DNA from: Scenedesmus sp. PABB004
Lineage: Eukaryota
Direction: 5' to 3'
DNA: 64,000 bases
Assembly: GCA_014905635.1 (NCBI GenBank)
Contig: JABVCE010000010.1
Location: forward strand, 1,116,001 to 1,180,000
A model generated the notes under the pieces. That model saw nothing but the letters and a program-made list of their open reading frames with translations. It was not told the DNA's origin and made no database searches. The number at the start of each line of letters is the position of its first letter. The first letter of the stretch is position 1. Positions 1-64,000 of this stretch are shown here, piece after piece. The position numbers and the translations under genes were made by a program.

Positions 1-577
1 AGCCCCGCCTGCAGGTCGGCGCCGCCGGGGATCTGGTCGAGCTCGATGACCACCGCCGGCACCGCCAGCTTCGCGAAGAGGCCCTTGGCCTGCAGGGCGG
101 CCGCGGGCAGCGGCTGGGCGGGCGGCGCAGCGCGCGGCCGCACGCCGCGGGTGCCAGCTCAGCTCGTGGGGCTGGGAGCTGCAGGGCGCCGCACCTCGGT
201 GCAGTAGGGGCAGTAGGTTTTGCTGTACACGACCACCTTGTTGTCCGCGACGGTCGACTTGACACTGTCGACCTGCGGCGGCGGCAGCGGCGGGCAGCAG
301 CGGCGGGCGTCGCGTCGCGCGCCGCGGCGGCGCCCCGCCGGCTGCAATTGCGTGCAGGCCGCGCCGGTGCGCACCATGGACGCCCTGGTCGCCAGCCGCA
401 TGCGCTGCGCCCCGCGATGGCCTGCGTGGGTGGGCGGAGGCTGTGTGGGTGGTGGCGTCGCGGCGCCGCTGCTGTGTGGCTGCCGTTGGCCCCCGCGCGC
501 TCGCCGCCCGCCCACGCACCGCCCGTGGGCACGCCGAACGCGCGCTGCGCCCAGCCGCGGATGCCGGTGGCCTGCAT
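1..577 (-). CDS. Class I (CPYC) glutaredoxin with probable organellar transit peptide; 3' end runs off the window
   Basis: Spliced exons (ATG 577; 272-195; 89-9) give MQATGIRGWAQRAFGVPTGGHRGAQRMRLATRASM|VDSVKSTVADNKVVVYSKTYCPYCTE|AKGLFAKLAVPAVVIELDQIPGGADLQ, with the canonical VVVYSKTYCPYC motif. Confidence 0.9.
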   Translation of the reverse strand, partial: MQATGIRGWAQRAFGVPTGGAWAGGERAGANGSHTAAAPRRHHPHSLRPPTQAIAGRSACGWRPGRPWCAPARPARNCSRRGAAAARDATPAAAARRCRRRRSTVSSRPSRTTRWSCTAKPTAPTAPRCGALQLPAPRAELAPAACGRALRRPPSRCPRPPCRPRASSRSWRCRRWSSSSTRSPAAPTCRRG

Positions 578-975
578 GCTCGGTGCGGCGGCGGTGCGGT
601 CCGGCTCCAGCGCAGGCGGCGGCAGCTGTGCGTTCTCAGGCGGCAGCGGGGCGTGTGAGCGGGCGCGAGGGGCAAGTGGCAGAGCCGGGCGTGGCGGGCC
701 AGGCGGCGGCCGGCGCCGGGGCCGTCGCGAGCGGCGGTGCAGGCAGCGCTGCGCCCTTCTCGCCGCAGGGCGAGCGGCTCGCCGCGCGTGCGGCTAGGCG
801 GCGCGGAGCTGGGGCTGGTGCGGGGGCTGAGGGGGCGTGCTGAGCTCGCGGAAACAGACCGCCCGAGCGCTGGCTGGCCGCCGGCGCGCGGACCCCGGGC
901 GGCGCGAGCCACGTTGCCGCCGCTGACCTCGCCGCGCGCCCCACCGACCGCCGCACGCGCGCCAGCCCCCCGCGC

Positions 976-8870
<7,895 letters not shown>

Positions 8871-9316
8871 CGCGGCCGCTGGGCGGTTTGTGGCGCTGGA
8901 CGGGGTGCGAGGAGCCGGGAGGGAGCGGTGCGGGGGTCTGTCGTGCGCGCGGCGCGCCGCGCCGGCGAGTGGTGGCTGCGCCGCTGCTGCCGCCGGCGGG
9001 TGTGGTGTGCGCGCGCTGCGGGCGCAGGTGGAGAGCGAGGAGGCACACCGGTGTGGGGCTGTGGGCGCGACCGTTGGGGCGTGGGGACGCTGACAGCAGA
9101 TGACGACTGCAGAACCAGCGTGCGCCTCACACAAAGCTCTGTTCGCGCCGGCGAGTCCCCGATCGGACACTCTACGCGTACTCAAACCTCCACAGCGGTC
9201 GCGGCGATCCGGCGCCCGGCCCCGCCACGACAGCAGCGGCGCGGCCCACATCTCTTCCCCTCGCAGCCCGCGGCGGGCGCGCCTATACGCCGGCGCGTTC
9301 GTGCCCGCTCCCTCTC

Positions 9317-11581
9317 ATGCTCCCCGGCCTGCTGGCACAGGCGGCGCGCGCGGCGGGCAGCTGCAGTCTCGCGGCGCAGCAGCAGCAGCAGCTCCCCGGC
9401 GCCTGGCGGCTCGCGCGGCTGCTGGGCGGGGCGGGGCTGGGCGGAGGCCCGTCCACGCAGCGCCGGGGCGCCGCGCAGGCGGCCATGGAGCAGCAGCAGC
9501 CGCCGCCGGCGCCGGCGGAGCAGCAGCAGTGTGCGCAGCAGCCGGCGCCGGCGCCGCATGCCCCTCCCGCGCAGCAGAGCTACCCGCCGCCCGCCGCCGG
9601 CGGCGCCAAGAAGACGTTCTACAAGCGCAAGCTCCCCTGCCCGCCGGCGACCGAGTTTTCGTCCGCCGACGGTGCGCCGCCCGCGTGCGCGGCGCCGCCG
9701 CGCAGCGCCGCCGCCCAGCGCTGCCGCACCCCACGCCCGCGCCCGCGCACGCATGCAGGGCGCATGCTCTTTGGCGAGGCGCTGGCGGCGGGGACGATGA
9801 CGGGGTTTTTCAAGCTCATCGAGCAGTACAGCACGCAGGACGAGCCCGCGTTCTGCGGGCTCGCGAGCATCGCGATGGTGCTCAACGCGCTGAGCATCGA
9901 CCCCAAGCGCCCCTGGAAGGGCAGCTGGCGCTGGTTCCACGAGGAGCTGCTCGACTGCTGCCTGCCGCTCAACACGGTCGCGCGCGAGGGCGTCGTGCTC
10001 TCGCAGGCCGCGTGCCTCGCAAAGTGCAACGGCGCCGACGTGTCGCTGCACCGCCACGGCACGTTCAGCCTGCAGCAGTTCCGGGCCGCCGTCGTTGACG
10101 TGGCCGCGAGTGGGGAGGAGCACATCGTGGTCAGCTACAGCCGCAAGGCCTTTGGCCAGACCGGGGACGGGCACTTCAGCCCCGTCGGCGGCTACCACGC
10201 GGCGCGGGACCTCGTGCTCATCCTCGACACGGTGCGCCGGCGCGGCCAAGGCGGCAAGGCGGCAAGGCAGCAAGGCAGCAAGGCAGCGGCACGGCGGGCG
10301 GCGGGGCAGCGGCAAGGCGGGCGGGGGCGGTGGGGGCGCGCCCGCAGCAGCACCGCACGCGCGCCGCCGCTCAGCGGTCGCCGCCGCGCGCCGCGTCGCG
10401 GCGCAGGCGCGGTTCAAGTACCCGCCGCACTGGGTGCCGCTGGCGATGCTGTACGACGCGATGGCCGCGCTCGACCCGACGACCGGCCAGCCGCGCGGCT
10501 ACCTGCGCCTGTCCGCCAACACCGCGCCCGACAGCGTGCTCTTCACGCTCGACATCCGCCCCGACGGCAGCTGGCGGCCCGCGGAGGCCTTCATCAAGAC
10601 GACCGCGCCGGAGCTGGTCAAGGCGCGGAGCGCCCGCGCCACGTGCCCGTGCCCGAGCGCGCGCGCGCCGCGCCGCGGCGGGCGGGCTGACGGGCCCCGC
10701 CGCCGCCGCCACCGCCGCCGCGGACTCAGGCCGCCGCGGCCGCGGGCGCGCTGGGCAGCCCCGAGGCGGTGCTCGGCCGGCTCGTGGCGCTCGCGCCGCT
10801 GGGCAGCGTGGGCAGCTTCATAGCGATGCGCTACGCGGCGCACGCGTGCGCGCGCGACCGCTGCGTGCCGCACACCGTGCGGCAGCAGGTGCTGGAGGAG
10901 CTGCGCGCGACGCCGCTGCACCAGGTGCGCGCCGTGGGCGTGGGCGCGCGCGGGCGCGCGTGGCGCCGCGCGCCGCCAGCGACCTCTGAGGCCGCCGACG
11001 CGCGCCGGGCCGCGCCGCCGCAGATGATCGCGCCACTGCTGGCACGCCTGCCTGAGGCGCGGCGGCTGGCGGCGGGCGAGCAGCCGGCGCCGCTCGGGGA
11101 GCAGCAGCAGCGGCGGCAGCAGCAGGCGGAGCGGGAGCGGCTCGACGCGGCGCAGCCGGGCGGCGCGCTGGACTGCCTGAGCGAGAAGCTGACCATGCTG
11201 CTCCTGCTGCAGGAGCCGGGCGCGTGGGGCGCGCCCGGCGACTGGGCCGACGCAGCGCAGCACCGGCAGTGGACGGCACTGCTCGACGCCTCGGCCGTCA
11301 GCATCGTCGAGGCGGAGGTGCGGTACATGCGGCAGCAGCTGCTCCACATCGACGCCGTGCTCCACGACGGCCGCGACGGCGCGCCGCAAGGCCCCGTGTG
11401 CGCGAGCTGCGACTTCCAGCTCGACTGCACCCTGCGCGGCTGCATCGCCGACGAGGAGGCGCGCGACGCGGCGCCGGCCGCCGCGGCGCCCGCGGCGGCC
11501 GACGCCGGCGGCGGCGGCCAAGGCAACGTCGGCGGCTGCGGCACCGGCGCGTTTGGCGGGCACGCGTGCTGCGGCCACTGA
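9317..11581 (+). CDS. PCS: Phytochelatin synthase (glutathione gamma-glutamylcysteinyltransferase), eukaryotic type, 5 exons
   Basis: TFYKRKLPCPPATEFSSADG|RMLFGEALAAGTMTGFFKL, QDEPAFCGLAS (catalytic Cys), PWKGSWRWFHEELLDCC, GQTGDGHFSPVGGYH (His), LILDT|ARFKYPPHWV (Asp). Introns 9672-9758, 10232-10406, 10623-10729 (GC-AG), 10925-11023. Second in-frame ATG at 9485. Confidence 0.96.
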
Positions 11582-12043
11582 CCGCCGTCTGGATCGGCTG
11601 GCATGCGTGAACGAACGCGCCGTGAACGAACGCGCCTGCCGGATGCCCAGGATGCCCTCGCGCCGGGGGTTGGTGATGCGACCGTGCCTCACCGCGACGC
11701 CGGCCGCACAGCTTCTGCCAGCCTCCGTGCGGCCCGCCCAAGCACGCGCGCCAGTCCCGCCGACGCACGAGTCGCTGTGCCGCGCCCCTCACCGCGCCTC
11801 CGAGCAGCCCAGCCTCGGCGCCATCTCAAGCTCTCCGCCCTCGTGCAGGTGCGCGGGGCGCGCCTGCTCGGCGAGCCGCGGGAGGCAGGGCGACCCGATC
11901 TCCGTGCACTGCGCGGCCCAGCTGGGCTGAACGCGCCGCCACACACGCCGCGCGGCGGCGGCACCGGCGCGCCGCTGCTGCGCCGGCCGCGCGCTGCTGC
12001 GGCCGGCGCCACCTCGCCACACCTCGCCACCGCAGGCGTCACC

Positions 12044-14098
12044 ATGGCCAAGCGCGCCCTCCTGGTCGGCTGCAACTACCCGGGCAGCAGCCACGCGCTG
12101 AACGGCTGCGTGAACGACGTGCGCGCGATGACGGCGCTCCTGACAACGCACCTGGGCTTTGACCCCGCGGACCTGCGCGTGCTGGTGGACACTGACCCCA
12201 GCGGCGAGCAGCCGACGGGCGCGGCGATCAAGCGCAACCTGGCGGAGCTCGTCGCGGCGAGCGCGCCCGGCGACGTGCTGCTTTTTCACTACAGCGGGCA
12301 CGGCACGCAGGTGCCCGACCAGGAGGAGAGCGACTCCAAGGACGAGGCGCTCGCGCCGACCGGTGCGCGGGGCAGGCTGGCCGCGCGGGGCGCCAGGCGC
12401 AGGGCGCCGGCCGCCGGCCGCTGGCCGCTGGCTGCGCGCGCCCACCCAGCTGTCCGCCAACCTGCGCAACACACTAAACTGCCCGGCCCGCGTGCGCCGC
12501 CGTGGTTTAGACATGAACTGCATCACCGACGACGACCTGCGGGCCATCCTGGTCAACCTGGCCGACGGTGTCAAGTTCACCATGGTGCGTGCGTGCGGCG
12601 CAGGGCGCCGACTGCTGCCACAGCGGGACGCCGCCCGCAGCCAGCGCCCACGCGCGCGCGGGCCACCGCGCGCAGGTCGCGGACTGCTGCCACAGCGGGA
12701 CGCTGCTGGACCAGCCAGAGGCGGTCATCTCGGGCCCCAAGTCCGAGGACCCCGCGGCGCCGCCGCAGCTGGCCGACACGTTCTCCGCCGCGGCCGGCCC
12801 GCCCGACGCGCGCGACACGGGCGCGCGGTGCGCGCGGCCGCGGCGCGGCGGCGCGGGGCGCGCGCGCGCCCGCCCCCGCGCCGCCGCGGCGCGAGCGCCG
12901 CCACATCGCCGCCGCCGCTCGCGGCCGCGCAGGAGCCTGCCCACCGAGGCGTTCCTGGCCGCGCTGGGCGCCAAGCTGGGCGTGGCCAACCTGAACCCCA
13001 ACCAGGCACGCATTTGGCGCCCCCGCGCCGCGCCAGCGCCGCGCCGCGCCGCGCCGCGCCGCGCCGCGCCGCGCCGCCGCCGCGCGAGCCTCCGCCCGCC
13101 GAACCCGCGCGGCCGCGCCGCGCCGCGCGCAGGTGCGCGGCGCGCTGGTCGCTGCGTTTGGCTCTGACGCGAGCGCCAAGTTTGCGCCGCTCATTGCAAA
13201 GTTCAACGACGCCCTCGCCGCGGCGGGCGGCGCCGAGGCCCTCGCCGCCCAGGTGCGCGCCGCGCGCCGCGCGCCGAGCGCGCCGCGCCGCGCCCTGCGC
13301 CGCCGCGCGCGGCCCGAGCGGCCGCCCGCCCGCAGGCGACGGCCAAGCTGGACGAGCTCGTGCCCGGCGCCGGCGGCGCCGTGGGCGGGCTGCTCGGCGG
13401 GCTGGTGGGCGCCGTGGGCGGCGGCGAGCCCGGCGGCACGGCCAGCCGCGGCTTTGGCAGCAGCCTGCTGTCGCTCGCCATGGAGATGCTGTCCGCGCCC
13501 GACGTGGCGTCCCAGCTGCCGCCCGGCGGCGCCAAGCCCGCGACCGAGGCGCAGCTGCCCGCCGGCAAGGCGGTGCTCATCACGGGCTGCCAAGCGAGCG
13601 AGACCTCGGCCGACGCGTGCCCGAGCGGTGCGTGGGGCGGGGCAGGCGTGCGCGCGAGATCGGGCCTCTTGCCGCCACCGCCGACCGACCACGCCCGGCC
13701 GCGCCCGGCCTCGCGCGCGGCGCCGCCGCCGGCCGGCCTCCGCAGGCGACCCGACCCAGGCGTACGGCGCGCTCACCAACGCGCTGACCACGATCCTGAG
13801 GGTCTTCAAGGAGGCCCACCCCGACAGCAACATCTCGCCCAGGCGCGCGCCGCGCCGCGCCGCGCGGGTCGCGGGCCGCGGGCGGGGCGTGGGCGGGCGG
13901 GCGGGCGTCTTGCTTTGTCGCGCCACGCCGCGACCGCCGACGCCGCGCGGGCCGCGTGGCGCCCCGCCGCCGACACCGCGGCGCAGGACGCTCGTGTCGC
14001 ACGTGCGCGAGCAGCTCAACACAGCGCGCTTTGCGCAGAACCCGTGCCTGGAGTGCGACGAGGGCGGCGCGGACGCGCCGTTTGTGCTGGGCGCGTGA
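12044..14098 (+). CDS. Type II metacaspase
   Basis: MAKRALLVGCNYPG...LNGCVNDV, FHYSGHGTQVP (His), VADCCHSGTLLD (Cys), long linker, then the p10 region VLITGCQASETSADA, AYGALTNAL, QNPCLEC; no N-terminal prodomain; 7 introns. Confidence 0.95.
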
Positions 14099-14585
14099 GC
14101 GGGCGCGGGCGCGTGAGCGGGCGCGGGCGCACGAGCGAGGCGTGGCGGCACCGCTGTGGTGCGCGGCCGCCGCCCAGGCCGGCCCGGGCGTGGTGTCCGG
14201 CGGGCGGCGGCGTGACACGCCCCGCCTGCCCTGGGCCACCGGCAGCAGCTCTGGCAGCACGCACGCAGCGCGGCAGCCAGTCGGCGGCGACGGCCAGCTT
14301 TCGCTGGCGGCCCGTGAGGCGCCGCCCCCGCGCGCCGCGCTGCCCGCCGCGCTCGCCGGCGCCCGTCACAGCTCGCAGGCCGCCTGGCAGCCACGCTGAG
14401 CGCGGCGCCGGCGGCGGCACCGAGCGCCGACAGCAGCGGCAAGCTGGCAAAAACCCGCCCAGCCGCCTCCCGGCCGCGCGCTTGGCCCTTAAAATGCCCC
14501 CGCGAGCTCCCGGGGAGCTCACACACGTCGCAACGCACTCCCACACCCAGCTCACGCTCTCCAAAAGCACTCGTCCAGCAGCGCC

Positions 14586-15843
14586 ATGGCGCCAAAGCTC
14601 GTGGCCGCCAAGGCCGCCGTCCGCGCGGTGCATGCCGCCGCCAAGAAGGCCCTGAAGGCTCTCCGCGACGCCACGTCGCTCAAGGTGGGCGGCGCGGCCC
14701 GCACAGCGCGGCGGGGGGTGCACCCGTCGGCGGGAGGGCCCCCGCGCCGCCACGCGCGCCGCGCGGCCCTGGCCGCCGGCTCCCCAGCTATAGCAAGCTG
14801 CCAGCGCGCTACACGCGCGGCGCGGGCGCGCACTGCGGCCGCGCGGCGCGGCACCGCCAGCGCCGTCTCACATGTCCGCCGGCGCGCGTGCGGCGCCCCG
14901 GCTGGCCCCCTTGCGCGCCCAAGCGACGCGCTGCACGTCCATCGCGTCCCTCACGCGCGCTGCCGCCGCCCGCGCGCCGGTCACCGCAGGCGCGCCTGGA
15001 GCAGCGGCAGTGCAAGGCCAAGCAGACCAAGGCGGCGCACCCGGACCACCCGCCGGCAGCGCAGGAGCAGGTGGACGCGCAGGTGGACGTACAGGAGCAG
15101 GTGGGCTGTGTGGCCTGGTGGCGTCGCGCCGCTTGCGCCGCCTCTCGCCCGGCCGCTGCGTGTGCGCGCGCGCGGCGCGAGGGCCAACACCTGCGCCCCG
15201 CGCCGCACGCCTCCTGCAGGCGCTCGCCGCTCCCAAGGGGCACCAGCCCCTGCGCGCCGACGCCGACACGAACTGCTTGGACACCGCGCCCGCCGACGTG
15301 GACACGGCCCAGGTGGCGGCGGCCGCCGCCCCCGGCGGCGGCGTGGACGCCCCCTGCGCCGCGCTGGTCGGGGCGGAGGAGGTGCTGCGCCCGGCAGCCC
15401 AGCTGCCCACCATCACGACGCCGGTCAGCAACGCCGCCGCCGCCAAGGCGGCGGCCACCAGCAGCTCCACAGACGCGACCGTGTGCGGCGCGTCCGAGGC
15501 GCCGGCGGCGGCCGCCACCGCCCCCGCCGGCGATGTGGACGCCCCCTGCGCCGAGCTGGTCGGGGCGCAGGAGCAGGTGCTGCCCCACGCGGCCCAGCTG
15601 CCGGCCATCAACACGGCGGTCAGCAACGCCGCCGCCAGGCTGGCGCCGCCCATGAGCTACCTGGGCGCGGCCAAGCGCGGCGAGTCCAGCTCGCCCCTCC
15701 AGCCTCGCACGCCCGCGCGCGGCTCCGACGAGGACCTGGCCCTCCGCGAGGCACGCATGAGGACCGACTGCCGCTTCGGCTCGATGGGCGCGCGGGTCGA
15801 CGACTGCTGGGTTGGGGTCAAGGCCTGGTCGCACGCGCACTGA
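14586..15843 (+). CDS. Hypothetical protein with basic N-terminus and a duplicated ~38-aa module
   Basis: Exons 14586-14684, 14990-15100 and 15220-15843 join in frame with GT-AG sites and coding-like codon use; no recognisable domain. Confidence 0.55.
15329..15636 (+). repeat. Internal direct duplication of about 115 bp in a coding exon
   Basis: APGGGVDAPCAALVGAEEVLRPAAQLPTITTPVSNAAA versus APAGDVDAPCAELVGAQEQVLPHAAQLPAINTAVSNAAA; DNA similarity is visible at ~15329-15442 and ~15521-15636. Confidence 0.85.
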
Positions 15844-16741
15844 GCGCTGGCCGGCAGCGCGAGCGGCGCGCGCGCGGCTGCTGCCGCGCGCGCCTGCCGC
15901 ACCTGAATAGACCTGGGGCTGTGACGCCCCCGTTTGTGGGGCAGGGGCTGCAACACGCCCTTGGCGCCTTGGAGCTGCGACGCCCCTGTGACGGCTGCTG
16001 CGCAGCGACGGAGACTGTGTATGACGGTTTGACCGGGCAGAGGTGGCCTGCCTGATGCCGCGCGTCATGGCTGGCCTGGTTTGCGGCGTGAGCGGCCCCG
16101 CTGGGCTTCCGAGAGTGGCGCGCAGCGGCGGCGGGGGCAGCACCACCCGCGTCTGCGTAGGAGGATGTGTTGCTGACCAGCCGGCGCGCGTTTGCGATTG
16201 CGGCCCTGCTGCAGCGCGCAGGGCGTCGCGTAACGCGGTCGCCGCGACGTCAAACCGGCCCGCTGGGACGGGCTCCCGCGTCGCGGGCGCCCTGCGCCAC
16301 CGCGTGCTCGCGCAGCGGTGGGCCATCTCCATAGCACAGCGCGCGGCCGCCCACTGCACTCCCGCGTGCAGGCCCCACGCGCAATGCCCAGCCCACAGGA
16401 TTCAGTGGAAGCGACTGCTCAAAGTCTGGCCGAGCGTTCAAGCTCGGCCAATGCATGCGCAAAGCCGATGTGTGTGTGCGCCGCACACGTGCGAGCCAAC
16501 TCGTGCACCGCCAAAGTACCCGGGCGCAGCCAAGTCGCAAGCAGCAGAGATGGCACCAGATACCAGGCAGGCAGCAGACACCGGCATGCGGCACAATGCG
16601 CCGCTCAGCGTGCAGGTTTCACAGTCCGGCGCGGTCAGGCAGGGACGGGGCCGTTCCCCCGTTGGTCGCCGGTTGGTTGGTGTGGTGTGTCGCCAAGCGG
16701 CGGCCCCAGCAGTGCTGCAACGGCGCCAGTGCAGCAGGCGG

Positions 16742-18192
16742 TCACGGGCGGCCGCACGCGGGCGGCGGCAGCGCGGCCACCGCGGCGGCGGCGGCAAAGT
16801 AGGGCAGCAGCACGGCGCCCGCCACGAGCGCGGCGCGGACGCGGCCGCTGTCCGCGAGCAGCAGCGCCGCGCGCGGCGCGCGCGCCACCGGCAGCGACCG
16901 CGCGCGCAGAAAATTGACCTTGAGCGCGAGCTCGATCAGGTACGCGCCGATGCAGGGCACGATCAAGAGGATGAAGCAATAGACATAGACCACCAGCAGC
17001 GCGAGCCCGCGGCCGCCGACGCAGGCGCCGGCGCCGCCGCCGGACATCGACGGCGTCGACGGGCGCAGCAGCAGCGCCGCCGCGCCGTGCGCGGCGAGCG
17101 CCGTCGACACGACGTGCGCCTCCTGGCCCGCGAGCGCGCAGGCGGTCGAGCGCACGACGCTCAGCGATATGCCAAAGGTGTAGACCTGCGCGCCAGGCCG
17201 GGCGCGGGCGGGCGGGCGGCGGCGGCGGGCGCTCACCGCGCCGCGCCCGCGCCCGCGTCTCGGCGCCCGCGTCTCGGCGCGCCCCCGCCTCCCCGCGTCG
17301 CGCGCCCGCCGCGCGCCCGCCGCGCCCGCCGCGCCCGCCGCGCGGCCCCGCGCCCCGACGCCGCGCCGCCGCGCTGCCGCGCCGCGCCTGCAGGGGCAGG
17401 AGGAAGCAGAAGGGCAGCGTGAAGTTCACGGCGTGGCTCGCCCAGATGAGCGGCGGCGACGTGATCGACCGCACGACGTGCAGCGCCGTCGCGCGGCCCA
17501 CGCGCGAGGCGTTGAGCTCGGCCGCAAACGCGGCCATGACGCCGACGCGTCGCATGTTGGCGACCGCCCACGTCACGCTGACCGCCTTGACGCCGCGGTT
17601 GGTGAGGTTGAGCGCGAAGCGGTGCCGCGCCTGCCACGCGGGCGCGGCGAGCAGCACCGCGAGCTGCGCCACGCCGGCGGCAAAGTACGCCATGGTCGGC
17701 ACGTGGTGCCAGCTGCAGCGGCGGCGGCGGCGCGCTCAGCGGCGGCGCGCTCGGCGCGGCGCGCGGCGGCGGCGGCGGCGACGCGCGGCGGCGGCGGCGG
17801 CGACGCGCGGCGGCGGCGGCGGCTCCGCCGCCGGCGCGCTCGCCGCACCTCCAGCCCGTGTTTGCGACGGCGACGCCGAAGCGGCGCATGAGCATCACGT
17901 TGATGAGGCTCGACGAGCAGAGGCCAAACGCGTCCAGCGCGCGCAGCAGGCGCACCGAGGCCCAGAACTCGCGCTCCACGGCGCGCGGCGTCATGCGCAG
18001 CAGCGGGCCGAGCGAGACGGCCGCCGGCGGCGCGGACGCAGCGTCCTGGGGCGCGGCGGCGGCGCGCGCGCGGCGGTGGGGCGGCGGGCGCCAGGGCGGG
18101 GCCAGCGCGGCCCGTGCGGCGGCGCTGCTCACGTCATCATTGGCGGCCAGGAGCTGCGGGGGGTCTTCCACGGCCGACCGGGCCCACCCCAT
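16742..18192 (-). CDS. Hypothetical multipass membrane protein
   Basis: Three exons (ATG 18192; ...VANTGW|SWHHVPTMAYFAAGVAQLAVLL...FTLPFCFLLPLQ|VYTFGISL...LALLVVYVYCFILLIVPCIGAYLIEL) with several hydrophobic helices; stop at 16744-16742. Confidence 0.7.
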
Positions 18193-18579
18193 CGTCGCGG
18201 CCGGCGTGGGCTCGGCAGCCGAGCGCCGCCGCTGCTGCTGCGCCGCCCCGGGCTCAGGGCGCCCCCAGGCCTGGCTGGCGCAGTCCCGGCCGCATGAGCG
18301 CGACTCGATCACGCCACGGCGCTGCAACCGGCCGCGGCGGCGCCTCGCTGCGCCGGGGCGGGCGCAGACGGCGGCGGCGCTGTCGCGCGCGGTGCGGCCG
18401 CACCGCTGCGGTGCGCGGCGGCCAGCGGTGCTCGGGCGGCAGCGGGGCGTGTGGCGGGCGCCAGCGGCAGGCGGACTGGCCGGCGGCGGCCGGCGGTGCA
18501 GGCGCCGCTGCGCCCTGCCGCGAGCGCCAGGCTTGTGCTGGCGGCACGGTGCGCGACACGCGCGGCAGGCCGGCAGCCG

Positions 18580-18584
18580 TTACA
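18580..18584 (-). promoter_or_regulatory. TGTAA chlorophyte polyadenylation signal of PSRP-3
   Basis: Plus-strand TTACA about 125 nt downstream of the PSRP-3 stop; TGTAA is the known chlorophyte poly(A) signal. Confidence 0.5.
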
Positions 18585-18706
18585 GTCATCGCGCAAACGC
18601 TCCCGCCCGCGTCGCCGCCGCCCAAAACGCGGCCCGCCCGCCCGCCCGCCCGCCCGCACGCTGCAGCCCCGCCCGCCCGGGCGCCCGCCGCTCGCCTCGC
18701 GCCGCC

Positions 18707-21087
18707 TCACAGCGTGCCGGCAAAGGTGCAGTCGGGGAACTGGCCGCGCGCCTCCTCGATCGTGCGCGGGACGGCGGGCGTGCCGTCGGCCTGGGCCTCG
18801 GCGGAGCCCATCCAGTAGTTGATGACCTGGGTCAGGCGGTTCAGCAGGCGCACCTTGTCCATGTCGCTGATCCAGGGCCGCGCCTCGAGCGCGAGCTTCA
18901 GCTCCTCCCACGCGTCCTTGCGCGGCCACACGAAATACTCGGTCAGAGGGCTGCTGTTGCCGCGCGCGTAGACCTGCGCCCGCCGCGCCGCCGCCGCGGC
19001 CCGGGGCGTGTGAGCGGGCCGCGGCGCCGGCGCGGCCGGCGGCGCGCTGCCACGTCCTGCGCGCCCCGCGCCCTGCGCGCCCCGCGCGCCCCGCGCCCCC
19101 CGCGCCCTGCGCGCCCCCGCGCCCCCCCCCCCCCCCCCCCCGCGCCCCCGCGCCCCCCGCGCGCCGCGCCGCGCCGCGCCGCGCCTGGTCGACCGCGACC
19201 GCGATGTTCTTGTCCATCCACATGAAGACCAGCTTGTACTCCGGCAGCGCGAGGCCCTCCGCCTCCTTGTCGGTGAACCAGTCGACCGTGGTGTCGTCCC
19301 AGTCCTGCGCGCAGCGCCGCCGGCGGCGGCGGCGGCGGCGGGCGGCGGCGGGGCGTGCGGCGTTGACGCGCCGCGCGCGGGCGGGCGCGCGGGCGCGGTG
19401 TGGGGGAGGGCGGGTGTGGAGGGCGGCGGCGCCCCGCGGCCGCCGCGGCGGCGACGCGCGCACACCTCGGCGAGCAGGTGCTCCGCGAGCTCCTGCTTGC
19501 TGAGCTTGAGCGCGCCGACCACCTGCCGCGCCTGCAGCGCCTCGTCGTTGCTCAGGCCCTCCAGCACGTCCCTCTGCGGCGCGGCGCGGCGCGGCGCGGC
19601 GGCGGGCTCGGCGGCCGCCCGAGCGGGCAGCGGCCGCGGCGCAGGCGCAAGGGCGGGGCAAGGGCGGGGCAAGGGCGGGCGCAGCGCACCTGGTGGCTGC
19701 CAAGGGGCGCGGCGCCGAGCTCCTCGGTGACGACGGCCTCCGGCACGTCGCCTGCGGCCGGCGACGGCAGCAGCGGCGGCGGAGCGGTGAGCGCGCTGCG
19801 CCGTGCAGACCGGGCGCCGGCGCAGCCCGGCCGCCGCCCGCGGCCCGCCGCCCAAGCGCGCGCGCCGGCGCCCACCGGCCTCCAGCAGCTCCGCCGCGGC
19901 CGCTGCCAGCGGCGCCGACGCGGCGGCGGCCGCCACGCCCGAGCCCTCCATCTGCAGCTGCGCCGCCTCGGCCTGCAGCTGCGCGAGGTAGCCAGCGGTC
20001 TCGTCATCGCCGGTGCCTGCGCGCGCGGGCGCGGCGCGGCGTCGGCAGAGAAGTGAGCGCGCCATGCGCACGCGCGGACACCGCGCCGCTGCGCGCGCGC
20101 GCAGCCACCTGCGCGCGCAAGGGCGCGCGGCGCGCCGCACCCTCAAGGAAGGCCGCCTCGATGTCGGCGACGGCGAGCGAGTTGAAGTGCGTGGCCTCGG
20201 CCGCCGCGACGAGCTCCTCCACGCTCAGGTCAACCTCCTCCGCGGGCGTGTTGACCGCGCTGGAGGGGCCCGTCAGCGTCATGCTCGCGAGGTCGATCAC
20301 ATCGCCCTGCGCGCGCGGCGGCGGCGGCGCAAGGCGGCGAGCGGTGCGGTGAGCGGGTCCAGCGCGGCGCGCGCACGGCTCGTGCGCGGCCAGCCCCCGC
20401 GGCGGGGGAGCCGCCGCCCGTCCCCGTCCGTCCGTCTGCTGCCCCGCGCGAGGGTCGCCTGGGACCGCTGGCCCAGCTGCCGGCGCGCCGGAGCGCGGCC
20501 GTGGGCGGCGGCAGCAGCGGCCCGAGCGCCGGCCGCCGCCGCCCGCCGCCGCCCCCGGAGCCGCTGCCGCTCGCCCGATTGCGCTGCCCGATCCCTCGCC
20601 CCGCCCGGGCGGCCCGCGCGGGGGCAATCAAGCCCGCCGGCGCCAATGAGGCCCCGCCGGCGTGGCTCGAGGCGGCCTCCCCGCGCGCGGGCCCCCCCGA
20701 TGGCGGCGCGGCAGCACGCGGGGGCTGCATCGCGGTCTCCCCGCTTCGCATGGCACCGCCTCCCGCCGCGAGGGGCGCTCTCGCGGCCGGCCGCCGACCG
20801 CCCGCAATGCCCAGCCACAGAACGCCCGCCCCGCCCCGCCCGCCCCGCGCGCGGTGAGGCTCCGGCTCTCTCTCACCTCGGCGGTGGCGGCGCACGCCCG
20901 CCCGCGACGCCGCTGCTGCTGCGCCGCTGGCCGGGGCAGGCCGCCCGCGCCTGCTGCTGTGCGGCGCAGCGCGGCCTGCGGGGCGCGTGCGGGTCGCGTG
21001 AGCGGCGGACGCGACCGAACCGCCGCGCGCCGCCATCCAACGCACCGCGCGGGCCGCGCTGCTGCTGCCGGCGGCCAGGAGCACCAT
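18707..21087 (-). CDS. PSRP3: Plastid-specific ribosomal protein 3 (PSRP-3/Ycf65, cS23) with acidic N-terminal extension and transit peptide
   Basis: C-terminal domain [72 protein letters not shown]...[12 protein letters not shown]. The ATG at 21087 with an Ala/Arg-rich transit peptide is less certain. Confidence 0.92.
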
Positions 21088-21355
21088 CGTGTTCGCGCCC
21101 GACCGCAGCGCCGACCGCGTTTGCGCTGCACCGACGACACGGGGCGCGGGAGAGGGCGGCCAGCGGCGCGCGGGGCGGGGGTGGCCAGTCGCGGAGCGGC
21201 CAGCACTGTCACGTCGAATTGGAGCCCCAACACTCAGTGCGCACGGCCCAGACGGAAGCTCCAGGCTGCTTCCAGCCCAACCGCAAGCCCGCCGCCAGCT
21301 GCCGACCGCCGCCGACGGCCGCCGGCGGCCGAGAGCGCCGCGCGCGCGGCGCCGG

Positions 21356-24300
21356 TCACGCGGGGCGCGCCCGCGCCGCCCAGGCCGCGGCGCCCTTGGC
21401 GGCGTCGTGGTAGCCCGTGGCGCGGGCCTGCAGCTGGGTCAGCGTCGTCGTCGTCGTGCCGGCAGCGGCCGACGACGCGCACTCGAGCAGCTCGCGGCAG
21501 GGCGCCCCGCCCGCGCGAGCGAGCAGGGCCGGCAGGCCGCCGTCGGCGGCAGGCCGCAGCACGCACAGCAGGGCGCGGAGGGCCTGGAGCTCGCCGAGCA
21601 CAGCCGCCCGCGCGGCGCCCCGCTGATCGCTGATCAGAGCCCCGCCGCCTGGCGCGCCCGCGCCGTCTGGCGGCAGGTGCGGCAGCGCGCGGCCCAGCCA
21701 GGCCGCGAAGGCTGCCGGCGACTCGGGCCGCTCCCGGAGTGCCGCGACGGCGCAGTCGAGCTCTGCCAGCAGCGCCGGGGCGTGGCGCGCGAGCGCCGGC
21801 TGCACCAGGCTCAGCAGGGACCTGCGGGGCGGCGGCGCGCGCGCGGCGGTGTGCGTGGAGCCGGCAGCGGTCAGATGTGCGCGGCCGCTGCCGCAGCCGA
21901 GTCGGCAGCGCCAGCCAGCGCACCTGAGCGTGGCGCGCGCCATCTGCAGGCAGGTCGCGCGCGCGGCCCCGACCTCCACCACCACGAGCCCGGGCCGCTC
22001 GTCGCCGCCGCCTGCCGGAGCTGAGCTCGAGCTCACGGCGCGGCCCTGGCCGTCCGCGAGGTCCGCGAGCCAGGCCGCGACCGCGGCGACGTCGGCGGCC
22101 AGCTGCCGCGCGCTGCCGGGCTGCTGGGCCGCGTAAGCAGCCCCATCCCACGAGGAGCAGAGCAGCATCACGGCGGCGCCCTCGCGCGGAGGCTGCAGCA
22201 CTGCGCAGCCCTGGGTCGCGGTCAAGTGCTGCCGCACCAGCGACGAGAGCGCGGCCTGCACGCCCGGCGCGGCGCTCGCCGCCTGCAGCGTCTCGAGCCG
22301 CGTGTCACGCGCGCGCAGGCTGCGCGCGCCGGCGCCGCCCAGCCCAGTGCGCTGCGCGCCAGCCGCCGCCGCCGCCGCCCAAGCGCACACAGCCGGCTCG
22401 CTGGCGAGCATGGGGGCGGCGGCAAGCACGGTGGTGATGCTGCCAGGCAGGGCGCCGACCGCTGCCACGAGCTCCTCGCAGGTGGGAGCCAGCGACAGGC
22501 AGCCCCACGCTGCGCTGCAGTCGGCGCCCAGCTGCTGCCGCTCGCGCAGCAGCTGCTCCGGGGCCTCGAGCGTCGCCGCAACCCTGAGCAGGCCGCAGAC
22601 CCCGCCGCCCGCGGCCTGGCGCCGGCGCTGCAGCAGCAGCGGCCGCTGCGCCTGCGCGCAGAGCGCCAGCGCAGCGGCTGGCTGCCAGGGCGCTAGGAGC
22701 GCCGCCAGCAGCCGCGCCATCGCCGCCGCGGCGAGCTGCGCCAGCCAGGAAGTGCTCCAGGCTTCCACCACGCGCACTACACGCAGGAGCAGCGCCGCGG
22801 CGCTCCCGCGCTCCTGCGCGCCGTCAAATCGCGCCGGCGCGTTCCACGGCGGCGGCTGCCGGCGCCCCCGCCGCGCCTCGCGCCCCGCCGCCGCCGCAGC
22901 GGCCTCCCTCGCCGTCAGCTGTGCGTGCAGCTGCGCCTCCAGCGCCGTCACGCAGCCCAGCCGGGCCAGGGCCGCCGCAACCGCGGGCTGCACGCCGGCG
23001 CGCGCAGCAGCGAGGCCGTCCAGCGACAGCGGAGCCTGGGCGGAGCGGGTGGTGTGAGCCGCCTGCCATGAACGCGCTGGCGGCCGGCGGCGGGCGCGCG
23101 CTCGCCCGCACCTCTCTGTCCAGCCCGCTGAGCAGCAGCTCCAGCACGGGGGCGGCCGCCGCGCCGCAGCCTGGCGGCCTGGCAGCGGCTCCAGCGGCGG
23201 CGGCAGCACCGACAGCCGGGTGCGGGCTGGCCGCGGGCGTCCGCCGCAGAGGCGCGGGCGCCGAGAGCTGCTCGGCAAACGCTGCGAGCTCCGCCGCCGC
23301 CATCGGGGCCGCCCGTGCCTGGCCGCTGCGCTGCGCCTCCAGCGAAGCTGCCTGCGGCTCGGCCCAGCCGCCGCGCTGCGACCGCAGCTGCCAGCGCCCC
23401 GTCGCGGCCGACCTGGCCCACGCGACAGGGGCGGCCGCGCCGTCGCCAGCACCGCCGGCGGCGGCGTAGCCTGCCGCGGTGTCGTCCGGCAGCGGCAGCG
23501 CCTCGAGCAGCAGCTGCCGCGCCCGCAGCAGCGCCGCCAGCGCACCCGGCTGCAGAGCCAGCAGCGCGCCCTGCAGCGCGGCGGCGCGCGAACGGAAGCG
23601 CTGGCGCCCCACATTGGTCCGCCAGGTCGCCAGCGCCTGCGGCAGCGGCGGCGCGGTCTGCCGGTCGTCCAAACTCTCCACGCGCCGCCGCCGCCACCGC
23701 GAGCCCGCTCACCGTTCGCATCCGCGCCTGCTTGACGACGGGGAGCGCCCGCAGCACGTTGAACAGCTCCCCCTGGCGAAGCCACTCGGCGTGCGGGGTC
23801 AGCTCGGGTGGCTCGCCCGCCCTGGCGCGGCGGCGGCGGCGGGCGCCTGCGGTCGCAGCCAGAGCGCGCGGCGCGCGCGCTGCGCCCGGTCCGCGGCGGC
23901 CGAGCAGGCTGCTCGCACCTGACACACGCGACGCTGGTGCACGACACGACCCAGTGGCAGCGCGGGTCGGCGTCGCCCGGCGCCACCGCCACCAGGTCAA
24001 ACGGGCTGGGCGGCTCCTCGCGCCCGCCGCCGCGTGTCGCCTGGTTTGCATATAGACGAGGTCGCCCGGCCGCCCAGCGCCGCTCGCAAAGAAGCGCACA
24101 GCGTCGCGGCCGCTCACCAGCCCGGGCGGCGGCTGCGCGCGGCGGCGGCGCCGGCGCCCCGGCGGCGCGCAAGCTCAGAGCGGCGCGGCCCGCGGCAGTG
24201 CGAGCGGCGCCAGGCGGGGGCCCACCGTGAGCAGGCGCGATCGCTGCCCTGCCGCCGGCGGCAGCGGCGCCCGGCGTGCCGCTCGCTCCTGCTGCGGGCT

Positions 24301-24890
24301 GGCGGGGGCCCTGCCGGGCTTGCTGCTCAGCCCGCTGGGCACTGCGAGGGGCAGCGAGAAGCTCGGATTCACGTGGCCTGTGGCCACGGCGGCGCGGGCA
24401 GCAGCACGGTGAGAGGTGTGCCTGCGACGCGCGCGGCTGGCCGGGGCGGCCGCAGTGCCAGCCCGCGCGCGCGGCGACGCACCTGCGCGCCGCACCGCGC
24501 CGCACCGCGCCTGCTGCCGCCAAGTGGCGTGCGCCAGTGGGGACACGCCGCCGCCGCGCGCCCCGCTCGGCCAGGGACAGTGCGGGCCCGCCACCAGGCG
24601 CGAGACCCGGCAGGCTGGGGACGGGCGGCAGCCAGCTTCCACTGCTGGCCGAGCTGGCGCTGGAGTCGCAGAGATCGCACCCGGACAGCTCGAAGCCCCA
24701 GGCGGCGGCGCCGGGCGCGTCCGCGGCGCAGCGCCGACCCTGCGCGGCGCGCGTGCGGGCCAGCACGTCAAGCGAGCCAGCTCGACAATGACAGCGCAAA
24801 GTGGAGCATCCGCACCGTGAGGAAAAGCTCCGCGTCGGCGGCGGACGCCGCGCCGCTGCTGTCGGCCCGCTCGCGCCGCCGAGACGACAT
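21356..24890 (-). CDS. Divergent dynein heavy chain N-terminal tail-like protein (DNAH6/DNAH14/DNHD1-type) with no motor domain; possible pseudogene
   Basis: Exons give GRDAVRFFA...DLVY/ANQA...SPFDLVAVAPGDADPRCHWVVSCTSVACVR|AGEPPELTPHAEWLRQGELFNVLRALPVVKQARMRT|ALATWRTNVGRQRF...LLALQPGALAALLRARQLL, matching from memory the single-headed dynein N-terminal pattern. It ends at a stop at 21358-21356 with no AAA motifs and has a frameshift near 24050. The start is uncertain. Confidence 0.55.
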
Positions 24891-25261
24891 GGACCGGCCC
24901 GACCAGCCCGACCTGCGCGGCTGTTCACACGCGGCCACGCGGCCCTGGCATCGCGCCGAGCGCGCCCGGTGCGGCGCGCGGCGGCGGGCGGGCTCGGCGC
25001 GCGCGCGCTGGCTCGCGCCGCCCGGGCCGGCCCCCTGCTGTGTCGCCAGCTTATGCAAGGCACCGCCACTGTGAGGCCCAGCGCCGCTGACCGACGGGCG
25101 TCGAGCGGCGGCGGCAGCGGTTCTGGCGGGCGTCGCGCGCAACTGCGAACGGCCGTTGCACAGTGCTGCCAATCTCCGCGCAGGGCGCGCCCCCAGGTGG
25201 TCAGGTCAGGTCAGCCGAGGCGGCGCGACAACGCCCCCCTCCCTCCCCCATTGCCGTCCAT

Positions 25262-28200
25262 CTACGCCGCGTGCGCGTGCAGCACGTCGGTCGCGACGGC
25301 CGTCACGCGCGCGAGCAGGCCCGCGCCGCTCGCCGCCGCGCGCTCCACCGCGCCCGCCACGGCCGCGCCCATCTCGTCAGCGAGCGCCTGCGCCTGCACG
25401 GCGCTGGGGCACGCCATCACGTCGGCGCGGCTCTCCACGCCTGCGGCGGAGGCGAGCCAGCGGCGGCGGCGTCGGCGCCGGCGGCCGCGCGCGGCGCAGG
25501 AGCTGGGCGCGGCGCTCGGCGCAGGAGCTGGGCGCGGCGCTCGGCGCAGGAGCTGGGCGCGGCGCTCGGCGCAGGAGCTGGGCGCGGCGCTCGGCGCAGG
25601 AGCTGGGCGCGGCGCTCGGCGCAGGAGCTGGGCGCGGCGCTCGGCGCAGGAGCTGGGCGCGGCGCTCGGCGCAGGAGCTGGGCGCGGCGCTCGGCGCAGG
25701 AGCTGGGCGGCCTGGGCCGAGCCCGATCGAGGTGCGCCGCCGCCGCACCTGTGCCGGCCAGCAGGCCCGCGAGCGAGAGCAGCACCTGGACCTTGAGCCC
25801 CGCGCCGGGCTCCGTGAGGCTGAGCGCGAGCCAGCCGCAGCCGCGGCTGCTGCCGACGACGTCGACCCCCGTGAGCAGCGGCGCCGCCGCGCCGGTGCAC
25901 AGGCGCTTGGCCGCCTCGGCCAGCGCCACCGCGCGGCCGAGCGCGAGCTCGGCCTTGGAGAAGGCGAGCGGCAGCTCGGCGGCGGGGACCTCAAAGCCAA
26001 ACGTGCCCTGCATCGCGCTCACTGCGGCGCGGCGGCGGTGCAAGGGGCGGGCTCAGCGCTGCGCCGCCAGGGGTGCCGCCGCCGCGGCGCCCCCGTCCGG
26101 CCGGCCTCACCCAGCGCCGCGAGGAGCTTGGGCGCGATGCCATAGTTGCCGGCCGCCGCGGGGCCGGTCAGCGCCGCCGGCAGCGTCGCCTCGAGCCAGC
26201 CGCGCGCGGGGCCGGTGCCGCCGCACGGCAGCGCCAGCCGGATGCCGGCGCGGCCCTGGAAGCTGAGCAGCCACTCGCCGGGGGCGGCGGCCACGGGCCG
26301 CCAGCCCTGCGGGCGCGCGCGGGGCGCCGGTCGGTGCGCGGCTCGCGCTCGGCCGCGCGGGGCCGCCGCTGGCGCGCGTCCAGCCGGGCGGGCGGCGCGC
26401 GCGGCGCACCTGCACGCCGGCGAGCACCTCCAGCCGCGCGCTCGCGGCGGCCTGGCGCGCCTGCGCCGCGCGGCTGAAAGCCGGCTTGGGCGTGGCTGCC
26501 ATGGCTGCCGCGAGCTGCTCGCGGCGCTCGAGCAGCGCCGCCATCTCGGCGTCCGCCTCGGCGGCGCTCGCCTGCGGCGCCAAGCGGCGGCAGCAGCAGC
26601 ACGCGCCGACATCAGCAGGGCGACTCGGGGGCGCGCCCCGGCCGCCGCCGCCGCAGCGCCACCGCCGCCGCACCTTGAGCGCCGTGGCCTCGGCCGCCAC
26701 CTCCGCCGCGCGCGCCTGGCGCTCGGCCGCGACGCCGCGCAGCTCGCCGAGGCGGCCACGCAGCGCCACGAGGCGCGCGCGCCCCGCCGCCGCCTCCTGC
26801 GCCGCCGCCTCCTCGTCAGCGAGCTTCTTCACGACGTCTGCGTGGAACGCCCGCGCGTACTCGCGCTGCTGCTGCGCCTTCTGCAGCTTGCCCTGTGCGC
26901 GCGCGTGCGCGGGGCGGCGGGCGCGTGCGCGTGGGCGCCACGCCCGTGCGCGCAGCAGGGCGCGCGCGCCGGCGCGGCCGCGCCTCCCGCGCCGCGCCCA
27001 CCTGCACAAACGCGAGCTGCTCCTCCAGGTCGGCGACCTGCTGCGCCAGGCGCGCGCCAAGGTCCTCCTCCATGCGGCAGCGCAGGCGCTTCCACGCGAC
27101 CGCGGTCTGGGACCTGCGGCGGCGGCCGCGTGCGCACGGGGCCGTCAGCGCGGCGGCGGCGCGCGCGGCCTGCACGCACGGCCGGCGCGCCGCGGCGCAC
27201 CTGCAGCACTTTTTCAGCAGCACGAGGCAGTGCTTGATCTGCTCCAGCTGCGTGTGCCGCGCCGTCTGCGGGCGGGCGGGCGGCGCGAGACGGGCGGCGT
27301 CGCCGGGGCGCGCCGCGCGGGCGGGCGCCGGTCCCTCGTCGCGCTCGCGCGCGCGCGCGCGCGGCGGGGCGGCGCGCCTGCACTGCGGCGAAGAGCGCGG
27401 GGTTGTCGCCGCCGAGCGCGTCCTCGAGCGCGTACGCGTCGCGGCGCTTGGCGTGCATCTCCGCCTGCAGCTCCGCCATCGCGCCCTCGAGCACCGCGAC
27501 CTCGGAGCCTGGCCGGCCGGCCGGCGGGCGGCGCGCGGGCGCGGGCGCGTGGGTGCGGTGCGGGGCCGCCGGCGCGCGCGCGCGCCTGGCGCAGGGGCAG
27601 ACGTGCCCGCGCGCTGCGCCGCCGGCGCAGCGCGCACTCGTGACGGCGAGCAGCGTGAGCGCGCCGCCGAGGTCGACGGGCGCGCTGGAGGGCTGGAAGT
27701 CGGCCACGCTGATGCTCGTGCCGCGCCGGATGTGGGTCAGGAACTGCGGCGGCCGCGCGTGCGTGCGGGGAGGGGCGGGGGCGTCAGCCGGCCCCGGCCG
27801 CGCGGGCGGCGCGCCCGGCGCCGCGCCCCGGCGCCGGCAGCGCGCAGCGTGCAGCGCGCGCGCCTGCATGTCCACGATCTGGCAGAAGTCGCTGAACGTC
27901 AGCGGCACCGCGCGCCGTGCCGAGCCGCCCGGCGTGCGCGCGACGCTGCCCGGCGGCGCGGTGTCGTTGCCCGCGAGGGACGCCAGCGCGCCTGCGGCGC
28001 GGCGGCGCGAGCAGGGCGGCGGCGGCGTGGGCGCCGGCGCCAGGCCAGGGCGGCGCGGCCGCGGGCACGCGCAGCAACGCGAGGCCCAGCCCACCAGAGA
28101 AGGGCATGGTGATGGGCCGCTCCTCGCCGCCGGCCGCGGCCGCCGCGGCCGCCGCCGCGGCGCCGAGGTCGGGCGGCAGCGCAAACTCGTCCAGCGTCGC

Positions 28201-31161
28201 GTCCTCGAGCGCCTGCGTGCCGCCGCCGAGCGACGAGCCCCCGCCCGCCAGCTCCAGCGTGGGCTCGCTGCCCTCCGCCGCCGCGGGGCCGGCCGGCGAC
28301 GCCGACGGCGGCGGCGCTGGCGAGGCGCCGCCGGCCGGCGACGCGGCGCGCCACGCCGCGAGCGGGCTGCCGGCGACGGCCGCCGCCGCGGGCGACGGCG
28401 CCGCGGCGGCCGCCGGCGGCGGCGGCGCGGGCGCGCCGGCGCCAAACGCCGGCGGCGCGGCCGCACCAAAGGGCCCAGCCGGCGCGGGCGCGCCGGGCTC
28501 GGCCACGGGCGCGCCGCCCGCGATGGTGCCGCCTAGCACGCCCGCGCGCGGCAGGGGGAGCAGGCCCATGGCGCCGCACGCCGAGGCGGCGGTCGAGTCG
28601 GCCAGCAGCTTGGTGGTTGCCTCCTCCACGCCGCCGGCTGCGGCCGCGGCCGCCGCCGGCGCGGGGCCCAGCGCGGCGGCGCTGCCGCGCGGCGCGAGGT
28701 GCGGCGCCGCGCCGAGGCCGGCGCTGCCGTCGGCCAGCAGCTGCGTCGTCGTGCCGGCCCGCTGCGGCGGCGGCGGCACGCGCGGGCGGGCGGGCGGGCG
28801 GGCGTGCATCGGTCGCGGTCCCACGGTGGCGGGCGCCCGGTGCGTGGCCGGGCCGCGCGCGCCGCCGCGCTCACCAGGTGCGCGGTGGGCATGTTGCTGC
28901 CGACGCTGCCGCGCCCCGTTGTCGCGCACGCGCCCGCGAGCGGCACGTGGCCCCAGCCGCCGAGGCTCGCGCGGTCGTCGAGCAGGAGGGCCGTGGTCAG
29001 GCCGTCGGCGTCGCCGCCGGGCGGCGTGCCCGCGCCGGCGCCGCTCGGGCGGCCGCCGCGCGGCGCGCTCGCCAGCAGGCCCGGCGTGGGCTCGGGGCTG
29101 AGCAGCATCTCGCCCGTGAGGTCGGCGTCGCGCGCGCCGGCGCGCCCGGCCGGCGCGGGCGTGGCCGCCTCCTCTGGGATCGCCGTCGCCGCGAGGCTGC
29201 CGCGCGGCGCGCCGCGCCCGACGCTCGAGCGGCGGCGCCCGCCCGCGGCGGCGCGGCCCGGCGCCGGCGCGGGCGCCGCCGCCGCGCCGGCGGCGGGCAG
29301 GCGCAGCTCGCCCGCGCGCATCGCGAGCGTGAGCTCGCCCGTGCCCGCGCTCTCAGCATACACGTGGTGCAGCGTCGCGTCGCCGAGCCCGCCCGCGCCG
29401 GGCATGCCCAGGTCGATGTTCAGCGTGTCCTCCTCACCAGGCACAAAGCCCCACTTGCTCTGCTGGTCGGCAAAGCGGTTCATCGTGCTGCGCCGCCCCG
29501 CCGCCGCGGGCGCGGCGGCCGCGTCGCCGCCGAGCGGGCTCGCGAGCGGGCTGGCGAGCGGGCTCGCCATGCTGCGCGTGACGCGCCGCAGCGGCGAGGG
29601 CGTGGGCTCCTGGCTCGGCGGCGCCGCGGCGCGGGCCGCGCTGCCCGGCCGCGCCGCCGAGCCGGGCGTCGCCGCCGGGGCCGCCGGGGCGCGCGCGGGG
29701 CTCTTGCCGCCGGCGCTGCTGCGCCGCGCGCGGCCGCGCGGCGAGGTCAGCGGCTCGGACGGCGCGGGGCTGGGCGCCACGCCCTGCTGGCTGGCGCGGC
29801 GGCTGGCGCCGCGCGTGGAGCCCGCGGGCGAGGGCGCCGGCGACGGCGCGGCCGCGGCCGCCGACGAGCGGCGCGTGGTCGGCCGGCTCGCGCGCGGGCC
29901 TGCGCGCGGCGCGGGGCGGCGGGGCCGCGGGGCGGCGCGGCGGCGCAGCGTCGGCGCCCGGCTGCGGCCGCGCCACCTGCTGACGCCGCGCCCTCCGCCC
30001 TCCCGCGCGCGCGCGGCCGCCCCCTCACTCGTGAGCGGCGCGGCGGGGTGGTCCGCCAGCCCCGCGGTGGTGTTGCCGGTGAGCTCCATCGCCTCGGACG
30101 CCGCGCCGTCCGCGGTGATGTCGAGCGTCGGCTCCGCGCCGCCGCCGTCGGCGCTGGCCTCATTGTACAGCTCGTCCTCGTCCTCCTCCACCAGCGTGGA
30201 CAGGCCCGGCACGTTGTCTGCGCACGCGGGCGGGCGGCCGCGGTCTCGCCCGGGCGCGGCGCGGCGCGGCGCGGCGGGCCCGCGGGGAGCGCGGGAGCGC
30301 GCGCGCGCGCGCGCACGCGCGCGCGCGCCACCGGCTGCGCCGCACCGGTGATGTTGTGCGTGCCGTCCTTGAGGCCGCCACTGAGCGCGGAGCTGAAGGT
30401 GAAGCTGTCGTTGTCCATCGCCGCAAACGGCACCATCCCGCCGCCGGGCAGCGTGTCGTTGGTGAGCTCCATCGACATCGGCGACAGGCAGGGGCTCCCC
30501 AGGCCGCCCGCGCCGCCATAGGCGTCGTGCGCCGCGCCGCCGTAGCCGGCGGCGCCGGGCGCGTCAAACGGCGCCGGCTCGGCGGCGCCGGGCGCGGCGT
30601 GGCCCCACACCGCGGCGCCGGCGTCGGCGGGCGCCTGCGGCGGCGGCGGCTGGTGGTGCAGCTGGTTCTGCACCTCGCCGAGCGGCTGCGTGTCCTGGGC
30701 CGGCAGCGGCGAGTTCTTGTCCTGCGCCGGCGGGCGGGCCGCGCAGCGGCAGGCGGGTGGGCGCAGCGCGCCGCGCGCGCGCGCGGCGGCCGCGTCGCGG
30801 CCGGTGCAGCCGCCCCGCCCAAGCGCCGCCGCCGAGGCCGCAGGGGGTGGGCGGGTGGCTCCGCGTGGGGCGCCGCCGCGGCTGGCGCACCTTCATGAAC
30901 AGGTGCATCGTCTCGAGCTCGTCGTCCGGCGCAAAGCTGACGCGCCGGCCCTTGCTCGCGCGCATGCTGCGCCGCCGGGCATTCTGCTCCTCCGCGGCGC
31001 GCTTGCGCAGGATCTGCGCGGCGGCGGCGGGCGGCGGCCCCGCGCGTCGGCGGCCACGCCAGCGGCTGCGCTGCGCCGCCCGCGCCGGCTGCAGCGAAGC
31101 GCCGCTTGCCGCGCCGCGCGCCGCAGCCCACCGACGAAGGGGTCCTCCCGCCGGGCTGCAT
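25262..31161 (-). CDS. KNL1: Kinetochore scaffold KNL1/Spc105/Spc7
   Basis: N-terminus MQPGGRTPSS|ILRK...KGRRVSFAPDDEL (SILK and RVSF PP1 motifs), SMELT and AMELT motifs in a disordered region, Spc7-like PLTFSDFCQIVDMQ|FLTHIRRGTS, a coiled coil and a probable RWD-like C-terminus. Confidence 0.82.
25493..25709. repeat. 25-bp perfect minisatellite, about 8.7 copies, in the last KNL1 intron
   Basis: Unit GGCGCAGGAGCTGGGCGCGGCGCTC repeated head-to-tail with no spacers. Confidence 0.95.
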
Positions 31162-31967
31162 GGCGCCCGAGCGCGCGCCCCCGTGGCGCGTGCGCGCGCG
31201 GCGGTTGCGGCGGTCGCTGGCGCTGCTCGCCGCGCTGCGCTGCAGGCGGGCGGTTGCTGCGCACGTCCGGCGTGCGGGGGGCCCGGTGCGCCACGGTCGG
31301 CCGAGTGCGCGGGGCCTGTGTCGCGGCTCAGCCGGTGCCGGGCGCGGCCATTGCAGCTGCGATTGTGGCGCCTCACAACCACGCGGCGCGGGCGAGGGCA
31401 CTGGGGGAGCGCGTGCCGTTGCGCGTGCTGCTCTGTCGCGGGCGGCTCCGGCGTTGCCGGCGAGTGCCACGTTTGAACTGCGACGGCGGTTCAGGCCAGA
31501 CCTCGCAGCTTTGGCTGCACGCTATCTGCTGCCCGCCGGCGCTGGGCGAGAGCGGTTCACCCCACTGACAGCTTCGGGGGCGGGCGCGGGGCGTCGCTTC
31601 CGCTTGTTGACACGGCGGCGCCGCGCGCGGCTGCGTCGGCGACGCAACCGCCCTCCCTGCCCGGCCACAGGGGCCAGACGCTCAAACTAAGTGTGTGTCG
31701 TCAGCGCCAGCGATCTCCTCCAACATCCTGCCAACGCGCGCAACCCCTGCTCGAGTGAGTGTACAGGCCTCCCCGTCCGCCTCCGTCCGATGCAGCCGCC
31801 GCCCCTCGGATACCCCAAGTTGAATGCCCAGGCTCAATGCACGTACATGTGCCGCGCGCGCGGCTCAGCAGCAACTGGCGCAGCGCCACGCGCGGCCTGC
31901 TCCCCGCGAGGGCGGGGAGGCGCGTGGCGGGGCCTGAGGGGCCCGCCGCCCAACACCGCCCTCGCCG

Positions 31968-34396
31968 TCACCGCCCCAGCTGCTGCTGGAGCAGCAGCTC
32001 TTGTTGTTGCTGCTGCTGCTGCTGCGGCTGCTGCTGCACCAGGGCTGGCGCCAGCGGCAGCGGCTGCCGCAGGCCCAGCGACAGCGGCATGCCCAGCGGC
32101 AGCTGCTGAGTCAGACCAAGCTGCTGCGACAGACCGAGCGGCAGCTGCTGCGACAGACCGAGCGGCAGCTGCTGGGACAGGCCAAGCTGCTGGGACAGGC
32201 CAAGCTGCTGGGACAGGCCAAGCTGCTGCGACAGGCCAAGCTGCTGCGACAGCCCAAGCTGCGCCACCGGCGGCAGCCCGAGCTGCACCCCCAGCTGGGC
32301 GCCGCACGCGTCCCCCGGCGCCAGCGACGCAAGGAGTGCCACCGTCTGCGCGTCCTCCGCCCGCGGGTCGGCCAGCGCCTGCAGCTGGCCGGCCTGCGGC
32401 AGCTGCCACGGCGAGGCCGCCGCCTGCAGCGCCGCCGGCAGCAGGGCGGGGCCGCCGAGCTGCTGCTGCTGGTCAAGCTGGGGGAGCCCCGGCTGCAGCG
32501 CCGCCGGCAGCAGGAACGGCATCAGCAGCGACGCTTGCGGCGGTGCCGCGGGCGGCTCCTGCCGCAACAACAGGTGCTGGTGCGGGCCGCCGCCGCCCAG
32601 GTGGAGCTGCTGCAGCAGCTGCAGCGACTGCAACGGCAGCAGCAGCTGCGCCTGCGCCGCCTGCAGCGCGGCCCGCTGGCTGTCGTGCGCCTGCTGCGTC
32701 GCCAGCTGTGCCTGCAGCGCCAACTGCAGCGCAGCGAGCTGCGCCTGCTGGTGCTGCTTTTGCTGCACAGCGGCCGAGGCGGCGGCGGCGGCCGCCGCCG
32801 CCGCCGCCGCCGCCGCGCCTGCGGGCCGCATGCACGCCTCGCTCGCCTGCGCGCACACCTGGTGCACCTCCAGCAGGCAGCCCTGCCGCAGGCGCAGCAG
32901 CTCTGGGCCGCACACCGCCAGTGAGTACAGGACCGCCTCGAGCTGGTCCGCCACCCTGTCGGGCGAGTGGGCGCGCGCCGTGGCGAGCCCCGCCGCGGCC
33001 AGCCGCGCGCGCAGCGCGGCGTCGCGCAGCAGCGTCACGAGGTGCTGCGCCAGGCCTGCGCGGGCTCGCGGCGGCGCGGTCGGCGGTCGGCGGTCGGCGG
33101 TCGGCGCGCTGCGCGTCGCCGAGCACGTGCGCGCGTGTGCGCGCGCGTGCGTGCACGCGCACGCGCGCCGCACCCGCCGCGTCATCGGCCGGCGCGACGA
33201 GGCAGTTGACGCCGTGCTGGCAGAACGTGCGCACGCCGAGGCAGTCGGTCGTGACGACGGGCACGCCGCTCGCCATGGCCTCGAGCACGGGCAGGCCCCA
33301 CGCCTCGTAGCGGCTCGTGAACAGCAGCGCGTCGTGGCCGCGGAAGAGCCCGGGCAGCTCCGCCTGGGCGGGGCTGACCACGAGCTCCAGCTCAAAGTTG
33401 ACGAGCGCGAGGTTGGGCACGGCCGCCGCGCTCGGCGGGACCTGGCAGAGCCAGCGCACGCGCAGCGGCGTCGCCGCCGCCGCGGCCGCGAGCGCGGCGA
33501 CCGCGGTGGCAAAGCCCTTGAGCGGCAGCGCCGGGTTGCCGACCAGCAGCACGCGCGCCGCGCCGCCCCCGGCGCCGGCCGGGGCCAGGCCCGGGCCCGG
33601 CGGCCGTGGCGGCGGCGGCACGCCGTCGTCGTCAGCGCCGGCCCCTGCGGGCGCGGCCGCGGGTGCGGCTGCGCCGCCGGGGTCCGCCGCCGCCGCCGCT
33701 GGCGGCGCGGCTGGCGGCAGGGCGTCCAGCTCCATCGCGAGCGCCGCGCCGCCACCGCTGCTGCCGGCGCCGCCGCCGCTGCTGCCGGCGCTGCGGCCGC
33801 CGGTCGCCGGCTGCCACGGCCCCGCGGTGAAGCGCTCGCAGTCGATGCCGTTGGGGATGAGCAGCGGCGCGCGGCCAAACTCCTGCGCCAGGATGTCGCG
33901 CACCGCGCCGCTGACCGCTGCGAGCGCGCTGCACGCGGGCGCGCGGCGGCGCGCGGGGTGGGGCGGGCGGCGCGGCGCAGGGGGGCGGGGGCTGCGCCAC
34001 GGCCGAGCGGCCGGCAGCACAAGCGCCGCGCAGCGCGCGCGCGGCCGCACCAGGGCAGGCGCATTACGGCGTGGAAGAGCTGGTCCTGCTTTTGATAGTT
34101 CTGGGCCACCTGCGACGCGCGGCGGCGGCGGCCGCGGCGGGGGGCTCGCGCGGCGGCGGGCGCGCCGCGGGCGCGCGCGCCGCGCGGCCGCGCCCACCTC
34201 CCTCCGCAGCCACGCGCGGCGCCGCGCACCTGGCGGCGCACGGGGTCGCCGAAGAGCCACTCGTGCCCCTGCTCCCAGTAGAGCACCGGCGCCGCGACGC
34301 CCGCGAGCAGCTCCGCGACCTGCGGCGGCGCGCGGCGCGCGGCAGCTGTTGCGGCAGCGTCCGCAGCAGCGTCCGCGGCAGCTGTCGGGGCTGCGC

Positions 34397-34427
<31 letters not shown>

Positions 34428-35304
34428 GGGCCGGGCAGGCGCGGCGGCGGCGCATGGGGCGCCTCGCCTGGTGGAAGATGCCCACGACGACGACGTCGAT
34501 CGCCTCCACGGCATACACGTCGGCGAGGCGCTGGTGCAGCGAGCACACGACGTCCACGTCCGCCTCGACGGCCGTCCACGGCGGCATCGCGCTGCGGGCG
34601 CGCGCGCGCGCGCGCGCGCGACACACGCTCGGCGGCCGCCAAGCGTGCCTGGCGCCGGCGGGCGCGGCGGCGCGGCGCGGGCGGTTCGCGGCGCCGGCGC
34701 AGGCGGCGCACCGCGTCGCGGAGTCGCTGCGGTGCACGGCGATGGTCGTGTGCCCCCGCGCGCGCAGTAGGCGGATGTGCTCCACCAGGCACTTCATTCC
34801 GCCGGTCGTGTTGTGATGCGGCAGCATGTACGCGACGCGCAGGCGCCGGCGCGGCGCGAGCGCGCGCGCGCCCAGCGCCGCGTGCGCGCGCGCCATCAGC
34901 GCGTCTGCGCGCGGCGGCGGCGGCGGCGGCGTGTGGTGGGGGCGGCGGCGGCGTGACGGGGGCGGCGGCGGCGTGGTGGGGGCGGCGGCGGCGTGACGGG
35001 GGCGGCGGCGGCGTGGTGGGGGCGGCGGCGGCGTGACGGGGGCGGCGGCGGCGTGGTGGGGGCGGCGGCGGCGTGACGGGGCGGCGGCGGCGACGGCGCG
35101 GCGCGGCGCGGGCCCTGCAGCAGCGGTTGCGGCCCGCGCCCGTGCCGCACCGACGGCGTCGGCGGGGCGCGCGCCCCAGCTCCCACGCGGAGGGCATCCA
35201 CAGCCGGGATAGTGCAGGGTCGCGTTGCCGAAGGGCAGCACGCCCGCCGCGCCGGCGCTGCTGCCGAGCGCCGCGGCGCCGCTGGGCTGCGCGGCGCCGT
35301 CCAT
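31968..35304 (-). CDS. GT-B fold glycosyltransferase (GT4 / Glycos_transf_1) with Gln/Leu-rich C-terminal tail
   Basis: LRVAYMLPHHNTTGGMKCLVEHIRLLRARGH, AVSGAVRDIL, LIPNGIDCERF, VGNPALPLKGF, FTSRYEAWGLPVLEAMASGVPVVTT (E-x7-E motif). Confidence 0.9.
32101..32260 (-). repeat. Coding tandem repeat of 18/24-bp units encoding (QQLGLS)n
   Basis: Repeated CCAAGCTGCTG(C/G)GACAGG on the plus strand, translating to QLGLSQQLGLSQ...QQLPLGLSQ. Confidence 0.9.
34933..35080. repeat. 20-bp intronic minisatellite with two strictly alternating variants
   Basis: GGCGGCGGCGGCGTG(AC/GT)GGG units alternate AC, GT, AC, GT... in intron 1 of the GT4 gene. Confidence 0.92.
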
Positions 35305-35597
35305 GTCGCCCGCCGGGGCGTCAGGTCGACGCCAGCGGGGTCAGCGGGCCGGCATTGTGCCCCCCCGGCGCCAGGGCGGGCACGCCAGGCTGGGCGCAGC
35401 CCGGCGGCGGCGCCATGCTCCTCGCCGTACACCCCGCAGCGCAGCGAGCGTGCGCGCCAGTGCTACGACTGAGCGGTGCCGGGGAGAGGCGCTGCGGGCC
35501 CAGGCGGTCGCCGCGGTTGAACGAAACCGCCCAGCGCGGCGCGGCGCCGCCGCGCGCGTCGCTCGCAAGTTGCGCGCGAGCTCCCCCTGCCCCAGCA

Positions 35598-37237
35598 CTA
35601 CGTCCCAGCGCCCGCCGGCGAGGGCGCCTCGTCGCTGTCGGCGGCGCGCCAGTGCACGTCGAGCCCGGGGCGCGCGGCGCGCGCCGCCGCCAGCGCTGCC
35701 TCGAAGCCCTCCTCCTGGAGGCCCGGGTTGGCGCCCAGCTCCAGCGTCGCCAGCGCCGGCAGCACCGCGGGCGCGGACGCGAGGCCCCCGAGCAGCGGCG
35801 CCAGCTGCGCCAGCCCGAGGCCGCAGCCGGCAAGCGAGAGCTCGCGCAGCGCGGCAAACCCGCCGCCGGCGGCGCACTCGGCTAGCGCGCCGCCGCCGCT
35901 GCCGCCGAGGTCGACGCCAAACAGGCTCAGCCCGGCCAAGCCCGGGAGCGACGCGAGCGCGCGCACGCCGGCCGCGCCCGCGCCGCTGTGCGCGAGGCCG
36001 AGCGCGAGCGGCGGCGCGGCGCCGCCGGGCCCGGCCGCCGCTGCCGCCGCGGCGGCGGCCGCCGCGAGGCCTGCCGCGAGGCCGCACACCGCGCCGTCGT
36101 CGATCGACGGGTTGCCCCCGAGCCCCAGCTGCGCCAGCGGCGGGCGCGCGCGGCGCGCCAGCGCGCCCGCGAGCGCGGCGGCGCCGGCGCCGCCGAGGCC
36201 GTTGGCGTCGAGGTCCAGCTGCTGCAGCGCCACAGCGTCCGGCAGGCCCTCTGCCAGGCCCTGGACGCCTGGGGGCGGCGGCGGCGGCGGCGGGTGGCCG
36301 GCGGCGTTGCCACTCCACGCGCTGCCCCGCTCCTGCCCGCAGCCGCCGCCGCGTCTGCCGCACCCGCGTCGCCGAGCTGCGCTGCCTGCAGCCGGAGCAC
36401 CGTCAGCTGCGTGGCCACGCGCAGCAGCGCCGCCAGGCCGCCCCCTGCCGCCGGGCCCAGCGCGTTGTGCGAGAGGTCCAGGTGCCGCAGCCGGCCCACG
36501 CCCGGCGCCGCGGCGAGCGTCGCCGCCGCCGCGTCGGAGCGCAGCCCGCAGTCGGCGAGCTCCAGGCGTCGCAACGCGGCCCAGGGCGCAGCGCACAGCG
36601 CGGCGAGACCCGCCGGGCCCAGCTCGTTGCGCGAGAGCTGCACAAGCTCCAGCGCCGGGTGCGCCGCCAGCACCTCCGCGACTGGGGCGGCGCTCGCGTG
36701 GGACAGGCCTTTTGCCTCCAGGTCCCACTCGGCCAGCGAGCTGTTGGCGGCCAGGCCTTGGGCGAGCGCGGCAAGCGCGGCGTCGCCGAGCGCGCGGTTG
36801 CCGACGCACAGGCGGCGGAGGCCGGCGTTGCGCGCGAGCGCGGCACCGAGCGCGGCCGCCTGGCGGACGCTGAGGGCGTGGCTGGCGATGACGAGCTCGG
36901 CCAGGACGTTGTTGCGCTCCAGCGCAGCCGCAAATGCATCGGCGTCCTGCGCGGGAGTGCGGCGGCCGGCGCCGCGCGCGCTCGCCTGGGCGCGTCCCTT
37001 AAGCAGGCGGGCGCGCGCTGCTCCTGCTCCCCAACATCCAAGCCCCCCTCTGCTGCTGGGCGGTCCGCGCGGGGGGCCGGCTGCCGCGGCCCCCGCGCGC
37101 GGCGGCGACCGCCTCACCTCGTCGTTGAAACGGCGGTGGCGCAGCAGCGTGAGGCTGCGCAGCGCGCCGTCGTTGGCCGCCAGGCGCTGCGCAAGGTCGT
37201 CCACGCCCACCGCGCCGGCCGGCCGGCCCCACACCAT
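35598..37237 (-). CDS. RNI-like leucine-rich repeat protein
   Basis: Repeats LRRLCVGNRALGDAA, LELVQLSRNELGPAG, LRHLDLSHNALGPAA, LQQLDLDANGLGGAG, LAQLGLGGNPSIDDG, LATLELGANPGLQEEG; 2 introns. Confidence 0.85.
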
Positions 37238-37698
37238 CGCCGCGACCGGCGTGGGCTGCCGACCGCCGCCGCTGCTGCGCCGCCCGGGCTCAGGGCACGC
37301 CCAGGCCTGGCTGACACAGTCCCGGCCTCCTGCACGCGACTCTCCAGCACGCCCCTGCTGACCAGGCCGCGGCGGCGCCTCGCTGCGCGTGGCGGGCGCA
37401 GACGGCGGCGGCGCTGTGTGGCGGGCGCCGGGGCCCCGTGGGGCGCTAGTGGTGCTCGGGCGGGAGCGGGGCGTGTGGAGAGCGCCAGGGCGAGGGGCGC
37501 GCGTGGGCGGCGGCGGGCCGGCGGCTCGTGTGTGACGGCCGTGGCGACCAGCGGCGGTGCAGCTGGCCGCAAGCCGCTGCCCCCGGCCCCCGGCGCTCGC
37601 TTGACAGCGTGCGGCTGTTAGCAGTGTGGAACTCCCGCGCTGCTCGTTCGCAGGCCACCGCAGTGGCGCAGCGACCGGCGGCCGCGCGTAGGCCTCCA

Positions 37699-40541
37699 AT
37701 GCTGCTCCGGCGGGCTGTCTCCGGGCGTTCCGGGGTGGGCTGCCAACAAAAGAGCCAATGCGCTCGGGCGCAGCGCCTGCGGCAGCGCTGCAGCGGCAGC
37801 AGCAGCAGCGGCGCGCAGCAAGCCGGCGCTGCGGCAGCAGAGGAGCAGGCCGCGGGCGCGGCGGCGCCGTGCGCGCCCAGCAGCGGCATCATGTGGTCGT
37901 CGCACGTCTCGCGGCGCATCAACGCGGACCTGGCGATCGAGGAGGCGGTCGCGGGCGCGCTCGCGGCGGCGCCGCCCGGCTGCGCGCCCGAGCTGGCGAT
38001 TGTGTTTGTCTCGTCGGCGTACGTCGCCGAATACGGCGACATCGTCGCGCTCCTGCGCAAGCGCCTGCCGTCGCTGCGCCACGTGTTTGGCTCGAGCGTG
38101 AGCGCGCGGGGCGCTGCGGGGCGGCCAGCTGCGTGCGGCGCGGCCGCGCGGCGCGCGCGAGGCGCTCGCCGCTCCGCCGCTCCGCCGCCGCCGCCGGCGC
38201 CGCAGGGCTACGGCGTGATTGGCACAACCGCGGAGGGGCCGGAGGAGATTGAGCACGCGCCCGCGCTCAGCGTCACGCTCGCGCGCCTGCCGGGCGTGCG
38301 CGTGCGCGTGCGCCACGTCGACGCGCAGCAGCTGCCCGACGGGGGTGCGCGCCGCGGCTCGCGCCGCCGCCCGGCGGCCCCCGCCGCGTCGCGCCCGCCA
38401 CCACGCCGCGCCGTGCTGCGCCAGACGGTGGCGCCGCCGCCGCGCCGCAGACGCGCCGCCGCAGCGCTGGGCGGACCTCGTCGGCGTGGCGCTGCCGGGC
38501 GAGCCCGGTGCCCAGGAGGCCGACGCGCAGGCGCCCGCCGGGCAGCAGCAGCAGCAGGCGCAGCAGGCGCAGCAGGCGCAGCAGCCGCCGCAGCAGGCGC
38601 AGCAGCCGCCTCCGCCGCCGCAGCAGGCGCGGCAGGAGCACACAAACTTCATCATCCTGGCCGACCCTGAGTTTGCCCCCAGGTCATGGAGCTCACTGCG
38701 GGTCTCGATTACGCGTTTCCGGCCTCGGAGAAGATCGGTGCGCGGCGCTGGGAGCGAGCAGCCGGGGGCGGCCGCCAGCAGCGCGCCGGCGCGGGGGCAG
38801 CGCGGCGCGCGCGCTCGCGGGCGGCCCGGCTGACGCCGCCGCGCCGCGCAGGCGGGCTGACCAGCGCGGGCAAGCTCAACCCGGCGCGGGTGATGTTTGC
38901 GTGGAGCGCAGAGTACGAGGAGCTGCTGCAGCAGCAGCAGCAGCAGCAGCGGCAGCAGCAGGGCGAGCCGCAGCAGCAGCAGCCGCAGCAGCAGGAGCAG
39001 CCGCAGCAGCAGCAGCCGCAGCAGCAGGAGCAGCCGCAGCAGCAGCAGCCGCAGCAGCAGGAGCAGCCGCAGCAGCAGCAGCCGCAGCAGCAGGAGCAGC
39101 CGCAGCAGTGGCAGCCGCAGCAGCCGCCATTCCTGCGCACGGGGGCGGTGGTGATGGCGCTGCAGGGCCCAGTCGAAATGGAGCTCATCGTTGCTCAGGC
39201 GAGCGCCGAGCCGCGCCGAGCCGCGCCGAGCCGCGCCGAGCCGCGCCGAGCCGCGCCGAGCCGCGCCGAGCCGCGCCGAGCCGCGCCGAGCCGCGCTGAG
39301 CTGCGCCGAGCCGCGCCGAGCTGCGCCGAGCCGCGCCGAGCCGCGCCGAGCTCACCGCTCACCGCCCGCGCGCGCGTGCCGCCCCGCCGCCGCCGCCAGG
39401 GCTGCCGGCCGCTCAGCCCGGCAGTCTACACGGTCGAGCGCGTGGCGCAGGGCGGCATCGTGCTGGCGCTGCGGGACGAGGCGACGGGGCGCAGCCTGAG
39501 CCCCGTCGAGGCGCTGCAGCAGGAGCTCAAGCAGGCGCGCAGCGCGGAGAGGCGCGCGGATGCGTCGCGCACGCGCTCCACCGCCGCCGCCCCCGCCAAC
39601 GACGCAAGCCGTCGCCCGCGCGTGCCCCGCTGCCGCGCCCCGCGCAGGTCGCGTCAGGGCGGCCCGAGCTGCTCGCGCTGCTGCGCAACATCGCGGTGGG
39701 GCTGGTGCCGCAGGTGCGCGCGGCCCGCTGGCGCTGCGCCGCGCCGCGTCGCCGGCGCCTGCGTTCACGCAGCCGCCGCCGCCGCCTCGCCGCCGCCGCG
39801 CGCGCAGGTGCTGCGCAGCGCCGGGAGCGAGCCGGCGCCGCACCAGTACCTCATCCGCGGCGTCGCCCTGGACAGGGCGGGCTTTGCGGCGGTGGGCGAC
39901 GCCGTGCGCGTGGGCCAGCACCTCCGATTCATGGTGCGCGCCGCTGCGGCGGAGCGGGACCAAGCAGGGCAGAAGAGGCTGGGCCGGGGCGTGCCGCCCG
40001 CGCCGCCGCGCGACGGCGCCGCCGCCGCCGCCGCCGCGCAGGTGCGCGACCGCGCCGGCGCGCAGCAGGACCTCGCGGGGCACTGCCTCGCGCACAAGCG
40101 CCGCTCGCTCGCGGCGGCGCTCGGCGGCGGCGGCGGCGGCGGCGGCGCCGTTTGGGCTGCTGGTCTTCAGCTGCAACGGCCGCGGCATGAACCTTTATGA
40201 CGAGCCCAGCTTTGACGCCCGCACGCTCGTCAGCTACATCCCGGTGCCCGTCGCCGGCTTCCTCTGCAACGGTGAGCGCCGCGCCGCGCCGCGCGGGGCG
40301 GCAGAGCTGCTTGGGACAGCGCGCAGCGCGCAGCCGCGCCGCGCGCCAGCGCGGCCGCCAGACGCGCGGCGCGGGCTGCGCCCGCCGCGCAGGCGAGATC
40401 GGCACGGTCGGGGGCGCGACGCACCTGCACGGCTTCACGTGCGCGACTGCGGTGCTGCACGCGAGCGGCGGCGGTGCTGGCACTGGCGGCGGTGGCGGCG
40501 GCGGCGCGGACGGCGGCGCAGCCGGCAGCGACGGTCGGTGA
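37699..40541 (+). CDS. FIST domain protein (FIST_N + FIST_C), probably organelle-targeted; two apparent frameshifts
   Basis: PELAIVFVSSAY, GYGVIGT...EEIEHAPALSVTLARLPG, FIILADP, GLDYAFPASEKI|GGL, LIVAQ|GCRPLS, YLIRGV, VRVGQHLRFM|VRD, GLLVFSCNGRGMNLY, PVAGFLCN|GEIGTVGGATHLHGFT. Confidence 0.88.
38928..39126 (+). repeat. Coding polyQ / 33-bp repeat (QQQQPQQQEQP)n
   Basis: CAG-rich tandem array within a FIST exon. Confidence 0.9.
39203..39351. repeat. 10-bp intronic satellite (CCGCGCCGAG)n, about 15 copies
   Basis: Visible directly after the GC donor at 39199. Confidence 0.92.
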
Positions 40542-40677
40542 GCCGCTCACCGCGGCGGCGCTCGCTCGAGTAACACCGACGCCGGCCGCGCCTGCCGTGT
40601 CGCTGTCAGGGCTTTGCCAGCCAAACCCTCTCTCTCCCCGTCGCGCCCGGCGTGTCGCAGCCGGCGCGCGCCGCCGC

Positions 40678-42294
40678 TCACGTGTAAATTCCGCTGCGGC
40701 TGCTGCGCCTCTTCGCGTGCAGCAGCCCGCCGCGTTTCCGCTCGCCCGCGCCGCCGCCCTCCTCCAGCAGCGCCCACGGCACGCGCCCGGGGAAGGGCTG
40801 GCCCTTGGGGGAGCAGTACTTGAGCAGCTCGGCCATCGCGGGGCAGCGGCTCGGGTGCGGCGGCCCCACCGCAAAGGGGTCGCGCCGCGCCTTCTTGGCC
40901 AGCAGCGCGCCCGAGCAGCCAAACGGGTCGCGCTGGAACGCCGCGACCGTGGCGGCCTCGCCCTGCGCGCGCGGCGGCGGCGGGCGCGCGGCGCGTCGGC
41001 GGCGCGGGCGGCCGCGGCTCGCAGGCCGGCCGCGCCCCGCGTGCGCGCGCGCACCGCCGCCGCGCCCGTGGCCTCCGCCGGCACGGGCGTCCCCAGGAAG
41101 GTGAAGGCCGCGGCCGGGAAGCGCACGGCGGCGCGATGGAGCTGCTCGAAGCGCTGCTGCTTGAGGCTGTAGCTCACGGCCGTGATGCGCGCCGGGTAGT
41201 GCCCCGTGAGCTCGAAGAAGCGGCACAGGCTGAACAGCACGTTCTCAAAGCTGTCCCGCGCGTGCTCCTGCGCGCGGGCGCCAGCGCGCGGCGCGGCGGG
41301 CGATATCTGGTTGACGCGCCGCCGGCGGCGGCGGTGGCGCGGCGCCGCAACCGCCCCCGCCGGCGGCCGGCGCGCACACCTCTGTGAACGCGCGCATGCG
41401 CACGTCGGTGAGGCCGAACCAGCCCGCCGCCTCGGCGACCATCCAATAGCTGAGCCCCTCGGAGCGCGGCCCCGCGGCCTGGCGCGTCTGGCCGCCGCTG
41501 AAGAGCAGCAGCGCCGACGGGTCGGCCGCCGCGGTCTCGATGCCGAGCTTTATGTGGTCCAGGAGCGTCTGCGCCTGGCCCGGCACCTGCGCGGCGCGGG
41601 GCGCGTGGGCGCGTGCGGGGCGCGTGCGGGGCGCGTGGGCGCGCGCGGGCCGCATCTCGCCGGCGCCGCCGCCGCCGCGCGCGGCTCGTCCTGCCGCCGC
41701 AGCCGCAGCGCCCGCGCCGCAGCGCCGCAGCGTCCGCGCCTGCTGGTACGCCTCGAGGAACCAGCTGCTCTCCTTGGTCGCGAGCGCGTAGTCGACGCCG
41801 GTGTACACGGCGTGCCCGGCGACGAGCACGAGGTGCGTCAGCTGCGGCGCGGGGTAGCCCGCCGCCGGCGCCTCCACCGCGCCGTCCGCGGCGTCGGCGC
41901 CGTCGCCGCCGCGGTCGCCCCGGTCCAGCGGGGCGCCGCCGTCGGCGCGGATGAGGCGCACCTGTGGCGCGCGGCGCGGCGCGGCGCGGCGGCGCCCGGA
42001 CCCCTCGGTCCCCTGCGACGCGCCGCTGGCGGCGCCCCGGCCTCGCCCTGCAGCCGGACGGGCAGCACCGCCCACCTGCAAGACCAGCACGCCCAGCAGC
42101 AGCAGGCCAAAGCACGCCAGCAGCGCGTGGCGCACGAGCCGCGCCGCCGCGCCGCCGCCCCCGCCGCCGGCGCGCGGGCGCTTGGGCGGGCTGGCGAAGA
42201 AGCCCGACCGGCTGCGTGTGATGGAGGACAGGCCCGAACCGGGGTGGGCGCCGGCGGTCCACAGCGGCAGGCCGCCCTGCGCAGGCGGTGCCAT
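40678..42294 (-). CDS. DUF218/YdcF-like protein (yeast YOR238W-like family) with N-terminal membrane anchor
   Basis: HLVLVAGHAVY, WFLEAYQQ, LLLFSGGQTR...RSEGLSYW, TE|EHARDSFENVLFSLCRFFELTGHYP, KQQRFEQLHRAAVRFP, FQRDPFGC, RRDPF. Confidence 0.85.
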
Positions 42295-42781
42295 CCGCTG
42301 CTGCCGCGCTCAGCGCCGCCGCCGTGCCGCCGCCGCGCGGGGGCGGCGCATCCGGGCGAGTTGCGAGCTGGCTCTGGCACTGGCTGCTGGTCCTGGTGGG
42401 GGAGGCGGCCGAGCGACCCGGTGGGTGCGCTGCAGCAGCGTGCGCGGTGTGCGCGGCGTGCGGCGCCGGCGTGGCTGGTGGTGTGGGGGACGGCGGCGTG
42501 TGCGTGGGCGGGCTGTGGGCGCGTGCCGCTCTTGAGGGCGCCACCGGGCGGCGGCCGCCCGCGCGTGTCGGCGGCGACCGCCGAACCGCTGCGAACGGGC
42601 CAGGGCTCCAGCTCCGCAGCCGTCACGGCTCGCTGTCCCACGCTCTGCTGACCGCAAACGCACGGCGCAGGCGCCACCGCCCCCCGCATCAGACCGCAGG
42701 CGCGGCAGTCGACGCCGCGCGGCGGCCGCCCCGCGCCGGCCGCGCCCAGGGGGCTCGCGGAGGGCCCGCGGCACGGCCGGC

Positions 42782-45363
42782 ATGTATCACGCCCTGCCGC
42801 GCGCCCGGCCGCGCGGCGGCGGCAGCGGCAGCGGCAGCGGCAGCGGCAGCGGCAGCAGCAGCAGCGGCAGCAGCGCTCGCCGTCGCCTCGCGCCGGCGCG
42901 GCCGGCGCCGGGCTCGCGGCGGCGCGTGCGCGCGGCGGCGGCCGGCGGCGGGCAGCTGGAGAAGGCCGCCGCGGCTCAGGAGCCGGCGGCGCCGCCGCAG
43001 CAGCACCAGCAGCACCAGGCGGCGGCGGCGGCGGGCGCGGGCGCGACGCCCGCCGAGCCGCCGCCGGCCGGCCCCGCGCGCGTCGCGGCGCGCTTCGCGG
43101 CCGACGTGTCGCCGCTGCTCGCGGTGTCGCTGCTGTGGGGCTCGTACAGCCCCGCGCTGCGCCTGCTGTACAACATGGACGCGACGCTCACGCCGCAGGT
43201 GCTCACCGCGCACCGCACCGTCTACTCGGCGAGCGCGCTGCTCGCGGCGTCGCTGCTGCGCGCGGGGCTGGCGCGCTGGCACGACGCGCGCGCCGAGGCG
43301 GACTCGGCGGCCGCGGCGGCCGCGGCCGCGGCCGCGGCGCAGGAGGCGCGCGACGCGAGCCTGGGCGGCCGCCTCGCGGGCCTGCTGCCCGGCTGGCTGC
43401 GGCCCGGCGCGCCGCCGGAGCCGCGTGAGCCGCCGGAGCCGCCGGGCAGCTGGCTGAGCCGCCTGCAACGCTTCGACAGCAGCAGCAGCGGCGGTGGCGG
43501 CGCGCCGGGCGGCGGCGGCGGCGGCGGCTGCGGCGGCGCCGGCGGCGGCGCGAGCGCGGGCACCGCGTCGGCGGCGGCGGTGCTCGCGGCGGGGCTGGAG
43601 CTGGGCGTGTGGAACTTCCTGGGCACGAGCAGCCAGGCGATCGGGCTGGAGCTCTCCACCGCTACCAAGGCCGCGTTCCTCACGCAGACGACCGCGGTGT
43701 TCACGCCCTGCCTCGCGGTGCTGTGCGGCCAGGCCGTCCTGCCGGCGCACTGGGCCGCGTGCGTGGCGGCGCTGCTCGGGAGCTGCTGCATCACGCTGGA
43801 CTCGCTGCTCGCGCCCGGCGCGCCGCCGCCGCGCCGCCGCCGGCCGCGCCCGGCGGCGGCGGCGCGGACGCCGTGGCGCCCAGGCCGGCGCCCAGCGCGC
43901 CGGCGCCGGCGCTGCGCAGCAGCGCGGTCCCGGCGCCGCCGCTCAGCGGCGGCGCCCCGGAGCCTGCGGCCGCGCAGCGCGGCGACCGCAGCAGCGGCAG
44001 CGGCGACCGCGGCAGCGGCCCGGCGCCAGGCAGCCTCGCAGCGGCCGGCAGCGGCAGCGCCGTCGGGGCAGAGGCAGACGGCGTCGCGAGCGGCGCGTTT
44101 GCCGGCGTGCCGGGCGTCACGTGCAGCCCCACGGCCACGCCGCCCCAGGGCGTGGTGCCCTCGATTTCATGTGCGCCCGTGCCGCCCGGCAGCACGCCGC
44201 TGTCGGCGCTGGAGGTCCACGGCGCCGCTGCCGGCGGGCAGGACGGCGCCAGCGGCACCGGCAGCGCGGCTGCGCCGCCGCCGCCGCGGTCGGCAGCAGC
44301 GCCGGCGGGCGCGCCCGGCAGCGGCCCGGCGCAGCAGCCGTGGTGGCGCTTCGGCCAGCCGCCGCCGCGGCCCGGCGCGACGCAGCGCGGCGCCGCCGGG
44401 GCCGCGTCGGCGGGCCGCGGCTCGCTGAGCGCCGCCAGCAGCGGCGAGGTCTACATCCTGCTGGCCTGCTGCTGCTACGCCATCGCGACCGTGCGGCTGA
44501 GCATGCTCGCGCCGGGCCTCGACCCCGTGCAGCTCGCGACGAGCAAGACGCTCACGCTCGCGGCCGCGTCGCTGTGCTGGCTGCTCGCGTTCCAGGCGGG
44601 CGGCGTGACCACGGCCGGCGCGTCCGCCGCGGCCGCCGCGGTCGGCGCCGCCGCGGCGTCCGCGCCGCCCGCGCCGCCCGGCGGCGTCGCGGCGGAGGCG
44701 GCGGAGGCGGTCGAGGCGCTCGCTGCGGCGGCGGGGTCGGTCAAGGAGGCGGCGCTGCTCGCGGTGCAGGGCGCGCTCGACGCGTGGCAGCTGCCCGAGA
44801 GCTTTGCGCGCGGCGGCGGGCTGCCGCTGCTCGTGTACTCGGCGCTCGGGCCGGGCGCGCTCGCGGCGGTGCTGCAGGCGCAGGGCCAGGCGAGCGTGTC
44901 GGCGGCGCAGGCGCAGGTCTTCTACTCCCTCACGCCCGTGTGGGCGGCGCTGCTCGCGGCCGTGGCGCTGCAGGACGAGGCGATGGGCCCGCTCGCGTGG
45001 CTCGGCGGCGGCGTGATCGTGGCCGCGAGCGTCGGCGCCGCGGTCAGCGACGGCGCCGGCGCCGGCGCCGGCGGCGCGCGCAAGCCGCCCGACGGCGGCG
45101 GCAGCCGCGGCGGCACGCGGCCGCCCAGCCCGGGCCGTGAGGGCGGCGCCGTCCCTGGCCTGCTGCGGCAGCGAACAAACGCGAGCGCACGACGACCTGG
45201 CGCGGGGGGGGGGGGGTGTCGAGCTCGAGCGCTCGGGGCGCGCACGCACTCACACGCACTGCTGTCGGGCGGCGGCGCGCCCACCCGAACGGCGCGCGGG
45301 TCGCCGGTTTTTGACGCACTTGCTTGTTTCCACCACAGACACGACGCCTGTTCTGCCTGCTAG
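42782..45363 (+). CDS. EamA/DMT-family transporter, apparently intronless, with one apparent frameshift near 43815
   Basis: LLAVSLLWGSYSP, AGLELGVWNFLGTSSQAIGLELSTATKAAFLTQTTAVFTP; second half GEVYILLACCCYA, YSALGPGALAAVLQAQGQASVSAAQAQVFYSLTPVWAALLA, WLGGGVIVAA. The exact stop is uncertain. Confidence 0.82.
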
Positions 45364-45835
45364 CGCGCGGCGGGCACGGCCGGCGGCGACGCCGAGCGCG
45401 CTCCCCGGGCAACGAGAGGGCGGCGCCGCCAGCGCGGCTGGGGCGGCCGTGTGCATGGGGGGCGCACGCACGCACGATCCTCGCCGGCGGCGGGGCCGCG
45501 GCGCGCGGGGCTGCGCGGCGCGCGCGGCGCCGCGGCGCGCGGCGTGTGAGCGGGCGCGCCGCCGCGCCGCGGCGCCGCGGTCGCCGCTCGCGCCGCCTGG
45601 AGTGCCCGGCGACTGCGCCGCGCACGGACAGCCGGCTGGCACGAGGCCTTCCGACGTAACGGCGGGACTCGTCGAGGCGCAGCAGTAGCGAGACCCTCTC
45701 CGCTCCCTCCCGTTTGGCCCCACTCTCCCGGCGCTGCTGGCCCGCACGCGTACGCGCCTGGCCGCGCGCAAACGGCGCACGCTGCCGCGCCCGGCGTTGA
45801 GGCAGGCTGGAGGGCCCGCTGGCGTGCCCAAACGA

Positions 45836-48947
<3,112 letters not shown>

Positions 48948-50082
48948 GGCGGCGGCGGCGGCGGCGGCAGCGGCCGCGGCCGCGCGCGCGGCGGCGCCGC
49001 ACCCGGCGCGCGCGGCGGCGCCGCGCCCCGCGCGCGCCCGCGCCGCCTGGGCAGCAGCCGAGCGGCGCGCTGCAGCTGGCGGCGGCGGGCGTGCGTGCGC
49101 AGGCGGGGGCCTGCCGGCCGCGGCGGCGCCCGGCTGGCGTCGGGGCCGCCGCGCGCTCCCGGGCGCGCACAGGGGCGCGCGTGGCGCTGGGGCGGGCTCT
49201 CGCTTTGGCAGAGGACGGCGGGGAGGGGACGGCGGGAAGGGCGGTCGAGACTGTGGGGCTGTGCGCGCCGCGCGCAAGCAACGCCTTGCGGCGGCGCGGG
49301 GGCCGGACGTGGGTGCGGGCATGCGTGCGTGCGTGATGCGGTCGGGCGGTCGCGCGGGGTTTTAGCTAGACGGAGGTAGGGAGCCCCCAGAGCCCAGCGG
49401 CGGCGCGGGCGGCCGCCGGTTTTGCGAGAGAGCTCGCGGCGGCGGCGCGGCGTGTGGCGCGCCCCCGCCCGGAGCCTAGCACACCCACACGGCGCGGCGC
49501 ACGGCGCGCGGCACTGACCAGACAGCACTTTTTTTGGTGAGCCGCGCGGGCTCGCTCGTGGGGGCCAGGCCCTGGCCGCCCGCCGCCCGCGCGCTGCTGC
49601 GCCGTGTGCACGCGCGCCGCTCGTGCCCGGTGTGTGTACTCTCTCTCTCTCTGTGCCATCACCCCGGGGGAGCGTCTTGCCTCCCCCGCGCTCGCCTGCC
49701 GCGCATGGCCTGGCGCGGCGTCCCTGCTGCTGCCGCGCGAGCGAGCGGCGGCACGCCGGCGGCCGTGTAGTTGCGCGGCGAGCCGACGATCACGCCCGAT
49801 CGCGCAGCCCGGCCAGCCACGAGCACGGCCGCCGGCCGCCGCGACCCAACCGCCGCCGCCGTCCCGCGCGCGCTGCCGTCGCCGTCGTCGGGGTTGTGCC
49901 GCGCGCCGCCGCAGCCGCCGCACCCTCCGCCGTGGTCCACTTTCGCCACCATCGCCGCCGGCCCGCCAGCGGGCGCCGTCCCCTCCCACGCAACCAGCTG
50001 CTGCTCCCGGCCCCACGCGAGCAGCTGCTGGCCCGCGTCCCGCCGTCGGGCGGCCCGGCGCGCGGCGCGCCCGCCGAGCCCG

Positions 50083-53000
50083 ATGACCGGCGGGGAGGAG
50101 CACGGAGCCGCGGCGCCCAAGAAGCGCTACACCGGCGTCTGGCCATTCCGCAAGGAGCTGGTCGAGGCGCCGCTGTACGACGACGTCAACTGCCCCTATG
50201 GCGTCAAGCCGTCGGAGCTGTTCAAGCTCAATGAGGTGCAGCCGGCGCCCCGCAGCAGGCCGGCGCCGCGCCGGCGAGCAGCAGCGGCGAGCAGCAGCGC
50301 TGACCGCCGCCGCCGCGCGCCCGCCGCGCCGCCGCAGGACAAGGACATGGGCAAGCTGCGGGAGCTGGGCGGCGTCGAGGGCCTGGCGGCCGCGCTGCGC
50401 GCCGACACGCGGCGCGGGCTCGACCCTGCCGCGGAGGGCGACGCGTCGCTGGCCGAGCACGAGCGCGTGTTTGGCTCCAACACGCTGCCCACCGTGCCCC
50501 AGAAAAACTTCTTCGCGCTGTGCTTCGAGAACCTGAAGGACCCCATCATCCTGCTGCTCATCGCCGCCGCGCTGGTGCGCGGCCGGCGCCGCCGGCGGCG
50601 GCTGTCGCGGCAGCACGCGGCGCTGCTGCGCCGCAGACGCGCGCGCGGCCGCCGACGCGCGCCGCCGGCCTGCCGCCCGCGGCGCAGGTGTCCACGGTGC
50701 TGGGCGTCGCGCTGGAGGAGCAGCGCAAGGAGGGGGAGTGGATCGAAGGCATTGCCATCTGGGTCGCGGTCGCGATCGTCATCATGGTCGGTGCGTGGCG
50801 CCCCCCGCGGCGGCGGCGGCGCTCGGGCCTGTGTCCGTGGCGGGGGCCGCGCGGCCACAATGCTGGCGGGGCAGCGGCCGGCGGCGGCGCCGGTGCCGCG
50901 GTCCGGCGGCGCCCGACGCGCGGGCGGCACGCACCGGGGCGCGCATCGGTGCGACCCGGTCCCCCGTCCTCTCTCTCTCTCTCTCTAACTCTCCCTCGCC
51001 CTCGCCCCGGTCATCAGGCGCGGGCAACGACTACCAGAAGGACCTGCAGTTCCGGAAGCTCAACGCGCAAAAGGACATCATTGAGGTCACCGTCACGCGC
51101 GGCGGCGAGACCAAGGCGCGCGCCGCGCCGCGCCGCGCGGCGCCGGCGGCCTCTGCGCGACCCGCGCCCAGCGCCCACGCCACCGCGCGCCGCCCGCCGC
51201 CCACCGCCACCGCGCGCCGCCCGCCGCCCACCGCGTCCGCGCGCCCACGCCCCCGCAGCTGGTGAAGAACACGGAGCTGGTCGTGGGCGACGTGTACCTG
51301 GTCAACATGGGCGACAAGGTCGTCGCCGACGGCGTGCTCATCGACGGCTTCCACCTCATCATAGATGAGGCCTCCCTCACCGGTGCGCCGCGGCGCGGCG
51401 CGGCGCGGCGCGCCGGTTTGCTGGCGGTCGGTCTGGCAGATGATTGTTGGCGGCGCGGCGGCACGCGCACCGCGTTTGACCGCGCCGCGCGCGCCGCGCG
51501 TGCCGTGCCGCGCCGGCCCCGCGCCGCACCACAGGCGAGAGCGACCCGATCAAGAAAAACCCCGAGGAGGACCCCTGGGTCCGCAGCGGCACGCAGGTGA
51601 GGGACGGGCCGCGGCGCGGCGCGGCGCGGCGCGTGGGCAGCAGATCGCGCCGCAACCCGCCCGCGCCACGCCGTGCCAACCGCGCCCGCGCCGGGGTTCC
51701 GCCGCCGCGCAGGTCAGCGAGGGCAGCGGCCGCCTGCTCATCGTGGCGACGGGGTCGCAGAGCGAGTGGGGCAAGACGATGGCGCTCGTCGGCGGCGCGG
51801 GCAGCGAGGACACGCCGCTGCAGGAGAAGCTCGCCGACCTCGCGGCCGCGATCGGCAAGATCGGCTTTGGCGTCGCGGTGGCCTGCTTCATCGCGCTGCT
51901 CATCAAGTGGTGCGCCGCGCGGCGCCGCGCGCAGCGCCAGGGGCTCGCGCGCCGGCCGCCGCGGCACGCCGTGCAGCCGCGGCGGCCGCCGCGGCCGGGG
52001 GGTGCGAGTGCGGCGCCGCCGCGCCGCCCGCGCGCGCGCTCGAGTCCTCTTCCTTCTCACCTCGCCGCGCCGCGCCGCGCGCCGCCGCGCGGCCAGGTGC
52101 GTGGTGAACCGCGGCTTCCCTCTGAGCAAAATCAACCAGAATGGCCCCGTGCAGTTCTTCCTCTACGCCGTGGTGCGTGTGTGTCTGTGTGTGTCTCTGT
52201 GTGAATTAGTGGGGAGGGGGCGCTGCGGCTCACTCGCTGGCAAACTCGCCGGGGGCGGGCTCGGGGCAGCGCCGGGCCGGGGCGACGCGCGGCGGCCGCC
52301 GCCGGCGCTGACACGCTGCCGCCGGCGGCGGCGCCGCCGCGCGCAGACGATCGTGGTCGTGGCGGTGCCGGAGGGCCTGCCGCTCGCGGTGACGATCGCG
52401 CTGGCCTACAGCATGAAGAAGATGATGCGGGTGCGCTCGACTGCCGACTGTTTGAATTCAATTCAAACTACTAAAAACAGGTTTTTTACCAGCGCGCGCG
52501 GGCCCGCGCCCACGCGCTGCCGCCGCCGCCGCCGCCGCCGCGGCAGGACAACAACTTTGTGCGCGTGCTCGCGGCGTGCGAGACGATGGGCGGCGCGACC
52601 GCGATCTGCAGCGACAAGACCGGCACGCTCACCGAGAACCGCATGACAGTGCGCGGCGCCGGGGCTTAGGGCCAGGGCGCAGGGCCCAGCGCCTGTGCCC
52701 GCTGTCGCCTCCCCGCGCGCCGCCTGCGCCCGCGCGCGCGCTCCGCGCTCGGCCACGGCCCACCCGCCGTGCGCGCCGCGCGCGCCGCAGGTCGTGGAGG
52801 GCTGGTTCGCGGGCGTCCAGTTTGACCACGCGCCCAAGCCCGAGGTGCGGCCTCCCTCCCCTCCTCCCACCGCCGCCGCGCCACCGGCCCGCCGCGCCGG
52901 CGCGCTCACGCGCCAGCGCGCGCGCGCGCCCCGCGCCCGGCCGCGCCCGCGCCGGCCAGGAGCTGCGCCCCGAGCTGCTGGCCGAGCTGTCCAACAACGC

Positions 53001-56000
53001 CTGCCTCAACAGCAAGGCCTTCCTCATCGACCACGGCGGCGACCTGCCGCTCGAGTTTGTCGGCAACCGCACCGAGTGCGCGCTGCTGGTGCTCGCGAGA
53101 AAGTGGGGCGTCGACTACAAGCAGGCGCGCTGCAGCGCCGGCGCCCGCGCACCCCCCGCGCACGCGCGCACCCGCGCCGCGCCCTCCCGCCCTCCCTCGC
53201 GCACGCGCTCCGCGCCGCGCGCTGCAGCCTCACGGCCGCCGCCGCCGTCGGCGCCGGCGCCGCTGCCCCCGCCGCAGGTGCGCGAGGAGGCCGCACCGCG
53301 CATGGCCGAGGTCTACGCCTTCACGTCGGCCAAGAAGATGGCCAGCGTGCTCGTGCGCCGCGGCGACGACTCGCTGCGCCTCTACAACAAGGTGCGCGCG
53401 GCGTGCGCGGCGGCGGCGCCGCGCGTGCGCGGCGGCTCAGCAGCACCGCGGCGCAGCACCGCGGCGCAGCACTGCGGCGCGGCCGATCGGCGCGCGCCGC
53501 GCGCGCCCGGTCCCTGCCGCGCCGCCGGGTCTCACGCGCCGCGCGCCGCCGCCGCCGCCGCCGCCGTGCCGTCAGGGCGCGGCGGAGTGGGTGCTCAAGC
53601 GCTGCGTGAGCCTGGTCAACGAGCGCGGCGAGGTCGTGCCCATGACCGACGCGGCGCGCGACGCCCTCATGCAGGCGCGCCGCCGCCGACGACCGCCGCC
53701 GCTCGCGCGCCGCCGCGCGCCGCTCAGCCCCGCCGCCGCGCCGCGCCTCCCTGCCCCACACGCCAACCGCCGCCCGCGCGCGCAGACGGTCGTCGGCATG
53801 GCCTCGCGCGGCCTGCGCTGCATCTGCCTGTCCTACACAGACTATCCCGCCACCGACGCGGCGCGGCCGTCCGACTTTTTCGAGGACGCGGACCGCGTGG
53901 ACGTCAACCTCGTCGCGATGGCGGTCGTGGGCATCAAGGACCCCGTGCGGTGAGGCGCAGCGGCGCGGCGCGCACAGCGCGGCGGGCGACTCGGCCCGGG
54001 AGCCCCGGGCGCCGCCGCGCGGCGTGGCGCGCCCACGCCCACGCCCCGCCGCCGCCGCCGCGGCCGCGGCCATGCGCAGCGCCGAGGTCCCGCACGCGGT
54101 CAAGGTGTGCCAGAACGCGGGCATCACGGTGCGCATGGTCACGGGCGACAACATCCACACCGCGCGCCACATCGCGCGCGAGTGCGGCATCCTCACCGAC
54201 GGCGGCGCCGCGCTCGAGGGACCCAACTTCCGGGCGATGCCCGCGGGCGAGCTCGTCCCGCTGCTGCCCAAGCTCCAGGCGCGCCGCGATGCCAGCGCCG
54301 CGGGCGGCCGCCGCTGGCGCTGGCGCCGCCGCGCCGCGCACGCCCCGCGCGCCGTCTCTCGCGCCCTCCGGCCGACCTCGCGCGCGTCGTCCGTCACACG
54401 CGCGCGCAGGTGCTGGCGCGGTCGAGCCCCGAGGACAAGCTCACGCTGGTGAGCCTGCTCAAGAAGGAGGGCGAGGTCGTCGCGGTCACCGGCGACGGCA
54501 CCAACGACGCGCCCGCGCTCAAGGAGAGCGACGTCGGCCTCGCCATGGGCATCGCCGGCACCGAGGTGCGCGGCATCCTGGGCCCCGCCGCCGCCGCCGC
54601 CGCCGCCGCCGCGCGCCCCTCTCTCTCCCACCACGCCGCACCGTCACGCGCGCCGTCCCTCTCACACACCGCCGTCACACCATCATGCCGCCGCCTCGCG
54701 CCCGCCAGGTCGCCAAGGAGGCGGCTGACATTGTGATCATGGATGACAACTTCAGGTGCGCCGCCGCGCCGCACTGCGCTGCGCTCGCTGCGCCGCCGCG
54801 CCGCTCAGCCGCCGCCGCGCCGGCGCCGCCGCTGCCGCCGCGCCCGCAGCTCCATCGTCAAGTGAGGCACATCGCTGGGGTTAAGGGGCTGGTTTAGGGC
54901 CGCGCCCCCACCCCCACCGCCCGCACCTGCCCAGCCCCGCCGCTCGGGCGCCGCGCGCGCCCGAGCGCGCGCGCCGCGCCCTTTTCTGCCCTCGCCGCGC
55001 GCACGCGCGCGCGCGCTCGATCAGCTCGCGCGCCGCCGCCGCGCGCGCAGGGCGGTGCTGTGGGGCGCAGCGTGTTCAACAGCATCCGCAAGTTCCTGCA
55101 GTTCCAGCTGACCGTCAACTTTGTCGCGCTCGTCGTCGCGTTTGTGCGCGCGCGCGCCGGGGGGGGGGGGGAACTCGGGGGCAGAAGCGGGCGCGGGGCG
55201 CGCGCGCGCTCAGCTCTCGCGCGCCCCCGCCGCCGCGGCGCGCAGGTCGGCGCGATCATCGGCGGCCGCATCCCGCTCAACGTGCTGCAGCTGCTCTGGG
55301 TCAACCTCATCATGGACACCATGGGCGCGCTCGCGCTCGCGACGGAGGACCCAAACCCCTCGCTCCTCGACGACAAGGCGCGCACCGCGCCGCACCGCGC
55401 CGTGCCGCGCCGCGCCGCGCCGCGCCGCTCGCCGCCGCGCGCACCGCGTCGCACCGCGCCGCTCCGCCTCGCTCGCCGCGCGCCTCCCCCGCCGCCTGCC
55501 TCGCGCGCCGCTCCGCCGCCTGCCTCGTGCGCCTCCCCTGCCGCCCGCCTCTCCCGCCCACGCGCGCACGCGCCCGGCACGCACACACGCCCCGCATGCA
55601 CCCCCCCCCCCCCCCACACACACACACACACCCGCGCGCGCAGCCGCACGGGCGCGACGAGAGCCTGATCACGGCCAAGATGTGGAAGCACATCCTGGTG
55701 CAGGGCCTGTACCAGATGTTCTGGCTCTTCTTCTTCATGTACGCCGCGCCCGTGCTGTTTGAGCGCTACCGCATCACCACGGCCTGCGCGTTTGCGACAA
55801 ACGGGCCCTACGAGGCGCGCGCAGCGCGCGCGCGCGCGGCCGCCGCGCCGGCGCGGGTGTCGTGACTGAATGACCGACCGGCGCCCCGCGCGGCCCCGGC
55901 GCCCCGCAGGCCGCGCCCGACCCCGGGTTCTGCGCGGGGCACCTCGTGTCGGCGGCCGGGCTGTCCCCCGCCAACGCGACCTTTTACTGCGGCGCGATGA

Positions 56001-57232
56001 GTGCGTGCGGCTTCGCGAGCGGCTGCGGCGACGCGCGGCGGCAGACGCCGGAGTGCCCCTTCTTCGCGCGCATGCCGCCCGGCACGCAGGCGCGTGGCAA
56101 ACGTGTCAGCGGGGAGGGTGTCAAGCTGGCAGAGCGGGAGGCGGCGCGCGCGCGCCAGGCGCCGCGCCGCTGAGGCGCCGCGCGCGCCGCGCAGGTCCCG
56201 GCAGCGCGGGCGCCGCGTTCGCTGCGGCCTTCCCCGCCGGCGCGCCGCCGGGCGGGCCGACGCTGGACGGCTTCAACGCCGCCGTCACGTCCATGGACAA
56301 GGCCTACCTGCACGAGGGCGAGAAGGACTGGGAGAAGGCCGACTCGGTGCTCTTCAACGCCTTCATCTTCCTGCAGGCACGGCGCCGCGCTGTGTGCGCT
56401 GTGTGCGTGCTGTGCGTGCGCCGTGTGCGCTGTGCTGTGCGTGCTGTGTGCGCTGTGAGCGCTGTGAGCGCTGCCGAGGCGCCGCGCGCGCCCGAGGCCC
56501 GAGCCTCGCCGCCGCCGCCGCGCCGCCGCCGCAGCTGCTGAACGAGGTCAACGCGCGGCGCATCAAGGACGAGCTCAACGTGTTTGAGGGCATCCACCGC
56601 AGCCCCATCTTCCTCGCCGTCATCGCCATCACCGCCGGCCTGCAGGCGCGCCGCCCGCCCGCGCGCCCGCGCGCCGCCGCCGCGCGCACGCACGCCACAT
56701 GCACGCACGCCCCCGCGCGCACGCCCGCCCCACGCCCACCGCCGCTGCCGCGTCGCCGTGGCCGCGTGACCGTCAACCCGTCCCTGTCCCCGCAGGTGAT
56801 CATCATGCAGACGCCGGTGGGGCGCTTTTTCAAGGTCATACCCATCAACGGCGTGGAGTGGGCGGTCAGCGTCGCGATCGGGCTCTCCGCCGTCCCCGTC
56901 TCCATACTCACGCGCATCATCTCGCGGTGCGAGGGCGGGCGGCGGCGCGGGGGCGGGGCGGGGCCCGCGGCGCGCTCGCCGCCGCCGCCCGGCCCGCGCG
57001 GTTGCTGACGCGCCGCCGCCGCCCCGCCCGCCGCAGGTGCCTGCCGCCGATCCACTTCCGGCGCCCTCGCCGCCGGGGGCGGCGCTCCGCGTCGCTGCGC
57101 GTGCACGATGAGGCGGTCGCGCTCGCGCGGCGCAGCGCCGACGGCGCGCACGGCGGCGCCAAGGCGTCCAACGGCGCCGGCGCGAGCGACGCGCCCAAGG
57201 CGGCGGCCGTGGCGCCCGTGGCGCCGGCCTGA
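50083..57232 (+). CDS. ACA: P2B-type Ca2+-ATPase (ACA/PMCA), 27 exons
   Basis: [33 protein letters not shown] (phosphorylated Asp), [82 protein letters not shown]. Confidence 0.97.
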
Positions 57233-57656
57233 GGCGGGAGTCGGACTGACATTTCCGGCGCGGTGCATCGGAGGGCTGCTCGCTCATGTCGCTGGTGCGC
57301 GACGCTGCCCTGAAACGCACTCGCTGGCGGCGCGCGGTGGGGCGCTGGAACTTCAAATCAATCCGGGGGGCTTTGCTTGCCGTGGGCTAGTCAGGCCAGC
57401 ACGGGCGGCGGCGGCGGTGCGCCGACCAGGCGCGAGTGCGTGGCGGGCAGCCGCCTGGCTCAGTCCAACACAACCCGACGCTGGCCTGGGCGGAGCGAAA
57501 GTGGTGGGGTTCGGGGTTGGTCAGGGCCCTGGCAGCGAGGGGGGGCGGCGCTGGCGGCGGCGCTGGCGGCGCGCGTGCGTGTGCGCGGGCCCTGTGAGAG
57601 ACGGTTAACGGCCGCGCGCGAGCCCCAGCACACGCCCGTTGCAATCGGCCGGCGCG

Positions 57657-59992
57657 TCAGATGCTGGGCCCGATGCCGTCGGTCAGCTGCGTGCGCACGC
57701 TGTCCAGCTCGGGCAGGTCCAGCACGAACCGATCCCACGGCGGCGTGCCGGCGCCGCTGCTGCGCACCGTGCCGTCGAGCTGCACCTGCACCCACACGTT
57801 GCGCCGCGCGCGCTCCATGCCCGCAAACTCCTTCTGCGCCTCGACCCAGCCCTGCCGGCGGCGGCGGCGTGTCGGCGGCGGTGCGTCGGCGGCGGCGGCG
57901 GCGGCGCAGCGATGCATCGGCGGCGGCGGCGCAGCGCGCGCGCCGAAATCGCGGCCGCGGCCGCGCCGCACCTCCCACTCCAGGCCCGCCGCCGGCTCGA
58001 GGCGCCACTTGCGGTCCGACTCGGTGAGCGAGACCTCGCTGTTGCCGATGCCGCTGCCGCTCGGCCCCGGCTCGGCGCCGCCGGCGCCGCCGCCCGGCGC
58101 GCCGCCGCCGCCGCCGCTGACCGCGGCAAAGCCCTTGCCGGCCCGCTCGTCGTCGCCCGCCTGCATGCTCCGCTTGAGCGCGCGCAGCTTCTCCTCAGGG
58201 TCCTCCCGGCTTGAATAGATGACCGGCACAACTGCGCCCACCACGGCAGCGGCGGCGGGGGCGGGGGCGTGGTGGTGGCGTGCGTGGTAAGGGCGCGGCG
58301 AGCGCAGAGCGTGTCTGCCCGCGGGCGGCGTGCGGCGTGCGGCGTGCGGCGTGCGGCGTGCGGCGTGCGGCGGGCGGCGGGCCGCGGGCCGCGGCGCGCA
58401 CCCGACACGCCGCGCGCGCGCAGCTGCTCCAGCCGCTGCTCGCCGTCGCGGATGCAGCGCTCCACAAACGACCTGCGCGGCGCGGCGCGGCGCGCGCGCG
58501 TGCGTGCGTGCGCGGGGGCTCGCGCCGGCCGGCGCGGCAGCGGCCGCGCTGGGCGCGCTGGGCGCGCCGCCGGCGGCGCACCTGTCACCAGCGATGATCA
58601 CCGGCCGCACCGCGCCGCGGAACCGGATCAGCGGCAGCACGCGCTTCGGCCCGAGCTGGACCTGCGCCGGGCGCGCCGCGCGCGGCGCAGCGCGGCGCGG
58701 CGCTCAGCGCGGCGCTGGCGCGCGGCCGCGCGGCCGCGTGGCTGCGCGGCGCGGCGCGCCGCCACCACTGCGGCGGCGCACCAGCAGGCGCCCGAGCTCC
58801 TCCTCGCGCTGCGTGACGCGGCGGTCCTTCTCCTTGGCGGCGAGGTCGCGCGCGAGCAGGAAGCCCAGCACGCCCAGCGCGGCGACGTTGACGCCGAGGT
58901 TGGTGAGGCTCTCGGTCAGGTCGGGCGCGCCGTCGCCGCCGCGCAGCGCCGCCGCGAGGCGGCCGAGGATGACCACCAGGCCGCCCGCCGCGCCGATGGC
59001 GAGGCCGCCAAAGAGGATGAGCCGGGCGAGGCGGAACGGCGCCTGCGCGGGGCGCGGGGCGGGGCGCGTTTGGGGGGCGGCGCGGCGGCGGCGGCGGCAG
59101 TGCTCGGGCGCGGCGGCACGCCGGGAAAGTCGTTTCGCGGGGGCACCCGGCGGCGTGCGGCGCGCCCGGCGCCGCGCAGCCTGGCCCGCACCTTGGCCTC
59201 CGCGCGCAGGCTGACCTTCTGCTCGCGCGTGAGCCCGCCCTTGACCTGCGCGGCGGCGGGGCGTGCGGCGGCGGTCGCGCGGGCTGTTGCGGGGCGGCGA
59301 GCGCCACCGCGCTGCGCGCGCAGCTGCAGCGGGCGCCGCCGCACCTGGGCGAGCATGTCCATCCATTCCCGGGTGTCACGCAGCTCCCGCAGGTCGTCGT
59401 CCTGCGAGCGGCGCGGCGTCGGCCAGCGCGGTCGACGGCGCGCCCGGGCAGCGCGCCCCGCGGCGGCGCGGGCTGGCCGCAGGCTAGAGGCCGCGCTGCG
59501 CCGTCCGGGGGGCGGACCCCAGCGTGAGGCCCGCCTGGCCCCCGGCGCCGGCGCCGGCGGCGGCCGCGGCGGCCGCAATTGCCCCGCGTCCGGCCGGCAG
59601 CGGCGGCGCGCCTTGAGCGCGACGCTGAGCTTGAGGTCGTGCTCGTTGATGGCGCGCCCCAGCGCGTCGGCGGCCTCCTTGAAGCGGCGCTGCTTGGCGA
59701 AGGCGCAGCCCATGTTGAACAGCGCGGCCGCGGCCTCCTCGCCGCTGGGCGAGAGCTCCATCGCCGCCTGGAACAGCCGCACCGCCTCGCCGTAATCGCG
59801 GCGCTCGCCGAACGCCGACAGGCCCGCCTCCACGGCCTCCTTGGCGCTGCGCGGCGCGGCGCCCGCCTTTGTAGTCGCGCGCGGGGGCGCCAGCCCGCGG
59901 CGCCCGGCCCCGGCGCCCGGCGCGGGCGGCGCGCTGAGGCGCCGCGCCGCTCCCAGCGGGCGCGGGCCGCGCTGGCAGGCCCGCAGCAGCAT
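57657..59992 (-). CDS. LPA1: LOW PSII ACCUMULATION 1 homolog (TPR + DUF3493), chloroplast
   Basis: TPR region ALFNMGCAFAKQ...AINEHDLKLSVALK|DDDL, LRAEAK|APFRLARLILFG, two TM helices, REEELGRL, RPVIIAG, C-terminal VQLDGTVRSSGAGTPPW. Confidence 0.9.
58325..58372. repeat. Intronic 7-bp satellite (GCGGCGT)n
   Basis: Visible in an LPA1 intron. Confidence 0.85.
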
Positions 59993-60227
59993 GGCGGCGG
60001 CGGGCGCGGCAGCGGCGGGCGCGGGCTGTGTGGCGTGCGGGCGCTGGCCGCGGCGCGGCTGTGGTGCGGCGAGGGCGCGTTCGCTGCGGAGCTGGAGGGC
60101 GGGGGATCTGCGGCGTGGGGCCCGCGCGGCGCGCTGCCTCCTGTCGGCGCGGCGCGACGGCAGCAGCGCGCGAGCACGGTGCCCACAGAACCGCCGCCAG
60201 GTCACCGCGCCGCGCGCCGCGCCGCGC

Positions 60228-62448
60228 TCAGATGAGGGACAGCTCCTCGCTGTTGGCGCGCTTGCCGCTCTTGAGCTTGTTGTAGAACGTGTGCGTCTCC
60301 TCGATGACCTGCGGCCGCCGCGCGGCGTCGGCCCGCCGCCGCCGCCGGCCCGCCGCCGCACTCTCCCCCGCGCAGGCCCCGCGCGCCGCCCGCGGCCGCC
60401 CCGCCGCGCCGCGCCTTGAGCGTGAAGGCCTTGTCCATGCACTTGTTGTCGTAGCCGAACGCGTTGGCGGGCTTGCCGTCGGGGATCTTGTAGTCCCGGA
60501 ACCACTCGAGGATCTTGGTCAGCTCGCCCGGGAACTCGCTGCGAGGGCGCGCGGGCGCGCGGGCACGCGGGCGCGCGGGCGGGGGGGGGGGGGGGGGGCG
60601 GGCGGGCGGGCGGGTCGTGAGGTTGGGAGCAGCGGCGGTTTGGCGCTTTGGTGGCCGCGTTGCGAGGCGCGGCGCGGCGGCGGCGGGGGAGGGAGGGAGG
60701 GGAGGGGCGGCGGGGGCGCAGCGGCCGCGCCCGCGCGGGCGCACCGCTCGACGTCCTCGAGCGTGTTGACGGCGGCGGCCTTGGGGTCGGCGGTGTTGAT
60801 CGCGATCACCTGCGCGCGCGGGCGAGGCCCCGCGGCGGCGCGCAACCGCCGTCGGCCCGCGCCCCACACGCGCCGGCGCGCCGGCCGGCCCGCGCTGCAG
60901 GTTTGGAAACCAACACCAAAGCCCCAGGCCCCCGCGCGCCGCGCGCCTTCCAGTCGAGCTCGCCGTCGTCGATCATCGCGTACACGCCCAGCGGCTTGAC
61001 GCGGTACACGCCGCCCATCTTGAGCTGGCTCGAGCCAATCTCCACGACGTCGACCGGGTCGTTGTCGCCCTGCGGGGGCAAGGCAGCACGGCGGCGGCGA
61101 CCGGCGGCGGCGGCGGCGCGGCGCGGCGCGGGCAGGCGTGGGCGTGGGCAGGCGGCGCGCGAGGCGAATTGAGGCAACAACAACAACAGCAGCACGTCGG
61201 CGCGGCCCCTCAAACTTGCAGAACTCCGGATGGAGCCATCAGCGGGTGATCAGCGGTTTGTGTGTGTGATTGTGTTTCTTTCATCGGGGGCGCGCGCACG
61301 CACGCGCGCGCACGCACACGTACACGCGCGCACTCGCACGCAGCGCCGCGCCCGCGCCCGCGCCGCGCCGCGCACCGCGACGCCGCCGAGGTCGGCGTTC
61401 TTGTGGTCCGGGTCCTCCCACGTCTGCGGGAGGAGGCCGTAGTTCCAGTTGATGTTGTAGGGATAGAACCGGAGCTTGCCCTTCTTGGTGTCCTGCTTGA
61501 TGGGCGTGCTCGGCTCGTCCTGCGCGACGCGGCGGCGCGCGCGGGGTCGCGTGGGGCCGCGCGGGGCCGCGCGGGCACGCGGGCGCGCGCCCACGGACCT
61601 GCACCGCGCTGCCCGCCGCGGGGCGCTGCGCAGGTGCGCGCGGCGCCGCGCCGCCGCCGCCACCGCAGCGCCGCCGCCCCTGCGTCGCACCGTGGCGACC
61701 TCCATCTTGGCGCTGGTCTCCTTGGGGATCTCGCAGATGAAGTGCAGCTCGTCCTCGCCCGCCCAGAGCGGGATCTCGTGCCAGCAGGAGATGACCTTGT
61801 CTGCGGCGGCGGCGGCGGCGAAACAGCGCCGCGCGCGTGGGCGCGCCGCCGCCGGCGGCGGCGGCGGCAGTGGCCGCGGCCGCCGGCGCACCGTTCTGCT
61901 TGAACGCAATGCGGTACTCCAGCGACTCCTTGGGGCCCTGCGGGCGCGCGGCGCGGCGCGAGCGCCGCCGCCGTCAGCGGCCGCTGCGGTTGGCCGCGCG
62001 GCGCCGCCGCGCGGCGCCGCGGCCGCGGCCCGCCGGCAGCCGCTCCAGCCCCCGCCCCGCTCCGTGGGCGGCGCGCCGGGTCGAATGCGGGGCGGCGGCG
62101 CCGGCGGCGGCGCGGCGCGGCGCAGCAGCGGGCCGCTCACCCGCTCCTCCACGCCGTAGCTGGACACCTCGGGCGCCTTGGTGGCGACCGAGCGCACCGC
62201 CACGGCGGGGCGCAGGTTCCGGGTCACCGGCGCGGCGAACCGGCGCATCTGCGGGGCGCGGGAGGCGGGCCATCAGCGCCGATTGATGCGAGCCCCGCCC
62301 GGGCGCGCCGGCGGGGCATGCATGCCCCGCCGCCCGGCTGCGAGCTGGACGCAGTCGTGGAGGTCCTTCGCGCCGAGTGGCGCGCGCGCGCGAGGCGCAC
62401 CTGCATCGGGGCCGCGCGCGCCACCGCGCCGCGCAGGGCAGCGGCCAT
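60228..62448 (-). CDS. Plastid soluble inorganic pyrophosphatase (family I, eukaryote-type)
   Basis: Transit peptide; [102 protein letters not shown]. Confidence 0.96.
61206..61290 (-). ncRNA. Intronic box C/D snoRNA predicted to guide 2'-O-methylation of 5.8S rRNA G in AAUUGCAG (Gm75 human / Gm79 plant; SNORD96/snoR39BY-like)
   Basis: Minus strand reads CCCC-CGATGA (C)...CTGA (D')-tcacccgc-TGATGG (C')...CGGAGTTCTGCAA-gt-TTGA (D)-GGGG. It has a terminal C/G stem and a 13-nt guide complementary to 5.8S UUGCAGAAUUCCG (one G-U pair); the D+5 base pairs with the G. It is an AT-richer island on the host gene's strand. Confidence 0.75.
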
Positions 62449-62781
62449 GGTGAGGAGTGCGTGCGCGTGATGGAGAGGGGAGGACGCGCGAAAGGTGGCG
62501 CGCGGGCGCGGGGCAGCGCGGAGGTGGGCGGGAGAGCAGCAGCGCGGCAGTCGCAGTGACAGTTGAGCCCCCGCGAGCGCTCATTGCCCGGCGCCGGCCG
62601 ACGCACGAGCAATTGGCGCCCTGTCCTGCTCACAGCGCAGCTGCACATCCTGCAAAGCGCGCTGAGAGCGCAGCCCGCGCGCAGCCCCACGCCTGGCGAC
62701 CCGCCCGCGCTGCGCGCCGCACGTTCCGAGCCGGCAGAGATCAGCCGGCGCGCCTTGCGAGCCGCGCCGCCGGGCAGCAGC

Positions 62782-64000
62782 ATGACGAGCTCGCAGCCAC
62801 AGGCGGGCGCGCCGCCCGTGCGCATAGGTGCGCGGCCGCAGGGCGCGACGGGCGCCCCGGGACGAGCGCGGGCGCACGCGACCGGCGCCGGCGGCGCCGG
62901 CGCCGCGGGCGCAGCCGCGCGGCCGCCGCCGCTGCTCCGCCGCTGCTGCCCCGGCGCGCCGCATTCGTCGCTGGCGCCCCCGCTGCTGGCTGCGAGGGCA
63001 TGGCGAGCTGGCGCCGCCGGCGCGTCCCCGCTGACGCTGCGGCCGCGACACCCGCGCCGCCCGCCGCGCCGTGCGCCGCCAGGCGTGCTCGCGCTGCAGG
63101 GCTCCTTCCGCGAGCACATGGCGCTCCTGGGGCAGCTGCCCGGCGTCGCGGTCACCGAGGTGCGCACGCGGGAGGAGCTGTCGGGCGTGGCGGGGCTCAT
63201 CATCCCGGGCGGCGAGTCGACGACGATGGCGCACATCGCCGAGAGCTGGGGCCTCATCCCGGAGCTGCAGGCGTGCCGCGCTGCTGCGCGGCGCCGGCGG
63301 GCGTCTGCGCCGCGCGCGCGCGCTGCGAGCAGCGCGGCTGCGGCTCACGCCGTGCGCCGCGCGCCACCCCTGTTCTGGCAGGCGTTTGCCAGGGCGGGCA
63401 AGCCGGTGTGGGGCACGTGCGCAGGCATGATCTTCCTGGCTGAGCGCGCCGAGGGTGAGCGGCGCGGCGGCGGCGGCGGCCTCTCCCTGCGCGCCCGCGG
63501 GCAGCCGGCGCGCGGCCGCCCCGCCGCCGCGCGGCGCGGCGCGGGGCGAGCCGGCGCGAGCGGGCGCCGCCGCCGCGTCGTCGCCGCAGGCCAGAAGAAG
63601 GGCGGGCAGGCGCTGCTGGGCGGGCTGGACATCTGCGTGTCGCGCAACTTCTTCGGCGCGCAGGCGCGGCGCCCGCGCCCGCGCCCGCGCCCGCGCGGCG
63701 GCGCCCGCTCCCTGCGCCCCTGCGGGCGGCGGGCGCGACCGCCGCGCCTCGCCGCGCCTCGCCCGCAGGTGAACAGCTTTGAGACGCAGCTGCCGGCGCA
63801 CGCCGAGCTCACGCGCTTTGGCGGCGAGCCGACCTTCCGCGCCGTCTTCATCCGCGCGCCTGCGGTGATGGAGGCGGGGCCGCAGGTGCGGCGGCGGGGG
63901 CGCGGCCGCGCGCCGCGCCAGGCGCGCCGGCTGGTAGTGAGCCGGCGAGCGGGGCGCGCCGCGCGCGCCGCCCGCGGGTCTGACGGTCGCCGGCGCGCGC
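62782..64000 (+). CDS. PDX2: Pyridoxal 5'-phosphate synthase glutaminase subunit (SNO/PdxT); 3' end runs off the window
   Basis: VRI|GVLALQGSFREH, GLIIPGGESTTM, PVWGTCAGMIFLA, LDICVSRNFFGAQ|VNSFE, AVFIRAPAV. Confidence 0.95.
   Translation, partial: MTSSQPQAGAPPVRIGARPQGATGAPGRARAHATGAGGAGAAGAAARPPPLLRRCCPGAPHSSLAPPLLAARAWRAGAAGASPLTLRPRHPRRPPRRAPPGVLALQGSFREHMALLGQLPGVAVTEVRTREELSGVAGLIIPGGESTTMAHIAESWGLIPELQACRAAARRRRASAPRARAASSAAAAHAVRRAPPLFWQAFARAGKPVWGTCAGMIFLAERAEGERRGGGGGLSLRARGQPARGRPAAARRGAGRAGASGRRRRVVAAGQKKGGQALLGGLDICVSRNFFGAQARRPRPRPRPRGGARSLRPCGRRARPPRLAAPRPQVNSFETQLPAHAELTRFGGEPTFRAVFIRAPAVMEAGPQVRRRGRGRAPRQARRLVVSRRAGRAARAARGSDGRRRA

Follow-up and report, generated by a model that had tools for sequence, protein, structure and literature searches.

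GC-AG introns follow only AG-ending exons in a GC-rich nuclear locus of a chlorophycean green alga

The gene for a PMCA-type Ca-ATPase at positions 50083–57232 (plus strand) of the window, i.e. of the whole 64,000-nucleotide stretch that was analysed, raises the question of whether a large share of its introns really begins with GC instead of GT and, if so, whether this calls for an altered splicing machinery. A preliminary description of this DNA had proposed both, stating that roughly one intron in five has a GC donor and that such donors follow only exons ending in AG. According to the figures quoted from Sheth et al. (2006, PMC1557818) and Pucker and Brockington (2018, PMC6310983), GC-AG introns make up 0.37–0.87% of the introns in five model species and ~1.2% in plants.

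Gene models and donor census

The window comes from the nucleus of a chlorophycean green alga and has a G+C content of 76–85%, the G+C content of the green-algal nuclear genome being ~79%, and the nearest proteins to its own are those of Monoraphidium and Raphidocelis. Gene models were built by spliced alignment to homologous proteins alone, and the junctions are thus predicted from protein homology rather than from RNA. Since GC accounts for 20% of all dinucleotides in the window, an alignment that allows GC donors is permissive. The rigorous census covered three genes with 55 homology-supported introns, encoding the Ca-ATPase, a GSK3/shaggy kinase and an ABCC-type ABC transporter; among the ABCC junctions proposed by one or two homologs only, 28 of 32 were GC. 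Our own ab initio gene finder was rejected as a census, as it fused genes, made antisense predictions and called too many GC donors, and its use was restricted to proposing exon coordinates. An alignment of 24 homologs without splice-site constraints was too noisy for the census, and the longest open reading frame of the related locus L016 was discarded for its wrong frame. When six-frame open reading frames were compared with Pfam (280 of 550 scanned), few matches were obtained.

In the three genes, 11 of the 55 introns (20%) were GC-AG, namely 8 of 26 in the ATPase gene, 1 of 9 in the GSK3 gene and 2 of 20 in the ABCC gene. This agrees with the proposed one intron in five. The restriction to AG was equally borne out: AG preceded all 11 GC donors, as compared with 16 of the 44 GT donors (Fisher p = 1.1e-4). 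Viewed from the exon side, 11 of the 27 exons ending in AG were followed by GC (41%) and the other 16 by GT, whereas GC followed none of the 28 exons with a different ending. T at the second intron position (+2) was retained in 80% of the introns, despite a T content of only 7% (and a C content of 49%) in intron interiors. The acceptor was CAG in 55 of 55 introns, and GA donors were found in 0 of 55. Furthermore, all 29 coordinates listed in the preliminary description read AAG, CAG or GAG followed by GC on one strand. Judged from the restored protein frames, the 11 GC-AG introns of the census are probably spliced at their homology-defined sites.

GC donors of the Ca-ATPase gene

The Ca-ATPase model, obtained by spliced alignment to the homologs P0059, P0033 and P0084, comprises 27 exons, 26 introns and 1158 codons, with no internal stop. 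Nine of its introns had been thought to need a GC donor. Eight of these donors are indeed required by homology, all of them in phase 0 and after AG, whereas the ninth, at 56090, is out of frame. On the plus strand, the eight introns extend from 51116 to 51258 (aag/GCGCGCG, the slash marking the exon end), 53125 to 53277 (cag/GCGCGCT), 53675 to 53785 (cag/GCGCGCC), 54279 to 54409 (cag/GCGCGCC, joining PKLQ to the next 10 residues), 55378 to 55643 (aag/GCGCGCA), 55815 to 55909 (gag/GCGCGCG), 56377 to 56534 (cag/GCACGGC) and 56646 to 56795 (cag/GCGCGCC). The intron at 54279–54409 was picked by 19 of 24 homologs without any splice-site constraint. When donors were knocked out singly in the alignment, the loss of a GC donor cost 14–42 units and that of a GT donor 4–95 units. 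Allowing GC beside GT changed the alignment score by +231, which was the top gain among 15 alternative dinucleotides (control CG, +167; GA, +90).

Conceivably, the real donors could be nearby GT dinucleotides and the junctions misplaced, or the C at +2 could be an assembly error. Such an artefact would gain some credit from the sheer abundance of GC, by which in-frame GC alternatives are nearly always present, from at least one apparent assembly frame problem in the ATPase gene (near 55063–55069) and from the out-of-frame donor at 56090. However, forcing the alignment to use GT only resulted in residues being inserted or deleted inside conserved ATPase motifs, with 14–42 units lost per site. 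In addition, when compared with four homologous loci that are nearly devoid of introns, seven of the eight GC junctions were gap-free in at least three, those at 51116, 53125 and 55378 in 4/4 and that at 53675 in 3/4. The junction at 55815, the weakest-pinned of the eight, was gapped in 4/4 of these loci because it adjoins a lineage-specific insert. Assembly errors would not be expected solely after AG in a GCGCG context (11 of 11), and the frame problems observed are length errors, not T-to-C substitutions. Moreover, AG/GC donors at conserved positions occur in related contigs from other sources (L003 at residue 677, L006 at residue 51, and L001). Taken together, we consider an artefact extremely improbable.

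The candidate intron at 56090–56194 (plus strand) has high-scoring splice signals (donor 8.7, acceptor 11.4) but is out of frame as assembled: with all three nearby AG acceptors, its donor gave exon lengths of 2, 1 and 2 modulo 3. An in-frame alternative GT donor at 56094 has a poor score (−5.4).

A comparison of orthologous introns with those of lower-GC relatives, as the preliminary description had suggested, was carried out for three of the ATPase introns. Relatives with a G+C content of 49–69% carry an intron that matches each of the three in codon and phase, and its donor is GT in 13 of 14 cases at 54279, in 6 of 6 related loci at 56377 and in 2 of 2 at 56646, or 21 of 22 in total. Across the relatives, the number of GC introns follows genome GC.

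GC donors in other genes

In the GSK3/shaggy kinase gene (45836–48947), a GC-AG intron at 47831–48005 (plus strand) joins CDFGSAK to the following 11 residues, and the motif across this junction was contiguous in 8 of 8 aligned GSK3 homologs. The ABCC gene carries two GC-AG introns on the minus strand, at 7506–7637 (cag/GCGCGGC, phase 0) and at 1777–1922 (joining AIIPQ to DPVLFSG), on each of which 5 of 5 homologs agreed. Beyond the census, a GC-AG intron at 18974–19184 (minus strand) in the gene for the plastid ribosomal protein PSRP-3 was fixed by the sequence of a chloroplast ribosomal protein of solved structure (chain 28jw_v), in which residue 220 is the last of the upstream exon and residue 221 the first of the downstream one. 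Likewise, the GC-AG intron at 63271–63381 (plus strand) in the gene for the PDX2/SNO glutamine amidotransferase left the Pfam SNO profile contiguous, with the junction placed between positions 61 and 62 by extrapolation.

The soluble inorganic pyrophosphatase gene contains a GC-AG intron at 60810–60946 (minus strand), directly after GELDWK, which is pinned on its upstream side only. There, the exon end coincides exactly with residue 154 of yeast pyrophosphatase chains; the lengths of the following exons match residues 155–217 within one residue, and the downstream exon searched alone gave no match. Searches of solved structures with exons of 21–22 residues also returned no matches. The sites at 60414 and 63664 were similarly pinned on the upstream side only, the junction at 63664 because its two PDX2 exons matched different chains. 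Eleven further listed sites are based on the codon-position periodicity of GC and the absence of a good in-frame GT alternative only. Site 8 is at the very edge of the window.

The GSK3 gene also contains a possible cassette exon (46811–46872), which is flanked by a gag/GCCGGT donor and is present in some homolog isoforms only.

Such an arrangement would be compatible with the idea that GC donors are deliberately weak regulatory sites for intron retention or alternative splicing, and not neutral products of GC pressure; a role of GC-AG introns in the regulation of human gene expression is indicated in the available text of PMC7242645. The GC introns, however, interrupt the sequences for conserved catalytic cores in housekeeping-type genes, so that an intron retained there would ruin the protein, and their count tracks genome GC among relatives. 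A regulatory origin is, accordingly, very unlikely in our view.

Donor consensus, U1 pairing and comparison with known systems

Outside the +2 position, the GC donors fit the U1-complementary consensus more strictly than the GT donors do. All 11 have A at −2, G at −1 and G at +5, as compared with 17, 36 and 40 of the 44 GT donors, respectively; G at +3 is present in 10 of 11 and C at +4 in 11 of 11. From +3 to +6 they read GCGC (eight donors), GCGG (two) or ACGG (one). None has ATCC at these positions, and the U12-type 5′ motif GCATCC is hence absent. As in U2-type introns, the 11 GC…AG junctions restore frame and protein by homology, and others are pinned in the PSRP-3 and PDX2 genes. A conserved branch-point box was sought, and CT[GC]A[CGT] was found in just 16 of the 55 introns. 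The motif AGGCGCG is present in 16 copies on the sense strand and in 6 on the antisense strand of the three genes; of the sense copies, 10 coincide exactly with donors defined by homology. There was no avoidance of this motif within exons (4 observed versus 3.2 expected from synonymous shuffles), and five exonic copies are apparently unused, so that AGGCGCG alone does not define a donor.

With the 5′ end of textbook U1, which is not that of the alga itself, the GC donors can form 5–6 pairs (mean 5.64), while on the same count GT donors reach a mean of 5.86 after non-AG exons (p = 0.37 versus GC) and 6.88 after AG. Rfam gave no match in the window and none in 10 related loci, and no snRNA was found there. 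Since on this count the GC donors would pair about as well as the GT donors that follow non-AG exons, a variant spliceosome is not needed. The preliminary interpretation therefore stands in part: erosion of the U at +2 by GC pressure fits the evidence, namely the 7% T of intron interiors and the GT donors of relatives, whereas the supposed change in the machinery would be unnecessary on the textbook pair counts.

A changed machinery would mean that a variant U1 5′ end (or U6, U5, U1C, Luc7 or Prp8) tolerates or pairs a C at +2, making GC equivalent to GT. This idea could account for GC being nearly as frequent as GT after AG-ending exons (11 versus 16) and for the general donor consensus of the window, GTGCGC, whose positions +4 and +6 are a poor fit to textbook U1; for two animals with GA donors, a variant U1 isoform has also been suggested, as far as the available account goes. 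If +2 C were fully accepted, however, the complete lack of GC after 28 non-AG exons would be unexpected. Against the idea also stand the tighter consensus that GC donors require relative to GT donors and the retention of T at +2 in 80% of introns, the interiors of which contain 7% T. The pair counts, moreover, are compatible with an unmodified textbook U1. We therefore regard a changed machinery as unlikely. We are similarly doubtful about a related reading, in which after any exon ending in AG the base at +2 would have become almost neutral (41% GC), by way of a 5′ splice-site machinery (U1 5′ end, U1C/Luc7 or U6) that co-evolved with extreme GC pressure; if this were true, the alga would offer a natural case of GC being on course to replace GT as a standard donor.

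Most probably, we are dealing with ordinary spliceosomal GC-AG introns of the U2 type, which have risen to an unusually high frequency (~20%) in this nuclear genome of ~79% G+C. Through mutation or biased gene conversion, a strong bias from T to C would drive the second intron base to C, and this C would persist only after an exon-terminal AG and ahead of G at +3 and G at +5. At such sites, the U1 5′ end could form about as many pairs as with a GT donor typical of the alga. After a non-AG exon end, loss of the +2 pair would take the site below that level, which may be why T is kept there. The driving force, we infer, is compositional bias, and the limit is set by U1 pairing.

The main relevance of these introns is to gene annotation, since a large proportion of the genes in such genomes would be broken by gene finders that accept GT alone, with eight errors in the ATPase gene by itself. 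For Monoraphidium neglectum, the supplement table of the published annotation lists 19 major non-canonical splice-site pairs (the class to which GC-AG belongs) among 67,746, which suggests that GC donors may have gone unmodelled in that annotation. In addition, the presence of GC after 11 of 27 AG exons versus 0 of 28 others represents a natural titration of the U1 pairing that a 5′ splice site needs, and this split could calibrate splice-site strength models for GC-rich biotechnology algae.

Our literature search turned up no green alga reported to have GC-AG introns at such a rate. Published work has described how the GC content of splice sites correlates with that of the genome, and high GC-AG shares in GC-rich algae are already on record for the pelagophytes Aureococcus anophagefferens and Pelagomonas calceolata, where 14–17% of the predicted introns are of this class (bioRxiv 10.1101/2024.10.30.620910). 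In the available text of that source, the excess is attributed to GC content, the genomes having 63–70% GC and a low-GC relative only 0.32% GC-AG introns. Because this trend had been reported, the present case opens no long-standing question. Pelagophytes, however, are stramenopiles and thus belong to another supergroup than a chlorophycean green alga; by the same source they have 0.1–0.9 introns per gene, compared with 26 introns in 7 kb here, and the AG-only rule seen here is not stated in its available text. Dinoflagellates, as described in the accessible part of PMC12584245, resemble the alga in that non-GT donors are common and acceptors almost always AG, but they use GA donors as well as GC, and the lineage is different.

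A close likeness exists to the U2-type GC-AG introns known from animals and plants, in which compensation by AG at the exon end was already known (Sheth et al. 2006, PMC1557818, as far as its available text goes). These share with the introns of the alga the tighter 5′ splice-site consensus (exon AG, +5 G) and the switching between GT and GC at orthologous positions. They differ in their consensus, which is GCAAGT as opposed to GCGCG(C/G), and in their frequency, which is far below the 11 of 55 found here. The GC-AG pattern of this locus is real, and it is an extreme, explainable case of a known splicing variant.

GC donors in the Ca-ATPase gene

All gene models and junctions were based on the DNA sequence and protein homology, and the models were built with a protein-to-genome spliced aligner of our own code with affine gaps, split codons and selectable donor and acceptor sets. 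The preliminary description had listed 29 GC-donor positions, and every one of them reads [A/C/G]AG|GC on one strand. When the gene for a plasma-membrane-type Ca-ATPase (50083-57232, plus strand) was aligned to the homologous protein P0059 with both GT and GC donors allowed, eight of its nine proposed GC donors were recovered with flush junctions. The final model has 26 introns, 1158 codons and no internal stops, and it uses 18 GT and 8 GC donors, the latter all in phase 0 after AAG, CAG or GAG. Many introns of this gene (e.g. 51140-51250, 56385-56470 and 55590-55640) consist mostly of short tandem or low-complexity repeats, including a CCACCGCGCGCCGCCCGCCGCC unit, GTGTGCG-type units and CA runs.

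Since GC makes up 20% of all dinucleotides in the ATPase region, permissive alignment is a real risk. When one extra donor type was allowed beside GT, the alignment score rose by 231 for GC, 167 for CG, 135 for CA, 102 for CC and 100 for GG; GC ranked first among the 15 alternative dinucleotides, though not by an overwhelming margin. We then allowed GT everywhere but GC at the eight listed sites only, and dropped the donors singly. Loss of a single GC donor cost 14-42 alignment units (41, 20, 35, 35, 18, 22, 14 and 42), and loss of a single GT donor cost 4-95. Judged by homology, the GC donors of this gene are required to the same degree as its GT donors. The junctions at 51116, 53125, 54279, 55378, 56377 and 56646 were gap-free in all four nearly intron-free homologous loci and that at 53675 in three of the four, whereas the junction at 55815 was gapped in all four because it adjoins a lineage-specific insert. 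With splice sites left unconstrained, 19 of 24 homologs placed an intron exactly at 54279-54409; at the other sites the outcome was too noisy to be of use.

The evidence on the ninth proposed donor, at 56090, is mixed. Both this donor (cag|GCGCGTG, score 8.7) and the acceptor at 56194 (score 11.4) are typical signals and together score highest for this intron, but the donor is out of frame with all three nearby AG acceptors (remainders 2, 1 and 2). The best in-frame donor/acceptor pair nearby totals 13.6, and the in-frame alternatives have weak donors throughout, among them a poor GT donor at 56094 (score -5.4). The site lies within a lineage-specific loop that shows no homology. A second irregularity concerns the conserved ATPase motif SIVKAVLWGRSVF, which needs the donor aa|GTGAGG at 54862 and a one-base frame shift in the G run near 55063-55069; the sequence as assembled at 54857-55070 can be read in frame via atc|GTCAAG at 54857, shorter by two residues. 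This anomaly may be a length error of the assembly or a real variant. Taken with the out-of-frame pair 56090-56194, it may reflect minor indel errors in the assembled sequence.

GC donors in other genes of the window

Each 2-kb stretch of the window has a G+C content of 76-85%, and a search of the window against Rfam gave no match. The nearest full-length relatives of the Ca-ATPase carry names from Tetrabaena, Pleodorina, Chromochloris and Polytomella, all of them chlorophycean green algae. On the plus strand the window also encodes a phytochelatin synthase (about 9.7-10.7 kb), a metacaspase (about 12-14 kb), GSK3 (45836-48947) and PDX2 (63-64 kb), and on the minus strand a glutaredoxin-like ORF (159-272), an ABCC transporter (1009-8500), PSRP-3 (18.7-19.6 kb), a group-1 glycosyltransferase (about 33 kb), a TPR protein (57.6-59.8 kb) and an inorganic pyrophosphatase (60.2-61.1 kb).

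Alignment of GSK3 with its closest homolog gave nine introns, of which eight have GT donors and one, at 47831, has GC. This last intron links the exon ending in CDFGSAK to the next, and the junction string was contiguous in all eight aligned homologs, some of them transcript-derived. One 75-residue exon of this gene shares 96% identity with Monoraphidium proteins and 93% with Raphidocelis. Together with the ATPase relatives, this makes a green alga in or near the family Selenastraceae the most likely source of the DNA. The segment 46811-46872 is a possible cassette exon that would precede a gag|GCCGGT donor; it matches a stretch that is found in the homolog isoforms P0286, P0287, P0289 and P0291 and missing from P0282 and P0292.

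For the ABCC transporter, introns were kept only if at least three of five homologs shared the junction, which left 20 introns with 18 GT and 2 GC donors (7637 and 1922, each in 5/5 homologs). The 32 junctions from only one or two homologs were left out; 28 of these were GC and 4 GT, all in poorly conserved stretches, which shows how easily spurious GC donors arise.

Further sites were placed by homology to known proteins. In PSRP-3 (site 19184) the upstream exon covers residues 181-220 of a solved chloroplast ribosomal protein and the downstream exon starts from 221, and in PDX2 (63271) the positions of the Pfam SNO profile are continuous across the junction. In the pyrophosphatase gene, the end of the exon before 60946 coincides with residue 154 of the yeast enzyme; residues 178-216 align to a later exon, and the intervening 21-residue exon fits the gap within one residue. 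Sites 60414 and 63664 were pinned on the upstream side only. For another 11 sites the sole support is a codon-position GC pattern that is of coding type on either flank and of intron type between, together with the lack of any in-frame GT alternative scoring better than the lowest 10% of true GT donors.

Pooling the three modelled genes gave 55 homology-supported introns, 44 GT-AG and 11 GC-AG (20%), in agreement with the earlier manual estimate of roughly one intron in five. AG preceded 11/11 GC donors versus 16/44 GT donors (Fisher p = 1.1e-4). GC was used after 11 of the 27 exons ending in AG and after none of the 28 others, as had been proposed. The GC donors carry G at +3 (10/11), C at +4 (11/11) and G at +5 (11/11); all 55 acceptors are CAG, followed by G in 44. 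The sense strands of these genes contain 16 copies of AGGCGCG (10 at donors, 5 exonic, 1 intronic) and the antisense strands 6. The motif is not depleted inside exons (4 observed versus 3.2 expected), and no conserved branch-point box was found, CT[GC]A[CGT] being present in the last 60 bases of 16/55 introns. Both observations count against a simple motif-driven picture.

Donor strength and base composition

Possible pairs from -3 to +6 were counted against the textbook U1 5' end rather than that of this alga. On this count, GC donors form 5-6 pairs, with a mean of 5.64; the mean is 5.86 for GT donors that follow non-AG exons (p = 0.37 versus GC donors) and 6.88 for those that follow AG. A T-to-C change at +2 would cost one U1 pair, a loss that would be affordable only where the exon AG supplies two. 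Intron interiors contain 6% A, 49% C, 37% G and 7% T. From their C:T ratio of 6.6, against 11:16 at +2 after AG, we infer a roughly ten-fold preference for T at this position; the ratio of 0:28 after non-AG exons implies a far stronger one.

A scan of metagenome contigs gave 80 loci coding for relatives, 23 of which were aligned with the ATPase of the window. Positional orthologues were found for three of its eight GC introns: at aa 677 in 14 loci (13 GT, 1 GC), at aa 1013 in 6 (all GT) and at aa 1050 in 2 (both GT). None were found in these 23 loci for the other five GC introns, nor for eight GT introns. In relatives with 49-69% GC, an AG|GC donor is at most occasional in the conserved core, and a fragment with 73% GC has gag|GCGCGC in one of its two introns. 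Single AG|GC donors do occur in the conserved ATPase core of related algal contigs at 51-73% GC, namely cag|GCACGC at aa 677 of locus L003, gag|GCACGA at aa 51 of L006 and gag|GCGCGC at aa 613 of L001, so that GC-AG introns occur throughout the group at a low rate.

Apart from the site at 56090, the proposed GC-donor pattern is confirmed. The view that GC pressure has eroded the U at +2 is supported as a compositional reading, with orthologous introns mostly GT in relatives and T scarce in intron interiors. The additional suggestion of an adapted machinery appears unnecessary, as these sequence-based results would call for no alteration of U1, U6 or protein factors.

Relation to known GC-AG introns

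The literature searched, mostly outside subscription journals, contained no account of green algae with high GC-AG rates. For the public annotation of Monoraphidium neglectum (64.7% GC), the supplement of Pucker and Brockington (PMC6310983) counts only 19 major non-canonical pairs in a total of 67,746, seemingly too few if relatives resemble this window, which suggests GT-only gene prediction. The main value of our findings is practical, for gene annotation, and the introns also offer a natural titration of how strong a 5' splice site is. GC-AG introns account for 0.37-0.87% of the U2 type in five model species (PMC1557818) and for about 1.2% in plants (PMC6310983). Compensation by AG at such introns has already been described (Sheth 2006, PMC1557818), a correlation of genome GC with splice-site GC has been published, and dinoflagellates use GC and GA donors (PMC12584245). 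The GC-AG introns described here are of a known type, of which they are a rather extreme case.
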